Of a stretch of 64,000 nucleotides of DNA, positions 1 to 64,000 are shown in pieces (the stretch's first letter is position 1; the number at the start of each line of letters is the position of its first letter). The stretch comes from Planctomycetota bacterium (GTDB taxonomy: Bacteria; Planctomycetota; MHYJ01; JACPRB01). The notes under the pieces were generated by a model. That model searched no databases and had not been told where the DNA came from. It saw only the letters and a list, made by a program, of their open reading frames with translations. The DNA is taken from assembly GCA_041482015.1 (NCBI GenBank), contig JBGPCZ010000005.1, positions 4,109 through 68,108 of the forward strand, read 5' to 3'. The translations under genes and the position numbers were made by a program.

Positions 1-456
1 TCGCGGCTGCGGACCGATCTCATGAACCAGGGGGCACAGCTCCTCCTCTTCGGCGACATCCCCATCTCGTACGAGGTCTGGCAGTTCGATCCCGCCAAGG
101 GGACGTTCATGACCGACCCCGTGTTCGAGAAGCGCATCAAGATCGCGCGGAACGACCTCGACAAGACGGGCGCGGGCGCGGTGCCGCTCGTGTTCGTCCG
201 GGGCGACCTGACCGGCGACGGCCGGCCGGACATGGTCGAGGTGGACCCGAAGACGAAGGAGCTGCTGATCTACCCGGGCCGGGAGAGGGCGACGCCGAAG
301 GGCCCGAGGATCGACTTCGACGGCACGGCACACTACAGGATCCGGCTGGAGCGCCACCCGCGCGCGCTCCAGCTGCTCGACGTGAACGGCGACGGCATCC
401 TCGACGTGATCCTGTATTACAACAGTGCGGTGGGCCTCGTCCTGTCGAAGCGGTAG
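1..456 (+). CDS. FG-GAP/VCBS-repeat protein, C-terminal fragment (5' end lies outside the window)
   Basis: Frame 1 is open from base 1 to TAG 454-456. It contains DLTGDGRPDMV and DVNGDGILDVI repeats typical of FG-GAP/VCBS repeats, with GC3-rich codons. Confidence 0.6.
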   Translation, partial: SRLRTDLMNQGAQLLLFGDIPISYEVWQFDPAKGTFMTDPVFEKRIKIARNDLDKTGAGAVPLVFVRGDLTGDGRPDMVEVDPKTKELLIYPGRERATPKGPRIDFDGTAHYRIRLERHPRALQLLDVNGDGILDVILYYNSAVGLVLSKR

Positions 457-496
457 GGGAGATTGTTCTCACTTCCTCTCCGCCCTCTTTCGATAC

Positions 497-517
497 TCCG
501 ACCCCGGTGAGGTCGGA
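497..517. terminator. short hairpin between convergent genes
   Basis: TCCGACC-CCGGTGA-GGTCGGA lies in the 90-nt gap between the stops at 456 and 547. Confidence 0.3.
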
Positions 518-546
518 CGGAATACTTCTGCGGCGGGCGCCCGGAA

Positions 547-1011
547 CTACCCCTGCTCTTCTTCCCCCGGGTCCCCCTCCTCTTCAGGGCCAGAGTCCGT
601 CGGGCCGCCCTGCCCCGGTGCGGGCATGACTTCTTCCAGGACCTGCTCTTCGACGTAGATCGGCGCGCGCATCTGGACGGCGAGCGCGATCGCGTCCGAA
701 GGGCGCGAGTCGATCTCCACCGCCTTCCCGTTGCGGCGCAGGACGAGCTTGGCGTAGAAGGTGCGGTCGCGGAGCTCGGTGACGATGACGCGGTCGAGTT
801 TCGAGTCGAGCCCCCCGATGACGTTCTCCAGGAGGTCGTGGGTCATGTGGCGGGGGGTCTTCTTGCCCTTGATGTTGCGGTCGATGGCTACGGCCTCCCA
901 GATGCCGATCACGATGGGGAAGGCGCGCTCGCCCTCGACTTCCTTGAGGACGATGACCTGCTCGTCGTTGGTCTCGCTGATGATGATCCGCGAGAGCTCC
1001 ATGTGAATCAC
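547..1011 (-). CDS. bifunctional nuclease (BFN/DUF151) family protein
   Basis: 154-aa ORF. The pattern IVLKEVEGERAFPIVIG...RPSDAIALAVQMRAPIYVEEQVL matches the conserved layout of the DUF151 nuclease family. The C-terminal tail is acidic. Confidence 0.8.
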   Translation of the reverse strand: MIHMELSRIIISETNDEQVIVLKEVEGERAFPIVIGIWEAVAIDRNIKGKKTPRHMTHDLLENVIGGLDSKLDRVIVTELRDRTFYAKLVLRRNGKAVEIDSRPSDAIALAVQMRAPIYVEEQVLEEVMPAPGQGGPTDSGPEEEGDPGEEEQG

Positions 1012-1147
1012 GGCGGCGACCTCGACGAACGCGACTCCAACGATTATATCCGCGGCGGCGTCATTGGCAAGGGGATAAGGGAAGCCTCGTTTGCGATCGT
1101 CAATTCGCCCCCCGCGTATTGTTCGTGCATCCCCTTACCCCCCGTCA

Positions 1148-1153
1148 TAGAAT
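1148..1153 (+). promoter_or_regulatory. -10-like TAGAAT 12 nt upstream of the kinase ATG
   Basis: AT-rich hexamer in a GC-rich context. No SD lies between it and ATG 1166, and the -35 is weak or unclear. Confidence 0.3.
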
Positions 1154-1165
1154 CTCTGTACCTGG

Positions 1166-2554
1166 ATGCCGACCACGTACGAAATGGCCTTCATGGCCAT
1201 CGCCTCGAAGAACAGCTTCCTCACGCACGAGGAGGCCGCGCAGTGTCTCAGCGAGTACCAGTCCCAGCTTGTGGTGGGGCCGCGCCGGTCGATCGAACAG
1301 ATCGTCAGCGAAAAGGGCCTCCTCACCGACAAGCAGATCCAGATGATCTCCACCGCGACGGCCAAGGTCATGGCCCAGCGGGCGGGCCAGGCCCCGGCCC
1401 CCGTGCCGGCACAGGCCCCCACGAAGGCGCCTTCCACCTCGAGGATCCCCACGGCGACCGCCCGCGCGGCCGCCGCGCCCAGCCCTCCGCCCGCCCGCCC
1501 GGCCGGCCCCAACGAGCCGATCCCCGGCGTCCGCATCACCGGCAAGCTCGGCGTCGGCGGCACGGCCACCGTCTTCCTGGCCGACGAGGTGGACAAGGGC
1601 CGCAAGGCCGCGCTCAAGATCATCCACCCGTCGCTCGCCAAGGACGAGAGGGCCGTCCGGCGGTTCCAGCGCGAGGCGGGGCTGCTGATCTCGTTCGACC
1701 ATCCGAACCTCGTTCGAGGGTACTCGCAGGGGACGATGGGGCCTCTTTCGTACTTCCTCATGGAATACCTGGACGGCGAGTCGGTCCAGGAGGTGCTTGA
1801 CCGCCAGAAGCACCTCTCCGAGCCGCAGGCGCTCGAGATCATCCTGGAGACCGCCAAGGCGATCGACCACATGAATCGTCGCGGGATCATCCACCGCGAC
1901 ATCAAGCCGGGCAACATCTTTCTCTGCCGCGAGGGCACGGTGAAGGTGCTCGACCTCGGCTTCGCGCAGGAGATGAACGGCACCGACCAGGGCGAGGAGG
2001 AGACGACGAGCGGCACCGTCCAGTACATGAGTCCCGAGCAGGCGCGCGGGCAGCGCGACCTCGACGTGCGGGCCGACATCTACTCGCTCGGCGCGACGCT
2101 CTACCACATGGTGATGGGCGAGCTTCCGTTCAGCGGCGGCGACTCGCTCGAGGTGATGGCCAAGCAGGTCATGGAGGCCCTCAACTCCAGCGAGATCAAG
2201 AACCGGCGCCTCTCCAAGCACATGCACTACTTCATCGAGCGCATGATGTCGAAGGACAAGGATCTCCGCTTCTCCACGCCCCACGAACTCGTGGAGGACA
2301 TCACCGAGCAGATCGCGGGCTTCAAGTCGCTGGAGTACCGCCCCGAGGGGGACGATGAGGGGACGACCTCGACCGTGATGGGGCTGGTCAAGCGGCAGGA
2401 GGATTCGCCCGCCCCGGCGCCGTCCACCACGCGGCGCCTTCGTCCCGAGATCCGTCGGCCCGGCGTTCCCTCGACGACGCGCCGGCTGACGCCGCCCACG
2501 ACGAGGAAGCTGTCCGGTCTCGACGCGATGAGGAACCGTCCGAGGAAGAAGTGA
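1166..2554 (+). CDS. Ser/Thr protein kinase (cytoplasmic) with N-terminal GspE-N-like helical module and Pro/Ala-rich linker
   Basis: Hanks kinase motifs are present: GGTATVFLA...ALKII, HRDIKPGNIF, DLGFA and GTVQYMSPEQ. No TM segment is seen. Confidence 0.9.
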   Translation: MPTTYEMAFMAIASKNSFLTHEEAAQCLSEYQSQLVVGPRRSIEQIVSEKGLLTDKQIQMISTATAKVMAQRAGQAPAPVPAQAPTKAPSTSRIPTATARAAAAPSPPPARPAGPNEPIPGVRITGKLGVGGTATVFLADEVDKGRKAALKIIHPSLAKDERAVRRFQREAGLLISFDHPNLVRGYSQGTMGPLSYFLMEYLDGESVQEVLDRQKHLSEPQALEIILETAKAIDHMNRRGIIHRDIKPGNIFLCREGTVKVLDLGFAQEMNGTDQGEEETTSGTVQYMSPEQARGQRDLDVRADIYSLGATLYHMVMGELPFSGGDSLEVMAKQVMEALNSSEIKNRRLSKHMHYFIERMMSKDKDLRFSTPHELVEDITEQIAGFKSLEYRPEGDDEGTTSTVMGLVKRQEDSPAPAPSTTRRLRPEIRRPGVPSTTRRLTPPTTRKLSGLDAMRNRPRKK

Positions 2555-2566
2555 CGGGGCGCCGCC

Positions 2567-3241
2567 ATGGCGGAACAGGGAGCGGGAAAGGTCCAGGACA
2601 CCACGCTGCGCCGGGTCACCGGCGGGGCGGGCTTCAACGCCCGCGTCGAATCCTTCTGGCTCACCTTCTCGACGATCGGGCCGAAGATGGGATTCTTCGA
2701 GCGCCGGCGCGAGCGCGGCCGCCTCGAGCGCATCGTGAAATCGATCAACCTCCAGATCGTCGGCCAGAAGGGGAACCCCGACGGATGGGAGTTGCAGCAG
2801 GGCGCCTGCGTCTGCAACCTCCGCGTCGCGAAGATGGGCCTCGTGCGGGAGCTGAAGACCTGGCTCCGCGCCGGCCTGGAGACCGCCCCCGCGGAATGGC
2901 CCCATCTCCACGCGCTCCGCGACCGGCCCTGCATGCTCGTCCCCGTGACGTTCGGCGCGCCGATCTCCATCGAGCCGGGGGGCGGGGAGGAGGCCATCCC
3001 CGTCGCGAGCGCCGTCCGCGTGCGGGCCGAGCTGGGCGAGATCAACGATCGCTTCCGGATCCACGAGACGTTCGCGATCAAGAAGATGGTCGACTACATG
3101 GACGCGACGGAGCGCGACATCGCGATCTACGAGTCCAAGCTCGGCACCTCCGAGGGCTTCTGGGCCAAGTTCAGCTACGTCCTGCTCAAGAAGCTGATGG
3201 ACGTGAGCGTCGACAAGAAGCTCCCCGTCCTCTTCGCGTGA
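2567..3241 (+). CDS. hypothetical protein, co-directional 13 nt after the kinase
   Basis: 224-aa ORF with GC3-rich codon usage. I recognise no family. Confidence 0.55.
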   Translation: MAEQGAGKVQDTTLRRVTGGAGFNARVESFWLTFSTIGPKMGFFERRRERGRLERIVKSINLQIVGQKGNPDGWELQQGACVCNLRVAKMGLVRELKTWLRAGLETAPAEWPHLHALRDRPCMLVPVTFGAPISIEPGGGEEAIPVASAVRVRAELGEINDRFRIHETFAIKKMVDYMDATERDIAIYESKLGTSEGFWAKFSYVLLKKLMDVSVDKKLPVLFA

Positions 3242-3242
3242 T

Positions 3243-3635
3243 ATGACAAAGCAAATCGTTTATTTTATCATATCCCTCGCGGGCTGCGCCGCGGCCCCGC
3301 CGGTCGAGGAGTGGGGGCGGGAGTGCCGGATGGAGATGGACCGCGAGCGGCGGCTCGACCTCGTCCGCCAGATCATGGGCACGGGCGACGAGCGCGCGAT
3401 CCCCGTCCTGATCGACTGTCTCGCCTCCGTGAAGCGCCTCGGCAAGACCCCCGACCGGGTCTACCGCGCGAAGGCGATCGTCCCCAACGACACCGCGCCG
3501 CCCGAGTTCTGGGGACTCAACGTCATCACCGGGCAGGACTTCGACCTCGACATCGAAAAATGGTCCGCGTGGTACGAGCTGCACCGCGGCCGCTTCGAGT
3601 GGGACGGGGGCACGCGGCGGTTCGTCGCGAAGTAG
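3243..3635 (+). CDS. hypothetical lipoprotein
   Basis: 130-aa ORF starting 2 nt after the previous stop. N-terminal MTKQIVYFIISLAGC looks like a lipobox signal. Confidence 0.55.
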   Translation: MTKQIVYFIISLAGCAAAPPVEEWGRECRMEMDRERRLDLVRQIMGTGDERAIPVLIDCLASVKRLGKTPDRVYRAKAIVPNDTAPPEFWGLNVITGQDFDLDIEKWSAWYELHRGRFEWDGGTRRFVAK

Positions 3636-3638
3636 GCC

Positions 3639-4586
3639 TCAAAGGATCAGCATCGCGTCGCCGTAGCTGAAGAACCGGTACGACCCGCGGATCGCCTCCT
3701 CGTACGCCGCGAGGATCCTCTCCCTCCCGGCGAACGCGCAGACGAGCATGAGGAGCGTGCTCTTCGGCACGTGGAAATTCGTGACGAGCGCCTTCACCGC
3801 CTTGAACTCAAAAGGGGGCGTGATGAATAGGTCGGTCCATCCCGACGCCTGGTTCGTCCGCGCCCAGGTCTCGAGCGCCCGGCAGGTTGTCGTCCCGACC
3901 GCAACGACCTTCCCCTGGGGCGGCTCGCGCACCTCGTAGTATTCCGCCTCCATGCGGTGGTCTTCGACGGTCTCGCACTTGACCGGCTTGAACGTCCCGG
4001 TCCCGACGTGAAGCGTGAGGCGCTTCGTCGCGAGCCGCGCGAGGATCTCCGGCGTGAAGTGGAGCCCCGCGGTCGGTGCCGCGATCGCGCCCTCCTTCGC
4101 GGCGTAGACGGTCTGGTATCGCTCGAGGTCGCGCTCGTCGGCGGGCCGGCGGATGTAGGGCGGGATCGGCGGCTGCCCGAGCGTCGCGAGGTCGGGCTCC
4201 GCGTCGAACTCCAGCGTCCAGCGGTCCCCGTCCTTCGCCGCGATCGCCGCGCCCGTGCCGTCCGCGAGCCGGAGCGTCTCGCCGACCCGGAGCTTTCCGC
4301 CCGCGTCGAGCAGCGCCTGCCAGCGGTGGTCGGCGAGCCGGCGGACGAGGAGCGCCTCGACCCTGCCTCCCGTCGAGCGCGTCATCGGGACCCGCGCCCG
4401 GAGGACGCGCGTGTCGTTGAGATAGACCGTCTCGCCCGCGAGGAATTCGACGACGTCGGGGAACCGGCGGTGCTCGAGGCGGCCGTCGCGATGCAGGACC
4501 AGGAGGCGCGAGGCGTCGCGGCGGGGAGGGGGTTCCTGGGCGATGAGCCCGGGCGGGAGGGAGTAATCGAAGTCCGAGAGTTTCAT
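3639..4586 (-). CDS. queA: S-adenosylmethionine:tRNA ribosyltransferase-isomerase
   Basis: The internal start MKLSDFDYSLPPGLIAQEP...RDASRLLVL is the canonical QueA N-terminus, with ATG at 4584-4586. The longer 433-aa ORF extension is Ser/Thr/Arg-rich and non-homologous. Confidence 0.9.
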   Translation of the reverse strand: MKLSDFDYSLPPGLIAQEPPPRRDASRLLVLHRDGRLEHRRFPDVVEFLAGETVYLNDTRVLRARVPMTRSTGGRVEALLVRRLADHRWQALLDAGGKLRVGETLRLADGTGAAIAAKDGDRWTLEFDAEPDLATLGQPPIPPYIRRPADERDLERYQTVYAAKEGAIAAPTAGLHFTPEILARLATKRLTLHVGTGTFKPVKCETVEDHRMEAEYYEVREPPQGKVVAVGTTTCRALETWARTNQASGWTDLFITPPFEFKAVKALVTNFHVPKSTLLMLVCAFAGRERILAAYEEAIRGSYRFFSYGDAMLIL

Positions 4587-4614
4587 TTGACAGGCCGGGC
4601 GGGTATTATAAGAT
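4587..4614 (+). promoter_or_regulatory. sigma-70-like promoter TTGACA-16 nt-TAAGAT for the 4642 gene (leadered, with SD)
   Basis: Consensus -35 at 4587-4592, directly abutting the divergent queA start codon. -10 at 4609-4614. GGGAGG SD at 4630-4635. Confidence 0.45.
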
Positions 4615-4641
4615 CGAATTCCGCCTAAAGGGAGGTCCTTG

Positions 4642-5466
4642 ATGCGCTTGCTTGTCGCCTTGGGTCTGTTCGTCGCCGCCGCCGCGCCTGCGTTCCCGCA
4701 GGCCAAGGCCGGGGACCGGACGACCGTCTCCGTCGAGTCGACGATGGACGTGGAGATCTTCGTGCGGGACGGCAGCGGAGTAGGCGAGATCACCAAGCGC
4801 CTCAACCTTGTCCGGCGCGAGACGTTCGAGCAGGAGGTGCTCGCCGTGGCCGACGGGCTGGCCAGCTCGGTCCGCGTCAAGGTCGTCGCCTCGATGCTCC
4901 AGAAGAGCGGCAGCGACACCCGGCTGGAGGAGAAACCCACCGCGCTCGTCGACCAGACTTACACGTCCACGCGCGGCCCTTCCGGATGGATCGCGGTCGA
5001 CTCGAACGGCGGTGCGGCTCCGGCCGACGGTTCGGCGCTGGGCGGGTGGAACGACGCCGGCTGGCTGCTCCCGAAGGACGGCCCGAAGGCGGGCGGCACG
5101 TGGGACGTCGAGGCCGACAAGGTGGCGGCGCTCATCAGCCCGACCGGCCTGCGCGAGCCCGCGGGCAAGCTCAGCTGCACTTGCCGGGCGGTCGAGGGCG
5201 GCATGGCGTCGATCTCCTTCACGGGATCGATCTCGGGCAAGGGGAAGGACGACGTCCAGATCAAGGTGACGGTCAAGACGGGCATCATGGAGTACGACCT
5301 CGCCAAGGGGCGGCCCGCGATGCTCTCGATGTCGGGCTCGTTCGATTCGATGCTGAGCATCGAGGACGTGACCCGGAAGCCCAACGAGAACATCGAGGAG
5401 CGGCAGAAGATCGGCGAGATCCAGGTGAAGAGCCGCAAGCTCGAAGTGAAGCTGGACTTCAAGTAA
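4642..5466 (+). CDS. secreted hypothetical protein
   Basis: Signal peptide MRLLVALGLFVAAAAPAFPQA. GGGAGG Shine-Dalgarno at 4630-4635. Coding-like codon usage. Confidence 0.65.
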   Translation: MRLLVALGLFVAAAAPAFPQAKAGDRTTVSVESTMDVEIFVRDGSGVGEITKRLNLVRRETFEQEVLAVADGLASSVRVKVVASMLQKSGSDTRLEEKPTALVDQTYTSTRGPSGWIAVDSNGGAAPADGSALGGWNDAGWLLPKDGPKAGGTWDVEADKVAALISPTGLREPAGKLSCTCRAVEGGMASISFTGSISGKGKDDVQIKVTVKTGIMEYDLAKGRPAMLSMSGSFDSMLSIEDVTRKPNENIEERQKIGEIQVKSRKLEVKLDFK

Positions 5467-6609
5467 TCACGCCACGACGCGGAACGCCGGGGCGGGCACG
5501 GCTCCCTCGGTGTTCGCGGGCACCCGACCCACGCGCGGTCCCAGCCGGCAGGTGATCTCGTAGGGGATCGTCCCCGCCTTCCTCGCGAGCTCCTCCACGC
5601 GCAGCCCCTCGCCGATGAGCGTCACCGTGTCGCCGACGGCCGCGTCGGGCACGTCTCCCACGTCGAACATCACGTAGTCCATCGTGACGGTGCCCACGAG
5701 CGGAACGCGGCGGCCGCGGAGGACCGCCTCGGCGCGGTTGGAGAGCGAGTAGGGGTAGCCGTCGTCGTAGCCGACGGGGCAGGTGGCGATCCTCGTGGCG
5801 CGCGGCGCTCGGGCCCGCCCGTCGTAGCCGATCGCGGTGCCCTCGGCCACTCCTTTGAGGTACGCGACCTGCGTCTTGAGCGATAGGACGGGCTTGAGCG
5901 GGATCTTGAGCGCGGCGAACGGACCCGGGTCGATGCCGTACATTGCGATGCCGGGGCGGACCATGTCGAAGTGGGCCTCGGGGCAGGTGAAGAGCCCCGT
6001 GGAATTCGCGGCGTGGAGGAGCGGCGGCTGGATCCCGTCGCGCGCGAGCTCGTCGATCACGGAGCGGAAGAGGTCGAGCTGCTCCCGGCTCGCCTCGGGG
6101 TTCGAGGCGGAGGCGAGGTGCGTCGAGAGCCCCTCGAGCTGGAGATTGGGGCAGTCCATGACGGCGCGCGCGACGTCGAGCGCGCGGCCCGGCGAGACGC
6201 CGAGGCGCGCCATTCCGGTGTCGACCTTCAGATGGACGCGGAGCACGCGGTCGCGGCGCCGCGCCTCCTCGTCGAGGAGCGGGAGGAGGTCGGTCGAGTG
6301 GACGGTGACGGAGATGTCGTACTGGACGACCTTGTGGATCTCCTCCTCGACGATGGCGCCGAGGATGAGGATCGGCCCCGGGATGCCGCCCTCGCGGAGG
6401 TGGAGGGCCTCGCCGGAGTCGCCCACGCCGACCATGGAGCAGCCGGACTCCAGGGCGTTCCAGGCGACGGGCAGCGCGCCGTGCCCGTAGGCGTTGGCCT
6501 TGCAGACGGCCATGATCTTGGTCTGGGGATCGAGCGCGCGGCGGATGACGCCGAGGTTGTGGCGGAGGGCGGCGAGATCGATCTCCGCCCAGACGCGGTA
6601 GCCCCTCAT
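5467..6609 (-). CDS. alr: alanine racemase
   Basis: MRGYRVWAEIDLAALRHNL...AVCKANAYGHG contains the PLP-lysine motif, with ATG at 6607-6609. The upstream part of the 572-aa ORF is Arg-rich shadow sequence. Confidence 0.9.
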   Translation of the reverse strand: MRGYRVWAEIDLAALRHNLGVIRRALDPQTKIMAVCKANAYGHGALPVAWNALESGCSMVGVGDSGEALHLREGGIPGPILILGAIVEEEIHKVVQYDISVTVHSTDLLPLLDEEARRRDRVLRVHLKVDTGMARLGVSPGRALDVARAVMDCPNLQLEGLSTHLASASNPEASREQLDLFRSVIDELARDGIQPPLLHAANSTGLFTCPEAHFDMVRPGIAMYGIDPGPFAALKIPLKPVLSLKTQVAYLKGVAEGTAIGYDGRARAPRATRIATCPVGYDDGYPYSLSNRAEAVLRGRRVPLVGTVTMDYVMFDVGDVPDAAVGDTVTLIGEGLRVEELARKAGTIPYEITCRLGPRVGRVPANTEGAVPAPAFRVVA

Positions 6610-6701
6610 GGCGATGCGGGAACCGGAAAGGGTCCGCCCCAGGCGGCCGGAGGGCCGGCCGCCTGGGGCCCTTCTTCCCCCTCTGTTCCTCGCCCTCCCT
6701 C

Positions 6702-7367
6702 CTAAGTCTTCTTCGGGCCGAACTTGATCTCGGCCTCCGTGGGTCGAAGGTAGAGCGGCACGAGCGAGGCAGCGTCGTGACGCACGCCCTCGTCGTGGAG
6801 CCGCTTTCCGAGGCGGGCGATCGCCTCGGGCTTCGGATCCCACAGGTCCCGCGGTCCGCACGGGCGGTCGCGGAAGAGCTCGCCGTACGCCTCGAGCGCG
6901 TCCCCGAAGACGAAGGCGTCCTTCGGGATGCGCGCGACGAATTCGGCGGGCTTCTCCGCGAGATAGCCGGTCGCGCGGCGGCCGTCCTCGTAGACGGCGC
7001 CGTAGATCTGGTCCCACTTGGCGTCGATCGCGGGGCAGAGGACGCGCGCCCGGTCGCTCGCGGCGTCGGCCATCGCGTCGAGCGAGGCGACGCCGATGAG
7101 CGGCTTCCGGAGCGCGAAGGCGAGGCCTTTCGCGGCGGCCAGCCCGACCCGGAGCCCCGTGTACGAGCCCGGCCCGATGTCGCACGCGATCAAGTCGATC
7201 GTCGCGATCGCGATCCCCGTCTCCTCCAGGAGCGCCTCGATCGACGGCGCGATTTCGCGGCCGTGGACCATCCCTTTTTCAAAGAGCCGGGTCCCGAGGA
7301 CCGCGGCGTCGTCGAGGAGGGCGATTCCCCCCCTCGCCCCGGACGTCTCGATCCCGAGGACTCTCAC
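6702..7367 (-). CDS. tsaB: tRNA threonylcarbamoyladenosine biosynthesis protein TsaB (YeaZ)
   Basis: MRVLGIETSG...ACDIGPGSYTGLRVGLAAAKGLA is the typical TsaB/YeaZ signature. Confidence 0.85.
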   Translation of the reverse strand: MRVLGIETSGARGGIALLDDAAVLGTRLFEKGMVHGREIAPSIEALLEETGIAIATIDLIACDIGPGSYTGLRVGLAAAKGLAFALRKPLIGVASLDAMADAASDRARVLCPAIDAKWDQIYGAVYEDGRRATGYLAEKPAEFVARIPKDAFVFGDALEAYGELFRDRPCGPRDLWDPKPEAIARLGKRLHDEGVRHDAASLVPLYLRPTEAEIKFGPKKT

Positions 7368-7437
7368 GTCACCGGAAGTCTACCCCACGATCCCGGGGAG
7401 TCAAGTCGTAAATTACAAATCATAAACTATAGAAGCT

Positions 7438-7501
7438 CCATAAAACAGACGGTGCGATTTATGGAGCCCCAGTTCCATAAATCGCACCGTCTGTTTTATG
7501 G
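7438..7501. repeat. 64-nt perfect AT-rich palindrome (28 bp perfect stem plus G-U and C-G pairs, 4-nt loop)
   Basis: CCATAAAACAGACGGTGCGATTTATGGA (7438-7465) is the exact reverse complement of 7474-7501. It lies in the divergent tsaB/methyltransferase intergenic region. Confidence 0.9.
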
Positions 7502-7508
7502 CCGCGAC

Positions 7509-7537
7509 TTGCCATCCCAAGAAGGCTCTGCTATACC
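7509..7537 (+). promoter_or_regulatory. promoter candidate TTGCCA-17 nt-TATACC, 9 nt upstream of ATG 7547
   Basis: Spacing and hexamers were read directly from the sequence. No SD is present, implying a near-leaderless transcript. Confidence 0.35.
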
Positions 7538-7546
7538 ACAGCCCCC

Positions 7547-8170
7547 ATGAAGCTCTCGCGGCTTCGCAAGATCACGTTCAAGCTCCTCTTCGTCTACGCC
7601 ATCGTGATCGTCGTCGTCTTCGCGGCCGATCCCAAGCCGGACAAGTGGAAGACCGCCCACTTCTGGGTGGGGATCGGCTTCCTCATGGCCTCCCTCTGGA
7701 TCCGCGTCTGGGCCGCCGGCCACCTCGTGAAAAACAAGGTCCTCACCGTCACCGGCCCCTACGCCTACGTCAAGAACCCCCTCTACATCGGGACCTTTCT
7801 CGGCATGATCGGCTTCGCCCTCCTGACCATCGGCCCGCGCAAGTCGCCGTGGTACCACCACTACCTCAACTGGATCGTGCTCGGCCTCGGTCTCCTCGTC
7901 TTCGTCGCGTACTACATCCCCTACAAGAAGAAGCGCGAGGGCGACCGCCTTCACGACCTCTTCGGCGAGGCGTGGGATCACTTCGACCAGGCCGTGCCCG
8001 ACTACTTCCCGAAGCTCACGCGTTACGAGCGCGCCCAGAATCGCCCCTGGAGCTGGGCCGCGACGTGCGAGAACAGCGAGCAGTGGACGCCCTTCGCCAT
8101 GGCCATCGGCGTCGCGGCCGTGATCTGGAACGGATGGATCATCGACCACATCACCCGTCTGAGCCGGTGA
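7547..8170 (+). CDS. isoprenylcysteine carboxyl methyltransferase / PEMT-family membrane methyltransferase
   Basis: Multi-TM 207-aa ORF with a GPYAYVKNPLYIG motif characteristic of the ICMT/PEMT family. Confidence 0.75.
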   Translation: MKLSRLRKITFKLLFVYAIVIVVVFAADPKPDKWKTAHFWVGIGFLMASLWIRVWAAGHLVKNKVLTVTGPYAYVKNPLYIGTFLGMIGFALLTIGPRKSPWYHHYLNWIVLGLGLLVFVAYYIPYKKKREGDRLHDLFGEAWDHFDQAVPDYFPKLTRYERAQNRPWSWAATCENSEQWTPFAMAIGVAAVIWNGWIIDHITRLSR

Positions 8171-8760
8171 AGCCCCGCGTCCTCCGGGACAAGGGCGGCT
8201 TCCTCTCTCCCGCCGTCTCCGTCGTCGACCACGAGGGCCGCCCCGCCATCCTCAAGGACTACCGGAAGAAGAACGCGGTGACGCGCGGGCTCCTCGCGCC
8301 CCGGCTCGTCCGCCGCGAGTTCGACACGCTCAAGCACCTGGAAGGAGTGCCCGGCATCCCCGCCGCTTACGCGATTGTCGAGAAGCGCGCGATCCTCATC
8401 GAATTCATCGGGGGGAAGACCCTCAACAAGTTCGCCGCGGGCGAGCTCCCCGACCGTGTCTTCGAGCGGCTTTGCGAGACCGTCCGCGCCATGCACCGGC
8501 GCGGCGTCGTCCACCTCGACCTCCGCCAGAGGAAGAACATCCTGGTCGACGGCGACCGCCCCTGGGTGATCGACTTCGCCAACGCCGTCCGGGGAAGGCT
8601 GGCCGCGAAACTCGCCGGCGTCGACGAGAGCGCGCTCCTCAAATGGAAGCTGCGCAACTGGCCGCACCTCGTGACGGACGGCGACCGCGAGGCGTTGAAG
8701 AAACACAGGTTCCTCCGGAAATTCTGGATCTTCACGCCGCGGGGCAAAAGCGTGAGATGA
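8167..8760 (+). CDS. small kinase-like protein (Kdo/RIO/lipopolysaccharide kinase-like)
   Basis: The GTG start at 8167 overlaps the previous stop (GTGA). VVHLDLRQRKNILVDGDRPWVIDFANA resembles the catalytic loop plus DFG-like motif of Kdo/RIO-type kinases. Confidence 0.6.
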   Translation: MKPRVLRDKGGFLSPAVSVVDHEGRPAILKDYRKKNAVTRGLLAPRLVRREFDTLKHLEGVPGIPAAYAIVEKRAILIEFIGGKTLNKFAAGELPDRVFERLCETVRAMHRRGVVHLDLRQRKNILVDGDRPWVIDFANAVRGRLAAKLAGVDESALLKWKLRNWPHLVTDGDREALKKHRFLRKFWIFTPRGKSVR

Positions 8761-9887
8761 AGAACGTCCGGGCGCTCGCGGCCCAGGTGCTCCTCGAGGG
8801 CGAGAAGAGGTTCGTCGACGAAGCCCTGGAGGCGCATCGCGGGGCGGCCCTGTCGCGCCGCGACCGCGCGCTCCTGACGACGCTGGTCTACGGCGTGACC
8901 CGCTGGCGCCGCGAACTCGACTGGCTCATCGATCGCTGCGCCCAGCGCGTCCATCCCGAGATCCGCCAGCACCTGCGGGTCGCCCTCTTCCAGGTCCGCC
9001 ACCTCGACAAGATCCCGCGCCACGCCGCCGTCGACGAGGCGGTCGAGCTGGCGAAGGGCGTCAGCAAGAAGTCGGCCGGCTTCGTCAACGCCGTCCTCCG
9101 CAAGGCCGCCGACCTCCCGCTGCCCGACACGATCGGCGTCCGCGCGTCCCACCCCGACTGGCTGATCGAACGATGGCGGAGGCATTTCAAGCCAAAGGAA
9201 GTGGAGGCGATCCTGGAGGCCGACAATGCGATCCTCCCGGTGACCCTCCGCCCCAACCCGCTCCGCGCGAAGGGGCCGGTCGAGCTCGAAGGCGACCCGG
9301 CCGCCGACGCGCGGTTCGCCGCGGGCGAGTACACGGTCCAGGACGAGACCTCCATGAAAGTCGCGCCCCTCCTGGATCCGAAACCCGACGAGCGCGTCCT
9401 CGACCTCTGCGCGGCGCCGGGCGGGAAGACAACCCAACTCGCCGAGCTCATGGGCGGGAAGGGGAGGATCGTCGCGGTCGATCTGCCCGATCGCATCGGT
9501 CTCGTCGCAGAATCGGCGAAGCGGCTCGGCCTCGGGAACGTCGAGTGCGTGGCGGGCGACGGGGCGACGATCGGATTCAAAGGGCCGTTCGATGCGATCC
9601 TGCTCGACGCGCCCTGCTCGAATACCGGCGTGCTTGCGCGCCGGCCCGACGTGCGCTGGCGGCTTCGCGAGAAGGACATCGCGGGCGCGGCCGAACTCCA
9701 AAGGAGGCTGCTCGAGAACGCGGCCCGGCTGTTGGCGCCGGGCGGCCGGATCGTCTACTCCACCTGCAGCCTCGAGCCCGAGGAGAACCACGTCGACCTT
9801 CCGGGCTTCCGGGTGGCGAAGGAGGAGTTCACTCTCCCGACCGACCGCCACTCCGGCGGCTACCAGGCCCTGGTCCTCCGGGTCTGA
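8757..9887 (+). CDS. rsmB: 16S rRNA (cytosine-C5)-methyltransferase RsmB/Sun family
   Basis: The ATG at 8757 overlaps the previous stop (ATGA). NusB-like N-terminus, then LDLCAAPGGKT, LLDAPCSNTG and VYSTCSLEPEEN motifs. Confidence 0.85.
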   Translation: MKNVRALAAQVLLEGEKRFVDEALEAHRGAALSRRDRALLTTLVYGVTRWRRELDWLIDRCAQRVHPEIRQHLRVALFQVRHLDKIPRHAAVDEAVELAKGVSKKSAGFVNAVLRKAADLPLPDTIGVRASHPDWLIERWRRHFKPKEVEAILEADNAILPVTLRPNPLRAKGPVELEGDPAADARFAAGEYTVQDETSMKVAPLLDPKPDERVLDLCAAPGGKTTQLAELMGGKGRIVAVDLPDRIGLVAESAKRLGLGNVECVAGDGATIGFKGPFDAILLDAPCSNTGVLARRPDVRWRLREKDIAGAAELQRRLLENAARLLAPGGRIVYSTCSLEPEENHVDLPGFRVAKEEFTLPTDRHSGGYQALVLRV

Positions 9888-9891
9888 GCGG

Positions 9892-12225
9892 CTACTTCTT
9901 CACCGCCGCCTTGAACAGCTCCTCGATCTGCGCGTCGGTCAGCTTCTCCTCGCCGGTCGCGCCGATGACGAGCGCCTTGCCGGGCGCGGTCACGAAGATG
10001 AGCTCCGTCCCCATCTTGAGCGCCTCGACCAGTTTCGGCTCCTTCTCGATCAGCTTGAAGTACGCCTCGCCGCCGAACTTGACGACCGTGGTCGCGGCGG
10101 TCGCCTCGAACCGCTCGTCCACCCACATCTCGCGGTAGAGGTAGAACTTCGTCCCCGCCGCCTTTTTCGAGGTCGTGGGGCCCCGCTCGCCCGCCTTGTC
10201 CGTCTCCTTGAGCGACCGGAGGGCCATGGCGGCCTCGACGCCGGCCTTGCCGTCCTTCTGCTTGAATCCTTCGGCCAGGCTCCGGTCTCGATCCTCGGCC
10301 TCGCGGCGCGCCGGATCCGCCTTGGCCACATCGGCATGCAGTCTCGCTTCCGCCGGGGCAGGAGCCGTCGCCGGCTTGGCCGCGAACTCGGCGAGCTTCT
10401 TCTCGGCCAGGGCGTCGAACCTGCCGCCGCCCGTGGCCGCGTTCCGGCCGCGCGGCTCGCCCGCGCCGAGCTGCTGCTGGCCCTCCAGGATCAGCTGGCT
10501 CGTGTAAGGCGTCTGGATCCCGTACTCCTTGGAAAGCCGGATCACGTCGTCAACCAGCTCCTTCGTCTCGCCGTGCATCCGGACCTGGTCGAGCAGGTGG
10601 CCGATCCGCCGCTGCGCCCAGAGGATCTCGATGAACGCGTGCTTGGGCTCGGCCGCGGCGAACTTCCCTTCATAGGTGAACGTCTCGGTCTTCCCCTGCA
10701 CCCGGCCCGCGAGCTGGAAGGCGACGTCGCCCTCGCCCGTGTAGCGCCCGAAGAGGACGAGCTGGCTGCCCGCGTAGAGGTCCGGAAACTTGTGCGGGTG
10801 CATGTTGACGAGTTGCACCTTGTCGCCCACCACCTTGAGGTCGAGGCCCGTGAGCACGGGCTGCGCGGCCTTGTTGGCGAACGCCGCGACCTTGACCGCG
10901 ATGTCCTCCTCGGGCCGGACATACTCGCTCACGCCGCCCGCCTGCGAGGCCATCGCATCCAGCAGGTACGTGTCGACGTCGTAGCCCACGCCCCAGGTGA
11001 AGAGCCGGAGCGACTCGCCGCCCTTCGCGCTGCGCGCGGCGTCGACCTTCGCCAGGATGCGGCGCGGGTCGGTCGTCTCGCCCATCGTGGGCTTGCCGTC
11101 GGTCATGAACACGATGTAGCTCGGCCGCTCGCCCTCGCGCGGCAGGCTCTGGAGCGCCGTGTCGAGCGCGCCCGCGATGTCCGTGCCGCCCTGCGCGATC
11201 AGCGTGTCGGCGTACTTGAGCGCGTCCGCCCGCCGGTCTTTCGCGGAGACGAGGCCCTTCTGCCAGGAATCGGCGTAGCTCGAGAACTGAACGATGTTGA
11301 AGCGGTCCGTGTCGTTGAGCTTCTCGACGAGGTACTTGAGCGCGTTGCGGGCCTGCTTGATCTTCTCGCCCGCCATGCTGCCGGAGACGTCGATCACGAA
11401 GACCACGTCGCGCTCGATGATCCGCTGCGCCTGGAGCGTGCTCTTCGGCGCGACGAGGAGCATGAAGAAGCCGGGCTCCTTCGCGTCCGGCCGGTAGGTC
11501 ACCAGGTCGAGGCCGACCTCCTTGTCGCTCACCGAGTAGAAGAGCTGGAAGTCCTTCTCGAGCGTCGTGTGGCGTTGCGTGTAGGTGACCTTCGCCTCGC
11601 GGTCGTTGGGGCGCTGGACGTCGACCGTGTGGGTCGGGCTGTAGATGTTCAGGATCGGCGCGGCGCTCTTCACCGTGACTTCCAGGCCGAACTCGCCCTG
11701 GATGGTGGGGCCTTTCTTCTGGCCGCTGCGGACGGGGTAGGTGTACTGCACGAGCGAGTCCTGCGCGGGGACGACCTGCTAGAAGCGGAGCGTGATCGTC
11801 TGGCTCGACTTCGCGAGGATGGGGAAGATGTTCGCGCGGAAGAGCTCGGCGCCGAGGTACTCGAGGAGCCCCGGGTCCTGCGCGCGGTTGACAATCTGGT
11901 TGTAGACCCGGCGGGCCTCGTTCTTTTCGACGATCTGGCCCGATTGCTCCTTGCCGTTGACGAGCATCGTGAACTTGCTCATCGTGGCGCCCTTGGGGAT
12001 CGGGAAGACGTACTGCGCCTCGAGCTGCCGGTCGGTGTTGTTGACGAAGACCTGCTCGACGGTCGTGGTCGCCGCCTGCCGGTCGATCTCGACCTTCACC
12101 TTGTGCTTATGGAGCGCGAGCGGGGGAAGGTCGGGCTCGTTCGGGATGATGATCCCCTGCGCGGCCGCGGGCACCGCGGCGGCGAGGACCAGGACCAGCG
12201 CCAGGATCGCGTTTCGCATCTGCAT
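9892..12225 (-). pseudogene. VIT + von Willebrand A domain protein interrupted by one in-frame TAG (11779-11781)
   Basis: ORFs 11779..12225 (signal peptide plus VIT domain, ends ...ITLRF*) and 9892..11778 share one frame. The second ORF continues QVVPAQDSLVQYTYPV and carries the vWA MIDAS motif DVSGSM. The read-through product is a normal VIT-vWA architecture. Confidence 0.7.
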
Positions 12226-12365
12226 CGTCTTCCCCTTCCAGAACATGAATCGCATCCTTGGACGCGCGACTCCGGCTCGAGTTCGCGGAATTCGTGCGAA
12301 TCGGGAACTCTCGTCAGGCACGACGCGTCCAAGCGTCGTTCCTGACGAGAAGATAGAGGTGAACG

Positions 12366-13355
12366 ATGATCCGAGTGCTCCTCGCGGTGGTCCTGATGGC
12401 GGCGGTCGCCGCCGCCCCTGCCTCCGCCAAGGCTCCCGCGGGCGGGGATGAATCCCCCAACTGCACCAAGTGCGGCAAGCAGACCTATGGAACGTCGATC
12501 CAGTGGGCGGGCAGCCCGTCCGATGCGGCCGCGAAGGCCAAGCAGGACGAGAAGCTCGTCTTCGTCCTCCACGTCTCGGGCTATTTCGAGGACGCGAACT
12601 TCACCTGAAACAATGCCCAGGCGCTCCGTGTGAACGCCCTGGCGAACCCCGAGGTCGGCGCCTACATCAACAAGTACTTCGCCTCCTCGTTCCAGAAGGT
12701 GGCGACGTTCCGTATCGTGAACGGCCAGAAGCAGGGCGGGAACGTCGCGTCGTACTTCTGCGCGCCGGACGGCCGCGTGCTTCACTGCGTCGCGGGACCG
12801 GTCGACGCCCAGACGATGCTTCGCGAGGCGAAGTGGGTGGTCGAGAGCGCGAAGAAGGCGATCGAGGAGTCGAAGAAGACCGAGACGACCTTCAAGGCGG
12901 TCTTCCGAAAGATGCACGCGGAGAAGCTGCGGCAGGACTTCGGCCTGGTGGTCGAGCCCGTCGCCTTCGACGCGCCCGAGGCGGCGGACGACGGCCCGCT
13001 GACCTACCGAGACCCGACGGGCCGGCCGCTCGTGATCGCGCTTCCGCCCCCGCCGATCGACGGGCCGGACGTGCAGTTCCGCGCGAAGGCCGCGGCGGCG
13101 CCGCAGGCCGAGGCGGCGGGCGGCGTGCAGGACAAGGCCGGGCGCCGCTGGGTCCTGGGCAACGAGGGCCGCGTCCACCAGATGATGGCCGCCTACTCGA
13201 TGGTGAAGATCGAGCGGATCTACGGGGCGGTCTTCGAGAACATCCTGGGCGAGCGGGTGAGCACCCAGCCGGTCGTGACGCTCAACAGCCGCGAGGAGAC
13301 GCGCCGGAACATCTGCCTGACGTGCGAGTCGAAGGCGGCGCTCGATCAGAAATAA
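12366..13355 (+). CDS. periplasmic thioredoxin-fold (DUF255-like) protein containing an in-frame TGA at 12606-12608 (candidate Sec codon, or a pseudogene)
   Basis: ORFs 12366..12608 and 12630..13355 are in the same frame, with only the TGA between them. Signal peptide MIRVLLAVVLMAAVAAAPASA. The junction reads ...FVLHVSGYFEDANFT[TGA]NNAQALRVNALANPEVGAYINKYF. Confidence 0.55.
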
Positions 13356-13449
13356 TGCAGGGCGGGGAGGCATCCCTCCGTCTGTAAGAATGTGCCCCCG
13401 CGCAGGCGGCGCGGGGTACAATAGTCGAGAGTCTTGGAAGGAGGCCGTC

Positions 13450-13767
13450 ATGTCGAGCCGGATGCTGGTGCTTGGAATGCTGGTGGCCGCCCTCGCCTCC
13501 TCCGTCTCCTGCACGATCCCGCCCATGGATCATCCCGAGGAATGCGCGACGATCCCGGGCGTCCACGCGGGCCAGACCCCCGATGACGTCATCAAGGCGC
13601 TTGGCCATCCGCAGGCGCGCGAGAACGGCTGGTGGGTGCTGAACATCTGGTTCGACATGGAGTTCCACGTCTGGTACTACAAGCGCGTCGGCCGGGTCAT
13701 CTTCGACCGCAACATGGCGGTCTACACGTCGGAGGCCGACGCCACCCAGCTGGGCCGCAGCAACTAG
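13450..13767 (+). CDS. small lipoprotein, hypothetical
   Basis: GGAAGGAGG SD lies 5 nt upstream of the ATG at 13450. MSSRMLVLGMLVAALASSVSC looks like a lipobox signal. Confidence 0.55.
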   Translation: MSSRMLVLGMLVAALASSVSCTIPPMDHPEECATIPGVHAGQTPDDVIKALGHPQARENGWWVLNIWFDMEFHVWYYKRVGRVIFDRNMAVYTSEADATQLGRSN

Positions 13768-13805
13768 ACGCCGCGTCGAAAGCTTCTCTGAAGGCGCCGA
13801 ATCGA

Positions 13806-13811
13806 TATAAT
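13806..13811 (+). promoter_or_regulatory. -10 consensus TATAAT 11 nt upstream of the glnS ATG
   Basis: Perfect TATAAT hexamer with no SD. The -35 is weak. Confidence 0.35.
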
Positions 13812-13822
13812 CGGGCCTTCCT

Positions 13823-15487
<1,665 letters not shown>

Positions 15488-15491
15488 CGGC

Positions 15492-16487
15492 TCAGGTTTT
15501 TCCCAGCAAGGGCACGAAGACGGCAAGCGCCGGGACGATCACGACCATCCCCGCCGTCGTGAAAAGCCAGAGCGAGCCCACGAGCTCCTCGTCCAGCCTG
15601 AGCAGGTTCGACGCCACCACCGCCATGAACGCCACCGGCATCGACGCGCAGACCGCGACCACCTGGAGGGTGACGCCGCGGAACCCGAGAAGCCACGCGA
15701 GAAAGGCCGAGACCCCGGGCACCAGCGCGAACTTCACCGCCGACATCCCCAGGCAGCTCCCCAGGTGCCTCCGCGGCGCCGCGCGGCGCAGCGTGAGTCC
15801 GACCGTGACCCCCAGCACCACGACGTTCACCTTGACCAGGATCTCCGCGACCCCCTCGAACATCGCCGGACGGTGGAGGCCCGACAGGTTGAAGGTCCAG
15901 CCGAGGATCACGCCCAGGAGGGGCACCAGCGTCACGGGCCGGAATGCCTGGCGGAACGAGGGCTTCTCGCCCACGGCCGAGATCGACGCGGCGAGCGGCC
16001 ACACCACCAGGAAGTAGAAGGGCGCCTCGAAGATCCGGTAGAGCGCGAGCTCCGCCAGCGCCCCTTCCGCGTGCGGATCCTCCGCCGTGCTCAAAAGGAG
16101 GATCGTGACGATGCCGCCGAAGGTGAGGACGTTGCTCGACGCGCCGGCCAGCCAGTACGCGCCCCGGACTCGCGGCTCCCTGTGGCCCATCCTCGCGATC
16201 GACCAGCACGCGACGCCGCCGAAGACGTGGACGAAGAGACCCACGAGCGGGAGTGCCAGCGCCCGCCCCGCCGGGATCCGCGCGACCCAGAAGAGGAGGA
16301 ACGAGAGCGGCGAAGTCAGGACGAGGATCGCGACCTGGCTCAGGACGCGGGAGATCGAGGAGGCGAGCTTGTCCCCCTCGCTGCGGTGGCGGAGCGAGGC
16401 CTGCCAGAAGACGTAGCCCGCCAGCACGGGGAGCGTCATCCAGAGGAGGATCGCGACGCTCTGCGAGAACGGGCTGCCGCCACTCAT
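15492..16487 (-). CDS. AEC (auxin efflux carrier) family transporter
   Basis: 331-aa polytopic membrane protein with an overall AEC-like two-lobe hydrophobic pattern. Confidence 0.7.
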   Translation of the reverse strand: MSGGSPFSQSVAILLWMTLPVLAGYVFWQASLRHRSEGDKLASSISRVLSQVAILVLTSPLSFLLFWVARIPAGRALALPLVGLFVHVFGGVACWSIARMGHREPRVRGAYWLAGASSNVLTFGGIVTILLLSTAEDPHAEGALAELALYRIFEAPFYFLVVWPLAASISAVGEKPSFRQAFRPVTLVPLLGVILGWTFNLSGLHRPAMFEGVAEILVKVNVVVLGVTVGLTLRRAAPRRHLGSCLGMSAVKFALVPGVSAFLAWLLGFRGVTLQVVAVCASMPVAFMAVVASNLLRLDEELVGSLWLFTTAGMVVIVPALAVFVPLLGKT

Positions 16488-16522
16488 GGGTGTGGCGGAG
16501 ATGATACGAAGTCAGGACAGAG

Positions 16523-16546
16523 ACACAGAGATAATCTTCTCTGTGT
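16523..16546 (-). terminator. 9-bp hairpin after the DUF1501 gene (no clear U-tract)
   Basis: ACACAGAGA-TAATCT-TCTCTGTGT lies between the DUF1501 stop (16568) and the AEC transporter start (16487). Confidence 0.3.
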
Positions 16547-16567
16547 ATCTGCGCCTCTGCGGCTGTG

Positions 16568-17863
16568 TTAGACCAGCTCGCGGATGACCTTGCCGCCCTC
16601 GATCATGTACTTTGGGCGGCCGAAGGTGTCGACGAACTGGACCGCCGGGTCGATCCCCAGCACGTGGAAGATCGTCGCCATCAGGTCCTGCGGTGAGATG
16701 GGCGCGGACTTGGGCACGTCGCCCCTCGCGGCCGACTCGCCGATCACCTGGCCCATCTTCAGCCCGCCGCCCGCGAGGGCGAGCGTGCTGAGCGGCGCCC
16801 AGTGGTCCCGCCCGCCGCCCGAGTTGATCTTCGGCGTCCGGCCGAACTCGCCCGTGATGACGAGCAGGATCTTCTTGTCGAGCCCGCGCGCGTGGATGTC
16901 CTCGACAAACGTCGAAACCGCGTGGTCGAGCTCCGGCGAACGGCTCTCGATGGCTTTCTTGATGTCGCCGTGCATGTCCCAGCCGCCGAAGGAGACGGTG
17001 ACGAAGCCGGCGCCGGCCTCGCAGAGGCGGCGGGCCGTGAGGAGCTGCTGGCCCAGCCGGTTCCCGTACTTCTCGACGGTCTTCGGATCCTCGTTCTTCA
17101 CGTCGAACGCCTTGGAGACGGAGCCGAGCACGGTGTTCATCGCCTGCTGCTCGAACTTGTCCATCCCCTGGATCTGGCCGGTCTGGTCGACCTGCCGGTT
17201 GAGCGTGTCGAGGTCCTCGAGCAGGTGACAGCGATCCTCGAACCGCTCGCGGGAGATCCGGAGCGTGAGGTTGTCCTTCGCGCCGCCCGACGGGTCGAAC
17301 GGGGCGTAGGCGTTCCCGAGGAAGGTCGGGCCATCGTACTCGACGCGGCTCTGGCGGACGTTGGTCGGCATCCCCGTGGTGGGTTGGTTGGCGCCGCGGA
17401 CCCGAGAGAGGATCGAGCCGATCGACGGGTGCGACGGCGCGCCGCCGTTGTCGACGATCCGGTTGTCGAACCCGGTCATGAGCCAGTGGGTGCCGCCGCC
17501 GTGGCCGCTGTTCTTGTGCGAGAACGAGCGGACGATGGCCATTTTGTCCATCACGCGGGCCATCTTCGGGAACGTGCCGCCGATCGTGACGCCCGGGATC
17601 GACGTGCGCGCCTCGCCCGTGACGCTGCGGTACTCGGAGGGCGCGTCCATCTTGGGATCGAACGTCTCGATGTGCGTGGCGCCGCCGCCCAGCCAGAGCC
17701 AGACGACGGACGTGTCCTTTGAGCTTCCGGGGGTGTTCGCGCGGGCCTCGAGGAGGCCGGGGAGGGCGAGGCCGCCGAGCCCGAGCGCTCCCACCTTGAA
17801 GAAATCGCGGCGTCGGACGCCCTGGCAGTCTTCGAACGAGCGGTTGGAAAGGATGTTGAGCAT
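16568..17863 (-). CDS. DUF1501 domain protein (sulfatase-like, Tat-exported)
   Basis: Tat-like RRRDFFKVGALGLGGLALPGLL. WLWLGGGATHIETFDPK and SFSHKNSGHGGGTHWLMTG are typical of DUF1501. Confidence 0.9.
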   Translation of the reverse strand: MLNILSNRSFEDCQGVRRRDFFKVGALGLGGLALPGLLEARANTPGSSKDTSVVWLWLGGGATHIETFDPKMDAPSEYRSVTGEARTSIPGVTIGGTFPKMARVMDKMAIVRSFSHKNSGHGGGTHWLMTGFDNRIVDNGGAPSHPSIGSILSRVRGANQPTTGMPTNVRQSRVEYDGPTFLGNAYAPFDPSGGAKDNLTLRISRERFEDRCHLLEDLDTLNRQVDQTGQIQGMDKFEQQAMNTVLGSVSKAFDVKNEDPKTVEKYGNRLGQQLLTARRLCEAGAGFVTVSFGGWDMHGDIKKAIESRSPELDHAVSTFVEDIHARGLDKKILLVITGEFGRTPKINSGGGRDHWAPLSTLALAGGGLKMGQVIGESAARGDVPKSAPISPQDLMATIFHVLGIDPAVQFVDTFGRPKYMIEGGKVIRELV

Positions 17864-18067
17864 GCGACCACTCCTTACAGGCGAAGGTCCGCGGCCTCTT
17901 TGACCCGCTCCATCCGCGTCCCACCGATCCTATCGGCGGGTGAGTCCCTATCCATAAAACCATACGTCATGGTGAACCCGTTCGTTTTGGAGGGGACGGG
18001 AGGATTGCGTTTAGGGACGGCTCGTGGGCCCTTTGAACCCGCGCGCGCCCCGGGTACAATCGGGGCC

Positions 18068-18667
18068 ATGGAAGATCCGCTGAAACGGTTCCCGAAGTCG
18101 ATCGCCGGGGGGCTCACCCTGAGGCCGATGCAGGGGACGGACGAGACGCCGCTGGCCGAGTTCTTCAAGCGCATCCCCGTGGACGAGCGCCAGCTCTTCA
18201 AGGACGACGTGACCCGCATCGAGACCCTCCGGGCGTGGGTGAAGAACCTGAACTACGCGAACATCCTGCCCCTCCTGGCGTTCGACGGCGCGCGCGTCGC
18301 GGCCGACGCCTCGCTCCACCGTGACCGGCGCGGGTGGGCGCGGCACGTCGCGAAGATCCGTCTCACGCTCGACCCGGCCTTCCGCCGCCGCGGCCTCGCC
18401 CGCGCGCTGGTCCAGGAAATCATCGACCTGGCCGGCCCCCTCCGCGTCGCGATCCTCCAGGCCGAGGTGCTCGACGTGCAGCAGGGCGCGCGCGCCCTTT
18501 TCGAGGACCTCGACTTCCAGCGCGTGGCCACGCTCCCGCAGCACGCGATCGATCTCGCCGGCCGGGTGCACGACGTCCTCGTCTACGCGCTCACGGTCAC
18601 GCCCCCGGAGAAATTCGCCCCCGAGGCGTCCGTGCAGGAAGAGGACGCCGATGTCGGCGGCGGATAA
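18068..18667 (+). CDS. GNAT family N-acetyltransferase
   Basis: RRRGLARALVQEIIDLA matches the acetyl-CoA-binding Q/RxxGxG/A-like motif. ATG at 18068. Confidence 0.75.
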   Translation: MEDPLKRFPKSIAGGLTLRPMQGTDETPLAEFFKRIPVDERQLFKDDVTRIETLRAWVKNLNYANILPLLAFDGARVAADASLHRDRRGWARHVAKIRLTLDPAFRRRGLARALVQEIIDLAGPLRVAILQAEVLDVQQGARALFEDLDFQRVATLPQHAIDLAGRVHDVLVYALTVTPPEKFAPEASVQEEDADVGGG

Positions 18668-18750
18668 TCGCCCCCGGCTGTTGGTTCACTTTTGAACCCC
18701 CGCCGCGGGCGGAGGTGCTAGAATCCCTTCGATTGTCCACGATCCGCCGG

Positions 18751-19122
18751 ATGTCCCCGGGAGCCACGCTCGCGCTTCTCCTGCTCTGCGCGGGATGTGC
18801 GAACCGCGCCCTTCGCGAGGCCGAGGAGCGGACGGTCCAGGGCGACGTCCCGTTCGGCCAGGGGAACTACACGGCGGCCATCCCCGTCTACGAGCAGGTC
18901 CTCCAGCAGCTTCCGAACTATCCCCGCGCCCTGCTCCAGCTGGGGATCTGCTGGGAGCGGCTGGGAATGACCGATCGCGCGGTGCAGGCCTACGAGGGCC
19001 TGCTTACGAATTCCGCCGACAGCCCTGAAGCGCCGCGTGCCCGCGCCCGCCGGGACCGGCTGACCGAGCTCAAGATCTGGGATCCCTCCAAGGGCCCCAA
19101 GCCCAAGGACGTTCTGGATTAG
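18751..19122 (+). CDS. TPR-repeat lipoprotein
   Basis: MSPGATLALLLLCAGC looks like a lipobox. It is followed by TPR-like GNYTAAIPVYEQVLQQLPNYPRALLQLGICWERLG. Confidence 0.6.
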   Translation: MSPGATLALLLLCAGCANRALREAEERTVQGDVPFGQGNYTAAIPVYEQVLQQLPNYPRALLQLGICWERLGMTDRAVQAYEGLLTNSADSPEAPRARARRDRLTELKIWDPSKGPKPKDVLD

Positions 19123-19139
19123 CTGATCGAGGTCACGCC

Positions 19140-28081: not shown

Positions 28082-28770
28082 TACCTCTTGGGCTTCCACT
28101 TCGCGAGCGTGTCGCGCAGGCGGGACTGCTCGTCCTCGCTGAGCACGGAAGCAAGGTCCGGCAGGCACTCCTCGACGGTCCCCGAGATCTTCAGCCATCC
28201 GATCTGTTTCTCGGGATGCGCCTGGAGGAGGAGGGTGTCTTCGGTGAACCCGACCTTGCCAAGGACCGTCTTCTCGAACGCCGCCGCGTGTTCGGGCGAG
28301 ATTTTGGCCGTCTGGACGAAGCCCATGAGAGACATCTTTGCCATCTTTTCCAGCTCGTCTTTCACCGCGCGCGCGAGCCGCGGGATCTGCTCGCCCGTCA
28401 GCTTTCCCTTGATCGCCTCCTCGCGCGACTTCCAGCCTGCCGCGTCGGCGGGTTTCTCGAGATCGGCCCGGGTCCATCCGAGCCAGAGCTCCTCGATTTC
28501 GGACGACTGCTTCTCGGTCAGCTCGACCGGCTTGGCGTACCGCTTGACCCAGCCGCCGGCCACCTGGCGCACGTAGTTTTCCCGCGCCGCCTTCCCGTCA
28601 GCGATCCTCTTTTCGAGCGACTGGTTCTCCTCCTCGAGCGCCCTGTTGCGCTTCTCGATCGCCGACAGCTTGTCCTCGAGCTCCTTGAGCCGCTCTTCGA
28701 CCGTCTTGGCCGGCGGCTTGTCCTGGGGGGCCGACCACGCGAGGGCCGCGGCCAGAATCAGCGGGATCAT
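28081..28770 (-). CDS. secreted coiled-coil protein with LTXXQ-like motifs (Spy/CpxP-like, tentative)
   Basis: Signal-like MIPLILAAALAWSAP, coiled coil ERLKELEDKLSAIEKRNRALEEEN, then LTEKQ, LTGEQ and LSEDEQ motifs. Confidence 0.6.
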   Translation of the reverse strand: MIPLILAAALAWSAPQDKPPAKTVEERLKELEDKLSAIEKRNRALEEENQSLEKRIADGKAARENYVRQVAGGWVKRYAKPVELTEKQSSEIEELWLGWTRADLEKPADAAGWKSREEAIKGKLTGEQIPRLARAVKDELEKMAKMSLMGFVQTAKISPEHAAAFEKTVLGKVGFTEDTLLLQAHPEKQIGWLKISGTVEECLPDLASVLSEDEQSRLRDTLAKWKPKR

Positions 28771-28789
28771 GGTTCGTCCTTCCTGCTTC

Positions 28790-29614
28790 CTATTTCCAGC
28801 CCATCTTGTCGAGCCGGGCCGTCTGCTCCGGCGTGAGCGAGGGCTTCACGTGCCCCAGGGCGTCCCGCATCAGGCCGTTCCAGTCCGCGCCGTGCGCCTC
28901 GGGAAGGAGCATGCTCGTGGGTGCGCGGTAGTCGCCGAGCGACTGCTGGATCCGCGTCTGCTCGTCCTTCGGGGCGCCCATCATGCTGCCGAGCGACCGA
29001 CCCATGTTGGACCACATCTTCTGCGCCGATACCGAGGTGTTCTCGTTCAACTTCGCCGACTGCTCCGCCGTGAGCCGGGAGCGGAGGTCGCCCTCCCGGG
29101 CGAGCCACGTTGCGGCGTCCGCCGCGCGCCCCGCGTCCTGCTTCCCCCACGACGTGCAGAGCTCGAGGAGCGACTGCTGCTGGGTCTCGTTCAGGCCCAG
29201 GAGCGTCTCCCACGACCGGACGCGCCACTCCGCCATCGACTTCGCGGAGGCCTCCGCCATCTTCTCGCCGACCTGTTTCTCCAGCTCCTTGTTGGAGGCC
29301 GCCAGCTCGTCCCTTTTGGACTCGAGCTCGCGAAGGCGCTCCTCCATCTTTCGCACGCGCTCCAGGATGACCGCGGTCTCGGGCGAGACCGGGGCGGACG
29401 GGGTCGCGGCGAGCGGCCGCGCCGCGGGCGGTGCGATGGAGATTCGATCGTCCGCCGCCGGGGACGGCTCGGGGGTCCACGCCTTGCGCGTCGCCGTCGA
29501 GGGGCGCGGCGAGGAAGGCGCCGGTTCCGGCGCGCGCTCCCCGCGGGCGGCCCAGACGATGAGCCCGAGTGCGAGCGCGACGCCGGCGATAACGACGACG
29601 GTCGATTTCGGCAC
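28790..29614 (-). CDS. membrane-anchored coiled-coil protein with LTXXQ-like motifs, paralogous in layout to 28081..28770
   Basis: GTG start at 29612-29614, preceded by GAGGAAGGAAAAG. TM segment STVVVIAGVALALGLIVWAA. LNETQ, LTAEQ and LTPEQ motifs. Confidence 0.6.
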   Translation of the reverse strand: MPKSTVVVIAGVALALGLIVWAARGERAPEPAPSSPRPSTATRKAWTPEPSPAADDRISIAPPAARPLAATPSAPVSPETAVILERVRKMEERLRELESKRDELAASNKELEKQVGEKMAEASAKSMAEWRVRSWETLLGLNETQQQSLLELCTSWGKQDAGRAADAATWLAREGDLRSRLTAEQSAKLNENTSVSAQKMWSNMGRSLGSMMGAPKDEQTRIQQSLGDYRAPTSMLLPEAHGADWNGLMRDALGHVKPSLTPEQTARLDKMGWK

Positions 29615-29616
29615 GG

Positions 29617-30690
29617 TTACTTTTCCTTCCTCTGCTCGATCCTCAACTCGTTCAGCTTCTCTTCCAGCTCGATGATGACCGGCTGGCCCGGGGCCGCGCC
29701 GGGCGCGCCCTGGATCACCCGCAGGCCGCCGCCACCGGGATTGCCCGCGGACCATCCAAACGCGCCGCCGCCGGCCTTGAGCTGGTCCTTGAGCTGCTTG
29801 TTCCGGGTCTCGAGGCGCGTGAGTTCGTCCTCGAGCTTGGCCACGCGGGCCGCGAGTTGCTCGAGACGCTTGAGGAGCGCCTCGGCATCCTGGGGCGACG
29901 CCACGAGAAGCGGCGCCTCGAAGGCCGCGAGCACCACGGGGTGCCCCGGCTCGGCCGGGACCTGGCCCTGCGCGTTCGAAAGCGACGCGGATCCGGCGAA
30001 CACGGTCACGAGAGCCCCTGCGATCAGTCCCTTCATCGGAGTTCCTCCTTCTTCTGAATCCACGATCTTCACGCTGAACGTTCCATTCCCGCTTTCCACG
30101 CGCCCCGCGGGCGCACGGACGACCAGGCGCCGCGGGTCGGGCGCCACGACGAACACGGCCTCCCCCGTCGACAGCTCCGCCTGCACCCCCCGCTCCCCGG
30201 TCCCCTCCAGCCCGAACCGCGAGCCCGCTCCCAGCTCGACCGTCGAGCGGTCCGACAGTCGGACGCTCGACTTTTCGATCGCGCGCAACCGCCAGGACTT
30301 CGAGGCCGCGAGATCCAGAGGCGCGCTCACCTCGCGTCCGTCCTCGAGGGCCACGCGCCCGGCCGTCAGCCGGTGATGCGGGCCGGGCGAGAGGAGGACG
30401 GCGACCAGCCCGAAGAGCACCGCGGCCGCGAGCGACGCCTGCCAGAAGAGCCCGGCGCTCCGCGGACGACGGGCGGCCGGCGTCTCGCGCAGGAGGCGCT
30501 CCTTGAGGGCCGCGAGCCGCGCATCGGGGGCGATTTCCGCGGCGATGGCGCGGGCCTCGTCGCGGAGGTGGTCCGCATCCCCGCGGCAGTCGGCGCAGGC
30601 CGCGAGGTGATCGGCGGTCTCGCGCGCGTCCACCGGCTCGAGGAGATCGTGGACCCAGGCGGTGAGGCGCTCCAGGTTGGGATGGTTCAT
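29617..30690 (-). CDS. anti-sigma factor (zf-HC2 + TM + FecR-like domain) with C-terminal coiled-coil extension
   Basis: The ATG at 30688-30690 overlaps the sigma gene stop (ATGA). The HLAACADCRGDADH zinc-finger anti-sigma motif is followed by TM segment LFWQASLAAAVLFGLVAVLL. Confidence 0.75.
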   Translation of the reverse strand: MNHPNLERLTAWVHDLLEPVDARETADHLAACADCRGDADHLRDEARAIAAEIAPDARLAALKERLLRETPAARRPRSAGLFWQASLAAAVLFGLVAVLLSPGPHHRLTAGRVALEDGREVSAPLDLAASKSWRLRAIEKSSVRLSDRSTVELGAGSRFGLEGTGERGVQAELSTGEAVFVVAPDPRRLVVRAPAGRVESGNGTFSVKIVDSEEGGTPMKGLIAGALVTVFAGSASLSNAQGQVPAEPGHPVVLAAFEAPLLVASPQDAEALLKRLEQLAARVAKLEDELTRLETRNKQLKDQLKAGGGAFGWSAGNPGGGGLRVIQGAPGAAPGQPVIIELEEKLNELRIEQRKEK

Positions 30691-31202
30691 CGGCCCGTCC
30701 CCTCCTGGTAGAGCGCGCGCAGGCGCTGGAGGGCGCGGCAGAGTGCGGTCGCGAGCGCGCCCCGGTTTCGGCCGGTGGCGGCGGCCATCTCCTCGGCGCT
30801 CTTGTTCTCGAGGAATCGCATCTGGAGGAGGTGGCGGTCGTCCTCGGGCAGCCCGGCGAGCGCGACGTGGAGCCGGTTTCGGTCGACGGGCTCCTCGATC
30901 GGCGCGGCCTCGGCGAGCCCCTCGACGATTGGCGTCGCCCGGCGGCGCGAACGGAAGAGGGAGACGGCGGTGTTCCGGGCGACGGTCAGGATCCACGCGC
31001 GGGGCGAGTCCGCGGCCTGGAGCTTCTCGCGCTCGCGGAAGACCGCGAGGAAGGTTTCCTGCGTCGCGTCTTCCGCGTCGTGCGGGTGGCCCAGGACCCG
31101 GAAGCAAGTGCCGTACACGTCCATGAAATATTCTTCTACCAGTTGTGCCTGGGTGGAGGGAGAGCGAGGCTCGATTCTCTGCGGTCGCGTCTCCACCGGC
31201 AT
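30687..31202 (-). CDS. ECF (sigma-70 family group 4) RNA polymerase sigma factor
   Basis: Region 2 (DAEDATQETFLAVF...AWILTVARNTAVSLFR) and region 4 (LPEDDRHLLQMRFLENKSAEEMAAATGRNRGALATALCRALQRLR). Confidence 0.85.
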   Translation of the reverse strand: MPVETRPQRIEPRSPSTQAQLVEEYFMDVYGTCFRVLGHPHDAEDATQETFLAVFREREKLQAADSPRAWILTVARNTAVSLFRSRRRATPIVEGLAEAAPIEEPVDRNRLHVALAGLPEDDRHLLQMRFLENKSAEEMAAATGRNRGALATALCRALQRLRALYQEGTGR

Positions 31203-31320
31203 CTCAACCCAAAAGAGAGTCGCGGAAGGGCCCCCGGGATTACACCGGAATCACAGAATCGTGTACGGGGTGGGAGGTGTGGGCGCGAGGCTGGAGGACA
31301 AGCTTCTTCGATCGAAGATT

Positions 31321-31738
31321 CTAGGCCGGCTTCTCCCAGGCGCATCCCAGCTTCTTGAAGTCGGCATCGAACGAGAGTACCTTTGCACGTCGACTCTTGG
31401 CTCTCGCAGCCAGGAGGCAGTCCGCGATGTCGCAGTTTGTCGAGGCGAAATGAGTCAGCGCCTGGAGTCCCACCCGTTTCCCCCGATAGCGAATCCCCGG
31501 AAACACGAGCAGGTCCGAAAGGGTGCGGGCAATCTCGAAGCGGGGAACGCGTGCGTGCTTTTCGAGGACCCAGATCGTCTCCGCGAGGACCACATCCTCG
31601 ATTTCGGCGAGTTCCTGCTCGGATTCCAGCCGTTTCATGAGAGCGTGCGCCCGCGGAGATTGAGTCGAGTCATCGCCGAGGACGAATCTAAGAATGACGT
31701 TTGCGTCGAGCAGGGAGACCTTCTTTGACGGTTTCATG
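31321..31738 (-). CDS. vapC: PIN-domain toxin (VapC-like)
   Basis: [18 protein letters not shown]... carries the N-terminal acidic PIN residue, and a C-terminal D is present in LSFDADF. Local GC is lower than in the flanks. Confidence 0.8.
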
Positions 31739-31975
31739 TGCGACCTCTCTCCGGACCTCTTCCATGATGTCATGGTGAGATCGCCCGGCCAAAGCCTTGG
31801 AATAGGCCCCCAGGGATGCTGCCAAGGCGTCCGCTCCACGGGCTCCCACGGGCTCGAGAACGGCATGTCCCTTCACCATCACGAATTCGACCTTGGAGCC
31901 GGCCTTGAGGCCCAGCTGGTCCCGGACCCTCTTCGGGATGGTCACCTGCCCCTTGGAGGTGATGGTTGCCGCCAT
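31688..31975 (-). CDS. AbrB/SpoVT/MazE-type antitoxin (VapB-like)
   Basis: [31 protein letters not shown] is the swapped-hairpin AbrB-type DNA-binding motif. The 3' end overlaps the toxin start by 51 nt. Confidence 0.75.
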
Positions 31976-32089
31976 GATGCGATTCCTTACTTTCAATTAT
32001 CATAGTAATGTTAATGTGGCAATAAGTAAAGGGCAGAATCAAGGCGATGGACGGTCGACAGGATCGCCCCCTCCGTGTACTCCGAGGGG

Positions 32090-32779
32090 TTAGGACAACA
32101 CGAGCAGGTCGTACAGCCGGTAGGCGTGGTGGACCACGGCCTCGAGCTCGTCGGGGCGGTAGAGGATGTCGTCGGCCCGGAGGCGGAGCGCGAGGCGGAA
32201 GCCGCCCGCCGGCGACATGACCAGCTTCATCCGGTGCACGCCCGGCAGGCGGCGCAGCACGACGAGGCTCTCCGCGAGACCCGTCGGCTTTCCCTGCGCG
32301 GGGATCCCGTCCAGCGTCAGCTCGCGGAGGTAGCCGCCGAACACGCCCGAGGCGTAGATCGCGAGCGACTCGTCGATCAGCGGGTCGTGCGTCCGCACGC
32401 GCCGGAGCACCCGGAACGAGTCCCACACGATCGCGAAACCCCAGTCGATCCCGCCCAGCGTCTCGACGATCATGCACGAGCCGGGCCGGACCTTCGGTTC
32501 GAGCCGGAGGATGAGCTCGTCCTCCTCCGGCCGGATGAAGATCGCCGGGCGCCCCTCGTGCGTGAATCGCACCGAGCTCGGCCCGAGGACCCCGCGTTCC
32601 ACGCGCACCGCCGCGAAACGCTCCTTCAAGCGGCCCGCGAAGTCGCGCAGCTTCGACATCCGGTCGCGCGCCCCCTTCGTCATCTCGAAGAGGACCTTGA
32701 TCGGGATGAGGAGGACGACGAGACCGATGCCGATGATGACGAACGCCTGGATCCAGCCGGGGATGGCGGGAGGGCTCAC
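32090..32779 (-). CDS. membrane-anchored hypothetical protein
   Basis: The GTG start overlaps the upstream stop (GTGA). One N-terminal TM segment, WIQAFVIIGIGLVVLLIPI. No recognisable family. Confidence 0.5.
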   Translation of the reverse strand: MSPPAIPGWIQAFVIIGIGLVVLLIPIKVLFEMTKGARDRMSKLRDFAGRLKERFAAVRVERGVLGPSSVRFTHEGRPAIFIRPEEDELILRLEPKVRPGSCMIVETLGGIDWGFAIVWDSFRVLRRVRTHDPLIDESLAIYASGVFGGYLRELTLDGIPAQGKPTGLAESLVVLRRLPGVHRMKLVMSPAGGFRLALRLRADDILYRPDELEAVVHHAYRLYDLLVLS

Positions 32780-34017
32780 GGCACCCTCACCTTCACCGCG
32801 GCGGTGTAAAGCAGTCCGCGGTCGCGCCGCGCCGACTCGAGGAGCGTCTCGAGCGAGGGCTTGGCCGTGTAGGTCGATCGCGAGCCGTTCACCGTGATCG
32901 CCACGGGTTTCGTGAAGTCCACCATCCGTTCATGCAAGTATACCTTGATCTCCTTCGCGCCGGCCGCGGTGATCTTGATCTCGTTCGTCTCCGTCGAAAG
33001 ATCGCCCCGCGCGCGGATCTCCTCCTGGAAGATCAGCCGCTCCTCGATCGGCTTCTTGTCGGTGTCCATGTAGCCGCGCTTGATGATCTCCTTTCCCTTG
33101 AAGTCGACGACCTCGAGCCAAAAGGCGCGGCAGAAGATCCGCTCGTTCGTCTCGATCCCCACCCGCGGCGGGTAGGCCGTCCGCCGCTTCGTCCCCATCC
33201 ACTCCAGCACCTTTCCGTTCTCCTGCGGGAACCACTCGTGCCCGCCGTTGGGGTACTCCTGGAAGACGCAGTCGAGCTTGAGCGTGTCGATCTTCTCCTT
33301 GGCGATGTGGACCCACGCGTTCGAGACCTCGGGGTCCTTCGCGCCGACCGTCCAGTAAATCGGCGTGGCCAGCAGGTTCTCCAGTCCCTCGGCGACCAGG
33401 ACCTTCTCCTTCTTGTCGACCGTGACGTACCGGAAGACCGGGCCGCCCGACCGCGGCGCCGCGCCGGCGAAGAGGTCCGCGTACGTGCAGGCGAACTGGA
33501 ACGAGCCGTTCCCGCCCATCGACGCGCCATCGATGAAGACCCGGTCGGGATCGACCGAGTAGTTTGCGAGCACGTCGCGCATCGAGTCGAGGACGTAGCG
33601 ATACCCGAGGAGCGAGTGGCCCCAGGCTCCGCGGCCGGCGCTCGGACAGAGGAGGAACGTGTCGCCCGCCTTCTGGACGTCGGCGAGCCAGTTGCGCATG
33701 AAGTCGGGGCCGTTCCCGTTCTGGCCGTGGAGGCTGATGATCAGACGCCAGGCCTTGTCGGGCAAGTAGTCCTTCGGAACCCAGAGGGCGTATTCGAACT
33801 CGCCTCCCTTCTCGTGGTTCGCCTTGATCTTCTTCCGGATGACCTGGCCCGTCCCGTCCGCCGGCCCGCGCTTCGGGGGCTTGCGGAGCTCCGCCTCGAC
33901 CTCCGCGACACCCCCTTTGATCTCGGAGAGGATCTTCGCGCGCGCCGCGGCGTCCTTCTCGGAGAGGTAGCGCTCGACCGGAGAGTCTTGGAACAGGACC
34001 AGCAGGGCCAGCAGCAT
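32776..34017 (-). CDS. alpha/beta hydrolase (esterase/peptidase-like)
   Basis: LIISLHGQNGNG..., nucleophile elbow GASMGG, and a late GGHEW histidine region. Confidence 0.7.
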   Translation of the reverse strand: MLLALLVLFQDSPVERYLSEKDAAARAKILSEIKGGVAEVEAELRKPPKRGPADGTGQVIRKKIKANHEKGGEFEYALWVPKDYLPDKAWRLIISLHGQNGNGPDFMRNWLADVQKAGDTFLLCPSAGRGAWGHSLLGYRYVLDSMRDVLANYSVDPDRVFIDGASMGGNGSFQFACTYADLFAGAAPRSGGPVFRYVTVDKKEKVLVAEGLENLLATPIYWTVGAKDPEVSNAWVHIAKEKIDTLKLDCVFQEYPNGGHEWFPQENGKVLEWMGTKRRTAYPPRVGIETNERIFCRAFWLEVVDFKGKEIIKRGYMDTDKKPIEERLIFQEEIRARGDLSTETNEIKITAAGAKEIKVYLHERMVDFTKPVAITVNGSRSTYTAKPSLETLLESARRDRGLLYTAAVKVRVP

Positions 34018-34066
34018 GCCTATATTACCGATTGCCGACTTTCCTAATTTCCTTCAGGCTGTTATC

Positions 34067-34948
34067 ATGCGCGCCGTGCCGTTCGACGCGGAGTTCCTGA
34101 AGACCCTCGAGGCCCTGAATCTCCTGGCGCGGCGGGCCCTCGCGGGCGACGATCATTCCGAGCGGCGGACCCCCCGGAAGGGCGCGTCCATCGAGTTCTC
34201 CGACTACCGCCGCTACACCCCGGGTGACGAGATCCGGTACATCGACTGGAACGTCTACGCCCGCCACGGAAGCCTTTTCGTCAAGGAGTTCTCCGCCGAG
34301 GAGAACCTCCACGTTTCGGTTCTCCTGGACACGTCGCGCTCGATGGAGTTCGGCGGGAAGTTCCAGGCCGCCAAGGAGCTGGCCGCCGCGCTCGGGTACA
34401 TCGGCCTCTCGAACTACGACACCGTGAGCCTCTACGCTTTCGGATCCGAGCTCCGGATGGTGAAGAAATTCCTGCGGGGCAAGGGGCGGATCTTCGAGCT
34501 CCTGGCCGCGCTCGACGCGCTGGGCGCCGAGGGGGCCACCGACATGCGCGCCGCGTTCAAGGCGCCGCTCCCGCGGATCCGGGGCCGCTCGCTCGTCCTT
34601 TTGATCACCGACTTCTACGACCTGGCCGGCTACGCCGCGGCGGTGCGCGAGCTGCTCTCGCAGCGCTTCGAGGTCCACCTCGTCCACCTCGTGGCGAAGG
34701 AGGAGGCCGCGCCCTCGGCGAAGGGGCGCCTGAGCCTGCTCGATCTCGAGACCGGCCGCGCGCGCGACGTCGCCCTCCTCCCGCGGACGATCGAGGCCTA
34801 CCGCCGCCGCTTCGACCTCTTCTGCTCCGAGGTCGAGGACTTCAGCCGCGCGCACGAGATGCCCTATGCGCGGGTCCTGGCCGATGACCCGCTCGACCGT
34901 CGAGTCGTCGACGTCCTTCGTGCCGGGGGCATCCTGGAGCACCGATGA
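34067..34948 (+). CDS. DUF58 domain protein (vWA-like, MoxR-system type)
   Basis: GASIEFSDYRRYTPGDEIRYIDWNVYARHGSLFVKEF is the DUF58 hallmark. Confidence 0.85.
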   Translation: MRAVPFDAEFLKTLEALNLLARRALAGDDHSERRTPRKGASIEFSDYRRYTPGDEIRYIDWNVYARHGSLFVKEFSAEENLHVSVLLDTSRSMEFGGKFQAAKELAAALGYIGLSNYDTVSLYAFGSELRMVKKFLRGKGRIFELLAALDALGAEGATDMRAAFKAPLPRIRGRSLVLLITDFYDLAGYAAAVRELLSQRFEVHLVHLVAKEEAAPSAKGRLSLLDLETGRARDVALLPRTIEAYRRRFDLFCSEVEDFSRAHEMPYARVLADDPLDRRVVDVLRAGGILEHR

Positions 34949-36780
34949 GTTTCGAACACCCGCAGGGCCTGTGGCTCCTCGCCCTGGGGATCCCCATCCT
35001 GGTCTTTCACTTCTACAAGGGGAGGGTCCGGCGGATGCCGGTGCCGACGCTCCTCTTTTGGGAACAGGTGATCATCGAGGAGGAGCGGAAGTCCGCGCTC
35101 CGGAAACTGAGGCACGTCGCGTCGCTGCTCCTGAACCTTGCCGCGCTCTTCATCCTCACCTCCGCGGTCTCGCTCCCGGAGGTCAAGGGGATCTCGCGCC
35201 CGAAGGGCCGGTACGCGATCCTGCTCGACAACACCCCGTCGATGGGCGCGACCGGCGCGGACGGGCGGACGCGGCTCGACCTCGCGGTCGACCGCGCGCG
35301 CGAGTTCGTCCGCTCCCTCGGCCTCGGGGACCAGGCGGCCATCCACGACCTCTCGGGCGCGCGGGCGCCGTTCACCTCGGACCTCGAGCGCGTGGCGCGC
35401 CGGCTCTCGGTCCCGCCGCCCGTCGACCGTGCCGACCTCCGGGAGCGCGTGGAGGACGCGCTCGCCGCGGGCGGCGACGTCACGGCCATCCTGTTCACCG
35501 ACGCCCCGCCGCGCGGCGTGGACGACCTCCTCGCCTCCGGCCGGCTCCGGGTTGCGCGCGTGGGCGAGGCGGTCGACAACACGGGGTGGACGTCCGGCCT
35601 CGCGGTCCGACGGCCGGGCGAGAAGCGGGTGACGCTCTCGCTCGTCCTCTCCAGCTTCGCCGCCGCGAAGGTCGAGCGGAGCGAGGTGCTCCTGTTCAAC
35701 GGAAAGGAGATCGCACGGCGCGTGGCGCCGCTGGAGCCGGGCGCGCGGCTCGACCGGGAGTGGGCGCTGGATCCCTCGAAGTTCCCCGGCGAGAAGATCG
35801 AGGAGGGCGGGCTCGCGGAGGTCGCGCTCGAACCCCGCGACGCGTTCGCCGCGGACGACGTGGCGTCGTTCGTGGTGCCGCCGCTCGTCCCGCCCCAGGT
35901 CGTCGTCTTCCACGCGGGGAAGCCCGGCGAGTTCCTGATGAGCTCGCTGGACTCGCTGGCCGCGGGCGGCATGGTGCAGCACGAGATCCTGACCGCACCG
36001 GCCGCCTCGTACGCCAGGATGCGGCCGCGGATGGGCGAGGGGTGGATCGCGATCTTCGACCGCGTGGCGCCCCCCGTCCCGCCGGGGGACGGCGGCATCC
36101 TCATCCTCGGTGCCCCGGGCGGCCCGCCGGTCGAGCGCCCGACGATCGCCGACTGGGACCGCGACGCGCCGCCCAACCGGCCGAACGACTACGCGGGCCT
36201 GGTCCTGCGGCGGTCGCGGATCCTCCGGGGCACCCCGCTCCTCCGCGCCGTCGAGGGGCCGATCGCGACGTGGTCCTCCGGCGGCGGTCGCGCCGTCGTC
36301 GAGACGGGGTTTGCGTTCGCGCTCGAGGACGCGGAGCCGCGGCCCGCTCTCCCGATCCTCCTCTTCAACTTCGTCGACTGGGCGGCGTACCGCGGGCTCC
36401 GCTCGTTCCGCGCCGAGTACCGGGTGGGGGAGCCGATCCGGCCGGAGCGCCCCCTTTGGATCGAGGAGGGCGAACTGCTGGTCGCGCAGTCGGGGCGGAC
36501 CGAGCGGGTCGCGGTGCGGCAGGGCCGTCCGGCCCCCGCGCCCGTCGCGGGCCCCGGCTTCGTGCGGATCGGATCGGAGACGCGGACCGAGTGGACCGCG
36601 GTGAACCTGTTCGACGCCGCGGAGTCCGATCTCCGCCCGCGCGAGGAGGCGCCGATGGGGGCGCCGCTCCCGCCGCCCGCGCCGTGGCACGCGAAGATCC
36701 CGTACGCGACGCTCGCGGGGGCCGCGGTCCTCATGCTCCTCCTGTTCGAGTGGTGGCTTTTCCATCGCGGGGCGATTTGA
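34945..36780 (+). CDS. BatA-like protein (aerotolerance-regulator N-terminal double-TM domain + vWA-like region)
   Basis: The ATG overlaps the DUF58 stop (ATGA). The MSFEHPQGLWLLALGIPILVFHF...RRMPVPTLLFW N-terminal motif is followed by a second TM segment. Confidence 0.7.
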   Translation: MSFEHPQGLWLLALGIPILVFHFYKGRVRRMPVPTLLFWEQVIIEEERKSALRKLRHVASLLLNLAALFILTSAVSLPEVKGISRPKGRYAILLDNTPSMGATGADGRTRLDLAVDRAREFVRSLGLGDQAAIHDLSGARAPFTSDLERVARRLSVPPPVDRADLRERVEDALAAGGDVTAILFTDAPPRGVDDLLASGRLRVARVGEAVDNTGWTSGLAVRRPGEKRVTLSLVLSSFAAAKVERSEVLLFNGKEIARRVAPLEPGARLDREWALDPSKFPGEKIEEGGLAEVALEPRDAFAADDVASFVVPPLVPPQVVVFHAGKPGEFLMSSLDSLAAGGMVQHEILTAPAASYARMRPRMGEGWIAIFDRVAPPVPPGDGGILILGAPGGPPVERPTIADWDRDAPPNRPNDYAGLVLRRSRILRGTPLLRAVEGPIATWSSGGGRAVVETGFAFALEDAEPRPALPILLFNFVDWAAYRGLRSFRAEYRVGEPIRPERPLWIEEGELLVAQSGRTERVAVRQGRPAPAPVAGPGFVRIGSETRTEWTAVNLFDAAESDLRPREEAPMGAPLPPPAPWHAKIPYATLAGAAVLMLLLFEWWLFHRGAI

Positions 36781-36802
36781 GTTATACTCCGGTCGAACCC
36801 GG

Positions 36803-39673
36803 ATGAACTGGAAAGTCGCGGCGACCGTCCTGGTCCTGGTGGGCGCGCTGGCCATCCTCATCCTCCTGGCGCCCCGGCCCCCCGCGATCCCGCTTCCTCC
36901 CCCGGCGATTTCGACGCCCGTCCCTTCGAAGCCATCGCCCGAACTCGCACGCGACTACGAGGACGCCGACGAGGATGCGGTGATGGAGCTCGAGGACATG
37001 CTTTCGGATCTTGCGGCCCAGGTGCGCCGCCGGGCGTGGGGCGGCGCTCTCTACCACGTGGCGGCCGACTTCGAAGGGAGCCCGCTCCTCCGCGAGGCCG
37101 ACGGCGCCGCGCAGGAGGTCGGCGGGGTCTCGATCGCCACGGCCGGACCCGATGCGCGCCGCCTGGACCGCGTTGCGTTCGGAAAGGCGCTCGTGGAATT
37201 CCCCGTCGACTCCGCCGTCTTCAAGATTCCCCGGGCCAAGCTCGAAGGAGAGACGCTCTCCGGCCAACTCAAGCTCGACGCGTCGCGGACATCGGCGGGG
37301 CGTGCGAAGCGCTGGGTCTCGACGGGCAACGTTGAGTTCGTCCATCGGAACGGCCGCTGGCTCCTCCGGAAGTTCGACGGGGCCGGGGTGAAAACGGAGG
37401 AGGGCGCGGTCCGCTTCCTCGACGTGACCGCGCGTGTCGGCTTGAAGAGCCAATACGGGTACGACGATCGCGACAATACTCAGGTCACCTTCGGGCGGCT
37501 CTTCCTGGGCGGGATCGCCGCTGGCGACATCGACGGAGACGGGCGGGTCGATCTCTTCGTCCCGCAGATCGGCTCCAGCCTTCTCTTCCGAAACGAGGGC
37601 GGCAGGTTCCGCGAGTGCGCGAAGGAGTGGGGTATTTCGAACGAGGACACGGGGGCGGCGGCGATCTTCCTCGATTACGACAACGATGGGCTCCTCGACC
37701 TGCTCATCGTCAACCATGAGCCGGAGAAGGTGTGGGACCGGAAGACGAAAACGCGCGTCGACAACGCGGGCCACCGCGCGATCGTGCTCTATCACAACGT
37801 GGGCGGCCGCTTCGTCGACGTGACGCGGGAGGCGGGCCTCGAGTGCCGCGGCCCGGCGATGAACGTGGTTGCGGCGGACGTCAACGGCGACGGGCTGCTG
37901 GACTTCTACGTCTGCATGTACAAGGACGAGTCGCTCGACGACCCCGACGCGCCGCAGGAGGTGCCGCGCGACGTGGCGGGCGCGCGCGACGGCGTGCCGA
38001 ACCAGCTCTGGATCAACCAGGGGAACGGGACCTTCAAGGAGGAGGCGGCGAAGCGGGGCGTGGCCGACACGGGGTGGAGCCTCGCGGCGGCGTTCGCCGA
38101 TTTCGACGGCGACGGAAAGCCCGATCTCTATCTCGCGAACGACTACGGTGAGAACCGTCTCTACCGGAACCGCGGCGACGGGACGTTCGAGGACGTGACG
38201 TCGAAGAGCGGGACGCGCGACGCCGGGTTCGGGATGGGCGCGACCTGGCTTGACTACGACGGAGACGGCAAGCTCGACCTCTACGTCTCGAACATGTACT
38301 CGACGGCGGGGAACCGGATCCTCGCGCGCGGGCCGGGGAAGCTTTCAAAGGAGCGGCACGAGAAGCTCCTCAAGATGGCGAACGGGAACACGCTCTTCCG
38401 GAACAACGGGGACGGGACGTTCACCGACGTGACGAAGGAGACGGGCGTCGGACGTGCGGGCTGGGCGTGGAGCTCCGCGGCGTACGACTACGACAACGAC
38501 GGCTGGCCGGATCTCTACGTGTCGAACGGGTTAAAGACGTCGTCCTTCGCAGTGGCGGACACGTGAGCGCCCTTCTGGCGCCTGGTTCGGGCGCGCACTC
38601 TTCACGAGGACAAGGCCGATGCCGGTGTGCCTTTGACCCGGACGTTTCACGAGCATCTCGAGTCGATCGCGCAAGGGGACTTCCGGAACATGGAGGTGCG
38701 GAACCGTCTTGATGTCGCAGCGAGGTCGGGCCGGCCTGGCCCGATGACCTCGTTCAGCGGCAACGAGGCGAAGCCGCTCTTCAAGAACACGGGGAAGGGG
38801 GAGTTCGTCGAGATCGGGACGACGCTCGGCGCGTCGCGGACCGAGGACGGCCGCGGATTCGTGCTCGTGGACCTGGACGGCGACGGCGCGCTGGACGTGG
38901 TGATGCACAACTTCTACCGGAATCCGATCGTCGCGCTGATGAACCGCGCGGCGGGCGACAACCGGTGGCTGCGCGTGAAGCTGCGGGGGACGAAGTCGAA
39001 CCGGTTCGGAATCGGCGCGCGGGTGACGGTGAACGGGCGGGTACAGGAGCTGGCCTGCGGGTCGGGCTACCAGTCGGGGAACGCGCCGGAGCTGCACTTC
39101 GGGCTGGGCCGCGCGGAGAAGGCGCACGTGAAGGTCCGCTGGCCATGGGGCGAATACACGGAGGTGTACGGAGGACTCGAGGCGAACCGAATCTACACGC
39201 TGACGGAAGGGGACGCGGCCGCGCTGAAGTCGGAGATGCTGAAACCCGTGGTGATCGAGCCCGACCCGGTCGAGCCGGCGCCGGCGGAGCCGGACGTGCG
39301 CGCGGTGCTGGCGATGCTCAAAACGCTGGGCGGCGATCCGTCGCCGGTGAAGGGGCCGGCGATCGTGGTGCTGGCGAGCGTGGAGTGCCGGGTGTGCATC
39401 GAGGAATTCAAAAGGCACGACGAGCTCGAGGCCCGGGCGTTCGAGTCAGGCGTGGAGTTGGTCTGGGTGGCGACCGACCCTGACCGAAAGCTGGTGGATG
39501 AGCGGTTCAAGGAGAACCAGGCGACGTTCCGGCCGCTGTACCCCGCCGAGCCGTTGAAGGACGTGGCGACGCCGACCGTCTACCTCGTCAAGAAGGACCG
39601 GCTGGAGAAGTTCACGGGCCGGTTCGCGGTGACGGCGGCGCTGGAGGCGGCGAGGGACAAACCTTCCCGGTAG
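36803..39673 (+). CDS. CRTAC1/ASPIC-UnbV family FG-GAP protein with C-terminal thioredoxin-like CxxC domain, containing an in-frame TGA at 38564-38566 (candidate Sec codon, or a pseudogene)
   Basis: ORFs 36803..38566 and 38627..39673 are in the same frame, with no other stop between them. FG-GAP repeats (GDIDGDGRVDLF, DYDNDGLLDL, DVNGDGLLDF, DFDGDGKPDLY, DYDGDGKLDLY, DYDNDGWPDLY). UnbV-ASPIC region (NRWLRVKLRGTKSNRFGIGARV). C-terminal VLASVECRVCIEEF. Confidence 0.6.
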
Positions 39674-39688
39674 AAACGTCCCCCCGGC

Positions 39689-41080
39689 CTACTTGGCGGC
39701 GGCCAGCTCGAAGTCCTTGTCCTCGGGGAGCGGCATTCCTTTCGTTTCGGGGCCCATCCAAGTGCCGATGAACCCGAGGATGTAGACGCAGACGACGACG
39801 CTGGCGGCCTGGGGCCATCCCCATTCCTTCTTCAGGAAGCCCAGCGCGAACGGAGCGGTGGCGGCGAGTATCCTGGCGGCATTGTAGGAGAAGCCGCAGC
39901 CGGTGGTCCGAAGGCGGGTCGGATAGAGCTCTGGGAAGTAGATGGTGAATCCCGAGAAAGGTCCAAGCGTGAAGAACCCCATGACCGGCGCGAGGATCAG
40001 CGCGTAGGTGCCCGCGTCCTTCCCCTTGCCGGAGACCGTCCAGAAGAAGACGAGCACCGAGATCCAGGCGAGGGCGAACGAGGCGAAGAAGGCCTTCCGT
40101 CGGTTGAACCTCTCCGTGACCACGGCGAATGCGTAAATGCCGAAGAAGGATCCCAGGTTCTGAAGGATGAACATGATGTTCTTCAGCTGGTTCCGGGGGC
40201 CCTCCTCCATTCCTCCCTTCCTGAGCTCGACGATGACGAGGTCGGTGCTGAAGAATCCCACACCCCAAAGCGCGCCGACCCCGGCGGTGCCCATCAGGAC
40301 GGCGGCGATGAGGTTCCTCCGGAGGAGAGGGTGGGTGAAGAGTTCGCCGATCTTTCCCAGCTCCTTGCCGACGGAGGCGTGCTCCTTGGCGTGGACCCAC
40401 TGCTCGGGCTCCTTCACGGAGCGCCGGATCCAGAGGACGAGGAGCGCCGGAATCGCCCCGATGAAGTAGACGATGCGCCACGCCTGGACCTGCTGGATGC
40501 CCGCCCCTTCAATGCCCCAGGTGATCAAACCCGCGGTCACGTTTCCGATCGCCGAAAGCGCCTGGAGAAAGCCGAGCGCCATGGGTCGGGAGCGTTGGGG
40601 GAAGGTTTCTGCGACAAGCGCAGCGCCGGCGGCCCATTCGCCCCCGACGCCGATTCCCGTCATGAACCGTGCGGCCGCATAGAGCATCCAGTGATTGACG
40701 AAGCCGCTGGCCCCCGTGAAGACCGCATAGATCAGGATCGTGACGATCATCGTCTTCGTGCGGCCCAGGCGGTCGCCCAGGATGCCGAAGATGAATCCCC
40801 CGGCGGCCCAACCCAGGAGGAACACCGAGGTGACGACGCTCCCCTTGAAGGCGACGTCGTCTTCGAACGCCTTTCGTTGCTCCGGCGCGAGCTTTGCCCG
40901 CTCCGCCTTCGGCATCAGGAGGTCCTGTACGGACGTCGTGCGGACCAGGTTGAAGAGGTTCTGGTCCATCGTGTCGAAAAGCCAGCCCAGGGCCGAGATG
41001 ACGAGGACGACCCAGCAGTAGCGCTCGAGGCCCTGGTACCACTTCAGGGGCTTGCCCGACGGCGAGACGGCCTGGTCCAT
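39689..41080 (-). CDS. MFS transporter
   Basis: 463-aa 12-TM-like protein with a GDRLGRTKT motif in the loop 2-3 position. Confidence 0.85.
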   Translation of the reverse strand: MDQAVSPSGKPLKWYQGLERYCWVVLVISALGWLFDTMDQNLFNLVRTTSVQDLLMPKAERAKLAPEQRKAFEDDVAFKGSVVTSVFLLGWAAGGFIFGILGDRLGRTKTMIVTILIYAVFTGASGFVNHWMLYAAARFMTGIGVGGEWAAGAALVAETFPQRSRPMALGFLQALSAIGNVTAGLITWGIEGAGIQQVQAWRIVYFIGAIPALLVLWIRRSVKEPEQWVHAKEHASVGKELGKIGELFTHPLLRRNLIAAVLMGTAGVGALWGVGFFSTDLVIVELRKGGMEEGPRNQLKNIMFILQNLGSFFGIYAFAVVTERFNRRKAFFASFALAWISVLVFFWTVSGKGKDAGTYALILAPVMGFFTLGPFSGFTIYFPELYPTRLRTTGCGFSYNAARILAATAPFALGFLKKEWGWPQAASVVVCVYILGFIGTWMGPETKGMPLPEDKDFELAAAK

Positions 41081-41160
41081 GAGTTTTCCTGTTGGCTCCC
41101 CGATTCCGCGCGCGTGGAGGAGGGATGATACTGTAACGCCGCGGAGCCTAGAAGTTTTTG

Positions 41161-41189
41161 TTCACGGCCGTGCCCGCGATCCGCATAAT
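41161..41189 (+). promoter_or_regulatory. promoter candidate TTCACG-17 nt-CATAAT, 8 nt upstream of ATG 41198
   Basis: Hexamers and spacing were read directly from the sequence. No SD is present. Confidence 0.35.
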
Positions 41190-41197
41190 CCCCCCTT

Positions 41198-41866
41198 ATG
41201 AACATCAAGCCGCCCGTCATCCAGATCGCGCTCGACTACCCGACGATCGACGAAGCGATCGCCATGGCCAAGATCGGGATCGCGGCCGGCGTCGACTGGC
41301 TCGAGGCGGGGACGCCGCTCATCGTGGCGCAAGGCGCGGGCACGATCGGCCAGCTCAAGCGCGCCTACCCGGCCTACCCGGTCCTCGGCGACTACAAGAC
41401 CATGGACTCGGGTGGGAAGAACAACCTCCTGACCCAGAAGCAGGGCGGGCAGGTCATGACGATCTGCGGGAACGCGCCCGACGAGACGGTCCAGGCGGGC
41501 GTCACTGCGGCGAAGGAGTCGGGCGTGTGGGTCGTCGTCGACCTCATCGGCTGCAAGAACGTCGGCGCGCGGGCGAAGCAGTGCGAGGCGTGGGGCGTCA
41601 ACATGATCTACCTGCACTACGGCGCGGACCAGCGCCGGGCCGACGCGACGCGCGACTCGGTCCAGTGGCTCGAGGAGACGCAGGCCGCGGTCAGGATCCC
41701 GATCGGGGTCGGGACGTTCGGCGTGGAGGATGCGGTCCGCGCGGTCTCAAAAGGCGCGGAGCTCGTCGCCATCGGCCACCCGCTGATCAGCGGCGACCAG
41801 CCCCTCGAGGCGCTGACCGACTACTGCAAGAAGGTGCGCGCCGCCTACCGTCCGCGCGCAGGATAA
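41198..41866 (+). CDS. 3-hexulose-6-phosphate synthase / KGPDC family (OMP-decarboxylase-like) protein
   Basis: VIQIALDYPTIDEAI...WLEAGTPLI...GDYKTMD matches the HPS/UlaD-type signature. Confidence 0.75.
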   Translation: MNIKPPVIQIALDYPTIDEAIAMAKIGIAAGVDWLEAGTPLIVAQGAGTIGQLKRAYPAYPVLGDYKTMDSGGKNNLLTQKQGGQVMTICGNAPDETVQAGVTAAKESGVWVVVDLIGCKNVGARAKQCEAWGVNMIYLHYGADQRRADATRDSVQWLEETQAAVRIPIGVGTFGVEDAVRAVSKGAELVAIGHPLISGDQPLEALTDYCKKVRAAYRPRAG

Positions 41867-41880
41867 TCCAACAGGCGGTT

Positions 41881-42855
41881 TTATCCCACGCGGTGGCGGA
41901 GGCGGTCCAGGGCGACCGCCGCCACGATGATCACGCCGGTGACGATCTCCTGGCGGTAGTTGGGCCAGCCCATCTGCGAGCAGCCCGAGTCGATCGTCTG
42001 CATAATGAGCGTCCCGACCAGGGCGCCCAGCACCGATCCCTCCCCGCCCGACAGGCTTCCGCCCCCGATCACGACGGCGGCGATCGCCCGCAACTCGTGG
42101 CCCTGGGCCTCGCTCGGATCGCCTCCCCCGAGGTAGGAGAAGTAGGTCAGCCCGGAGAGGCCTGCAAAGAGGCCGCCCAGCGTGTAGACGATCACCTTGA
42201 CGCGGTCCGCCGGCACGCCGCACAGGCGGGCCGCCGCCTCGTTCGAGCCCACCGCGAACAGGTGGCGGCCCAGCCGCGTGTACCGGAGGAGTGCCGCCAC
42301 CGCGACCGCCAGTCCCAGCATGATCCACACGCCCGGGGCCAGGAGCATCCAGCGGTGATGCTCCCCCGGGCGCGAGAGCAGGTCGTTCAGCCACGACACG
42401 GGGGGCGTTACTTTCTCCTCGTGGGCGATCCCCTTGGCCGCCCCCCGGAAGATGAGCAGCGTCCCCAGGGTCACGATGAACGGCACCATGCGGAGCCGGG
42501 TGACCAGGACGCCGTTGATCGCGCCGCACGCAACCCCGGTCAGCACCCCGGCGGTCGCCGCGCCGGCCGGCGACCAGCCGTGCTCCTTGATCAGCACGCC
42601 GATCACCACGGTCGTGAGGGCGACGACGGAGCCGATCGAAAGATCGATTCCCCCCGCGATGATGACCATCGTCATCCCGAGCGCGGCCATCCCCACCATC
42701 ACGCTCTGCCGGAACGTCGTCTCGATGTTCCGGCCGCTCGTGAAACTCTCCGGGGCGATCGCGGCGAAGAAGATGAAGACGGCCCCCAGCCCGAGGAACG
42801 GGCCGAATCGGTTTAGCATCCCCCATCCGTCGAACCGGCCCCCGGGAGCGCTCAC
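41881..42855 (-). CDS. sugar ABC transporter permease (RbsC/AraH-like)
   Basis: Polytopic 324-aa protein with IIAGGIDLSIGS and GGGSLSGGEGS motifs typical of ribose-type permeases. The GTG start overlaps the ATPase stop. Confidence 0.85.
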   Translation of the reverse strand: MSAPGGRFDGWGMLNRFGPFLGLGAVFIFFAAIAPESFTSGRNIETTFRQSVMVGMAALGMTMVIIAGGIDLSIGSVVALTTVVIGVLIKEHGWSPAGAATAGVLTGVACGAINGVLVTRLRMVPFIVTLGTLLIFRGAAKGIAHEEKVTPPVSWLNDLLSRPGEHHRWMLLAPGVWIMLGLAVAVAALLRYTRLGRHLFAVGSNEAAARLCGVPADRVKVIVYTLGGLFAGLSGLTYFSYLGGGDPSEAQGHELRAIAAVVIGGGSLSGGEGSVLGALVGTLIMQTIDSGCSQMGWPNYRQEIVTGVIIVAAVALDRLRHRVG

Positions 42856-44363
42856 GCGGCGTCCTCCTGGCCCGTGGCCTCGAGCAGGAGAGTCCGCTCA
42901 TCAAGCCCTCCGGCCGGACGCGCCGGGCCGAGTCGCCCGCGGCACATCACCGCGATCCGGTCGCACACCCCAAGCAGCTCGGGGAGATAGCTCGAGACGA
43001 TGACCACTCCGCGCGGCCGCTCGTTCCTCGAGACCAGCTCGTCAATCAGCCCGTAGATCTGGGCTTTCGATCCCACGTCGATCCCGCGGGTCGGCTCGTC
43101 GAGGAGAAAGATCTCCGCATCGTGGTGGAGCAGCCGGGCGATCGCCACCTTCTGCTGGTTGCCTCCCGAGAGGTCGCGGGCCCGCTGGCGGGGTCCCAGG
43201 CAGGAGATCGCGAGTTTCTCGATCCATCCCCGCGCCGCCTCCTCCTGCCCCGACGGGAGCACGAGGGGCTTGTCAAGCCGGGGAAGCGTCAGGTTGTCGA
43301 CCACGCTGAGGTCGAGTAGGAGCCCTTCGGACTTCCGATCCTCGCTGACGAGGCCCATGCCCTGCGCCCATCGGCGTGACGGAGAGGAGGGGCCGATGTA
43401 GGCGCCCACGCGGACCGACCCGCTCCTGACGCGGTCCAGCCCGAAGATCGCGCGCAGGAGTTCGGTCCGCCCGGCCCCGACGAGCCCCGCGATCCCGAGG
43501 ACCTCGCCGCGTCGCAGCTCGAATCTCGCGGAGAGCGGCTTCTCCCGCCCGGCGAGGCCTTCCACCGAGAGGAGCACCTCGCCCGCGTTTCGAGGGGAAC
43601 GGGGATAGAGTTCGCCCAGGGTACGGCCCACCATGAGGTTGACGATCTGCCGCGGGGTCGCCTCCGCCATTGCGCCGCCGCCCACCGTCTTCCCGTCGCG
43701 AAGCACGGTGAACCTCCCGGCCACCCTTTTGCATTCCTCGATGAAGTGGGAGATGTAGACGATCGCGAGACCCTGGCGGCGGAGACGCTCGACCAGGGCG
43801 AACAGCTGCTCGACGTCCTTGAGCGTGATCGAGCTCGTGGGCTCGTCGAGGACCAGGACGCGACAGCCCACGGCAAGGGCGCGGCCGATCTCGACGATTT
43901 GCTGCTGGGCGATGGAGAGTGACGAGACCTTCGCGTCGGGCCGGATCTCGGGGTGGTTGAGCTGCTCCAGCGCGTCGAGCGTCCTGAGGCGGATCTCGCG
44001 CCGGTCCAGGAGGCCCCACCGAGCCGGCTCCATCCCGAGAACCACGTTCTCCTCAACGGTGAGGTGGCGTGCGAGCGAGAGCTCCTGGTAGATCATGGCC
44101 ACGCCCATCCGGCGGCCCTCGAGCGGGTCGCGGGGGGCGTAGGGCCTCCCGTCCAGGAGCATCTCGCCCCCGTCGGGCGCGTGGGCTCCCGAAAGGATCT
44201 TCATGAGGGTGCTCTTCCCGGCGCCGTTCTGGCCGAGGAGGGCGTGGACTTCGCCGGCGGGGACGGCCAGGGTGACGTCGTCGAGCGCGATCGTCGCGCC
44301 GAACCGCTTGTGGACCCCGCGCATCTCGAGGCGCGGGGCGCCCGTGGGCGCTACTTCAGCCAT
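42852..44363 (-). CDS. sugar ABC transporter ATP-binding protein, duplicated ABC domains (RbsA-like)
   Basis: Walker A GQNGAGKST, signature LSIAQQQ / LSGGNQQK, Walker B LVLDEPT / FLLDEPT. ATG at 44361-44363. Confidence 0.9.
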   Translation of the reverse strand: MAEVAPTGAPRLEMRGVHKRFGATIALDDVTLAVPAGEVHALLGQNGAGKSTLMKILSGAHAPDGGEMLLDGRPYAPRDPLEGRRMGVAMIYQELSLARHLTVEENVVLGMEPARWGLLDRREIRLRTLDALEQLNHPEIRPDAKVSSLSIAQQQIVEIGRALAVGCRVLVLDEPTSSITLKDVEQLFALVERLRRQGLAIVYISHFIEECKRVAGRFTVLRDGKTVGGGAMAEATPRQIVNLMVGRTLGELYPRSPRNAGEVLLSVEGLAGREKPLSARFELRRGEVLGIAGLVGAGRTELLRAIFGLDRVRSGSVRVGAYIGPSSPSRRWAQGMGLVSEDRKSEGLLLDLSVVDNLTLPRLDKPLVLPSGQEEAARGWIEKLAISCLGPRQRARDLSGGNQQKVAIARLLHHDAEIFLLDEPTRGIDVGSKAQIYGLIDELVSRNERPRGVVIVSSYLPELLGVCDRIAVMCRGRLGPARPAGGLDERTLLLEATGQEDAA

Positions 44364-45343
44364 TTCTCGTAGTCCGGCTGGAGCAGCTCCTTCATCTCCG
44401 GCTGGTCCATGGTCCCGGGCGTGACGAGCTTTGCGCCGGTGTCGATCTTCCGCGCGGGCTTTCCCCCGCGGAGGTGTTCGACCATCGTCTTGACGCCCAG
44501 GTATCCCATGCGCATCGGATCCTGGAGGATCAGGCCGTGGATCTGGCCGGCCTTCAGGGCTTGGACGAGGACGGGGGAGCTGTCGAAGCCGACGAACTTC
44601 ACCTTGCCCGCGAGGCCCGCCTTCCTCAGTGCCTCCAGCATCCCGGCGGTTGTCGACTCGTTCGGACAGTAGATGCCGTCGACGGTCAGCGCGTCCCCCT
44701 TGATGAAGGGGGCGAGGAGGTTCTCGCTCTCCTTCTGGGCGCTCCCGGCCGTCGCGCCGCCGTGACGGTTGGAGCTGACGACCTCGATCCCCTTGTGTTC
44801 GCCGATCGCGTCCATGAATCCCTTCTCGCGGTTCACAGTGCTTGCGGATCCCTCCTGGTAGCGGAGCATGATCACCTTCCCCTTGTCGCCGAGCACGCTG
44901 GCCATGTGATCGCCCGCCATCCGGCCGCCCTTGTAGTTGTCCGTGGCCACGAAGCTGACGTAGTCTTCGCTCTTGAGGTCGGAGTCGATGATCACAACGG
45001 GGATTCCGCTCTTTACCGCCTCGTTGACCGGGCGGACCAGGGCGGCGTCGTCGAGCGGCGCCAGCACGATGCCCGCGACTTTCCGGGTGATGAAGTTTTC
45101 GACCTCCTTGATCTGGTCCGCGCGGTCGTCCTCCTTCACGGGGCCTTTCCAGACGATCTCGACGTCGAGCTCCCTCGAAGCCTTGACCGCTCCCGCATGT
45201 ATGGATTTCCAAAACTCGTGGGAGGTTCCCTTGGGGATGACGGCCAGCGTCAGCTTCTTGGCGCCGCCCCCAGGCGGGGTCCCGTGCTTCGAGTCGCACG
45301 CGAGGAAGCCGAGGACCGCGAGGCAGAGGATCCATGAGCGCAT
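44351..45343 (-). CDS. sugar ABC transporter substrate-binding lipoprotein (RbsB-like)
   Basis: Lipobox VLGFLACDS. Periplasmic-binding-protein type I pattern AVIPKG..HEFW...GIVLAPLD...PVVIIDSD. Confidence 0.9.
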   Translation of the reverse strand: MRSWILCLAVLGFLACDSKHGTPPGGGAKKLTLAVIPKGTSHEFWKSIHAGAVKASRELDVEIVWKGPVKEDDRADQIKEVENFITRKVAGIVLAPLDDAALVRPVNEAVKSGIPVVIIDSDLKSEDYVSFVATDNYKGGRMAGDHMASVLGDKGKVIMLRYQEGSASTVNREKGFMDAIGEHKGIEVVSSNRHGGATAGSAQKESENLLAPFIKGDALTVDGIYCPNESTTAGMLEALRKAGLAGKVKFVGFDSSPVLVQALKAGQIHGLILQDPMRMGYLGVKTMVEHLRGGKPARKIDTGAKLVTPGTMDQPEMKELLQPDYEKWLK

Positions 45344-45436
45344 GCGAAGCCGCCTTTCGAAGGAACGGGAGTCATGATAGGAATACGTCCCGGGCCCTTG
45401 CAAGGAACGGCAATCGCCCCGTATCATCGGCCCCCG

Positions 45437-45670
45437 ATGGATACCGTGGGCCCGCCCGAGATCATGCGCATCCTGGCGGTCACCGACGCGCTCGGCTTCC
45501 ACCGCGAGGCGGTCGCGATCCCTCTTTGGCCGAAAGGGAAGGGGGAAATTCGCACGCGCGGCGCGAAGCTCGAGATCTCCGCGCCCGCGGAGGGCGACTT
45601 CGAGGCGTGGCTCGCGGCGCTCCCCGCCCAGCTCCGCTCGATGGAGCTCTCGTCCGTCCGCCGCGCCTGA
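45437..45670 (+). CDS. small hypothetical protein
   Basis: 77-aa ORF with GC3-rich codons. No recognisable family, and the start is uncertain (the ORF opens at 45374). Confidence 0.35.
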   Translation: MDTVGPPEIMRILAVTDALGFHREAVAIPLWPKGKGEIRTRGAKLEISAPAEGDFEAWLAALPAQLRSMELSSVRRA

Positions 45671-45679
45671 CCGGCCCGC

Positions 45680-46378
45680 TTACTTCAGCTCGCGGACCTT
45701 GATGTTCTTGAACTCCACCTTGTCGCCGTGATCCTGCAGGTCGATGTGGCCCTTGGACTCCTTGGCGTAGCGCGCGGTCTTCGCCCACTTGCTCGCGGCG
45801 ATCCGCTTGTTCCAGTCCTCGCTCCCGATCTCGCACTCGACGACCTTCTCACCGTTGAGCCAGTGCTCGAGGTGGTTCCCCTTGGCGACGATCTTCGTGA
45901 CGTTCCACTCGCCGGCGGGCTTGCAGACATCCTTCGCGGGCTCGATCACGTCGTAGACCGAGCCGGCCGAGGTCTTGGGCTTCTTGCCGTCGGGGTGCTT
46001 GGCATTGTCGAGCACCTGGTACTCGGGGCCGGTTTCGTACGGCGCACCGCCGGTCTCGCTGACGCGGTACATGATCCCGCTGTTGCCGCCCGCGGCGATC
46101 CGCCAGGTGGCCGCGAACTCGAAGTCGGCGAACTCCTCGACGGTGCAGATGTCGCCCCCGCCCTTGGCCCGGGTGAGCACGCCCTCGACGACCTGCCAGC
46201 CGTCGGGCATCTTGTCCTTCTTGTAGCCGCGCCAGCCGTCGGTCGTCTTGCCGTCGAAGAGGAGCTTCCAGCCGGCCTTCTTCTCCTCGTCGGTCAGCGT
46301 GTTGTCCTCGCGGATGGCGGGGCGGGCGAGGGCGGCGGCGAGCGCGGCCATCACCAGCAGTTTTGAAAGTCCGAGCAT
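45680..46378 (-). CDS. DUF1080 (3-keto-disaccharide hydrolase-like) secreted protein
   Basis: Signal peptide, then GWKLLFDGKTTDGWRGY...GNSGIMYR...HIDLQDHGDKVEFKNIKVREL, the DUF1080 hallmark. Confidence 0.85.
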   Translation of the reverse strand: MLGLSKLLVMAALAAALARPAIREDNTLTDEEKKAGWKLLFDGKTTDGWRGYKKDKMPDGWQVVEGVLTRAKGGGDICTVEEFADFEFAATWRIAAGGNSGIMYRVSETGGAPYETGPEYQVLDNAKHPDGKKPKTSAGSVYDVIEPAKDVCKPAGEWNVTKIVAKGNHLEHWLNGEKVVECEIGSEDWNKRIAASKWAKTARYAKESKGHIDLQDHGDKVEFKNIKVRELK

Positions 46379-46465
46379 CTCTTCCTCCTTGGGGATTGCG
46401 TCCTTCCGTCACACGACGGGCCGATGATGATAGACGAGACGGCGGAGGCTGTCCAGCGTGCGGGC

Positions 46466-46972
46466 CTAGATGTCCGTCTGGATCTCCGGTCCCTTGGCGC
46501 GGCGGCGCGTCGCGGTCCGGGTCTTGTACTCGGGGGAGGTGAACCACTCGCGCATGCTCGCGATCTTCTTCCCGTCGGCCGGCGTGAGGCCCCTGAATTC
46601 GATCCCTGCGTAGTAATCCTTCTCGCTCCGCCCGCTCTGCTCGCACCAGCGGACGACCCCTTCCACCTCGATCACGTCCTCGAAGCTCGCCATCTCGATC
46701 CGGACGACAACCTTCGTCCCGGCCGGGATCTTCTCGTGGGCAACCAGGAGCGTGCCCCCTTCCGACAGGTTGATGGCGGCCCGCGCCTTGTTGACCTTCC
46801 CCAGGCCGATCGAGGTGAGGAAGCCCTTGATGTACATCTTGGCGGAGGCGTCGTCGATCCGGAACCGGAAGTGCTTGCGGAGCTCCTGGCGGGAGAGTTT
46901 GGCATGGCTTCCCGAGGAGGACTCCTTCCGGGCCTCCGGAGGAATGGGACCCTGAGGCAACAGCTCTGCCAT
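46466..46972 (-). CDS. PilZ domain protein
   Basis: RKHFRFRI (RxxxR) and NLSEGG (D/NxSxxG) c-di-GMP-binding motifs. Confidence 0.7.
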   Translation of the reverse strand: MAELLPQGPIPPEARKESSSGSHAKLSRQELRKHFRFRIDDASAKMYIKGFLTSIGLGKVNKARAAINLSEGGTLLVAHEKIPAGTKVVVRIEMASFEDVIEVEGVVRWCEQSGRSEKDYYAGIEFRGLTPADGKKIASMREWFTSPEYKTRTATRRRAKGPEIQTDI

Positions 46973-47063
46973 ACCCTATTCCCTCAACCCCCTGCCGCTC
47001 CCCGCTCCTGACAGCACTATAACCCAAGCGAGTGGGGAAAATCCCTCCGTTATGATTTCCCCG

Positions 47064-47945
47064 TCAGCGCGCCAGCTCGATCCAGAGCGCCTTGTAATAC
47101 CGCATGAAGCGGATGGCCGCGTCGGGCTGCTTCGCGTTCGGCCCCTCGGGGACGCCCGCGACCTCCATGAACGTGACCCGGTCGTAGCCGACCGATTTGA
47201 ACGACGTGAAGAGCTCGCGGTAGGGGTAGCCGCTCCACAGCTCGTTGATGTGACACGAGCGCAGGTCCTTCTTGAGGAGGTCAAAGGACTCCTTGATCGA
47301 GCCGTCCTTCACGTCCGTCGCGTTCGAGTTCCAGCAGATCCCGACGCTCTTGTGGCCGCAGTGGTCCATGATCGTCCGCATGTGCTCGGGCTGCGCCGTC
47401 CCCGCACCGTGGACCTCGACCCAGATCTCGACCCCCGCGCCGTCCGCGGCCTTGCCGCATTCCTGGAGCGCCTTGCCGATCTGCTCCAGGGTCTTCGGCA
47501 CCTCCACCCCCTTGGGGAGACCGTTGGGCCGGACCTTCACGCCCTTTGCGCCGACGTCCTTCGCGAGATCGCAGAACGCCTTGCAGTCCTCGACCTGCTT
47601 GCGGACGGCCGCCGCGTCGGGCGACTGGAACTCGCACACCGTGCCGAAGCTCCAGAGCTTGACGCCGGCGTCCTCGAACTGCTTGCGGACCTCCTTGCGC
47701 CGGTCGGGCGGGAGATCGGGCTCGACCTTGTGGGCGTGGGTGGTGCGGAGCTCGACGTACTCGAACTTCGCCGCCTTGCACGCCTGGAGCAGCGTGGCGA
47801 CGTCCCACTTTTCGGCGATGTTGTACGTGATCGTGCCCAGCTTGAACTTCGGCTCCTCCACCCTGGGCGCGGCCGCGTGCGTCCGCCCGATGGCCGGCAG
47901 CGCCGCGAGCGAGCCCGCGGCCCCCAGGAATTGGCGTCGGTTCAT
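47064..47945 (-). CDS. Tat-exported sugar phosphate isomerase/epimerase (xylose-isomerase-like TIM barrel)
   Basis: MNRRQFLGAAGSLAALP Tat-type signal. FEYVELR...VEVHG pattern of the AP-endonuclease-2/xylose-isomerase-like fold. Confidence 0.8.
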   Translation of the reverse strand: MNRRQFLGAAGSLAALPAIGRTHAAAPRVEEPKFKLGTITYNIAEKWDVATLLQACKAAKFEYVELRTTHAHKVEPDLPPDRRKEVRKQFEDAGVKLWSFGTVCEFQSPDAAAVRKQVEDCKAFCDLAKDVGAKGVKVRPNGLPKGVEVPKTLEQIGKALQECGKAADGAGVEIWVEVHGAGTAQPEHMRTIMDHCGHKSVGICWNSNATDVKDGSIKESFDLLKKDLRSCHINELWSGYPYRELFTSFKSVGYDRVTFMEVAGVPEGPNAKQPDAAIRFMRYYKALWIELAR

Positions 47946-47976
47946 GTCGGTCCTCCCGTACCTTCTAAACACCGAA

Positions 47977-48043
47977 GGAGATACCGTGATGCTGGGAGAT
48001 GTCGATACCCAGTCACTCAATCTCCCACGATCACCAAATCTCC
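47977..48043. repeat. ~67-nt imperfect palindromic element A (GGAGAT / GTGAT / TGGGAGAT modules)
   Basis: Left arm GGAGATACCGTGATGCTGGGAGAT pairs with the right arm ATCTCCCACGATCACCAAATCTCC at 19 of 24 positions. The first 16 nt are the exact reverse complement of 50053-50068. Confidence 0.8.
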
Positions 48044-48050
48044 TGCCGCA

Positions 48051-48079
48051 TTGTCCGCGTCGCGGCGCCGTGTTAAGAT
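48051..48079 (+). promoter_or_regulatory. promoter candidate TTGTCC-17 nt-TAAGAT, 9 nt upstream of ATG 48089
   Basis: Read directly from the sequence. It lies immediately downstream of palindromic element A. Confidence 0.35.
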
Positions 48080-48088
48080 GGCGACCCT

Positions 48089-49477
48089 ATGGACCCCGTG
48101 CTGCAGGTCGCGCTCGACTTCAACGAGCTCTCCCGCGCGCTCGGCGTCGCGCGCGAGGCGGCGAAGGGCGGCGCGACGTGGATCGAGGCGGGCACGCCAC
48201 TCCTCAAAAGCGAGGGGCTTGAGGCCATCCGCGCCCTCCGGCGCGAGTTCCCCAGGGCGTATCTCATCGCCGACACGAAGACGCTCGACGCCGGCCGCAC
48301 CGAGTTCGAGGCCGCCGCCAAGGCCGGCGCCAACTGCGCCACCGTCTGCGTCACCGGGAGCGACTCGACGATCCTCGAGTGCGTCGAGGCGGGGAAGAAC
48401 TACGGGATCGACGTCTGCGTCGACCTGCTCGGCCTGAAGGGCGAGCGCCTCGTCGAGACCGCGAAGAAGTGCCAGGAGTGGGGCGTCCACCACGTCGGGC
48501 TCCACCTCCCGATCGACGACCAGATGCGCGGGCTCGACGTGACGGCCGAGCTCCGCTCGCTCCGGCCGCACGTCACGCTGCCGATCGCGGTCGCCGGCGG
48601 CGTCAACAGCGAGACCGCCGCGGGGATGCTCAAGGCGGGCGCGGACATCGTCATCGTAGGCGGCGCGATCACGAAGAGCGCCGACGCCGAGAAGGCGACG
48701 CGGACGATTCTCGAGGCGATGAAGAAGGGCGTCGCGGTCGCAACCGACCTCTACAAGCGTGGCGGGAGCGACGAGGAGGTCCGCAAGATTCTCGAGCAGG
48801 TCTCGACCCCGAACATTTCCGACGCGATGCACCGGTCGGGCGACCTGCCGGGAATCGTGCTCCAGACGCCCGGGAAGAAGATCGTCGGCCCCGCGGTGAC
48901 GGTCCGCACCTATCCGGGCGACTGGGCCAAGCCGGTCGAGGCGATCGACGTCGCGAAGCCCGGCGACGTGATCGTCGTGGACGCGCTCGGCGTGGGTCCC
49001 GCGATTTGGGGCGAGCTGGCGAGCGAGTCGTGCATGCAGCGAAAGCTCGCGGGGATTGTCATCGAGGGCGCGATCCGGGACATCGACACGATCCGCGCGA
49101 TCGGCTTCCCGGCCGCGGCCCGTCTCGTGACGCCGACGGCGGGCGAGCCCAAGGGGTTCGGCGAGATCAACGTGGCCATCCGGATCGGCGGCGTCGCGAT
49201 CGCGCCGGGCGACTGGATCGTGGGCGACGAATCGGGGGTCGTGCGGATCCCGAAGGCGAAGGTCGTCGAGGTGGCCAACCGGGCGATGGACGTCCTCGAG
49301 CACGAGAACCGCCTGCGCGAGGAGATCCGCCGGAAGGCGACGCTGGGGAGCGTGGCCGAGCTGCACCGCTGGGAGAAGCACATCGTCGACGGGCTGGACC
49401 GGGGAAACGGGGGCTCCGGGGCGCCGACTCAAAAGGTTGATGAGAAGGGCGATGAAAAGGGCGCGAAGAGGCGTTAG
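48089..49477 (+). CDS. fusion of hexulose-6-phosphate-synthase-like domain and RraA-like (dimethylmenaquinone methyltransferase/aldolase family) domain
   Basis: N-terminal VLQVALDF...WIEAGTPLL...ADTKTLD (HPS-like). C-terminal ISDAMHRSG...GELASESCMQRKLAGIVIEGAIRD (RraA-like). Confidence 0.8.
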   Translation: MDPVLQVALDFNELSRALGVAREAAKGGATWIEAGTPLLKSEGLEAIRALRREFPRAYLIADTKTLDAGRTEFEAAAKAGANCATVCVTGSDSTILECVEAGKNYGIDVCVDLLGLKGERLVETAKKCQEWGVHHVGLHLPIDDQMRGLDVTAELRSLRPHVTLPIAVAGGVNSETAAGMLKAGADIVIVGGAITKSADAEKATRTILEAMKKGVAVATDLYKRGGSDEEVRKILEQVSTPNISDAMHRSGDLPGIVLQTPGKKIVGPAVTVRTYPGDWAKPVEAIDVAKPGDVIVVDALGVGPAIWGELASESCMQRKLAGIVIEGAIRDIDTIRAIGFPAAARLVTPTAGEPKGFGEINVAIRIGGVAIAPGDWIVGDESGVVRIPKAKVVEVANRAMDVLEHENRLREEIRRKATLGSVAELHRWEKHIVDGLDRGNGGSGAPTQKVDEKGDEKGAKRR

Positions 49478-49480
49478 AAT
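49452..49480 (+). promoter_or_regulatory. promoter candidate ATGAAA-17 nt-TAGAAT, 9 nt upstream of the mcsA ATG
   Basis: The -10-like TAGAAT overlaps the TAG stop of the upstream gene. No SD is present. Confidence 0.3.
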
Positions 49481-49489
49481 AGGGATCAG

Positions 49490-49990
49490 ATGAACTGCGA
49501 GAAGTGCAAGAAAAGCCACGCCACCTACCACCTGACCGCCAACGAGAACGGGCAGATGCGCGAGGCTCACTTGTGCGAGGAGTGCGCGAAGCAGTCGGGC
49601 GTGATCCAGAAATTCAACTTCTCCATCGGCGAGATCCTGGGCAACCTCCTGGACGTGAAGCCGCCGTCGGCGGCGGCCTCGAAGGCGGCGCAGGTCCGCT
49701 GTCCCGAGTGCGGAATCACCTACGCCGAGTTCAAGAGCAAGGCGCGCCTGGGCTGCGCCAACGATTATGAGGTGTTCCGGACGGAGCTCATCCGGCTGCT
49801 GGAGAGGATCCACGGGTCGACGACCCACGCCGGGAAGACGCCCCAGACCGCGGACACCCAGATCCGCAAGGAGAACGAGCTGATCCGGCTCAAGCGCGAC
49901 CTCGAGTCCGTGGTCAAGAGCGAGGACTTCGAGAAGGCCGCGCAGATCCGCGACCGCATCCGGACCCTCGAGCACGAGCTCAGCACATAG
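49490..49990 (+). CDS. mcsA: protein arginine kinase activator McsA (zinc-ribbon pairs + UVR motif)
   Basis: CEKCKK...CEEC, CPECG...GC, and C-terminal UVR motif EDFEKAAQIRDRIRTLE. Confidence 0.8.
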   Translation: MNCEKCKKSHATYHLTANENGQMREAHLCEECAKQSGVIQKFNFSIGEILGNLLDVKPPSAAASKAAQVRCPECGITYAEFKSKARLGCANDYEVFRTELIRLLERIHGSTTHAGKTPQTADTQIRKENELIRLKRDLESVVKSEDFEKAAQIRDRIRTLEHELST

Positions 49991-49997
49991 GGGATAT

Positions 49998-50068
49998 GGA
50001 GATCATGGGAGATCGGGTGATGGACATGATCATCCCGTCTCTCCATCTCCTCGCATCACGGTATCTCC
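49998..50068. repeat. ~71-nt imperfect palindromic element B, inverted relative of element A, ending 1 nt before the mcsB ATG
   Basis: GGAGATCATGGGAGATCGGGTGATGG...CCCGTCTCTCCATCTCC TC GCATCACGGTATCTCC shares the TGGGAGAT-nGnGTGA and CATCTCC-nn-GCATCACGGTATCTCC blocks with the reverse complement of element A. Confidence 0.8.
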
Positions 50069-50069
50069 G

Positions 50070-51122
50070 ATGAAGGTTGAGGATCTGCTCGGCCAGCCCG
50101 GAGAGTGGCTCAAGGGGACGGGGAACGACAGCGACGTCGTCATCTCGAGCCGCGTCCGGCTCGCCCGGAACCTGCACCGCTTCCCGTTCCTCACCGTGGC
50201 CTCGCCCCAGGTGCGCTCGGAGATCGAGAAGTTCATCCGCCCCCGCCTCGAGGACGAGCGGCTCCCCCGGACGCTTACGTACTGGTCGCTCCGCGAGATC
50301 ACGGCTCTCGAGCGGACGCTCCTCGTCGAGCGGCACCTGATCAGCAAGGAGCACGCGCAGGCGGAGGGGGACCGCGGCGCCGCGGTCGGGGGCGACGAGG
50401 CGATCTCGATCATGGTGAACGAGGAGGACCACCTGCGGCTGCAGGTGATCCGCTCGGGCCTCCAGCTGGACGAGGCGTTCGAGGAGATCGACCGGATGGA
50501 CACGGCCCTCGAGGGCCAGCTCAACTTCGCGTTCCATCCCCGGTTCTGGTACCTGACGGCCTGTCCCACGAACGTGGGGACGGGGCTGCGCATCTCGGTC
50601 ATGATGCACCTGCCCGCGGCCGTGCTCTCCAAGCAGATGGACAAGGTGCTCCAGTCGCTCCAGCGCCTGAACTACACGGTGCGCGGCTTCTACGGCGAGG
50701 GGACCTCGCCCGTGGGCGACTTCTACCAGGTCTCCAACCAGGTGACGCTGGGGAAGTCCGAGCGGGACATCATCGCCGAGATGAAGAAGGTCGTGCCGGA
50801 GATCCTGAAGTTCGAGCGCTCCTGGCGGGTCAAGCTGCTCGAGGACGAGCCGCGCAAGCTCGAGGATCGCGTCTGGCGGGCCTACGGGGTCCTCAAGCAT
50901 GCCCGGCGGATCACGTCCGAGGAGACGACCGAGCTCCTCTCCGCCCTCCGCCTCGGCGTGAACATGAACATCCTGACCGCCATCCCCTCCAAGGCCATCA
51001 ACGAGCTTTTCATCTTCACCCAGCCCGGCCATCTCCAGAAGATCGAGCGCAAGACCCTCGATCCGGACGAACGCGACGTCGTCCGCGCGGACTTCATCCG
51101 CCGCAAGCTCGAAGGCCTGTAA
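50070..51122 (+). CDS. mcsB: protein arginine kinase McsB (ATP:guanido phosphotransferase)
   Basis: SSRVRLARNL, NEEDHLR and CPTNVGTGLR guanidino-kinase motifs. Confidence 0.9.
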   Translation: MKVEDLLGQPGEWLKGTGNDSDVVISSRVRLARNLHRFPFLTVASPQVRSEIEKFIRPRLEDERLPRTLTYWSLREITALERTLLVERHLISKEHAQAEGDRGAAVGGDEAISIMVNEEDHLRLQVIRSGLQLDEAFEEIDRMDTALEGQLNFAFHPRFWYLTACPTNVGTGLRISVMMHLPAAVLSKQMDKVLQSLQRLNYTVRGFYGEGTSPVGDFYQVSNQVTLGKSERDIIAEMKKVVPEILKFERSWRVKLLEDEPRKLEDRVWRAYGVLKHARRITSEETTELLSALRLGVNMNILTAIPSKAINELFIFTQPGHLQKIERKTLDPDERDVVRADFIRRKLEGL

Positions 51123-51134
51123 CGAAAACGTCCG

Positions 51135-51187
51135 GCGTCTTCGTCAACACCGAGTGTTGACGAAGACGCGCGGCATCTTCGTCAACA
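51135..51187 (+). repeat. three-arm repeat: 15-bp hairpin plus a third direct copy of the left arm
   Basis: GCGTCTTCGTCAACA (51135-51149) and TGTTGACGAAGACGC (51155-51169) are perfect complements. CATCTTCGTCAACA (51174-51187) repeats the left arm with 1 mismatch. Confidence 0.8.
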
Positions 51188-51212
51188 GCCTCCCCCCGTG
51201 CCACGAAACGGA

Positions 51213-51246
51213 AAAACTCGACACGAAAAATTACCTGTCGAGTTTT
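51213..51246 (+). terminator. intrinsic terminator candidate downstream of mcsB
   Basis: AAAACTCGACA-(12-nt loop)-TGTCGAGTTTT forms an 11-bp stem ending in a T-run. Confidence 0.55.
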
Positions 51247-51283
51247 CCGGCCCCTCCCGCACTTCTAGGGTGGAGGAGGAATC

Positions 51284-54200
51284 ATGGCGAAGACGACGCG
51301 GAAGTCAAAGGGGATCGCGCTGATCGTGGTCCTCGGGGTGCTGGCGCTCCTGGCGCTCCTGGCCGTCTCATTCTCGACGCTGGCGGCGACCGGACGGGTC
51401 ACCGCCCGGAACCATCTCGACACCGTCCGCGCCCGGCTCGTCGCCCAGTCGGGCATCGAGGCCGGGATCGCGCGCCTCCAGGAGCTCCTCGAGCGCGGCG
51501 TCCTGATGAACGAGACGGACTGGGCGCCGGCGACGGCGCCGGTCCGCGTGAACGGTACGGAAGTCCGCCCCGCCGGCGTCCTGGATTCGGCCTCCTACGC
51601 CCGGCGGGGCGACTTCTACACGCTCCGCATCACCGACTCGAACGCGCAGGTCAACGTGAACGACGGACTCGCCTGGGGGCCCGCCCACGCCGTCAGCCAG
51701 AACCTCCGCCGGATCCTCAACGTGCTCGGCGCCCAGCCGGCCGTCGTGGTCCCCGCCCTCGGCGATCGCGTCCTCGCGGCCCGCCCCGCGTCCGGCTACG
51801 CGAACACGGCCGACCTCCTCCGCGCCCTCGACTTCGACCGCGACGCGTTCGAGCGGGTGAGGGAGCTCGTCACGGTCCGGTCGTGGTCCGACCCGAACGT
51901 CTGTCTTCCGGTGCCGCTCTCCCCCGAGACGGCGCGCACGTCCCCCATCGCCTGGGGCCGCCCCTCCGGCGCCGTCGGGCCGGTCTTCCGCTACGGCCAC
52001 CAGCGGAACGCCGACGGCGAGCTCATCCGCGCGCCGCTCCTCTTCTTCGATCCCATGAACCCGGATCCGTTTCATCACGCGGTCTGGGGCCGCGACTCGC
52101 TCAACCCGCAGTGGATCGAGATCGTCTCCCGCTCGCCCGTCAACGTCAACACGGCGAGGCGCGAGGTGCTCGTGGCGCTCCTCGTCGACCTCGAGGGGTT
52201 CTTCCTCGTCGAGCGGCGCCGCGGCCTCTCCGACCGGCCCGACGGCGTGCCCTCGCCCTGCCGGAGTCCCGGCGGCGCGTACGGGTGGACCTCGCTCCGC
52301 TACTCGTACGACGGCACCGGTGCCGACGGCGGAGAGTGCGGGTTCCTTTACCGGACGCTTCCGATCGTCGGTCCCGGCGGACGGAGCCGCGACGGCGTCC
52401 CCGCGGAGGCGATCGCCGACGAGATCCTCGCCTGCCGCTCGCGGCGTCCGTCGCCGCGGGTCACCGGCCTCGACTACGCGGCCGTCCCCTTCGGCGGCCC
52501 GTTCCGCACGTGGGCCCAGTTCCACCTCTTCGTCGACCGCCTCGTCGAGTCGGGCGTGATCGCGGAGACGCGGACGGATCATTTCTGGGACGTGGACGCC
52601 TCGGGCTCGCGCGTCGCCTCGCCCGTCCAGCTCCGCATCGCGTCGCAGGCGATCGGCGACGTCCTCAAGGCCAACTTCAACCCCAACCTCCACCTCAACG
52701 AGATCAACCCCGACCGGTTGCTCTTCACCCACGTCGACAAGACGGACCTGCTCGTCCACTCGACCGAGTTCAGCTTCACCCCGATGGGGGCGTTCGAGAT
52801 CGAGTCGGTGGGCCGGATCGTGCGCCCGACAGACGGAGGCGACGACGCCGCGGCGGCGCGTGACAACGAAGCCGTGGCCCAGAGGACCATCGTCGCGCAG
52901 GTCCGTCTTTTCGACGCGGTGCGGGAGACGTCCCAGGCGCAGTTCTACGGCGGGACGTCCACCCCGATGAAGGGGGCCCTGCACACGAACAACGGCGGAG
53001 GCGTGGAGAGCGGCCCCGAGCCGGACAACGGCCCGGCTCCCTCGGAGAACCGCTACGAAGGCTACCTGCGCCTGCCGACGATCGGCTCCAACTTCTCCCG
53101 GGGCGGGCGCAAGCCGGCGGGCGAGCTGTGGACCACGCTCACCGAGCCCTCGTGGTATCCCGGCGCGAAGACGATGCCGGCGGGCGGGGAGCACCTCGGC
53201 TCGGCGATCCACGCGCACTTCCAGTTCGACCACGTTGCGCACCACCACGCGTCCCGCAACTACGGGGGGACGCCGCCGAACTGGGACGGCTTCCGGCTCC
53301 CGCAGGGCCCGTGGCAGACCGTCACCGCGCGGCGCGCCTGCCTCAACCGGAACTGGGAGGACCGGACCGAGACGCTGCCGGGCCCTTATGGGCCCGTCGA
53401 TGTCGCGCGATCGGGCGGGCGGCCGGACTTCCGGATCGCGCGCTCGTTCAGCGGCGCCCCGCCGGACGCGGCCGAGGTCGCGCCCTCCGACCTGCGCGTC
53501 GACGGCGCGTACGCCGAGCGCGGGTCGGCGTTCGGCTACTGGATCGACGAGAACGTGAGCTTCAATTTCAACGAGGGGACGGCCGCGTTCTGGATCAAGC
53601 CCGCCTTCTTCCCGGAGTCGACGGGAAAGCGGCGGACGCTGCTGTCGACAAGCCGCGTCCACGCCGCCGCGCGCGACTCGCTCAACCCGTCGCCCTTCGC
53701 GCTCTTCTTCGTCCCGTCCCACGGCCCGGGCGACGGGGGCGCGCCGTCGTACTTCGGCGGATCGGGCCGCTTCAATCCCGCGTCGCTCGCCTTTGGATTC
53801 GGCTTCTCCTCGAAGACGGGCTACAGCTGGGAGATGGACGGGGAGCCCGCCGCCTCCCACGCCGCCGTCTTCACGCCGACGCTGAACCACGAGGGGCACG
53901 ACGACGGCCGCCCCAGCCTGTTCCGCGCCCACGAGTGGACGCACGTCGCCGTTTCGTGGCGCCTTCCGCGGCACGCGCTCCCCACGGCGGACAGCCTCCG
54001 CATCCTCGTCAACGGGAAGATTGTCCCCGGGACGGTCGGCGTGCCCCACCTGTACCAGGCGGAGGGGCAGCCCTTCTCCGACACGCCCCACTGGACGACG
54101 CACTCGCAACAGGCGGTCGTGCCGGGCTCCGCGGGCGCGAAGTGGTGTCGGAACTCGATCCGCCTGGGCGGCGAGCCCTCGATCCTATTTGACGGCGCGA

Positions 54201-54829
54201 GGTTCCCCGGGAACTTCACGGCCGACGCGACGTTCGACGAATTCTACCTCTGGCTCGACCGGTCGCCCGCGTGGAACGGCGGGGCCCGGGGGGCGGAGAC
54301 CCTTTGGAATGGCGGCCGCTACTATGCGCCCGACGATCACGACCCCAACGACGCGCGGTTCACGTCGCGGCCGATCGACCTGGCCCCGCCGCGCCGCCGC
54401 ACGCTGCCGCCGCCCGGAAGATCGGAGGCGGCGCGGCGCGCGCCCCGGCTCCTGGGCCTCGCCTGGACCGAGTGGGCGGAGGATTACGCGCGCGAGGGTG
54501 CGGGCGCGATGGCGCCCCGGATGCTCGACCATTCCGTGACGCCGCCCCGCGAGCTCCGCCCCGACGCGGGGACCTTCGCGGATTTCTACGTCGAGGTGGA
54601 CGGCGCGTGGTACGGGCCGCTCCGCGACGACGGGTGGAGCGCGGTGAAGGACCCCACGGGGCGTCCGCCCGCCTGCATCGATCCCTCGACCGTGCGATAC
54701 GCCGCGAAACTCAAAAGGGGCGGTCCCGCGGCCCTGGGCGCGATCCTCCTCGCCTCGCCGGCGCTCGACGACGTCACGATCTACTTCGATCGGGGCGGCC
54801 CGGAGATCACGGGCTGGGTGAGCCCGTGA
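51284..54829 (+). CDS. GspK-like (T2SS minor pseudopilin K-like) N-terminal domain fused to a large extension containing a LamG-like domain, 1181 aa
   Basis: GGAGGAGG SD. KGIALIVVLGVLALLALLAVSF hydrophobic N-terminus. HhH-like LGDRVLAARPASGYANTADLL and VNVNTARREVLVALL. Later FWIKPAFF...WTHVAVSW...ILVNGKI (LamG-like). Confidence 0.7.
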   Translation: MAKTTRKSKGIALIVVLGVLALLALLAVSFSTLAATGRVTARNHLDTVRARLVAQSGIEAGIARLQELLERGVLMNETDWAPATAPVRVNGTEVRPAGVLDSASYARRGDFYTLRITDSNAQVNVNDGLAWGPAHAVSQNLRRILNVLGAQPAVVVPALGDRVLAARPASGYANTADLLRALDFDRDAFERVRELVTVRSWSDPNVCLPVPLSPETARTSPIAWGRPSGAVGPVFRYGHQRNADGELIRAPLLFFDPMNPDPFHHAVWGRDSLNPQWIEIVSRSPVNVNTARREVLVALLVDLEGFFLVERRRGLSDRPDGVPSPCRSPGGAYGWTSLRYSYDGTGADGGECGFLYRTLPIVGPGGRSRDGVPAEAIADEILACRSRRPSPRVTGLDYAAVPFGGPFRTWAQFHLFVDRLVESGVIAETRTDHFWDVDASGSRVASPVQLRIASQAIGDVLKANFNPNLHLNEINPDRLLFTHVDKTDLLVHSTEFSFTPMGAFEIESVGRIVRPTDGGDDAAAARDNEAVAQRTIVAQVRLFDAVRETSQAQFYGGTSTPMKGALHTNNGGGVESGPEPDNGPAPSENRYEGYLRLPTIGSNFSRGGRKPAGELWTTLTEPSWYPGAKTMPAGGEHLGSAIHAHFQFDHVAHHHASRNYGGTPPNWDGFRLPQGPWQTVTARRACLNRNWEDRTETLPGPYGPVDVARSGGRPDFRIARSFSGAPPDAAEVAPSDLRVDGAYAERGSAFGYWIDENVSFNFNEGTAAFWIKPAFFPESTGKRRTLLSTSRVHAAARDSLNPSPFALFFVPSHGPGDGGAPSYFGGSGRFNPASLAFGFGFSSKTGYSWEMDGEPAASHAAVFTPTLNHEGHDDGRPSLFRAHEWTHVAVSWRLPRHALPTADSLRILVNGKIVPGTVGVPHLYQAEGQPFSDTPHWTTHSQQAVVPGSAGAKWCRNSIRLGGEPSILFDGARFPGNFTADATFDEFYLWLDRSPAWNGGARGAETLWNGGRYYAPDDHDPNDARFTSRPIDLAPPRRRTLPPPGRSEAARRAPRLLGLAWTEWAEDYAREGAGAMAPRMLDHSVTPPRELRPDAGTFADFYVEVDGAWYGPLRDDGWSAVKDPTGRPPACIDPSTVRYAAKLKRGGPAALGAILLASPALDDVTIYFDRGGPEITGWVSP

Positions 54830-55371
54830 CGGCGCTTCTCCTCCTGGTGCTCGCGCAAGCCGAGCCGGACCGTCGTCCCTTCCGGGCCGTGGTGCGGATC
54901 GAGGAGTCCGCGCGCGGAAGCGACGCCGTGGATCGCGCCTCGGGCACGCTGGTCGTGAATCCGGGCGGCGCCCTCGCGGTGGCCGTCGACGGCCGCCGCC
55001 CGCCCCCGGGCCATCCCCTCGAGCTCTGGGCCCTGGAACCGTCGGAGTGGTGCGCGCGGTACGACGTCTCTCGCGAAGCGGCGTCCGCCGAACGGGCGCT
55101 TCCCGGGGGCGTGGTGGATTCCGAGGGGCGCGAACTTTCGCCAATCAGAGTCGGTCGCTCTCGGGTGTCGATGGCGGTCGCGACGACGGTGGAAGAGCCG
55201 ACGGACGAGCGCTTCCGGCTCGTGCCTCGCGAGCCGGGACCCTACCGCGCGCTCATCGCCTGGGTGGAGAAGGAGTCCGGCCGCCTCGTACGCGTGGAGG
55301 CGGAAGGGGCGCGCCACATGATCTGCGCGCTGGAGTCGATCCGCGTCCTTGATTCGCCGGGGGATCGATGA
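54826..55371 (+). CDS. hypothetical secreted protein, translationally coupled (GTGA)
   Basis: The GTG at 54826 overlaps the upstream TGA. Hydrophobic N-terminus TALLLLVLAQA and GC3-rich codons. Family unknown; a LolA-like beta pattern is only a guess. Confidence 0.5.
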   Translation: MTALLLLVLAQAEPDRRPFRAVVRIEESARGSDAVDRASGTLVVNPGGALAVAVDGRRPPPGHPLELWALEPSEWCARYDVSREAASAERALPGGVVDSEGRELSPIRVGRSRVSMAVATTVEEPTDERFRLVPREPGPYRALIAWVEKESGRLVRVEAEGARHMICALESIRVLDSPGDR

Positions 55372-56330
55372 TAATCGCATGGATGCTGGCCGTCGCCGTC
55401 TCGGCGCAATCCGATCTCGTCGTGCAGTCTCGTACGCGTCGCGAGGCGGGCGGATGCGAGCTCGCGATCGCGGGGAAGGCCCGGGGCTTCCCGGACGGAA
55501 CGGTCGTCACGCTTCGATTCCGGAGGATGGCCAACCGCGCGGACTGGACCTCGAAGGAGATCGTGACCGGGCCACTCGATCCCTCGTGGGTCCGCTGCGT
55601 CTCCCTCGAGCGCGGCGCGTTCCACCTTCGCGAGCGGCTGGATCCGCCGGGCGACGTGGAGGTCGAGTTCGTCCTCGCGTCCCAGGGAGTCGAGGACGGG
55701 CCGCCGGCCCTCCGCCAGGTTTTTCATGGGGCGTCCGTGGCGGAGAGGATCCGATCGCTTCGGGCGGACGCGAAGAGGATGGACCGCGCCATCGACGAGG
55801 CGGCGGCGCAACGCCGGCCGCGCGAGAAAGTCCCGTCCGGCGAACTCACCGCGACGGCCGACCTTCTCGATCTCTTTCTTTCGGACGTCGAGCGTCTGCG
55901 GGATGCACCGCCGAGAGGCGCTGTCGCGCTCTCCTCGATCACGGGCGGCCCGCTCTCCGTGGCCGGGCAGCGCGAAACCCTGGAGTGGATCGGGGAGATC
56001 GCCCGGCGCGAGCGGCGCCTCGTCATCGTCGGGGAACTGAGACGCGTCACCCAGGAAATTCTTTCGCTCGCGGCCTCCGGCGAACCCCGGAAGTGGAGCC
56101 GTGCCCTGCCGGGCCTTGAGAAATCGCTTCAAGCCCTGGAGGAAGCCGTGCGGGAGGAGAGATCCGACGATCTCAACGCGCTGACGGCGGACCTCGAGAT
56201 GCTGTTCAATCTCGCCCCCACGATCGTGGATTGTCCGGCCGCGGCTGGCCCGGAGTGGGAGAAGCTGATTCCCGAAACAGTCCATGCCGGAGCGACCCTG
56301 GAAGCGTCCCTTCGAAAGCCCATTCCATAA
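55368..56330 (+). CDS. hypothetical secreted, mostly helical protein, translationally coupled (ATGA)
   Basis: The ATG at 55368 overlaps the upstream TGA. Signal-like MIIAWMLAVAVSAQS. Confidence 0.55.
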   Translation: MIIAWMLAVAVSAQSDLVVQSRTRREAGGCELAIAGKARGFPDGTVVTLRFRRMANRADWTSKEIVTGPLDPSWVRCVSLERGAFHLRERLDPPGDVEVEFVLASQGVEDGPPALRQVFHGASVAERIRSLRADAKRMDRAIDEAAAQRRPREKVPSGELTATADLLDLFLSDVERLRDAPPRGAVALSSITGGPLSVAGQRETLEWIGEIARRERRLVIVGELRRVTQEILSLAASGEPRKWSRALPGLEKSLQALEEAVREERSDDLNALTADLEMLFNLAPTIVDCPAAAGPEWEKLIPETVHAGATLEASLRKPIP

Positions 56331-56336
56331 GAGTGA

Positions 56337-56390
56337 CCATGGGCTGGCCATGGAGTGTCTAGAGACTAGACATTTCCCTCTTTTCGTTTC
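56337..56390 (+). terminator. tandem small hairpins followed by a T-rich tract after the 51284-56330 operon
   Basis: CCATGG-GCTGG-CCATGG (56337-56353) and GTCTAG-AGA-CTAGAC (56357-56371) are followed by ATTTCCCTCTTTTCGTTTCC. Confidence 0.4.
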
Positions 56391-56485
56391 CGAGACCTTC
56401 CTTAACCTCTTGGGATTTAGTAGGTTATATACAGTCCCGTGGCAGACTGTTTGCGCTGGCTGGGGGGTTGGTTTGGGGAGGTTTC

Positions 56486-57421
56486 ATGCCGTCTAAGAAG
56501 GCTCGAATCGCCTTGGTGGCGTTCTGCCTCGTGCTGGCCTTCATGGCCGTTGCCTTCGTCACCCGAAGCCACGCGGCGGAGCAGGTTCAACCGCCCGCCG
56601 CCCAGGATGCCGAGACCGCCCAGAAGCCCGACCCCAAGCTGCTCGTCCAGCCCGTGCCCGAGCCAGAAATCGTGCTCGATGACAAGGTCAGCAAGCGGGC
56701 GGACTTCGTCGCGCAGCTTCCGACGGGGAACGGCTTCATCTTCGAGCGCAAGGACGAGAAGGGCCGGAAGGTCGCGGGCGTCGTGGTGCCGGGCATCGTC
56801 CTGGTGACGCGCGGGCTGGTCGAGCTCTTCGGCTGCGGCGAAGGGGGCAAGGAGCACGAGACGATCCTGCGGCTGGAATGCGACGTGCAGTCGCTCGACT
56901 TGGCGCTCACGTCCGCGGGCCTCAAGCGGGGAAAGCTCCCGTCGAAGTCGGACCTCTCGGAGGCCGGGCAGGGGTCGCGCGTGATCGCGCTCGTCCAGTG
57001 GACCGGCGAGGACGGGAAGACCGTGTCCCACCGTTCCGAGGACCTCGTCGTGAGCACACGCCGGCAGGCCCCGATGCCGCGCGTGGGCTGGACCTACGTG
57101 GGCGCGTGGGGCGACGTCCCCGATCCCGCGAGCCCCAAGGGTGAGAAGAAGCACAAGGTCCTCAAGGCCGCGAACAGCCGCTCGTACGTGACGACGTTCC
57201 GGGATTCGTCGGCGCTGCTGGACAACCCGCTCGAGGAGGCGACCGACGACACGATCTTCGCGGCGAACTACATGCTACTCCCGCGCTCGGGAACGCCGGT
57301 GCGCGTGATCTTCCGGACGGCGACCGAGGCGGAGCTCAAGGAGATCGCCGACCTGGAGAAGCTGATCGCGAAGGAGCCGAAGGGGCCGCTTCGCGAGGGG
57401 AAGCACCAAGGCGAGAAATGA
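56486..57421 (+). CDS. secreted hypothetical protein (possibly YdjY-like)
   Basis: GGGGAGG SD 4-5 nt upstream. TM/signal IALVAFCLVLAFMAVAFV. An ELFGCGEGGKEHETIL motif that I associate only tentatively with YdjY-domain proteins. Confidence 0.55.
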   Translation: MPSKKARIALVAFCLVLAFMAVAFVTRSHAAEQVQPPAAQDAETAQKPDPKLLVQPVPEPEIVLDDKVSKRADFVAQLPTGNGFIFERKDEKGRKVAGVVVPGIVLVTRGLVELFGCGEGGKEHETILRLECDVQSLDLALTSAGLKRGKLPSKSDLSEAGQGSRVIALVQWTGEDGKTVSHRSEDLVVSTRRQAPMPRVGWTYVGAWGDVPDPASPKGEKKHKVLKAANSRSYVTTFRDSSALLDNPLEEATDDTIFAANYMLLPRSGTPVRVIFRTATEAELKEIADLEKLIAKEPKGPLREGKHQGEK

Positions 57422-58335
57422 ACGACCTGGAGCGCCGTCTCGCATCCCTGCGTCGCCGGATCCGCGCGGGCCGCGCGGCCGAGGCCGGCGCGCGCGGGGC
57501 GTTCTACGCCTCTCTCGCGGCGTGCGCCCTCCTGGCGGCATTGCGGATCGGCGGACTTCTCGTGCCGGGCGCGGTCGCGTGGGCCGCAATCGCGGCCGTC
57601 GCGCTGGCGCTCGCGCTCCGCGAGGGGGCGCGGTCCTTCACGATCCGCGACTGCGCGATCCATCTCGACCGACTCCTGGGACTGGAGGAGCGGCTCTCGA
57701 CCGCGGTCGAGGCCGACGGGCCGATGCACGACGCCCAGGCCGCCGACGCGGCGGCCGCCCTTTCCCGGGTCGCGATCCCCGCGCGGCGCCTGCCGCGCGA
57801 GGCCCGGCTCCTGGCCGGCAGCGCGCTTCTCGTGGGGGCGATCCTCCTCATCCGGACGCCGGCGAGCGCGGGGGGGGCGGACGATCCGGCGCTCGTCGCG
57901 GTGAGCGACGACGTCGTCCGGATGCTGGAGAACGCCACGTCCGACCGGATCGAGTTCCGCGAGGTGGCGGAAATGATCAAGAGGGGCCGGCTCGACGAGG
58001 CGGCCGCCGGCCTCCGGAGCCTGGCGGACCGGCTGGAGCAGGAACGGTTGCAGGGCGGCGGCGGCGCGCAGGCCGAAAAGGAGCGAGAGGCCGCGACCGC
58101 CGGCGCGGCGGCGCTCTCCGCGGAGCTGGCCCGGCTGGGCCGGCCGGTGCGGGCGACGCCGCCCACGATCGTGGCGCTCAAGCTCGAGCGGCAGCGACTG
58201 GGCGGGGCCCCCGCCAGCTCGTTCACGGGAGACCCCGGGACCGCGCGGGCGGTGGCGACGGCGCTGGAACGGGCCGACTGGGCCCCGAGGTATGATGCGG
58301 TGATTCGAACGTATTTTGGGAGCGACTCCAGATGA
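57418..58335 (+). CDS. membrane protein, hypothetical (DUF4175-like N-terminus, tentative)
   Basis: ATGA overlap with the upstream gene. Two N-terminal TM segments after an RRRIRAGRAAE stretch. Confidence 0.5.
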   Translation: MNDLERRLASLRRRIRAGRAAEAGARGAFYASLAACALLAALRIGGLLVPGAVAWAAIAAVALALALREGARSFTIRDCAIHLDRLLGLEERLSTAVEADGPMHDAQAADAAAALSRVAIPARRLPREARLLAGSALLVGAILLIRTPASAGGADDPALVAVSDDVVRMLENATSDRIEFREVAEMIKRGRLDEAAAGLRSLADRLEQERLQGGGGAQAEKEREAATAGAAALSAELARLGRPVRATPPTIVALKLERQRLGGAPASSFTGDPGTARAVATALERADWAPRYDAVIRTYFGSDSR

Positions 58336-59540
58336 AGACCCTGGCAATGGCGGCGGCAGGATGGATCCTGGTCCTCGGCCCGGCACAGGCGGCGCCGCAG
58401 GACGGCGACCTTTCGAAGAGGCTGATGGAGACCTGGTCGAAGGCGGCCGACTGGCTGGCCTCCCAGCAGGATGCGGCGGGCGCCTGGCAGATGGGGCCGG
58501 CGGGCAAGACGGAGCCGAGCTCCGCCTACACCGCGCTCATCGTGGCGAGCCTCGCCAACGCGCCCAAGTCCGTCCGCGAGAAGTACAAGCCCGCGGTCGA
58601 CAAGGGGATCGCGTACCTCGTCGGGAGGGTCAACGCCGACGGCTCGTTCGGCGAGGGCAAGACGGGCGCGTTCATGAAGACCTACACGACCGCCCTCGCG
58701 CTCATGGCGCTGGCGACGGTCGACCGCGACAAGCATGCCGACAAGATCCGCGGCGCGCAGGCCTACCTCAAGAACAACCAGCTCAAGGAGGGCGCGCACC
58801 GCGGCGGCAACGGCTACGGCGACGAGGAGCCCAAGGCCGGCGGCGTCGTCGTCAAGAAGGAGATCGCGAACGTCTCGGTGACCGGGTTCAGCGCGGAGGC
58901 GCTCGAGGTCTCGGGCCTGCCCAAGGACGACGAGTACTGGAAGCTCGTCGTCGAGTTCGTCCGGAAGTGCCAGAACAACAGCGAGGTGAACAACGACCCG
59001 GAGTTCGTCTCGAAGCTCAAGGCCAAGGGCCTCGTGGTGGGCGAGGACGGCGGGCTGTACTACACGCCCGTGGCCGACCCGACGCTCCAGAAGGCGGGGA
59101 CGAAGAAGATCGCCGACAAGGAGTCGATCGCGAGCTACGGCGCGATGACCTACGAGGGCATCAAGACCTACATTTACGCGGGGCTGAAGAAGGACTCGCC
59201 CGAGGTGAAGGCGGCGGTGGACTGGGTTCGGAAGAATTATTCCGTCGAAGCCCACCCCGGCTTTGCGTACGACGAAGTCAAGCGCAACCACCTGCGGGGC
59301 TTGTATTATTACTATCTCGTGATGGGCCGCGCGCTCGATGCGTACGGCGAGAACCCGTTCACGACGTTCGACGGGAAGAAGCACGACTGGCCGAGGGAGC
59401 TGGGGGAACAGCTGCTGAAGACGGTCCGCGAATCGAAGATGTGGGTGAACGACAACGCGGGCTGGTTCGAAGGGGACGCGGTGCTCGTGACGACTTACGT
59501 CGTCGGCACCTGCGACATCCTCTTCAAGCACTTGAAATAG
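58332..59540 (+). CDS. prenyltransferase/squalene-oxidase-repeat (terpenoid-cyclase-fold) secreted protein
   Basis: ATGA overlap with the upstream gene, plus a signal peptide. Repeats of the QQDAAGAW / NADGSFG type. Confidence 0.7.
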   Translation: MKTLAMAAAGWILVLGPAQAAPQDGDLSKRLMETWSKAADWLASQQDAAGAWQMGPAGKTEPSSAYTALIVASLANAPKSVREKYKPAVDKGIAYLVGRVNADGSFGEGKTGAFMKTYTTALALMALATVDRDKHADKIRGAQAYLKNNQLKEGAHRGGNGYGDEEPKAGGVVVKKEIANVSVTGFSAEALEVSGLPKDDEYWKLVVEFVRKCQNNSEVNNDPEFVSKLKAKGLVVGEDGGLYYTPVADPTLQKAGTKKIADKESIASYGAMTYEGIKTYIYAGLKKDSPEVKAAVDWVRKNYSVEAHPGFAYDEVKRNHLRGLYYYYLVMGRALDAYGENPFTTFDGKKHDWPRELGEQLLKTVRESKMWVNDNAGWFEGDAVLVTTYVVGTCDILFKHLK

Positions 59541-59565
59541 CGGGACCTAGGGAAGCGAGGCAGCG

Positions 59566-60795
59566 ATGGACAAGAAGACGGGCGTCTGGATCGTGGGGGC
59601 GTGCGGGAGCGTGGCCACCTGCGCCGTGGTCGGCGTCGAGGCGATCAAGGCCGGCGTGATCGGCACCTCCGGCCTGGTGAGCGAGCTCCCCGAGTTCAAG
59701 GAACTCGGCCTCCTGCCCTTTGAGAACGTCGTCTTCGGCGGCCACGAGATCCGTCCCGTGGACTGGATCGCCGCCGCGGAGGAGTTCGGCCAGGAGAACG
59801 GCGTCATCACCCCGCAGATCCTGGACGCCGTCCGCCCCGCGCTCGCGAAGCACTCGGAAAACCTGCGCCCCGGCGTCACGCTCAACAGCGGCGCGGGTGT
59901 CCGCTCGATCGCCCCGCAGTCCGCCGACCGGAAGCTTACGCTCCGGGAGATGGTGAACCAGATCAAGAAGGACCTTTCCGAATTCCGCCTGAGGCACGGC
60001 CTGGACGAGCTGGTGGTGGTCCACCTGACCTCGGCCGAGCCGCACTTCGTGCCGCCCCGCGAATTCAATTACCTCGAGAGCTTCCTCGCGCTCCTCGAGG
60101 CCGACCGGCGCGATCTCTTTCCGGCCAGCGTCCTCTACGCGATGGCGGCGATCGAGTCGGGCTCGCCGTACGTCAACTTCACGACCTGCATCGGCTCGAG
60201 CTTCCCGGCGATGGACGAGCTGGCGCGGAAGCACGGCGTCCCGCACGTGGGCCGCGACGGCAAGACCGGCGAGACGCTCATGAAAACGACGCTCGCGCCG
60301 ATGTTCGTCGCGCGGAACCTGAAGGTCATGAGCTGGGAAGGCTACAACATGCTGGGCAACCGGGACGGCAAGGTCCTGGACGCGCCCGACGCGAACGCCG
60401 CGAAGTGCAAGGACAAGGACGCCTGCCTGCGCGACATCCTGAACGACGACGAGACCCACTCGCGCGTGCGGATCGACTACGTGCCGTCGCTCGGCGACTG
60501 GAAGACGGCGTGGGACTTCATCCACTTCCAGGGCTTCCTCGGAACGAAGATGATCCTCCAGTTCATCTGGCAGGGCTGCGACTCGGCGCTCGCGTCGCCG
60601 CTCGTGCTCGACCTCGTCCGCTTCGCCGAGTACGCGCACCGCTCGAACGAGAGCGGCAACCTGCGCCACCTGGCCTGCTTCTTCAAGGCCCCCTACGAGG
60701 CGGCCGAGCACGGCTTCTTCAAGCAGAACGTGGCGCTCTTCGAGTACGCCGCGGCGCACCGCAAGGCGGGCCAGCCCGCCCGCGCGAGTCGGTAG
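59566..60795 (+). CDS. ino1: inositol-3-phosphate synthase (myo-inositol-1-phosphate synthase)
   Basis: GVWIVGACGSVATC Rossmann start and the SWEGYNMLGNRDG motif characteristic of MIPS. Confidence 0.85.
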   Translation: MDKKTGVWIVGACGSVATCAVVGVEAIKAGVIGTSGLVSELPEFKELGLLPFENVVFGGHEIRPVDWIAAAEEFGQENGVITPQILDAVRPALAKHSENLRPGVTLNSGAGVRSIAPQSADRKLTLREMVNQIKKDLSEFRLRHGLDELVVVHLTSAEPHFVPPREFNYLESFLALLEADRRDLFPASVLYAMAAIESGSPYVNFTTCIGSSFPAMDELARKHGVPHVGRDGKTGETLMKTTLAPMFVARNLKVMSWEGYNMLGNRDGKVLDAPDANAAKCKDKDACLRDILNDDETHSRVRIDYVPSLGDWKTAWDFIHFQGFLGTKMILQFIWQGCDSALASPLVLDLVRFAEYAHRSNESGNLRHLACFFKAPYEAAEHGFFKQNVALFEYAAAHRKAGQPARASR

Positions 60796-61007
60796 CGATC
60801 CGTTCGGCCCTCTTCCTCGCGCTGGCATCGTGGGGATGCGGGTCCTTCGATACGGGTCCGCCGGATGGCGGCGCTTCGAGATCTGCGTCCCGCAGACCTG
60901 CGACACGGAAGACGCGGTGATGGAAGAACGTTTCGGCGCCTCCGTGACCGACCTCCGATTCTCGCCTTCCCGCTGAGTGCGGGGTACACTCCAGCAGGGC
61001 CAACATC

Positions 61008-61403
61008 ATGAAGGGCGAGCTCAAAATCCAGGTCGAACCGCGAGGTGATCTGGCGGCTCAGGTGTCCCTCGAGGGATCGGTCGACGGCCACACTTTCGAC
61101 CGCCTCTCGAAGGCCGTGGACGAGATCGTCGAGGCCGGCACGCTCTGGCTGGTCGTCGATCTCGCGAAGATGGATTACGTCGCGAGCGTGGGCCTCAACC
61201 TGCTGGTGAACGCGCGCGTCTCGCGGAGGAACGCGGGCGGGGAGATGATCCTCGTCCGCCCGCAGCCCCAGGTCATGAAGATCCTGAAGATGCTCGGGCT
61301 GACCGAGATCCTCATCCTGACCTCGACCCCCGAGGAGGCGTGGGCGCGCATCCGGTCGTCCGCGGCCTCGCCGGGCGAGGACGGCGTGCCCCTGATCCAA
61401 TAG
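61008..61403 (+). CDS. STAS-domain anti-sigma-factor antagonist-like protein
   Basis: LVVDLAKMDYVASVGLNLLVNA...KILKMLGLTEIL is the SpoIIAA-like STAS pattern. Confidence 0.8.
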   Translation: MKGELKIQVEPRGDLAAQVSLEGSVDGHTFDRLSKAVDEIVEAGTLWLVVDLAKMDYVASVGLNLLVNARVSRRNAGGEMILVRPQPQVMKILKMLGLTEILILTSTPEEAWARIRSSAASPGEDGVPLIQ

Positions 61404-61408
61404 GACTT

Positions 61409-62566
61409 ATGGGCCGTGAAATAGTCTACTGCGAGGGCTGCGGGAAGCGGCTCACCGAGGACGACTTCGACCGCGGCAAGGCCCAGACCCTCGACCACCG
61501 CCATTACTGCTCGAGCTGCCGGCCGGTCACGGCGCCACCCCCGGCGCCCCGTCCCGCCGCGGAGCGGGCCACCGAGCGGCGCGGGACGACCACCTCGAAG
61601 CGCAAGTCGCCCACCGGCTGGGTCCCCCGCGTCCCTCCCCCGGCCCCGGAGCCCCGCGGCAAGGAGGGTCGCGTGGCCCTGATCGCGGGGGGCGCGCTCG
61701 CGGCGGTGGCCGTCATCATCATCGCGGTATCGATGGCGGGCGGCAAGCCCGCGGAACCGGTGGCGTCCAGGCCGCCGCCGGAGCCCCGCGAAGATGTCGA
61801 CGCGCGCCTTCGCGAGCTCGAGGCCCTCGCCGCCGCGGTGAGCGATCCGGAGGCGGTCCTCGTGCGCTGCGATCAGCTCCGGGCGACCTTCCGCGGGGCG
61901 CCGCAGGAGGCGCGATTCAAGCAGCTGGAGTTCCGCGCGCTGGAGAGAAAACAGGAGAAGGAGCGGTCGGTCGAGCTGGATCGGTCGCTCGCGGCGCTCC
62001 GCAAGATCATGCAGGAGGACCCCGAGGGCGCCCGGCGGGTGGACGTGGAGAGCCAGCTCGACGCGGCGCTCAAGAAGGCGGGGCCCCGGAGCGGCGAGGT
62101 CGCGAAGCTCCGGGCGGAGTATCGCGCCCAATGCGAGCTGGCGGCGAAGACCCGGGAGAGCGCAAAGGCCCCGCCGAGAGAATGGGCCCAGTGCTTTCTC
62201 CTCGCGGGAAACAAGATCCAGGCCAACGACTACCCCGCGGCCAAGGTCCTCTACCTCGAGGGGCTCGCGACGCTGCCCCCGGTCCGCCCCGAGGACCTGA
62301 AGGAGAGATTCGTCTACTGTGCCGGGCTTTACAACCTGGCCTGCGTCCTCTCCGTTGGATCCGCCCAGCTCAAGGACGCCGCGCGGAAGGAGGCGCAAGA
62401 CGACGCCTTCAAGTACCTCGAGGGGGCCCTTCGGAGCGACTACGGCCGCTTCCGATGCCCCTGCCATCCCCAGGCAGGGGGCCTCGGCCACATGGCCGAG
62501 GACAAGGACATGGAGCCCATCCGCGCCGACCCTCGCTACGCCGCGCTCCTCGGAAGGTATAAATAG
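61409..62566 (+). CDS. zinc-ribbon, single-TM hypothetical protein
   Basis: CEGCGK...CSSC zinc ribbon. TM segment VALIAGGALAAVAVIIIAV. Helical C-terminal part. Confidence 0.55.
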   Translation: MGREIVYCEGCGKRLTEDDFDRGKAQTLDHRHYCSSCRPVTAPPPAPRPAAERATERRGTTTSKRKSPTGWVPRVPPPAPEPRGKEGRVALIAGGALAAVAVIIIAVSMAGGKPAEPVASRPPPEPREDVDARLRELEALAAAVSDPEAVLVRCDQLRATFRGAPQEARFKQLEFRALERKQEKERSVELDRSLAALRKIMQEDPEGARRVDVESQLDAALKKAGPRSGEVAKLRAEYRAQCELAAKTRESAKAPPREWAQCFLLAGNKIQANDYPAAKVLYLEGLATLPPVRPEDLKERFVYCAGLYNLACVLSVGSAQLKDAARKEAQDDAFKYLEGALRSDYGRFRCPCHPQAGGLGHMAEDKDMEPIRADPRYAALLGRYK

Positions 62567-62577
62567 TCGGCTGGACC

Positions 62578-62607
62578 TTGCCCGCCCCCTTTTGGCGTCG
62601 TTATAAT
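62578..62607 (+). promoter_or_regulatory. promoter candidate TTGCCC-18 nt-TATAAT, 8 nt upstream of ATG 62616
   Basis: Perfect -10 consensus with no SD. Confidence 0.4.
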
Positions 62608-62615
62608 CTCCGGCC

Positions 62616-63830
62616 ATGCGATTCCAGGGATGTCTCGCGCTCGTCGTCGCGCTGGCCGCGACCGCCCGCGCCCAGGAACCCCCGAAAAAAGAGACTGTCA
62701 CCATCCCCGGCACGACCGTGAAGTTCGACCTCGTCCTCCTCCCCGGCGGAAAGGCGATCGTCGGAAGCCCGGAGGGCGAGCCCGGGCGGAAGAAGGACGA
62801 GGTTCAGCGCGAGGTCCAGCTCAAGCCCTTCTGGATCGGCACGCACGAGGTTACGTGGGAGGAGTACTCGCTCTACTACGAAAGCTGGAAGCTCGCGAAA
62901 GTCGACGGCGTCACGCGGCCGTCGCAGCCCGACGTGATCGACCCCAAGGAGCCGTTCCCCAACGGCGCCGACCAGGGGAAGCGGCACCCCGCGCTGTCGA
63001 TCGGCTGGTACGGCGCCGCGGGCTACTGCGAGTGGCTGTCGAAGAAAACCGGCCAGAAGTACCGCCTGCCGACCGAGACCGAGTGGGAATACGCCGCGCG
63101 CGCGGGATCGAAGGACGCCGTGGCCGGCGCGCTCGACGAGCTCGCATGGCACAAGGGGACGAGCGGCGAGCACACCCACGAGGTCGGCGAGAAGAAGCCC
63201 AACGCCTTCGGCCTCCACGATGTTCTCGGCAACGCGTGGGAGAACTGCCTCGAGCCGTTCGCGCCCCCGGCCGCCGCGCCCGTCGTCCGCGGCGGCGGCT
63301 GGAATACGCCGGCGAAGGACGTCCGCCTCGCGAATCGCCAGGTCGTCCCCGACGACTGGGCCGAGCGCGACCCCAAGCGCCCGCTCCGCCTCTGGTGGCT
63401 CACCGACGGAAACTTTGTCGGCCTCCGCATCGTCCGCGTCCCCGACTCCGGCGGGAAGGACGCGGCGGCGAAGGTGGTCGTGAAGGACCTCAAGATCGTG
63501 AAGGGGGGGAAGCGCCCCGACTTCCTCGACCGGGTGACCGGCGAGATCGTCAACTCCGGTGACGCGACGCTCGACGAGGTCGAGGTCACCGTCTTCTTCC
63601 TCGACGAGGAGGGGAAGCCGATGATGAAGGATCCGAAGGACAAGCCCTCGTACAACCTCGTCTACCCGGTGCTCGCGAACAGCGCGCACGGCGACGCCGT
63701 CCGCGCGCCGCTCAAGAAGGGCGAGTCCCGGAAATTCGAGCTCGACGTCCCGCACCCGTTCCTCGAGACCGGCCCGCTCGACCTCGACAAGGTCCAGGGC
63801 CGCGTGACCCACGTTCATGTCGCCCCGTGA
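62616..63830 (+). CDS. formylglycine-generating-enzyme (FGE-sulfatase/SUMF1) family protein with extra C-terminal beta domain
   Basis: FWIGTHEVTWEEY, RLPTETEWEYAARAG, GLHDVLGNAWEN and RGGGW motifs. Confidence 0.85.
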   Translation: MRFQGCLALVVALAATARAQEPPKKETVTIPGTTVKFDLVLLPGGKAIVGSPEGEPGRKKDEVQREVQLKPFWIGTHEVTWEEYSLYYESWKLAKVDGVTRPSQPDVIDPKEPFPNGADQGKRHPALSIGWYGAAGYCEWLSKKTGQKYRLPTETEWEYAARAGSKDAVAGALDELAWHKGTSGEHTHEVGEKKPNAFGLHDVLGNAWENCLEPFAPPAAAPVVRGGGWNTPAKDVRLANRQVVPDDWAERDPKRPLRLWWLTDGNFVGLRIVRVPDSGGKDAAAKVVVKDLKIVKGGKRPDFLDRVTGEIVNSGDATLDEVEVTVFFLDEEGKPMMKDPKDKPSYNLVYPVLANSAHGDAVRAPLKKGESRKFELDVPHPFLETGPLDLDKVQGRVTHVHVAP

Positions 63831-63840
63831 CAGGAGCCCG

Positions 63841-64000
63841 ATGATGCTGGTCCCGATCCTCCTCCTCGCGATCGCCTGCTCGCCCAAGGCGCCGCCCGTG
63901 CAGGAGCCGCCGCCGACGCCGGAGAAGGTCGAGATCCCCGGCTCGAAGCTCTCGTTCGACCTGGTCCCGCTCAAGGGCGGACGCGTGAAGGTCGGGAGTC
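63841..64000 (+). CDS. second FGE-like lipoprotein, N-terminal fragment (3' end lies outside the window)
   Basis: MMLVPILLLAIACS looks like a lipobox. VEIPGSKLSFDLVPLKGGRVKVGS parallels VTIPGTTVKFDLVLLPGGKAIVGS of the preceding gene. Confidence 0.5.
   Translation, partial: MMLVPILLLAIACSPKAPPVQEPPPTPEKVEIPGSKLSFDLVPLKGGRVKVGS

Follow-up and report, generated by a model that had tools for sequence, protein, structure and literature searches.

Within the 64-kb stretch of planctomycetal DNA analysed here (64,000 nucleotides; hereafter 'the window'), ORF calling and translation place two open reading frames, 12366..12608 (80 aa) and 12630..13355, in the same frame, with only the TGA at 12606-12608 and 21 nt of open frame between them, such that the joined translation runs KLVFVLHVSGYFEDANFT, then the stop, then NNAQALRVNALANPEVGAYINKYF. 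Re-translation bears out both the shared frame and the joined product put forward in an earlier reading of this DNA (the original prediction), and the same gene layout is repeated in 80/80 related loci. In all likelihood, the two frames belong to a single gene whose product, an exported protein of ~33 kDa, carries selenocysteine (U) at the UGA; the features of the gene are collected in Table 1.

Table 1. Features of the gene, in window coordinates, with the basis on which each was assigned.
Feature	Position	Strand	Basis and remarks
Probable complete selenoprotein gene	12366..13355	+	329 codons including one in-frame UGA; ends at TAA 13353-13355
Putative Sec-type signal peptide (MIRVLLAVVLMAAVAAAPASA), cleaved after ASA	12366..12428	+	Read from the sequence by eye
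Predicted thioredoxin-like domain, ~residues 47-169	12504..12872	+	AlphaFold2 model of homologue P0050, offset of 14 residues
UGA very probably read as selenocysteine, residue 81, invariant T-U-N-N-A motif	12606..12608	+	TGA in 81/81 loci
SECIS-like hairpin	12619..12640	+	Pair counts, frozen synonymous sites, compensatory changes
C-terminal region, ~160 residues, no assigned function	12873..13352	+	Alignment conservation and model segments

The N-terminal fragments of homologues all begin with leaders of the MRRLL..GLCLAPL.GLALA type, and the putative signal peptide would imply export to the periplasm. At the other end of the protein, model and alignment together describe a helical hairpin, a low-confidence linker with PPPPIDGPDV and a C-terminal CLTCE; the family alignment conserves GRVHQxMAAYSMVKIExxYGxxFExILGE across this region, for which Pfam, NCBIfam and PDB sequence searches returned no match. 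A conserved operon partner was not found across the 80 loci, with a VIT-VWA gene adjoining the family gene in ~10 of them. We note that the neighbouring VIT-VWA gene has an in-frame TAG of its own, which, unlike the TGA at 12606-12608, is not conserved.

The TGA occupies the identical codon in all 80 related Planctomycetota loci that we retrieved as well as in the window (81/81), and its flanks are conserved in frame, the context in the related loci reading KLVFVLHVSGxFEDPxFT-U-NNAEALRVNAL; at this column the stop is TGA in every one of the 81 sequences and TAA or TAG in none. Identity to the window protein over the best tblastn segment is 55-77%, so the loci are not repeats of a single contaminant. 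Among the carriers is a cultured isolate, Gemmata algarum JC673 (locus L069), and the TGA is kept in two divergent subfamilies (L084, of low GC, and L085); no retrieved locus with the family lies outside Planctomycetota. Database proteins are correspondingly split into N-terminal fragments ending in FEDPxFT and C-terminal fragments starting at ~MNALANPEVG: a search with the joined protein gave 2314 matches, most of which, among the matches listed, start ~9 residues after U, whilst a search with an N-terminal profile gave 3120, of which the best 120 all end at FT. TGA is also the ordinary stop for many other genes of the window, from which it follows that the genetic code is not reassigned.

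Alignment of homologues, as the original prediction had suggested for scoring Cys against selenocysteine at this position, does find Cys-bearing forms (alignment A4 misplaced the N-terminal fragments, and A5, A6 and A8 were used in its stead). Two divergent full-length homologues have Cys at the column, P0365 (EFA-C-DTAESLR, codon TGC verified on the DNA) and P0375 (QFT-C-EAAESLR). A third, P0050 (locus L083; 63% identical to the joined protein by BLASTP), reads TGT there, with the downstream sequence otherwise identical and the SECIS sequence still present; it is the sole Cys form seen in the main clade, which has no established Cys lineage. Alternation of selenocysteine and Cys at a single column is the classical signature of such proteins, and a conserved in-frame UGA and Cys in homologues, two of the marks by which bacterial selenoproteins are recognised, are both present in this family. 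In some more distant homologues the column holds Ser (P0303), Ala (P0328) or Glu (P0349), so that the residue at the U column is not indispensable to every branch. Such non-Cys homologues had been named beforehand as grounds for rejecting a selenoprotein; they do occur, but do not refute the assignment, given that other homologues have Cys and that the main clade shows no variation in the TGA beyond the TGT of P0050. The UxxA motif, described at the outset as atypical, is invariant in the main clade, with Ala at its fourth position throughout.

Downstream of the UGA, a hairpin can be drawn whose 5' arm (12619-12626) and 3' arm (12632-12640) enclose an apical loop of 5 nt, CGUGU (12627-12631), lying at +22..+26 from the UGA and containing G23 and U24; its stem carries a bulged C at 12639 and a C.A mismatch (12624/12634), the latter present in 57 of the 76 distinct sequences. 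The inverted repeat originally proposed at 12617-12642 exists, but its core is 12619-12640, with the outer CC/GG pairs (12617-18/12641-42) specific to the window sequence, and the 11-nt loop then assigned to it was too wide; the proposal of a G/U-bearing loop at SECIS distance holds good, with a spacing that matches that of fdhF.

Across the 81 sequences this hairpin is above chance: the proportion of paired cells is 87%, whereas slid controls reach 23-52%, and the covariation score of 0.144 (0.082 when shuffled) was reached in 0/500 shuffles. At four of the eight pairs both partners vary, and the compensatory changes, CG to GC at pair 21-27 (both synonymous) and GC to AU at pair 18-30, lie in lineages whose nearest neighbours retain the ancestral pair. 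Codon entropy falls to 0-0.28 bits at codons +5..+9, as compared with 0.9-1.7 bits at comparable codons elsewhere, and the synonymous sites frozen here include the otherwise rare CGT. Taken singly, the window sequence does not lift the hairpin significantly above chance: it is absent from the MFE structure of 12600-12670 folded alone (z = +0.40 against shuffles), shorter stretches beating shuffles by a small margin only (z = -1.8 and -1.65) and the hairpin constituting the MFE of 12606-12650. RNAalifold, applied to the 81-sequence alignment, did not recover it and returned other weak structure with no covariation; we have nonetheless kept our own hairpin because of the pair counts, the slid controls and the synonymous-site data. 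Rfam scans of the hairpin region, at the gathering threshold and at E <= 10, yielded nothing relevant. What is expected of a SECIS element, namely a stem-loop at the canonical distance, G/U in the loop and covariation, is found here, albeit in a hairpin that RNAalifold missed.

The resemblance to the SECIS element of E. coli fdhF, which we fetched and folded for comparison, is one of architecture: in both cases the hairpin lies within the ORF and starts ~10-13 nt after the UGA, and the fdhF loop, at +22..+25/26, likewise has G23 and U24, bases reported by the Böck laboratory to be functionally important. The two differ in sequence, in the loop (4 nt, GGUC, in fdhF versus 5 nt, CGUGU, here) and in the stem, where a C.A mismatch or internal loop here stands in for the bulged U of fdhF.

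As to the nature of the protein, sequence searches say little. Pfam gave nothing for the joined protein at E <= 1 except noise, with neither Thioredox_DsbH nor Thioredoxin_7 among the results; NCBIfam, including its thioredoxin-family models, gave no match; and a PDB sequence search gave no significant one. The sole PDB sequence match, which pairs the MIDAS strand of the SpaC VWA domain with LVFVLHVSGxFE (E 0.86), is non-significant and was set aside, as modelling and Foldseek give a thioredoxin fold. A first AlphaFold2 model of P0050 was of low confidence around U; a second, built with distant full-length homologues, has a mean pLDDT of 74.9 and a pTM of 0.71, with core blocks at 82-97. In this second model the predicted domain order is a helix, β1 (KLVFVLHV), a β-hairpin insert and then α1, with U at its N-cap (residue 95 of P0050, directly before helix 96-106), followed by β2 (SSFQKV), β3 (NVASYFCA), β4 (RVLHCVA) and a long α3. 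The model also agrees with the earlier suggestion that the TGA falls at a redox-Cys position.

Foldseek comparison against the PDB returned, as best matches, 3ira and 7tkv (Thioredox_DsbH), AGR3/AGR2, 3f9u, 2kuc, 2lst, DsbH (2ju5) and DsbD-C, with scores to DsbH/Thioredoxin_7-type domains of E 7e-5 to 1e-2, probability 1.0 and target TM 0.44-0.69. Together, these results favour a fold resembling thioredoxin, of DsbH/Thioredoxin_7/AGR type, in which U is predicted to cap the N-terminus of α1. The closest structural relatives are thus the Thioredox_DsbH/DUF255/Thioredoxin_7 domains, with Chlamydia DsbH (3ira, 7tkv, 2ju5, 2kuc, 3f9u), and DsbD-C (1vrs, 6dnu). With the DsbH/DUF255 type the protein shares a layout of N-terminal helix ('s.eAa..Ak.e.K'), β1, active site, helix and 'hN..FV..hqKV' strand, but the likeness is at the level of fold only, and there is a CxxC there versus UxxA here, as well as an insert before the active site here; the DUF255/DsbH-type layout first proposed therefore stands for the fold, in model and Foldseek, but not as a Pfam DUF255/DsbH sequence match. 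There is no dithiol CxxC at the start of α1: with U first and the invariant Ala fourth, the site would be a mono-selenol one, more like the CxxS/CxxA variants. AGR2/AGR3 (PDI family, CxxS monothiol) offer a parallel, being secreted proteins of thioredoxin fold with a single redox residue that lacks a vicinal partner; hhalign found nothing against E. coli TrxA, and against AGR2 (sequence entered by hand) aligned U on the Cys of CPHS, pairing U-N-N-A-Q-A-L with C-P-H-S-Q-A-L at 18% probability. The AGR proteins are eukaryotic and have Cys rather than selenocysteine, and common descent is not claimed.

Genes for the decoding machinery are scarce on the DNA to hand. Neither tRNA genes (ARAGORN) nor selA, selB or selD (tblastn, the queries being the E. 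coli proteins) were found in the window, the latter absence having been noted from the start, and ARAGORN predicted 11 tRNAs in the 80 loci, none of them a tRNA-Sec. The same tblastn queries against the 80 loci found selA in one (L050), where SelA (PF03841, 487 bits) is encoded on the same contig as a family member, and no machinery in the other 79. A published table that gives selenoprotein counts by organism (Peng et al. 2016, PMC5029168, supplementary file 3) includes Gemmata obscuriglobus, Isosphaera pallida and planctomycete KSU-1.

Other explanations of the TGA have to be weighed against these data. That it arose from TGC or TGT in this genome only, through nonsense mutation, pseudogene formation or a base-call error, was a possibility a priori, and was the alternative raised in the original prediction; the TGT of P0050 shows that the data do include a single-base difference here. 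The presence of TGA in 81/81 independent loci, drawn from a range of species and assemblies, and in two divergent subfamilies removes that alternative, which we now regard as having a negligible chance of being right: the sequence to either side of the codon is evidently under purifying selection, the split gene calls number in the thousands, and the TAG of the neighbouring VIT-VWA gene, a true sporadic nonsense codon, stands in contrast. It is also very improbable that there are two genes here, the UGA ending an exported 80-aa peptide and a second protein starting at GTG 12630, with the hairpin serving coupling, attenuation or mRNA stability. Gene callers do predict exactly such a split, and many members have a GTG or ATG ~8-9 codons past the TGA; against this, the eight codons between TGA and start (NNAEALRV) are among the most conserved and remain in frame, free of indels, in 81 sequences, the stop is always TGA and never TAA or TAG, the C-terminal part lacks a separate signal peptide, and the Cys-bearing homologues are continuous proteins. 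Such a division would, moreover, cut the predicted thioredoxin fold in two, with β1 before the TGA and α1 after it.

A further alternative is that the UGA is read through in a programmed, hairpin-stimulated manner, with insertion of Trp, Cys or Gly instead of selenocysteine. The dearth of Sec machinery in the window and in 79 of the 80 loci would accord with this, as would the C.A mismatch and a hairpin sequence unlike that of the E. coli SECIS, but we consider it unlikely given that the position is a redox-active one at which homologues have Cys as the alternative, that loop spacing and G23/U24 match the fdhF element, that selA lies on the L050 contig, that Planctomycetes, Gemmata included, figure in the published table (PMC5029168), and that TGA is the usual stop elsewhere in the window. 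The in-frame TGA is thus very probably a real selenocysteine codon, with the identity of the inserted residue deduced from these several lines, and the original candidate-selenoprotein reading is supported: the recoded UGA is conserved, the hairpin covaries, Cys and selenocysteine are paired at the column, and the model is thioredoxin-like.

Drawing on this anatomy and on the known bacterial mechanism, we propose a model for selenocysteine insertion. As the ribosome nears the UGA, the hairpin would present its apical loop, with G23 and U24, and so recruit SelB.GTP.Sec-tRNASec, such that selenocysteine is delivered in place of release-factor termination. The product would comprise a signal peptide and then the thioredoxin-like domain, with selenocysteine at the position taken by the nucleophilic Cys of a CxxC; the UxxA motif leaves it with no vicinal resolving thiol. 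It probably acts in the periplasm as a single-selenol redox protein, either a thiol/disulfide oxidoreductase or one reactive towards peroxide or sulfenate, and would form a selenenylsulfide with a partner or substrate, or else with a distal Cys that is invariant and lies in the YFCAPDG strand. That selenocysteine is almost never replaced by Cys in the main clade suggests a reaction in which sulfur substitutes poorly.

Thioredoxin-fold selenoproteins of bacteria include Trx, DsbA-like, TlpA-like, Prx-like and 'VPGUxxT thioredoxin-like' proteins, as listed in a 2026 inventory that contains no UxxA family (PMC13188914, Table 1). With these the planctomycetal protein has in common a predicted thioredoxin-like fold with probable selenocysteine at the N-terminal end of α1, a hairpin in the coding region right after the UGA and Cys at the same column in some homologues; it differs in that none of their Pfam or NCBIfam models match it, in its UxxA motif, where the +3 residue is not Cys, Ser or Thr, in a β-hairpin insert of 8-9 residues between β1 and U, in its predicted signal peptide and in the extra conserved C-terminal region. 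Unlike them, too, the family was found only in Planctomycetota among the loci retrieved, with selenocysteine essentially fixed in the main clade.

We lean, by a small degree, towards a broader reading, whereby this undescribed family of exported UxxA selenoproteins, with its essentially fixed selenocysteine, and a second undescribed selenoprotein of FG-GAP/UnbV_ASPIC type in the window (UGA 38564-38566) together reflect a sizeable and mis-annotated periplasmic selenoproteome in the largely aerobic Planctomycetota. If this is true, the mis-annotation is systematic and that selenoproteome is missing from current inventories. Thousands of entries for the present family stand as two truncated 'hypothetical proteins', which the selenocysteine reading would restore to one exported redox protein, with a putative and unusual single-selenol UxxA site in the periplasm; a new selenoprotein model can be offered to resources such as NCBIfam or Pfam, and a family would be added to a phylum that is barely mentioned in the selenoproteome literature covered by our limited search. 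Cultured Gemmata species carry the gene, which makes 75Se labelling, mass spectrometry and genetics feasible, and the conserved SECIS, with its natural compensatory variants, affords a view of what planctomycetal SelB recognises.

Finally, the second in-frame TGA of the window, in the FG-GAP/ASPIC gene, is likewise conserved, and this suggests that the finding at 12606-12608 is not isolated. A metagenome scan for the FG-GAP gene gave one remote locus. The TGA is followed by a hairpin with the same spacing as at 12606-12608, and close homologues of the FG-GAP/UnbV_ASPIC protein have a C-terminal CxxC or a redoxin-type domain.

Translated across TGA 12606-12608, the gene at 12366..13355 gives a joined product of 329 residues (...QDEKLVFVLHVSGYFEDANFT-[TGA]-NNAQALRVNALANPEVGAYINKYFASSFQKV...), and we propose that this UGA very probably encodes selenocysteine (Sec), assisted by a functional SECIS. 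The original prediction of a candidate selenoprotein is supported by the conserved TGA, by Cys at the same column in distant homologues and by a covarying hairpin; its description of two ORFs in one frame, parted by the TGA and 21 nt, also matches the sequence, and both halves carry the codon-position G+C pattern of a real gene (G+C of the window, 68%).

The TGA is conserved rather than accidental. The joined sequence, used as a protein query, brought up 2314 relatives and, among the 120 matches listed, almost all are ~240 aa and cover just the C-terminal 72% of the query, the subset inspected starting ‘MNALANPEVG’. The corresponding N-terminal profile search gave 3120 matches; all 120 listed measure 53-109 aa, and those aligned run from a signal-peptide-like leader to final residues that are exactly ‘...FEDPRFT’. 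Taken together, these fragments indicate that gene callers have split the family at one codon on a very large scale. At the DNA level, we checked 80 related loci from species-representative genomes, all Planctomycetota (spanning Gemmataceae, Pirellulaceae, Singulisphaera and others, one being the cultured isolate Gemmata algarum JC673): TGA stands at the Sec (U) column in 80/80, the frame 5' of it is open in 80/80, and across these loci and the window no indel separates the two halves and conservation of the peptide around the codon is strong (KLVFVLHVSGxFEDPxFT-U-NNAEALRVNALANPEVGK).

The original prediction had allowed for a nonsense mutation or base-call error, an alternative that falls to the presence of TGA in all 80 loci and its retention in two far more divergent subfamilies (L085, and L084 of a low-GC organism). 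What such an event looks like can be seen in the neighbouring VIT-VWA gene, where an in-frame TAG aligns with Glu (GAG), Ala, Gln, Thr or His in homologues; since they vary at that codon, the TAG reflects a pseudogene, a sequencing error or a nonsense change that is not conserved. TGA 12606-12608 is, unlike this TAG, conserved, and a sporadic origin is ruled out. The genetic code is standard, because TGA terminates many other genes in the window.

Features of the candidate selenoprotein gene, its homologues and related loci (hairpin numbering counts from the U of UGA; P, homologous proteins; L, related DNA loci)
Feature	Position	Strand	Basis or detail
N-terminal frame, 80 codons	ATG 12366 to TGA 12606-12608	+	ORF reading
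Continuation, same frame	21 nt open to GTG 12630, then to TAA 13353-13355	+	ORF reading
Hairpin	arms 12619-12626 and 12632-12640, loop CGUGU 12627-12631	+	alignment and folding
Proposed pairs	14-35, 15-33, 16-32, 17-31, 18-30, 19-29, 20-28, 21-27; loop 22-26
VIT and VWA domain gene with in-frame TAG	12321..9892, TAG 11779-11781	-	...SQTITLRF-TAG-QVVPAQDSL...
VIT-VWA adjoining, divergent	9892-12321 beside 12366-13355	-/+	window; also L001, L002, L003, L007, L009, L018
VIT-VWA adjoining, downstream		same	L005, L036, L045
Split FG-GAP/UnbV_ASPIC gene, one frame	36605..38566 and 38567..39673, TGA 38564-38566	+	...NGLKTSSFAVADT-U-APFWRLV...
selA in a Gemmataceae MAG	L050:7095-8555		~6 kb downstream of family member; PF03841, 487 bits
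P0365	U column		Cys, TGC verified in DNA; EFA-C-DTAESLR
P0375	U column		Cys; QFT-C-EAAESLR
P0282	one position before U column		Cys; NRF-C-ASKVEHFR
P0303	U column		Ser; KFT-S-SDAEALR
P0328	U column		Ala; TFT-A-VNVESLR
P0349	U column		Glu; RFT-E-KNAEALR
P0050 model, N-part	helix 65-75, strand 78-85 (KLVLVLHV), small β-hairpin
P0050 model, U column	residue 95, directly preceding helix 96-106; then helix 109-118
P0050 model, following elements	strands 119-127, 141-146, 151-157; long helix 162-183

The codon-anchored alignment (81 sequences) shows GCGCUCCGUGUGAACGC (+16..+32) to be nearly invariant, third codon positions included: codon entropy is 0-0.28 bits at codons +5..+9 (GCG CTC CGT GTG AAC), against 0.9-1.7 bits for comparable codons (Ala, Leu, Val) in the rest of the gene, and the Arg codon of this stretch is CGT in 78/81 sequences where Arg elsewhere is CGC. 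Over the 81 sequences, 87.2% of cells are paired, as against 23-52% with the partner slid, and the covariation score of 0.144 (0.082 when shuffled) was reached in 0 of 500 shuffles. Both-sided changes affect 4 of the 8 pairs. L020, L054, L063 and L064 have G21-C27 in place of C21-G27, both substitutions being synonymous (UUG for CUC at Leu, GUC for GUG at Val), and the same change converts the usual C19.A29 mismatch to U-A; in L019, L032 and L056, G18-C30 becomes A18-U30, with a G.U intermediate in L073. As nearest relatives keep the ancestral pair in most cases, these compensatory changes have recurred.

The hairpin (12619-12640) is the minimum free energy structure of 12606-12650; single-sequence folding z-scores of the region are unimpressive, RNAalifold on the alignment did not recover it, and an Rfam scan found no family matching the region. 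The stem-loop as originally drawn captured the outer part of the real structure, but with three inner pairs missed its loop was read as 11 nt rather than 5. When 45 nt from the UGA of E. coli fdhF are folded, the apical loop GGUC falls at +22..+25, the same spacing as here, with G23 and U24 common to both; these two bases we take to be SelB contacts. By analogy of this anatomy with the known bacterial mechanism, with the UGA positioned in the A site, the hairpin loop would be bound by SelB.GTP.Sec-tRNASec.

Within the main clade a single continuous protein was found, P0050, in which the codon is TGT and the downstream hairpin sequence is intact; the TGT has arisen very recently or is a read error. 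Searching representatives clustered at 50% identity, which gave 564 clusters at E <= 1e-3, added distant homologues that are continuous. The expectation of Cys or Sec at this column holds for P0365 and P0375, so that the classical Sec/Cys pairing is present, but not for P0303, P0328 and P0349; in P0108 and P0313 the whole segment is missing. The residue has been given up in some branches, and Sec is practically fixed in the main clade.

As to the decoding machinery, a search of the 64-kb window for selA, selB and selD homologues found none, in agreement with the original prediction, and nor does it hold a tRNA gene. The SelA encoded in L050 is 48% identical to that of E. coli, with neither selB nor selD adjoining. 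A supplementary table of Peng et al. 2016 lists 3 selenoproteins for Gemmata obscuriglobus, 1 for Isosphaera pallida and 6 for planctomycete KSU-1 (PMC5029168). Sec decoding in this very organism is supported by another conserved TGA (...AVADT-U-APFWRLV...), lying between five FG-GAP repeats upstream and FG-GAP plus UnbV_ASPIC downstream. Homologues P0391, P0446 and P0428 (85%, 65% and 54% identity) stop at the same point, C-terminal halves P0447 and P0448 begin just past it, and the TGA was verified in the DNA of L088 and of the 54%-identical L089. The hairpins 3' of it have apical loops at +22..+24 (GUU, GUC) on differing stem sequences. Relatives bear a C-terminal redoxin or CxxC domain, and the downstream ORF of L089 also has a redoxin/thioredoxin-type domain. 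This gene is probably a second selenoprotein, absent from the 2026 inventory.

The kind is well known, namely a thioredoxin-fold selenoprotein decoded via an intragenic SECIS. The family itself is uncatalogued in NCBIfam release 20, where none of the models (many recent selenoprotein models included) matches, and in the 2026 review (PMC13188914), whose Table 1, by its own account the most comprehensive inventory, has no UxxA motif and no FG-GAP or ASPIC family; the review makes no mention of Planctomycetes. Planctomycetota also go unmentioned in the main texts of the BSepDB, deep-Sep, GOS and ISME papers; in this limited literature check, an earlier report may have escaped us. What sets the family apart is its UxxA motif, export, Sec fixation and phylum. 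Seven MAGs (L019, L029, L031, L032, L039, L042, L064) are titled ‘uncultured Alcaligenaceae bacterium’, probably a taxonomic mislabel, their gene sequence being Gemmataceae-like and otherwise Planctomycetota-specific.

Pfam, NCBIfam and PDB sequence searches with the product gave no match, including to its conserved last ~160 residues. P0050, which shares 63% identity, was modelled in AlphaFold2 from an alignment whose rows were N- and C-terminal fragments; a first run was uncertain around the U column, and adding distant continuous homologues gave a mean pLDDT of 74.9 and pTM of 0.71, with core blocks at 82-97. Foldseek against the PDB placed Thioredox_DsbH domains (3ira, 7tkv) at the top, followed by AGR3/AGR2, the cytochrome-c-biogenesis thioredoxin domain 3f9u, 2kuc, Thermus thioredoxin, Chlamydia DsbH and the DsbD C-terminal domain (probabilities ~1.0, target TM-scores up to 0.69). 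The proposed DUF255/DsbH-type assignment thus stands at the level of fold, but not as a sequence match to those Pfam families. When the family is aligned by hhalign with an approximate human AGR2 sequence, U falls opposite the Cys of CPHS (U-N-N-A-Q-A-L against C-P-H-S-Q-A-L), a weak pairing at 18% probability. The β1 strand and loop at 12546-12590 (KLVFVLHVSGYFEDA) resemble the VWA MIDAS strand of pilus protein SpaC (DIVLVVDMSGSME) non-significantly (E = 0.86), a curious likeness beside a VWA-gene neighbour; given the structure model, we read this segment as thioredoxin fold.

The protein's N-terminus resembles a Sec-type signal peptide, and we infer a periplasmic redox protein with a selenolate at the helix N-cap, the position at which the nucleophile is activated in thioredoxin-fold enzymes. 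With U-x-x-A and an invariant Ala the centre would be a mono-selenol and, there being no vicinal thiol, the oxidised form would be resolved either by a partner or substrate thiol, as in the CxxS proteins AGR2 or ERp44, or by the distal Cys of YFCAPDG, resembling atypical 2-Cys peroxidases. That Cys is invariant, 51 residues downstream of U, and kept even in homologues without U or C. The reaction could be thiol-disulfide exchange or peroxide/sulfenate chemistry. Members of the window's own clade also have a CxxC at the mature N-terminus (12459-12470, N-C-T-K-C; CTKCGKQTYGT) and another at the C-terminus (13318-13329, C-L-T-C; CLTCES), four Cys in all that might bind a metal or link the termini through two disulfides; Gemmataceae members have one N-terminal Cys only (TCGxxGT), and some are devoid of the C-terminal CxxC.

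Gene context gives no help with function: the sole recurrent neighbour is the VIT-VWA gene, adjacent in ~10/80 loci in varying orientation, which could reflect a functional link or common ancestry of the closest relatives. The distant homologue P0365 is flanked by SurA-like peptidyl-prolyl isomerase and pyridine-nucleotide-disulfide-oxidoreductase-like genes (faint Pfam matches; L091:1-796, 1001-2380, 2602-3380), a setting that would fit a role in redox chemistry or folding in the envelope.
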